A program made the position numbers and the translations under genes. DNA of 14,757 bases from IMG/VR virus record IMGVR_UViG_2657245439_000009; one strand, written 5' to 3'. This stretch comes from a virus. Lineage: Duplodnaviria; Heunggongvirae; Uroviricota; Caudoviricetes. Shown piece by piece: positions 1 to 14,757 of this stretch (the first letter of the stretch is position 1; each line of letters begins with the position of its first letter). The notes under the pieces are model-generated. The model searched no databases and had not been told where the DNA came from. It was given only the letters and a program-made list of their open reading frames with translations.

Positions 1-1238
1 CTGACCTGCAAATGCTGAAACAGCCCCTGAACCTGTGTGGCATCTTTGGGGTCAAGAAAGGTCAGTCCGGTGATGAGCGCACCATCTGTACCCGGGAACC
101 AGCCATTGCTGTTTGTCTCAATAATGCTCGCCGGCCCCAGACGAAAACGGATTTGTGTCTCCCCCGGGTCGCCCTTCGGTCCCTGAGGTCCGGTTGCCCC
201 CACCGGGCCAGCCGCACCTGTTTCTCCTTTCGGTCCCTGTGGGCCTGCCGGGCCTGCCGCACCGGTATCTCCCTTTGGCCCCTGTGGACCTGCATTTCCC
301 GTCAGACCGGTCTCTCCCCGCTCTCCCCTGTCGCCTTTCGGCCCCTGCGGACCTGCCGGACCTGTATCTCCTCCCGGTCCCCGTTCGCCGGTTGCCCCGA
401 CAGGGCCGGTGTCGCCACGCTCTCCTTTATCTCCCTTCGGCCCCTGAGGCCCCGCGGGCCCCGGTTCCCCCTTTGGCCCGGGTGGCCCCACCACGGTGGG
501 GATTCGGTTTACGGCTTCTTCCGCCGCTATCCTGCTTTGTTCCGCTGACAGTGCGCTTTCTGCTGACTCCCGGGCTTTTTCTGTTGCGGTCGTTGCATCC
601 CTGGCTGCATTACCGGCTGCACTTTCTGCCATCTTTTTTGACAACTCAGCATCTGTTGCACTTTGTAATGACTCACTGGCTTTTTGAGCGGCCGCAGAGG
701 CCGAGGACGAGGACGCCTCCTCTGACTGCTTTGCAGCGGCTGCACTTTCTGCCGCCTGCCGGGCTGACTCCGATGCATCCCCTGCTGAAGTGTCAGCATT
801 TGCAGCGTTCTCTTCTGCCTGACTGGCTGATATGCCGGCATTCCTCGCTGATGTCTCCGCCTCTCCGGCATTCTTCTTCGCCTCCTCTGCGTTACGCGCC
901 GCTTCTTCCACCATCAGTTCAAAACGACGCAGTGCCTCCGGCCGGACGTCATCCTCCGACATGGCACCGAGAAAATCATTCAGCGTACCGGGTTGAGAAT
1001 CTTCATACACTGTGATTGTTCCGGCATGTGATGGCGGGAAGCCCTCCACCAACAGAATGACGCTGTACTGACCGTACTCAACGTCCATTGTGTAACGCCC
1101 GGCTTCATCCGGGTTTTCTGAAGCCACCGTGTTCACCACCACCGTGGCGCTGTTACGTCTGGCTTTCAGTTGAATGGTGCAGTTCTCTACCGGTTTTCCT
1201 GTGCCGTCTTTCAGTACACCTGAAATCTTTACTGCCAT
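1..1238 (-). CDS. stf: Side tail fiber protein, N-terminal part; the 3' end of the gene lies beyond the window start
   Basis: ATG at 1238-1236 preceded by GGGGTG. I translated this frame by hand to position 3 and found no stop; it is missing from the ORF track presumably because it has no in-window stop. N-terminus [38 protein letters not shown]... resembles lambda Stf, followed by an Ala/Ser/Glu-rich segment and a Gly-X-Y tract. Lies downstream of lom as in lambda. Confidence 0.85.
159..488 (-). repeat. Collagen-like Gly-X-Y repeat tract inside stf (37 uninterrupted triplets, e.g. GPQGPKGD units)
   Basis: Hand translation of the stf frame gives [30 protein letters not shown]...[12 protein letters not shown] with strict three-residue glycine periodicity. 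The tract is GC-rich and produces the Pro/Arg-rich shadow ORFs seen on the plus strand. Confidence 0.8.
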
Positions 1239-1248
1239 ATTCACCCCA

Positions 1249-1276
1249 CAAAAAAGCCCGCCTGAACCGGCGGGCT
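1249..1276 (-). terminator. Intrinsic terminator-like hairpin downstream of lom
   Basis: Inverted repeat agcccgcc / ggcgggct (1255-1262 and 1269-1276) with a 6-nt loop. On the minus strand the stem is followed by a T-run (plus-strand A-run 1250-1255). Sits between the lom stop (1303) and the stf start (1238). Confidence 0.6.
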
Positions 1277-1302
1277 GTCATAACACTGTGTTACCTGGCT
1301 AA

Positions 1303-1926
1303 TCAGAATTTATAGCCGACACCCACGATGAAGCCGTCAGTGCGCCAGTCGCCACTGCCGGAACCTTCATAAGCAAGGTCAATAACCACCGTCTCTACGG
1401 GACTGAACTGAATCCCGGCATTCCAGGCCGGCGACAGATGACGCGCAGTATGACCATCACTGGCGGTGGTGGTCTCCTTCACATACCCCGGTTTCACTTC
1501 ATCACGTCGGTAATCCTGAACACTGTCAGACCAGCGGGTGTACGCCATCCCGGCCATGCCATAGAGACTGACCCGCTCACTGAGCTGCCAGACAGGGCCG
1601 GCCATCAGACTGACATAACGACCGCGCAGGCTTTCATAATGGAAGGTATTTTCACCCGTCTTCATCGTGTCACTTTTCTTCACCGATGCATAACTCAGCG
1701 CGACAATGCCGCCCAGGTGATCCGTGAACTCATAACGGTATTTCACATTAATCCCTTTCAGATCGCCGGCCCTGATGCCGGTACCGGAAAGCCCCGGCGT
1801 ACCGTCCGGGTGCACCTGTGTGTACCCCACAGAAAATGCACCGTGTCCGGTTTTAGCTTGTGCAGGAAGGGAAATGCCTGTCAGCAGTGCGGTCCAGAAT
1901 AAAATGGCTCCGTATAAATGTCGCAT
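1303..1926 (-). CDS. lom: Lom outer membrane protein (Ail/Lom family)
   Basis: 207 codons. N-terminal signal-peptide-like segment (MRHLYGAILFWTALLTGISLPAQA). Body and C-terminus (..HYESLRGRYVS.., ..DLAYEGSGSGDWRTDGFIVGVGYKF) match lambda Lom as I recall it. GAGAGG RBS upstream. Position between J and stf as in lambda. Confidence 0.9.
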   Translation of the reverse strand: MRHLYGAILFWTALLTGISLPAQAKTGHGAFSVGYTQVHPDGTPGLSGTGIRAGDLKGINVKYRYEFTDHLGGIVALSYASVKKSDTMKTGENTFHYESLRGRYVSLMAGPVWQLSERVSLYGMAGMAYTRWSDSVQDYRRDEVKPGYVKETTTASDGHTARHLSPAWNAGIQFSPVETVVIDLAYEGSGSGDWRTDGFIVGVGYKF

Positions 1927-1950
1927 GATGACCTCTCGTTTTCAGTCAAT

Positions 1951-1974
1951 AAAAAAGGCACCTCCTGAGGTGCC
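1951..1974 (-). terminator. Intrinsic terminator-like hairpin between J and lom
   Basis: Stem ggcacct / aggtgcc (1957-1963 and 1968-1974) with a 4-nt loop. On the minus strand it is followed by TTTTTT (plus-strand A-run 1951-1956). Lies about 25 nt upstream of the lom ATG. Confidence 0.55.
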
Positions 1975-1993
1975 CGTCCGGGTTAATAAACCG

Positions 1994-4393
1994 TCAGCTG
2001 ATACTGATCCCTGCCGTGGATTTTTTCATGACCACAACCAGTAAATCACTGATGTACGTTGTCGGCGTCCAGTTGTTCGCACCGGCCGACGACACATTAA
2101 ACGTCAGGGTGACATGACCCCGCCCTGCCGGCATATCTATCACCGATGAGAACACCCGGCTGACATCCGTTGCCGGTTCATGGAAAATCTCAACCCCGTT
2201 CTTCAGCACCTGTAGCTTACAGGTGGAATACCAGTACGACTGCTGGGCGGGTTTTGCTGGCGCGTTAATCCGGAAGGTGGTGGTGGCCGGTTCGCCCTGC
2301 TGGCCATAACTGTTAATTGCCCTGACTGTCAGGGTGTATTCCCCGAGCGGCAGACCACTGAAACGATGCTCTGTATCCGCAGTGATGGCGGTGGTCACCA
2401 GACGGCTGTCTTCTCCGCTTCCGTTGGTCAGGCGCAGACTGAAGCGCACACCCTTCACCACCCGCGGCGTGTCCCATTTCGCCTGTGCCAGATACTGACC
2501 GTCAGCCGCGCTCACCTCCACCGTCAGGTGCTGCACAGCCGGCGGGATGACGCTGTTCAGCGAACCGGACAGTGGCTCAAAGCTGGCCCCGTTATCCACA
2601 ATGGCTTCTTTTTCCGGTACGTGCTGCACCGCCGTGATGGCAAAGGTGCCGTCCGTGTTTTCCCGGATGGAGACACAGCGGAACAGGCGACGACGCAGTG
2701 ACGGCAGGGAGAGTCCCCATACACCGTATGTCTCCACACCATCAGGCAGGGTGCTGACCTGTATCCGGTCCGGCGCGGGGTGTGCAGTGATGGCCACGCT
2801 CACCGGCTTACCGCTGCCGTTAATCAGGTTCACCGTGGCGGCACCTGTCTCCGGCAGGGTCACCTCACGGTCCAGTGTCAGGGTGCGGCTGGCGGCATCG
2901 ATGGACAGGATACGTCCGCCGGTCATGGTCCCGGCATAGTCGTTATCACAGATTTCAATAATGTCACCGGGTGTGTGACGCAGCCCCTGTGACCCGAGCG
3001 TGAAATCCACCGTCTGCGTTTCCAGCAGTCCGGTCTTTATCACCCACAGTCCGGCACGGTGGGCCTGACCGCGACTGGTGCAACCGAACGCATCCATCTT
3101 CAGCAGGTTGCGCCCGTAGCGCAGTATGGCTTCCGGGTCTTCCACCAGTTCCGTGGAGGTCTGCCAGCCGTTCTGCGGGTCGGTGTAATTCACCTCCACC
3201 GCCGTGTGGCGGTCCTTCAGGGCACTGAAGCTGTAGCGGAACCCCACGCCGTTATCATCCACCACCACATCACTGTTGGTGTACGGCCACACCACATCCG
3301 ACGGGCGGTCCTGAACGAACGTCAGCGTCTGGCCGTTCCATACCGGCATACAGCGCATCGCCGAGCAGAAATCACTGAGAACGTCCCACGCCTTACGCTG
3401 TTGTGACAGGTACGCATTAAAGGTCATCCGCGGCTCTGTGCCCCCGAAACCATCCGGCACCGTCTGGTCGCAGTACTGCCCGATGGCATACAGCGCCCAT
3501 TTGTCCACGTCTGCCGCCACCAGACGTTTTCCCATGCCGTAGCGCGGGTGAGTCAGCATGTCCCACAGGCACCAGGCCGGGTTGTTGCTGTATGCCGGTT
3601 TCAGGCTGCCGTCCCAGATGCCGCTGTACGTGCGTTTTTCCGGGTCATAGTTTGACGGTACCTGGATGATGCGACCGCGGATATGGTAGTTCACCGTCAT
3701 CTGCTGACCGCCAAACTGCTCCGCATCCACCTGCAGCCCCACAATCGCCGTGTTCGGGTAGCACTGTTTCACATCGATGATTTCGGTGTATGACGACCAG
3801 AGCGTCTTATTCTGCAGCTGGTCCGAGGTGCTGTCCGCTGTCTCCCGGACCATCCGGATGTTAAAGGGCCGCTCAGGCAGATTCTCCAGAATCACCGACG
3901 CCAGGTACTGTGAGGTGGTCTTGCCGTTAATGGTGACATCCTTTTCCGTCACCCAGTTACCGTTACGCTGCAACTGAATCAGCAGTCGGACAGAAGAGGG
4001 ATTACGGTCGCCCTTTGAGGTGGTCTCCAACAGTGACTGCACCCCGAAGGTGACCCGCAGGCGGTCAATGTTCGCGGATGTAATGGTGCGCGTTACCGGC
4101 TTTGCCTTCGTCACTTCCACGCCCAGTCCGGTTTCAGCTCCGGAGGACTCAAAGCCTTCCGGTGGTGTCTGCTCCTGCTCCCCGGCGCGCCAGACCGCGG
4201 TCACACCGTGTATCACAGGATTGCCGTCCGTGTCCGTCAGCGGGGTTTTGTTCACCAGGATACTCTGCAGCCCCTTCACCGGGCCTTCTATCGGTCCCTC
4301 ACCAATCGCATCAATCACACTCATCATCTGCGTGGATTTGAGATTATCCTTCGCCTCTCGAGGCGTGTGCGCCCTGCCGCCACCTTTGCCCAT
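1994..4393 (-). CDS. J: Tail tip / host specificity protein J (central tail fiber), unusually short at 799 aa
   Basis: ATG at 4393 with GAGAGGA RBS. N-terminus [22 protein letters not shown]... and the long following region track lambda gpJ. C-terminus (..[15 protein letters not shown]...) resembles the extreme C-terminus of lambda gpJ. Length is well short of lambda gpJ (about 1130 aa, from memory). Confidence 0.9.
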
Positions 4394-4526
4394 AATGTTC
4401 CTCTCAATTGGTATTATTAATCGCAGTGATAGGATATTGCACAGCTATTGCGCGATATCATCAGAACGCTGTTTGTTACCCTGTAACCAGCAAGCTCAGT
4501 CTGTTAACGGAATTAATGAGGGTTTT

Positions 4527-5054
4527 ATGAAATGTAAAATCATTGCTGCCATTGCCATGCTGACAGCAGCATCATGCGGATACGCAGCAGAACAGGAAGT
4601 CCCAATGAACCTTGTCAGTGCTGACGGAAAAGAAGTCAGCATTGGAAAAATAACCATTCAGGAGACCCCCTACGGTCTGCTGTTCACACCAGCCCTTCAC
4701 TCTCTGTCTGAAGGCATTCATGGTTTTCATGTGCACGAAAAAGGAAATTGCGCCCCGGCACTGAAAGACGGAAAACCGGTCGCAGCATTATCGGCTGGCG
4801 GTCACTTTGACCCGAAAAACACCGGCAAACATCTTGGCCCCTGGTCTCCGGATGGACACCTGGGCGACCTCCCTGCGCTGTTCGTGACGCATGACGGAAA
4901 AGCGAACTACCCGGTCCTGGCCCCGAGACTGAACTCATTAAAAGAGATTAAAGGGCGTTCTCTCATGCTTCATGCTGGCGGTGATAACCATCATGACCAT
5001 CCGGAGCCCCTGGGCGGTGGTGGTGCGAGAATGGCCTGCGGCATCATTCAATAA
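4527..5054 (+). CDS. sodC: Periplasmic Cu,Zn superoxide dismutase (prophage moron)
   Basis: ATG at 4527 with GAGGG upstream; 175 aa. N-terminal signal peptide ([20 protein letters not shown]). Cu/Zn SOD signature segments are visible: [64 protein letters not shown]. Opposite strand to all flanking phage genes. The longer ORF 4020-5054 in the track is an upstream extension antisense to J and is not credible. Confidence 0.9.
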
Positions 5055-5060
5055 TCAGTC

Positions 5061-5090
5061 AGGTAAGGGGCGGGCCCCTTACCTTTATTC
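5061..5090 (+). terminator. Rho-independent terminator of sodC
   Basis: Perfect 10-bp stem aggtaagggg / ccccttacct with loop cggg, followed by tttatt, starting 7 nt after the sodC stop. No T-run on the minus-strand side, so it is unidirectional. Confidence 0.7.
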
Positions 5091-5201
5091 CTCAGGACGA
5101 TAAATCCTTTCTCCCTGAAAAGAACGGCACATCCTCCCTCTCTGAGTTAATGTTTTTGTCGTGACATAAGAATAATTCCTTACACTCAATCTTCGTAACG
5201 C

Positions 5202-5239
5202 TCCCGCAGTTCCTGTCCGTGAGCACTGCGGGATTTTTT
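5202..5239 (+). terminator. Second plus-strand terminator-like hairpin followed by T6
   Basis: Stem tcccgcagt / actgcggga (5202-5210 and 5225-5233) with a 14-nt loop, followed by tttttt (5234-5239). Abuts the stop codon of I (5245-5247) from the other side. The transcript it would terminate is not identified. Confidence 0.45.
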
Positions 5240-5244
5240 CGCTT

Positions 5245-5925
5245 TTATGCCTGCCGCCCGATAACCACGACCTTTCCGCCCCCGCCTTCATCACGGGTAC
5301 TGATGTCCTGGGATATACGGCGGGAGCCAACCAGCATTTCACCGTAAGGCACCGGCATCGGGTTCCCCTGGGCAATCATGTTATCCAGCGAGGAAAAGTA
5401 CGTGTTCTGTCTGCCGTTATCCGTGCTTTTGTACTCCGGTACTTTAGCCTTCGGGGCCAGCATCTGAGCCACACCACCCAGAATCATGCTGGCCCCCAGT
5501 GAAAACAGCATCGTGGTGGCAGAAAAACCACCGGCTGCCAGGGCTGAACCCCATAACGCCATTGATGCCCCGGCAGTGAAGAAAGAGCCCACGATGGCTG
5601 CCGCCCCCAGCACAATCTGCAGTCCACCCTTTCCGGCCCCGGCCAGTCGCGGCACAATGTGGATGACCGTTCCCTCACCCAGCTGTTCGTGAAGACGGGC
5701 GTACACCGCCTCCGGTGCCGTGTCCTCACCGCGAATACGTATCTGGTACCAGCCTTCGTTCATCTGACGGCGGAATCCCGGCATCTGCATCGACAGGGCA
5801 CGGATGGCTTCCGCTGCCGTGTTCACATACAGGCTGAGGCGGCGGCCAAATCGTTGTAAATCCCCGTGAAGGCAGATACGTGCCAGTGGCGGTGACGCCA
5901 GGCTGAATGCGTTCGTCGTTGCCAT
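5245..5925 (-). CDS. I: Tail assembly protein I
   Basis: 226 codons. MATTNAFSLASPPLARICLHGDLQRFGRR... plus a hydrophobic Gly/Ala-rich C-terminal half, matching lambda gpI organisation and size. Start overlaps the 3' end of K in another frame, as in lambda. Confidence 0.9.
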   Translation of the reverse strand: MATTNAFSLASPPLARICLHGDLQRFGRRLSLYVNTAAEAIRALSMQMPGFRRQMNEGWYQIRIRGEDTAPEAVYARLHEQLGEGTVIHIVPRLAGAGKGGLQIVLGAAAIVGSFFTAGASMALWGSALAAGGFSATTMLFSLGASMILGGVAQMLAPKAKVPEYKSTDNGRQNTYFSSLDNMIAQGNPMPVPYGEMLVGSRRISQDISTRDEGGGGKVVVIGRQA

Positions 5926-6566
5926 TTTTCGGAATACCTCTCCCGTTTACTCAGTTGTTCAGGCAGATGGTGAAGCAGTTCACCGTTGCCGCAGTAAATG
6001 GCGGCATGATTGGCCACCGATGCGCCAAAGCAGCACAGCAGGATATCGCCCGCCTGTGCAGAGGACAGGGGCACCCGGTAAAAGCCGGTGACCGCCATAT
6101 TGTCCAGGTAAAGGTTCTGACCGTTGCGCCACCAGTCATCCTCACGCTCAAAATCCGGCATATCAATTCCCGCCAGATGGTAGGCATCCCGGAACAGCGT
6201 GTAACAGTCCGTCACCCCGTGCTCAAAGCGCCGTCCTGTCAGATGTGGCACGCAGCGGAATTTATGAATTTCCCCCCGGCAGACCAGCCACCAGGACAGT
6301 GCACTTTTTATCTGCAGCCGCCGGTCGGCCTCGCTCAGCCAGGGCAGACCACCGGGATGACTGTGGACCAGTGCCACAATCTCCCCCTGCATCTCTGCCC
6401 GCAGCCAGTCTTCCGGTGCAATACGAAAATACGCCTCCGGCTCTGCAGAGATATTCACACAAGGGATATACCGCTCCCCCTCCGGCGTTCTCACCACGAA
6501 GCCGCACGACTCCGCAGGCACACACCGCCGGGCATGCGCCAGAATCGCTGATTCTGTCTGTGTCAT
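5823..6566 (-). CDS. K: Tail tip assembly protein K (MPN/JAMM plus NlpC/P60-like domains)
   Basis: JAMM motif HSHPGGLPWLSEAD (HxH-x7-S-x2-D) and NlpC/P60-like Cys/His (..GVTDCYTLF.., ..NHAAIY..). The longest ORF starts at ATG 6566 immediately after the L stop with no strong SD; the true start could be an internal Met. Confidence 0.85.
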   Translation of the reverse strand: MTQTESAILAHARRCVPAESCGFVVRTPEGERYIPCVNISAEPEAYFRIAPEDWLRAEMQGEIVALVHSHPGGLPWLSEADRRLQIKSALSWWLVCRGEIHKFRCVPHLTGRRFEHGVTDCYTLFRDAYHLAGIDMPDFEREDDWWRNGQNLYLDNMAVTGFYRVPLSSAQAGDILLCCFGASVANHAAIYCGNGELLHHLPEQLSKRERYSEKWQRRTHSAWRHRHWHVSAFTGIYNDLAAASACM

Positions 6567-6571
6567 TGGAT

Positions 6572-7270
6572 TTACTGCGAAAGTTTGTTAATGGAAAGGA
6601 AACCGCCAAAATTAGCCACCATGCCGCGCATCTCACACCCGCGCATGCACTTGCTGCATCTGTCCTTACGGATATCGGTGGTGGGTTTATCGAACTCATC
6701 CGCCACCGCAGGACCGTTATACCCGCATTCATCTCCCCGGTAATCCCACATACAGGTGTTCGCCAGCATGATGCGACCGGGAAACAGCGCTCCGTCCGTC
6801 TCCGTCGGTGTTGCCAGCACAAACGAGGCTGTCATGGCCGTCAGCTCTGACATCTGCTCCACCACCCAGCGGTCGCTCAGCTCCTGCTCCGGGTCCGCTT
6901 CCGGATTGCCCGCCACAAAATTCACCGCATCCAGAAAACGGGCATACACCCGGCGGCGGACCACCGTGGCCCCCACCAGGCTCTGCAGGTCCTCCGCCAT
7001 TCCGGTGACCAGACCGAACAGATTCGACACCGTCAGCGACGGGCGGGCACTGCTGCCCTTCCCGTTCATCTCAAAGCCACTGCCGTCAATCGGGTATGCC
7101 TGATATTGCCGCCCCTGCCAGGTAACCGCCTCCCCTTTTTCATTCAGCTCATTGCAGAAAAAATACCGCTCACCACCCTGTACCGTCAGGTCGATTTCCC
7201 AGAGTACCACCCGCGGTGACTGCTCTGATTTAACCGACTCGTTCAGACTTTCTTCGTGAATATCCTGCAT
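6572..7270 (-). CDS. L: Tail tip protein L
   Basis: 232 codons, the same length as lambda gpL. C-terminal cysteine cluster (..DECGYNG.., ..CSKCMRGCEMRG..) consistent with the Fe-S-binding region of gpL. Start overlaps the M stop (ATGA). Confidence 0.9.
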   Translation of the reverse strand: MQDIHEESLNESVKSEQSPRVVLWEIDLTVQGGERYFFCNELNEKGEAVTWQGRQYQAYPIDGSGFEMNGKGSSARPSLTVSNLFGLVTGMAEDLQSLVGATVVRRRVYARFLDAVNFVAGNPEADPEQELSDRWVVEQMSELTAMTASFVLATPTETDGALFPGRIMLANTCMWDYRGDECGYNGPAVADEFDKPTTDIRKDRCSKCMRGCEMRGMVANFGGFLSINKLSQ

Positions 7271-7599
7271 CAGTTCACCACCTGCTTAAACTCCGCGCTG
7301 AATTCAACCCGCAGCATGCGAACCCGTGATGACCAGGCGGCACAGGTCACCTTTATCTGCCGCCAGGCATAAGGCGGTGTCCACAGAAACGCCTTCCAGC
7401 CACCGTACTCTGCCAGGAATGCCTCCAGATGTCGGGCCTCCTCCCGGGTCACGGAAAGCGTCACACGGTATGTTTTCAGGTCAGCATTCAGCCCCGCCGC
7501 CATACGCTGCGAATACCCGTCACCAAAACGCACTTCACGCACCGATGGCTGCGAGTTCACCTCCATATCCGGCTTCACTTTCCAGCGAAATGTTTTCAT
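7270..7599 (-). CDS. M: Tail tip protein M
   Basis: 109 codons, the same length as lambda gpM. Position between H and L. Start overlaps the H stop. Confidence 0.9.
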   Translation of the reverse strand: MKTFRWKVKPDMEVNSQPSVREVRFGDGYSQRMAAGLNADLKTYRVTLSVTREEARHLEAFLAEYGGWKAFLWTPPYAWRQIKVTCAAWSSRVRMLRVEFSAEFKQVVN

Positions 7600-10175
7600 C
7601 GCCTGCCTCCGGAAAAGACGCCGCCATCACGCATCTGCGCCTGAATCTCATCCTGCGCCCCCTTGCGGGCCATGTCATACACCGCCTTCATCAGCTGCGG
7701 CCCCGCCTGTCCGTTGGTGCCGTCGTTCTGAATCACCACGTGATTGTTCTGATTAAAACTAATGCCTTCAGCCCGCCGCATCTGCGCCGGACTTCCGGCA
7801 CCGCCCACATAACCACCTTCCGCATAGCCCCGCATCAGGCGGTACAGGTTGCCGACGCCAATCCGGCTGGTTGCTTCCTTCGTGAAGACAAACTCCCCGC
7901 GATGAACAATTCCCGCAGGTTCATATTTACCCCCCGTCCCCGTAAATCCCCCGGTCGCGAAATGGAAGTTCGCCGCCGCAGCCTGAATGGCCGTCCCCGT
8001 GGAGGCAGACGCACCACCACCGAAAGCACCGCCAATGGCGCTGCCGATACTCCCGACTATCCCCACCATCGCCTGCTTCAGAAAAATCTCTGTCAGCATG
8101 GAGAGCACAGAACGGGTGAAACCACGCCAGTTCTGTTCGCTGCCGGTCAGCATCGCTGCCATATTCTGTGCAATACCGTCAAAGGTCTGCGTGGCCACGC
8201 TTTTAACCTGCGAAAAACTGTCCGTCGCACTTTCTGCCCACTCGCCCCAGCCGGACTTCAGACCGGCCATCCAGCTTCCACGAAGCTGCTCCTCCGCAGA
8301 CCAGGTGTTCTTCAGTGCAGATGTGGCCTTCGCCAGCGCATCCGGATTATCACCGTACACGTCACGAAGGCGCTGCTCTTCCGACTCCCGCTGCACCTGA
8401 CGGTCGGTGAGGCCCCGCGCCTGGGCACTGATTGCCGCCTGCTTCGCGCCCTGCTGCTGCTCAAACCGCGCAGCCTGCTGTACCAGCTCATTCAGCCGTT
8501 TCTGGTGTTCAACTTTGTCTCCCAGCTCAGCCAGCTGGCGTTTGTACTCCAGCGTCTCTTTCTCATGGGCCAGCAGGGATTTTTCCTGCTCAGATAACTG
8601 CCGTTTCGTGGCTGCCTCTTTCAGGACCGCATACTGATTTTCCGCTTTCCATAAATCGCGACGCTGCTGGCTGATTTTCTCATTCGCTCCGGCATGCTTC
8701 TCCAGCATCCGGAGTTCTGCCTGAAGCGTCAGCAGGGCAGCATGAGCACTGTCTTCCTGACGATCGCCCGCAGACACCTTCACGCCGGACTGTTTCGGCT
8801 TTTTCAGCGTCGCTTCATAGTCCTTTTTCGCCGCCGCCATCAGCGTGTTGTAATCTGCCTGCAGGATTTTCCCGTCTTTCAGTGCCTTATTCAGTTCTTC
8901 CTGACGGGCGGTATATTTCTCCAGCGGCGTCAGCAGACGCTCATACGCCTTCTGCGCCTCTCCGGTATACTTCAGCTGTGATGCGTCCCGTTCGGCCCGG
9001 TCCCTGGCGGCCAGTTCACCGGCTTTTTCCATATCCGACTGCAGCGTGGCCGCTGCCAGCCCCAGACGGGCATTTTCCCGGTCATTCCATGCGCCCTGAA
9101 GGTTGGCCCGGAAAGAGGAGGTTTTACCGCGGCGCTGGCTCCGACTCTGGTACCACTGCCATTTTTTATCCGCCTCATCAAATGCCTTCTGCGCACTGGC
9201 GAGCATATCCGCTGAGGACTCAGGACGACCGATATCCAGAATGGCATCCCACATCGATTTGAATGCCTTCCCGGTTTTATCCGCCCAGGTCTCCAGTGTC
9301 CCCATGTTTTCTTTCAGGCGACGGGTCTGCTCATCAAAGCCTTTCGTGGCGATATCGTTCGCCGCCTGTAAGGCCCCGGCCTCATCACCGGAACGCTGCA
9401 GCTGCGCAACATACGCAATCTGCTCTGCCGTCACGTTACGGAACTGGCGCGCCATCGCAATCAGCCCCGACGTAGGGTCGGTGGTCAGCTTCCCGAAGGC
9501 TTCAGCGACTTTATCCACCTCCACACCGGATGCAGACGCAAAACGCGCGACACTCTGGTTGATGGCATCAAACTGTTCACCACCACGCACACCGGCATTC
9601 ACCAGGGCTGCCAGTGACTCTCTCGCCTGGTTAAACGTCAGCCCTGCTGCCTGCCCGGCTCTTGAGAGAGTCAGCATACGATCGGCAGTCAGTCCGGACT
9701 GATTACCGGAAAGAACCAGGGTTTTATTAAACGCTGAAAGCGTGGAATCCCCCTGGTACCAGGCGTACACCAGCGCACCTGTCGCCACCGCCAGCGAGGT
9801 GACCCCGACCATCGGCAGGGTGATCGCACCGGCAAGCCCCCTGAACATGGGGATCATCCCGCCGAAGGAGTCCTTCACCTGACCGCCCTGTTGCAGCAGG
9901 ATCAGCCAGGGATTCTGACCACCGGCAAGCTGCGTGGCGATATCCGTAAACTGTGCGGGCAGGGTTCGCATGGCCGCTTTATACTGCCCGACGGAAATCC
10001 CGGCTTTTTGTGCAGCCAGCGCCTGGCGGCTCAGGCCCTGTTCAACAGCACTGGCGGTTTTTCTGACGTCGGTATCCAGACCTGAAAAATGACGCCTTAC
10101 CCGGCTCATCTGCTCATCGAAACGGACAGCATCCAGACTCAGGTCAATAACAAGATCACCAACCGGCTGGGACAT
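7596..10175 (-). CDS. H: Tail tape measure protein H
   Basis: 859 codons. Long coiled-coil-like Ala/Gln/Glu/Lys-rich central part and Gly-rich C-terminal region typical of tape measure proteins. Position after G/GT. Size close to lambda gpH (about 853 aa, from memory). Confidence 0.9.
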   Translation of the reverse strand: MSQPVGDLVIDLSLDAVRFDEQMSRVRRHFSGLDTDVRKTASAVEQGLSRQALAAQKAGISVGQYKAAMRTLPAQFTDIATQLAGGQNPWLILLQQGGQVKDSFGGMIPMFRGLAGAITLPMVGVTSLAVATGALVYAWYQGDSTLSAFNKTLVLSGNQSGLTADRMLTLSRAGQAAGLTFNQARESLAALVNAGVRGGEQFDAINQSVARFASASGVEVDKVAEAFGKLTTDPTSGLIAMARQFRNVTAEQIAYVAQLQRSGDEAGALQAANDIATKGFDEQTRRLKENMGTLETWADKTGKAFKSMWDAILDIGRPESSADMLASAQKAFDEADKKWQWYQSRSQRRGKTSSFRANLQGAWNDRENARLGLAAATLQSDMEKAGELAARDRAERDASQLKYTGEAQKAYERLLTPLEKYTARQEELNKALKDGKILQADYNTLMAAAKKDYEATLKKPKQSGVKVSAGDRQEDSAHAALLTLQAELRMLEKHAGANEKISQQRRDLWKAENQYAVLKEAATKRQLSEQEKSLLAHEKETLEYKRQLAELGDKVEHQKRLNELVQQAARFEQQQGAKQAAISAQARGLTDRQVQRESEEQRLRDVYGDNPDALAKATSALKNTWSAEEQLRGSWMAGLKSGWGEWAESATDSFSQVKSVATQTFDGIAQNMAAMLTGSEQNWRGFTRSVLSMLTEIFLKQAMVGIVGSIGSAIGGAFGGGASASTGTAIQAAAANFHFATGGFTGTGGKYEPAGIVHRGEFVFTKEATSRIGVGNLYRLMRGYAEGGYVGGAGSPAQMRRAEGISFNQNNHVVIQNDGTNGQAGPQLMKAVYDMARKGAQDEIQAQMRDGGVFSGGRR

Positions 10176-11027
10176 ATCTCACACCTCCCGGAATCCCCGC
10201 TGAAGCCATCATTAATGCGGCATCATCCACCATGACATCCGCCACATCCGCAGACGATAAAATATCGCGCCCTCCGTCCCCACCGAACCGGACGCCTCCG
10301 GCAAGTCCTGCCGCTTTCTGCATCAGCATTTTGTCCTCATCCGGCCTCTCCACCTGCTCTTCCTCATGCCGGGGGACAAGCAGACTGAAATCAGAGGGAT
10401 GCATATCCGGATCGCAAAAAAACAGGCTGAGTACAGCGTACGTCAGCCCGGAAAAATGCATATCCAGCTGGGTATCGTGAAAATAATGCATGCGGTAAAA
10501 ATGTCGCCAGTCGGCATATTCGGTGGATGTCATCCCGGCAAGCATGGCGCGCCAGTCAGGCCTCCCCATCTCACGCGCCAGTCTGAGGGCAAAATTCAGC
10601 TCGCCGTCGAAGACTTTCCCGCAGAAAAATCATCATCAGTCAGCGCGTTATTTTTCGCCACTTCGGTAATATCCGTATCCACATGAACAGGCCCGCTCAT
10701 CCCGGACAGACGCAACACCACATCTTCCGCCCGGGCAATGGCATCAGCAGGCCAGGTGGTCAGGACTTCCTGCTCAATCTGCATCACGGCCTCATTCATT
10801 GACGGTGACCCCGTTTTCTGCGGATGGTTATGCCACAGGGACATCGCCACCAGAAACGCGCCGGTTCTGACGAGATCTTCCACGCTTACCTGCAGGTTGC
10901 CGCTGGATTCTGCCTGTTCTGCACGCCGTTTCAGGAGGGCAAGATGCTCAATACGCTGCAGCGCAGACAATTCGGAAAGCGTGACAGACACACCGTTATA
11001 TTCAAATTGTTCTGTTTTCAGAAACAT
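10156..11027 (-). CDS. GT: Tail assembly chaperone GT, made by a programmed -1 ribosomal frameshift from G into the T frame
   Basis: The G frame reads GCG GGA AAG across the heptamer. The -1 frame is open from there (..GKVFDGELNFALRLAREMGRPDW..) and is the frame of track ORF 10156-10569, which ends 20 nt inside H. Same arrangement as lambda G/GT. Confidence 0.75.
10596..11027 (-). CDS. G: Tail assembly chaperone G
   Basis: 143 codons. MFLKTEQFEYNGVSVTLSELSALQRIEHLALLKRRAEQAES... matches lambda gpG closely. GGAGG RBS upstream. Confidence 0.9.
   Translation of the reverse strand: MFLKTEQFEYNGVSVTLSELSALQRIEHLALLKRRAEQAESSGNLQVSVEDLVRTGAFLVAMSLWHNHPQKTGSPSMNEAVMQIEQEVLTTWPADAIARAEDVVLRLSGMSGPVHVDTDITEVAKNNALTDDDFSAGKSSTAS
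10614..10620 (-). other. Slippery heptamer G GGA AAG for the G to GT -1 frameshift
   Basis: Reverse complement of plus-strand ctttccc (10614-10620) is GGGAAAG, located 5 codons before the G stop codon in the G reading frame. Confidence 0.8.
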
Positions 11028-11040
11028 GTATGACCTCCGT

Positions 11041-11793
11041 TTACCCTGCAGCGCCCGCTTCAGTAACGGTGACTTCAGCTACCGTGGCAAACTGACCATT
11101 ACCGGAAATCACGGGGATACTCACTTTTCCAGCCTTAACCCCCGTCACAGTGATCACCATATCTTTCACAGCAATGGTTCCCGTTGACGGATCGGCGGAA
11201 ACCGCTCTGAACGTCTTGTCGGTTGCACTTTCCGGCTCAAAAGAAACAGTCAGGGTGGTTGTTTTTCCTTTTTCCACGGTACCGGATGTCGGTGTCACCT
11301 TAATTGCAGTGGCCGGCGTAATTTCGCTGCGTTCTTCCGCCACGGAAGGTTTGCCCACGTTGGTCACTTTCACTGTTCGGGTGATCACTTCTTTCGCCGT
11401 CACTGCCTTACCGATACTGCTGATCCAGCCACGAAACACATCCACCGTGCCATTCGGAAAACGGATTTTATAGGCCCGCACATCCCCGCTTTCAAACCAG
11501 CCTATAAGCCCTTTCTGACCTTCTTCTCCCGGTTTCCAGGCCAGTGTAAAACTGGTATCACCTGCAGATTTCTGTCCCTGCCCGGTCGCGCTCCAGTCCG
11601 CGTCTTCATCATCCAGGTAGTTATCATCGTAGGATTCTGCCGTCATCTCGCCCGGCGTCAGATCCTTCACCTTAGCCAGTCGCTGCCAGTCATCATCTGA
11701 CAACGGGTTTGCATAAGCATCACCCTTGCCGGTGTAAACCCACAGAGTGGTACCGGCACCTTTTACCGGCGCCAGGGGATTTGGTGTTGGCAT
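11041..11793 (-). CDS. V: Major tail tube protein V with a C-terminal Ig-like domain
   Basis: 250 codons. [49 protein letters not shown]... matches lambda gpV. C-terminal Thr/Val-rich region is consistent with the Ig-like domain. GAGGA RBS. Confidence 0.9.
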
Positions 11794-11800
11794 ATCGTCC

Positions 11801-12196
11801 TCACATCTCGTATGTAATGGAATAAGTCAAATCTGCAGAGCTCCATAACGCCATATCGTCATCACGACGATAGTCATAGCCCTGCTGAACCATCGTGGTA
11901 ATCATCCCTGCCAGTGCAGGGATCGCGGACATCGCCGGATAAATCCGGGACTCCATCCACGAATCCAGCTCTGAATCCGGCACCTGAGCAGGCAGGAAAA
12001 CTTCAATATGCAGTGTGGCCCGCCAGGTATCCGCATCCAGCTCTTCACCGGTATACTCTGCATCCGTCAGATAAACCGCGACCGCGGGAAAATCCTCTTC
12101 GTCAAAAACAACGGGGCGACCATCAAACAGCGTCGCCCCGTGTTCATGCAGCTCCAGTGCATCCAGCACTGCAGCACGGATATCAGTATGTTTCAT
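11801..12196 (-). CDS. U: Tail tube terminator protein U
   Basis: 131 codons, the same length as lambda gp[44 protein letters not shown]... matches lambda gpU. Confidence 0.9.
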
Positions 12197-12726
12197 CGTT
12201 TTATCGCAATCCTCAGTTGTTGTTTCAGCGCATATGCCAGTTCTCCGGGCAGGCGTTCACGCCGGATACGGTCAACATTCTCATCAAACGCCTGTTTCAG
12301 TGGGGCCGCCATCGGGATTTTCACCACATCAATGGGGTAACGGTTTTTCCCGGCCACACGCTGCATGACATGCCAGCGACCATTTTTTAATCGCTGAATA
12401 AATGCCCGCTGATAACGATGCTGACCGGCTTTGAGTATGCTGTCCGGACGACGCCCCGGCATCCTGATCCCCAGCTTAATCACCGGGAGATCACCGCGGT
12501 TAACGATAATTCTGGCATTCGGATTTCTGACCGTGGCCCGTTTCAGTCTGGACCGTTCCTTTACCAGTTTCCGGTTCACCCTGGTTTCCCGGGCAACCTG
12601 TGACGAAGACTGATTAATCGCCGTTGTGGCCACGCGGTTAATGGCCATTGCTGAAGCCGCCGGAATGGCGTTTTTACGAACCCGGCTCAGATTGTCAATC
12701 GCCTGATCAAGCCCTTTTATCGCCAT
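12193..12726 (-). CDS. Z: Tail completion protein Z
   Basis: 177 codons. MAIKGLDQAIDNLSRV... and C-terminus ..[25 protein letters not shown] resemble lambda gpZ. Stop overlaps the U start. Confidence 0.9.
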   Translation of the reverse strand: MAIKGLDQAIDNLSRVRKNAIPAASAMAINRVATTAINQSSSQVARETRVNRKLVKERSRLKRATVRNPNARIIVNRGDLPVIKLGIRMPGRRPDSILKAGQHRYQRAFIQRLKNGRWHVMQRVAGKNRYPIDVVKIPMAAPLKQAFDENVDRIRRERLPGELAYALKQQLRIAIKR

Positions 12727-12740
12727 AATTCACCCTGCGT

Positions 12741-13094
12741 TTATCGTCGCCGGTTAACTGCGGGTGGTTGCCCACGGTTGAGCCAGAGATAACAACTCCC
12801 TCCGTCATCCGGAGAAACACGGTCCACCCAGAATGTCTCACCATTAATGGTCAGCGTGTCACCACGCCGCACGGCACGCACCGTATCCGTCCGCACAAAT
12901 AATGACGGACAGCTTCCTTCAATACGGACCCCGCTACCGGCAAACCCCAGCGACTCCGGATCGTCAAAAACCCCCTGAACTTCGCTGCCACACTGTGCCC
13001 CCGAGGTGAACTGCGCACAGAGCCCCATCACTTCAACAATCGTGCTGTCCACCCCGGCAAGGGCAGCATCAAAGGCATTCTGAAAATCACGCAT
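12741..13094 (-). CDS. FII: Head-tail joining protein FII
   Basis: 117 codons, the same length as lambda gpFII. ..GVFDDPES..FVRTD.VRAVRRGDTLTINGETFWVDRVSPDDGGSCYLWLNRGQPPAVNRRR matches lambda FII. Confidence 0.9.
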   Translation of the reverse strand: MRDFQNAFDAALAGVDSTIVEVMGLCAQFTSGAQCGSEVQGVFDDPESLGFAGSGVRIEGSCPSLFVRTDTVRAVRRGDTLTINGETFWVDRVSPDDGGSCYLWLNRGQPPAVNRRR

Positions 13095-13470
13095 GCTCAG
13101 CCGTTCCGTGCTGTATCATGGCTGTCGCCAGTGGTGATGGCACCAGAACACGCATGCCCCGGTACGTCAGTTCAACGGGACGGCCTGTCTCCGGGCAATA
13201 CCCCATCACATGCAGGCATTTCCGCACACGGACCGCTTTAACATCATCCGTAGCATCAGTGTTGTGCAACTGCTCACCATCGTCTGTGTGATTTTGCTCA
13301 GGCCCGCTCTCATCACCAGGCATAATGCCCTCCCGGGAAGCAGCAAGCTCCTCTTCCCACTCAGACACACGTTGCGCAATATCCGCAGCACTCCCCGACA
13401 TATCCGCCTCGCGCCCCAGCAGGCCAGCCAGTTGACGAAGACGTTTCTGATTTTCTTCTTTTGTTGCCAT
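13087..13470 (-). CDS. FI: DNA packaging / head assembly protein FI
   Basis: Start placed at ATG 13470-13468 (MATKEENQKRLRQLAG...) with GGGGG SD-like upstream. The track ORF start at 13518 is a GTG immediately after the E stop and is unlikely. Acidic central region as in lambda FI. Confidence 0.8.
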   Translation of the reverse strand: MATKEENQKRLRQLAGLLGREADMSGSAADIAQRVSEWEEELAASREGIMPGDESGPEQNHTDDGEQLHNTDATDDVKAVRVRKCLHVMGYCPETGRPVELTYRGMRVLVPSPLATAMIQHGTAEHA

Positions 13471-13521
13471 ATCAGCCCCCTGTGAAAAAAGACACGGGGG
13501 CATTTCGCCCCCGCTCACGGA

Positions 13522-14550
13522 TTATTTCACCTGCACCACCACAAACTCATCCGGATCCGGCAGCACCATCAGCGGTGCGGACTGCGTCATGGTAAATTCA
13601 CGGGCGGGATCCCCCACCGTCAGCCAGTGTTTCGGATAACGGGAAGAGGCCACCACACCTTCGGACAACGCCTGCGCATCCTGAATGGCACCGTAACAAC
13701 GGATCCCATCTGCAGCAGTATTCCCCAGAACCAGCATGCCCTCCGGCAGATAACGTTTTTCGATACCGTCTTCTGCTATATAAGACGTTTTCGCCACCAC
13801 AATGGCCAGATCGCCGTAATACCCCTTGAAGGACACCACTGCGCCCAGATCTTTCACTGCCGTTTCGAGTTGAGAATTTGAACCGCGACGGGTATCCAGT
13901 TTTTCGCGGAACAGCTTAAAACCATTCAGAAGACGCCAGACGGTACCGTCCATAATGGCAATATTCACAAGACCGCTGGCCTGGTCGCAGTAGAGGTCAA
14001 GATCATGTGTAGGATCGAACGTGTCACGATCCTGTTTTGACCACTCCTTACCACTACCCTGAGTGATGTTATTCTTCGTCGACCTGCCAAAATCGACCTC
14101 AATTTTCTCGAACTGGTCTCCTTCCATCGTATATTTGCCATACAACACAGCATTTACCGCCTGTATTTCTTCCACCTGGACAATCGCGTGCTCTTCCTGT
14201 TTGAGGTTATCGGTAATGATACGCAGACGGCGGTAAGCCGGATCGTTCAGTTGAGCCGGATCTTCACCAGGAAGGCGCTCAACCGCCTGCTGGTAATTAA
14301 ATTCGTGTTTCGGCTTGACGTAGCCCGGACGTAACACGCGGGTTTCACCACCACGATGACGCAGCACTTTTCCTTCAACAACCGGGGAGACATAGGCCGC
14401 CACCGGCGTTTTTCCGGTAATTTTGTCCAGCATCACCTCTTCGGTATGGAAATTCACCGTACGGCGGAAAAACAGCTCCAGAAACAGCGCACGAAATTTC
14501 ACTTTTTGTTCGGTATAACCGAGTAACTGGCGGGTCGTAAACAATCCCAT
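13522..14550 (-). CDS. E: Major capsid protein E
   Basis: 342 codons against about 341 for lambda gpE. Conserved stretches such as PGYVKPKHE, KLDTRRGSNS.LETAVKDLG, GDPAREFTM.QSAPLM.L.DPDEF. AAGGAA RBS upstream. Confidence 0.95.
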   Translation of the reverse strand: MGLFTTRQLLGYTEQKVKFRALFLELFFRRTVNFHTEEVMLDKITGKTPVAAYVSPVVEGKVLRHRGGETRVLRPGYVKPKHEFNYQQAVERLPGEDPAQLNDPAYRRLRIITDNLKQEEHAIVQVEEIQAVNAVLYGKYTMEGDQFEKIEVDFGRSTKNNITQGSGKEWSKQDRDTFDPTHDLDLYCDQASGLVNIAIMDGTVWRLLNGFKLFREKLDTRRGSNSQLETAVKDLGAVVSFKGYYGDLAIVVAKTSYIAEDGIEKRYLPEGMLVLGNTAADGIRCYGAIQDAQALSEGVVASSRYPKHWLTVGDPAREFTMTQSAPLMVLPDPDEFVVVQVK

Positions 14551-14580
14551 AAATCAGTTCCTTTCATTCAGAAATCAGTC

Positions 14581-14598
14581 AGGCCACCGCGGTGGCCT
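14581..14598. repeat. Perfect 18-bp palindrome in the D-E intergenic region
   Basis: aggccaccgcggtggcct reads identically on both strands, with CCGCGG at the centre. Lies 9 nt after the D stop and about 30 nt before the E ATG on the late mRNA. Confidence 0.5.
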
Positions 14599-14607
14599 GA
14601 TAACGTG

Positions 14608-14757
14608 TTACGGCAGCGCCGCGTGACTCAGGGCACTGCCGGCAAAGGCATTTGCCTTTTTGTGTTCATCCACACTTTCAGGCCAGCGGATTGCCTCCGT
14701 CGCAAAGGTCCCCGACTTGTAATAGGTCAGTACCGTCTCTGTGCCTTCAAGCGGCAG
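14608..14757 (-). CDS. D: Head decoration protein D, C-terminal 49 codons only; the 5' end lies beyond the window end
   Basis: Hand translation from the window edge gives [49 protein letters not shown] then stop (TAA, 14610-14608). This resembles the lambda gpD C-terminus (..TFYKSGTF....WPE.....KK..AFAG..) and sits immediately upstream of E. Confidence 0.7.

Follow-up and report, generated by a model that had tools for sequence, protein, structure and literature searches.

A prophage sodC cassette identical to O157 sodC-F in the gap between tail genes I and J

In a lambdoid prophage sequence of 14,757 nt that was analysed as a whole (hereafter the window), the gap between the tail genes I and J is occupied by a sodC cassette of about 745 nt (positions 4394–5138, plus strand), which corresponds to sodC-F of Escherichia coli O157. 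We interpret it as a self-contained lysogenic-conversion cassette that has a putative promoter and a terminator of its own and specifies an exported, envelope-protective Cu,Zn superoxide dismutase (SOD), a reading to which we assign a probability of roughly 0.93. A moron, as the term is used by Hendrix and colleagues, is an extra gene among the conserved late genes. The sodC cassette is a textbook example: like other lambdoid morons, it represents an extra gene between late genes, is equipped with a terminator of its own, displays atypical composition and is present in some phages and absent from others, and no essential difference from such elements was apparent.

Both tail genes are encoded on the minus strand. 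J, the gene for tail tip and host specificity (1994–4393; 799 aa), contains the GpJ domain series in Pfam searches and has its start at position 4393, and I, a tail assembly gene (5245–5925), matches Lambda_tail_I (E = 6.4e-16) and has its stop at position 5245. As judged from the table of open reading frames (ORFs) and the sequence, the gap between them extends over positions 4394–5244 and measures 851 nt, in agreement with the figure of about 850 nt given in the original prediction. The latter had also stated that in phage lambda the two genes are separated by only tens of nucleotides, and the lambda distance is indeed 60 nt (I ends at 15444, J starts at 15505). A shorter version of I, 582 nt in length, is found in the PGAP annotation of locus L001. 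Pfam searches further identified K (JAB and NlpC/P60 domains), L, M and the tape-measure gene H beyond I, as well as an Ail/Lom gene on the far side of J.

The J gene itself is considerably shorter than the 1158-aa J of close relatives. Comparison with the J of locus L001 revealed a clean in-frame deletion of 1077 nt at 2245|2246, and it is because of this deletion that the protein comprises only 799 aa. Missing from the protein are Ig domain 2, the fibre domain of the tail tip and the first part of the receptor-binding domain. The deletion junction is found in none of the 5426 complete E. coli genomes, and the deletion is unreported before. Unless it represents an assembly artefact, the prophage is probably adsorption-defective.

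The sodC gene (4527–5054, plus strand) encodes a protein of 175 aa, followed by a stop codon, that is identical to WP_000649829.1, the sodC-F product of strain EDL933. A search against the Sod_Cu profile (PF00080; cut-off of 28.9 bits) confirmed the proposed Cu,Zn-SOD identity with a match along the full profile (positions 3–133 of 133, 111.9 bits, E = 3.9e-32). Similarly, the product matched solved structures of bacterial periplasmic Cu,Zn-SODs, 1z9n, 2wwn, 1eqw and 1eso among them, with E-values of about 1e-62. In a seven-sequence alignment that takes in SodCI, SodCIII, SodC of E. coli K-12 and three mobile copies, residues H68, H70, H93, H102, H111, D114, H149 and R168 as well as the pair C75/C171 are all invariant. 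We take H68, H70 and H149, together with the bridging H93, to be the copper ligands, and H93, H102, H111 and D114 to be those of zinc; R168 is presumably the catalytic arginine and C75/C171 the intrasubunit disulfide pair. The reading frame is uninterrupted, and no catalytic residue is missing.

The translation signals and the N-terminus of the protein also conform to the earlier description of a complete gene that is oriented opposite to the tail genes and furnished with a ribosome-binding site and a signal peptide. A Shine-Dalgarno sequence, GAGGG (4518–4522, plus strand), is positioned 4 nt before the ATG codon and is kept in the plasmid and island copies of the cassette that are described below. 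As read from the sequence, the signal peptide comprises residues 1–20 (4527–4586, plus strand), with a basic start, a core of hydrophobic residues and a site resembling A-x-A; SPase I is predicted to cut after A20, with AEQ at the start of the mature part. The same region includes an alternative lipobox, AASC (residues 14–17, positions 4566–4577), in which the lipidated cysteine would be Cys17. SodCI and the mobile copies share this residue; K-12 SodC and SodCIII of Fels-1 lack it.

In a comparison of the window with the genome of phage JLK-2012, homology ends at position 4393, the start codon of J, and restarts at position 5139. JLK-2012-type relatives devoid of sodC contain an unrelated filler of 132 nt in place of the 745-nt cassette, and the I–J interval in these phages is 239 nt long, as compared to 851 nt in the window. 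The moron proper (4394–5138) consists of the upstream region, sodC, the first of two terminators and a tail of 54 nt, and is followed by an I-proximal spacer of 106 nt (5139–5244), which belongs to the phage backbone and is ∼97% identical in JLK-2012. The original prediction had assigned the entire gap to the moron; this holds for positions 4394–5138 but not for the spacer, which is common to sodC-less phages. The cassette is missing in JLK-2012 and in about 149 of the 151 related phage records and is present in two records; two Stx2a-converting phages encode an identical SodC protein at the same location. At its other end, the cassette includes the Shine-Dalgarno region of J (GAGAGGAACATT-ATG; 4394–4410, minus strand), which was read from the sequence and the alignment. 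The Shine-Dalgarno sequence falls within the outermost 17 nt of the cassette; Fels-1 has a similar one, JLK-2012 a different one. It thus appears that the cassette would supply the ribosome-binding site of J.

Apart from sodC, several small ORFs (20–44 aa) are found in the regions 4394–4526 and 5055–5244, but support was obtained for none of them. The 44-aa ORF at 5092–5226 was rejected as a conserved gene: it straddles the boundary between the cassette and the backbone, and its conservation is therefore impossible. No Rfam family matched the window at the gathering threshold. A candidate for STnc400 at 5018–5094 scored 23 bits against 80 (E = 0.14) and was judged to be a chance hit; when Gifsy-2, Fels-1 and two other sodC loci were scanned, none contained STnc400 at the gathering threshold.

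The GC content of the gap (4394–5244) is 49.6%, as compared to 58.7% in the 1-kb flanks and 56.7% in the whole window, so that the segment is more AT-rich than the adjoining tail genes, as had been anticipated. It is essentially the lowest-GC stretch of 851 nt in the 14.7-kb window (0.16th percentile). A similar difference is observed at third codon positions, where the GC content is 0.51 for sodC versus 0.65–0.73 for J, I, K, L and H.

Two putative terminators are located downstream of sodC, both on the plus strand. The first (5061–5092) is part of the cassette and is composed of a 10-bp stem and a 4-nt loop followed by UUUAUUCC; its hairpin (5061–5084) contains six GC pairs, has a predicted ΔG of −17.9 kcal/mol and is directly followed by UUUAUUCCU. 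In two diverged copies of the cassette, the hairpin is maintained by two compensatory changes from G-C to A-U, with 100% of cells paired, and this covariation, derived from three sequences in all, lends modest support to the structure. At the consensus level, the cassette may thus be said to have its own terminator. The hairpin and the U-rich tail of the originally described 'strong' intrinsic terminator are in place, but the adjective is somewhat generous, because the U-tract is interrupted. The second terminator (5202–5239) resides in the phage backbone just before the stop codon of I and is oriented against the tail operon. It is formed by a 9-bp stem, UCCCGCAGU/ACUGCGGGA (5202–5233), followed by UUUUUU, is more canonical than the first one and is identical in sequence in JLK-2012. 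Both hairpins also fold on the tail-gene strand (−18.5 and −18.6 kcal/mol), where neither is followed by a U-tract, so that they are not expected to terminate the late transcript.

These hairpins, together with the Shine-Dalgarno sequence of J, might be taken to indicate that the cassette mainly serves the phage, with its edge and hairpins tuning the translation or processing of the late I–J transcript and the SOD activity being secondary. The J Shine-Dalgarno sequence, which is placed in the outermost 17 nt of the cassette and differs from that of the sodC-less relatives, and the stability of the hairpins on the late-transcript strand fit such a role. However, cassette-less relatives possess a J Shine-Dalgarno sequence of their own and make tails, and the cassette has been retained on plasmids in spite of the decay of the J remnant and its Shine-Dalgarno sequence. 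Moreover, the function of SodC is conserved and experimentally documented. We therefore consider a primarily phage-serving role to be the least probable of the explanations weighed here, and favour the reading of the cassette as a lysogenic-conversion unit.

The 299 bp preceding the sodC start codon, the 745-nt cassette and the 106-nt spacer (altogether 4228–5244) are 100% identical to the EDL933 sequence. The EDL933 genome contains two copies of the cassette, and the cassette of the window is nucleotide-identical to one of them; in EDL933, too, it encodes WP_000649829.1 and is flanked by I and J. The two loci share the cassette, the 299-bp upstream region, the protein, the I–J location and the orientation, and differ only in the tail genes (I is 93.8% and the 5′ kb of J 95.7% identical), the internal deletion in J being a feature of the window. 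The cassette is widespread in the species: it is carried by 569 of the 5426 complete E. coli genomes, is at least 99% identical in 542 E. coli records, and is found at the I–sodC–J junction in 545 genomes.

The two EDL933 genes, sodC-F1 and sodC-F2, which belong to prophages CP-933R and CP-933V, have been characterised by D'Orazio et al. (2008, PMC2569942), so that the promoter activity of the 299-bp region, its independence of RpoS, the stable dimeric state of the enzyme, its partial lipidation and the protection against peroxide are known from literature on the identical sequence. In that study, the 299-bp upstream fragment drove expression of lacZ in an RpoS-independent manner, and sodC-F1/F2 were expressed in the logarithmic phase and under anaerobiosis, although several of the regulatory results were given as 'data not shown' (PMC2569942). 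Chromosomally tagged SodC-F protein was detected in O157 and was of higher relative abundance in intracellular bacteria. The enzyme forms a dimer and is more active, stable and protease-resistant than the chromosomal SodC, with 19380 U/mg and an apparent mass of ∼30.6 kDa by gel filtration determined for SodC-F1. SodC-F of O157 is exported and partitions between a soluble, periplasmic fraction and a lipid-associated membrane fraction via the AASC lipobox, and sodC-F mutants display raised sensitivity to hydrogen peroxide (PMC2569942). The original prediction, which had compared the gene to the sodC copies of O157 prophages and regarded it as accessory but not novel, was therefore correct on both counts: an exact copy of a characterised gene in a textbook moron is already known.

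From the work on the identical fragment it also follows that the sodC promoter is located somewhere within 4228–4526, the 299 bp before the ATG codon. For its exact position, sequence motifs offer two weak candidates, which point to different sites. A consensus scan of positions 4100–5500 retrieved no sigma70 site with at least 9 of 12 consensus matches, which accords with the earlier failure to recognise a convincing sigma70 promoter. The weak TTGGTA/TAGGAT candidate pointed out at that time does exist (4408–4435, plus strand): TTGGTA is followed by a 16-nt spacer ending in TGa, as in an extended −10 element, and by TAGGAT (4430–4435), with 8 of 12 positions matching. However, TAGGAT is not conserved and is replaced by TAGTCA or TAGCCG in the copies that are 77–81% identical to the cassette. 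An alternative candidate is the −10-like hexamer TATCAT (4456–4461, plus strand), which matches the consensus at 5 of 6 positions and is kept in all four diverged cassette copies, with no recognisable −35 element. Footprinting of the promoter across E. coli was uninformative because of the near-identity of the 542 records mentioned above. In the available part of the Cappable-seq study of EDL933 (PMC10469882), no transcription start site for sodC-F was found, the chromosomal sodC being the only one mentioned there.

The upstream region also contains a direct repeat, tgtttg-N5-ctgtaa, that had been likened to a PhoP box and that is found exactly as described at 4470–4486 (plus strand). It raises the question of whether PhoPQ regulates the cassette as it reportedly does sodCI of Gifsy-2. 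Salmonella sodCI is reported to be under positive control of PhoPQ (cited in PMC5678156), SodC-F is relatively more abundant intracellularly (PMC2569942), and the first half-site, TGTTTG, matches the PhoP box at 5 of 6 positions. The second half-site, however, matches at only 2 of 6, leaving five mismatches to KGTTTA-N5-KGTTTA overall, and even sites with at most three mismatches occur in the window at chance level (20 observed versus 16.5 ± 4.2 expected), none of them between 4394 and 4509. In addition, the repeat is poorly conserved in the 77–81% identical copies, there is no usable −10 element at the expected distance downstream, and the regions upstream of sodCI and sodCIII show no clear homology to that of sodC-F. 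On the basis of the mismatches, the chance frequency and the poor conservation, the repeat was rejected as a PhoP box for sodC. Judging from the upstream sequences, the PhoPQ regulation of sodCI does not seem transferable to sodC-F, and control of the cassette by this system appears improbable.

Given that no consensus sigma70 promoter is present and that the prophage looks defective because of the internal deletion in J, sodC could be viewed as a silent passenger or a decaying remnant that is promoterless and is produced by read-through or not at all. Against this speak the intact ORF with its full set of catalytic residues, the near-identity of the cassette across hundreds of E. coli records, and the persistence of non-phage copies together with the upstream region. 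Read-through would moreover have to originate in a plus strand which, upstream of sodC, is antisense to J, lom and the tail fibre gene and contains no coding sequence. Finally, the identical 299-bp fragment proved active as a promoter, and the tagged protein was detected in O157 (PMC2569942). A silent or decaying gene is thus very unlikely, and we retain the interpretation of an expressed, self-contained cassette.

The sodC cassette, read as a lysogenic-conversion unit, would operate as follows. In the lysogen, the late tail operon would be silent, and a promoter within the upstream 299 bp would drive transcription of sodC against the direction of the tail genes. Transcription would be halted by the hairpin of the cassette, with the backbone terminator second in line. 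With the two terminators arranged in series, sodC transcription may be kept from running antisense into I, K and L, and an insulating role for the pair can be envisaged. The product would be exported by means of its signal peptide and would become either periplasmic, following cleavage after Ala20, or lipidated at Cys17. Having bound copper and zinc, the enzyme would remove superoxide in the envelope and would thereby shield the host from exogenous oxidative stress.

Comparison of the window with EDL933 also provides information on how the cassette may spread. A block of 1117 nt (4224–5340) is free of any difference between the two, and the sequences on both sides of it diverge by 4–6%. Such a pattern is the usual signature of lambdoid mosaicism and suggests that recombination within the tail genes on either side exchanges the module. 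Copies of the cassette were also identified outside any tail operon, namely on plasmids p2017.06.05CC_1 (79% identical) and pSCU-111-2 (81%), and in strain MS1685 (77%), where the copy is situated beside a dpt (DNA phosphorothioation-dependent restriction) genomic island. The same upstream region is retained in all of these copies, and the terminator in two of the three. The copy on p2017.06.05CC_1 is accompanied by a 146-nt remnant of the 5′ end of J and, further downstream, by a stretch of ∼50 nt with homology to the I-proximal portion of the JLK-type filler (local score of 27, as compared to 10.7 ± 1.7 in shuffled sequences). This copy therefore derives from a phage tail region. A broader scenario, in which an actively exchanged recombination module has repeatedly escaped to plasmids and genomic islands together with a piece of J and is expressed from an unconventional, activator-dependent TATCAT promoter devoid of a −35 element, is doubtful and is put forward here only tentatively. 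If true, it would add little on the spread and control of prophage cargo and would not constitute a new kind of system.

Among the other prophage-borne genes for Cu,Zn-SODs, the closest parallel in position is sodCIII (STM0924) of Fels-1, which occupies the I–J slot in the same antisense orientation and is of similar size; the sequence just upstream of J, including the Shine-Dalgarno sequence, is similar as well. In contrast, the SodCIII protein is only 60.5% identical and lacks the Cys17 lipobox, the upstream region is a different one and the downstream spacer is much shorter. Gifsy-2 sodCI (STM1044) likewise encodes a prophage-borne Cu,Zn-SOD, is antisense to the tail operon and shares the cysteine in the signal peptide, but its product is 58.8% identical and the gene is found in another slot, between a lom-like gene (next to M) and L. 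SodCI and SodC-F resemble each other in expression pattern and enzyme properties (PMC2569942). The parallels originally drawn to Gifsy-2 and O157 are therefore valid with respect to the type of cargo, whereas in terms of position Fels-1 sodCIII is the nearer counterpart. SodC of K-12 (b1646; 1eso) belongs to the same family and shares the fold and catalytic residues, but is 60% identical to the phage enzyme and is monomeric, RpoS-dependent, specific to the stationary phase and fully soluble (PMC2569942).

GTDB species-representative genomes were scanned with the phage protein. The best matches among the 80 loci listed were SodC genes from Serratia, Pseudomonas and Leminorella, with 62–69% identity over the aligned segment; neither a closer relative nor a copy from an E. 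coli prophage was among these 80 loci. Since the phage SodC is no closer to K-12 SodC than to the proteins of other genera, a recent origin of the phage gene as a copy of the host gene seems unlikely.

In Salmonella and enterohaemorrhagic E. coli, prophage-borne periplasmic Cu,Zn-SODs are recognised as cargo that contributes to fitness or virulence. The window adds one more instance of the exact sodC-F cassette of O157, and its analysis confirms the anatomy of a textbook moron. To this it makes modest additions: the bounds of the 745-nt insert, a ribosome-binding site of J that appears to be contained in the cassette edge, a pair of putative terminators in tandem, and the apparent movement of the module, including that to plasmids.

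In phages related to the one in the window that lack sodC, the place of the Cu,Zn superoxide dismutase cassette (window positions 4394–5138, plus strand) is taken by a filler of 132 nt adjoining the tail tip gene J (positions 3195–3326 of the phage JLK-2012 sequence). The filler of JLK-2012 contains the hairpin CAGGCACC-tcac-CGGGTGCCTG, followed by TTGTTTTTG on the strand of the tail genes. Judging from its sequence, this is a terminator-like site, oriented in the sense direction and located between I and J, two genes which are part of the Q-antiterminated late operon. The backbone spacer downstream of the tail assembly gene I (5139–5244) contains a canonical terminator of the opposite polarity (5202–5239, plus strand), directed against the tail operon, and this terminator is also present in phages that do not carry sodC.

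The J gene of the window (1994–4393, minus strand) encodes only 799 aa, compared to 1158 aa in the closest genomes. The difference is due to a clean, in-frame deletion of 1077 nt (junction at 2245|2246) without microhomology, which removes residues 717–1075 of the longer protein and, with them, the Ig_J_second and Phage_Tail_Tip domains as well as ∼40 aa from the start of the receptor-binding domain. A search of 5426 complete E. coli genomes did not find this junction in any of them; the best whole-window matches were all split, with 1078 nt extra. Either the prophage is adsorption-defective, as is probable, or the deletion in J is an assembly artefact.

In the closest complete genome (E. coli Z1323HEC0067, positions 3043–6200), the same prophage as in the window carries genes for type III effectors past the tail fibre genes, immediately outside the left boundary of the window. 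Of these, nleB2 and nleF are intact; the annotation gives nleC, which is partial, and nleH, which has a frameshift, as pseudogenes. Thus, other virulence cargo accompanies sodC in this prophage.

Diverged copies of the cassette (77–81% identity) were identified outside of phage tails in plasmids p2017.06.05CC_1 (3850–4822) and pSCU-111-2 (3966–4647), where they adjoin IS elements, and in the MS1685 chromosome (4001–4573), beside a dptFGH phosphorothioation-restriction island. The p2017.06.05CC_1 copy has kept 146 nt of the 5′ end of J and ∼50 nt of the JLK-type I–J filler, and its sodC cassette was therefore captured from a phage. With E. coli O157:H7 EDL933, the window shares a block of 1117 nt (4224–5340) without a single difference, in which the cassette is accompanied by 170 nt of J and 96 nt of I; on either side of this block the two sequences diverge by 4–6%. 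Recombination within the gene ends appears to swap the sodC module among different tail operons.
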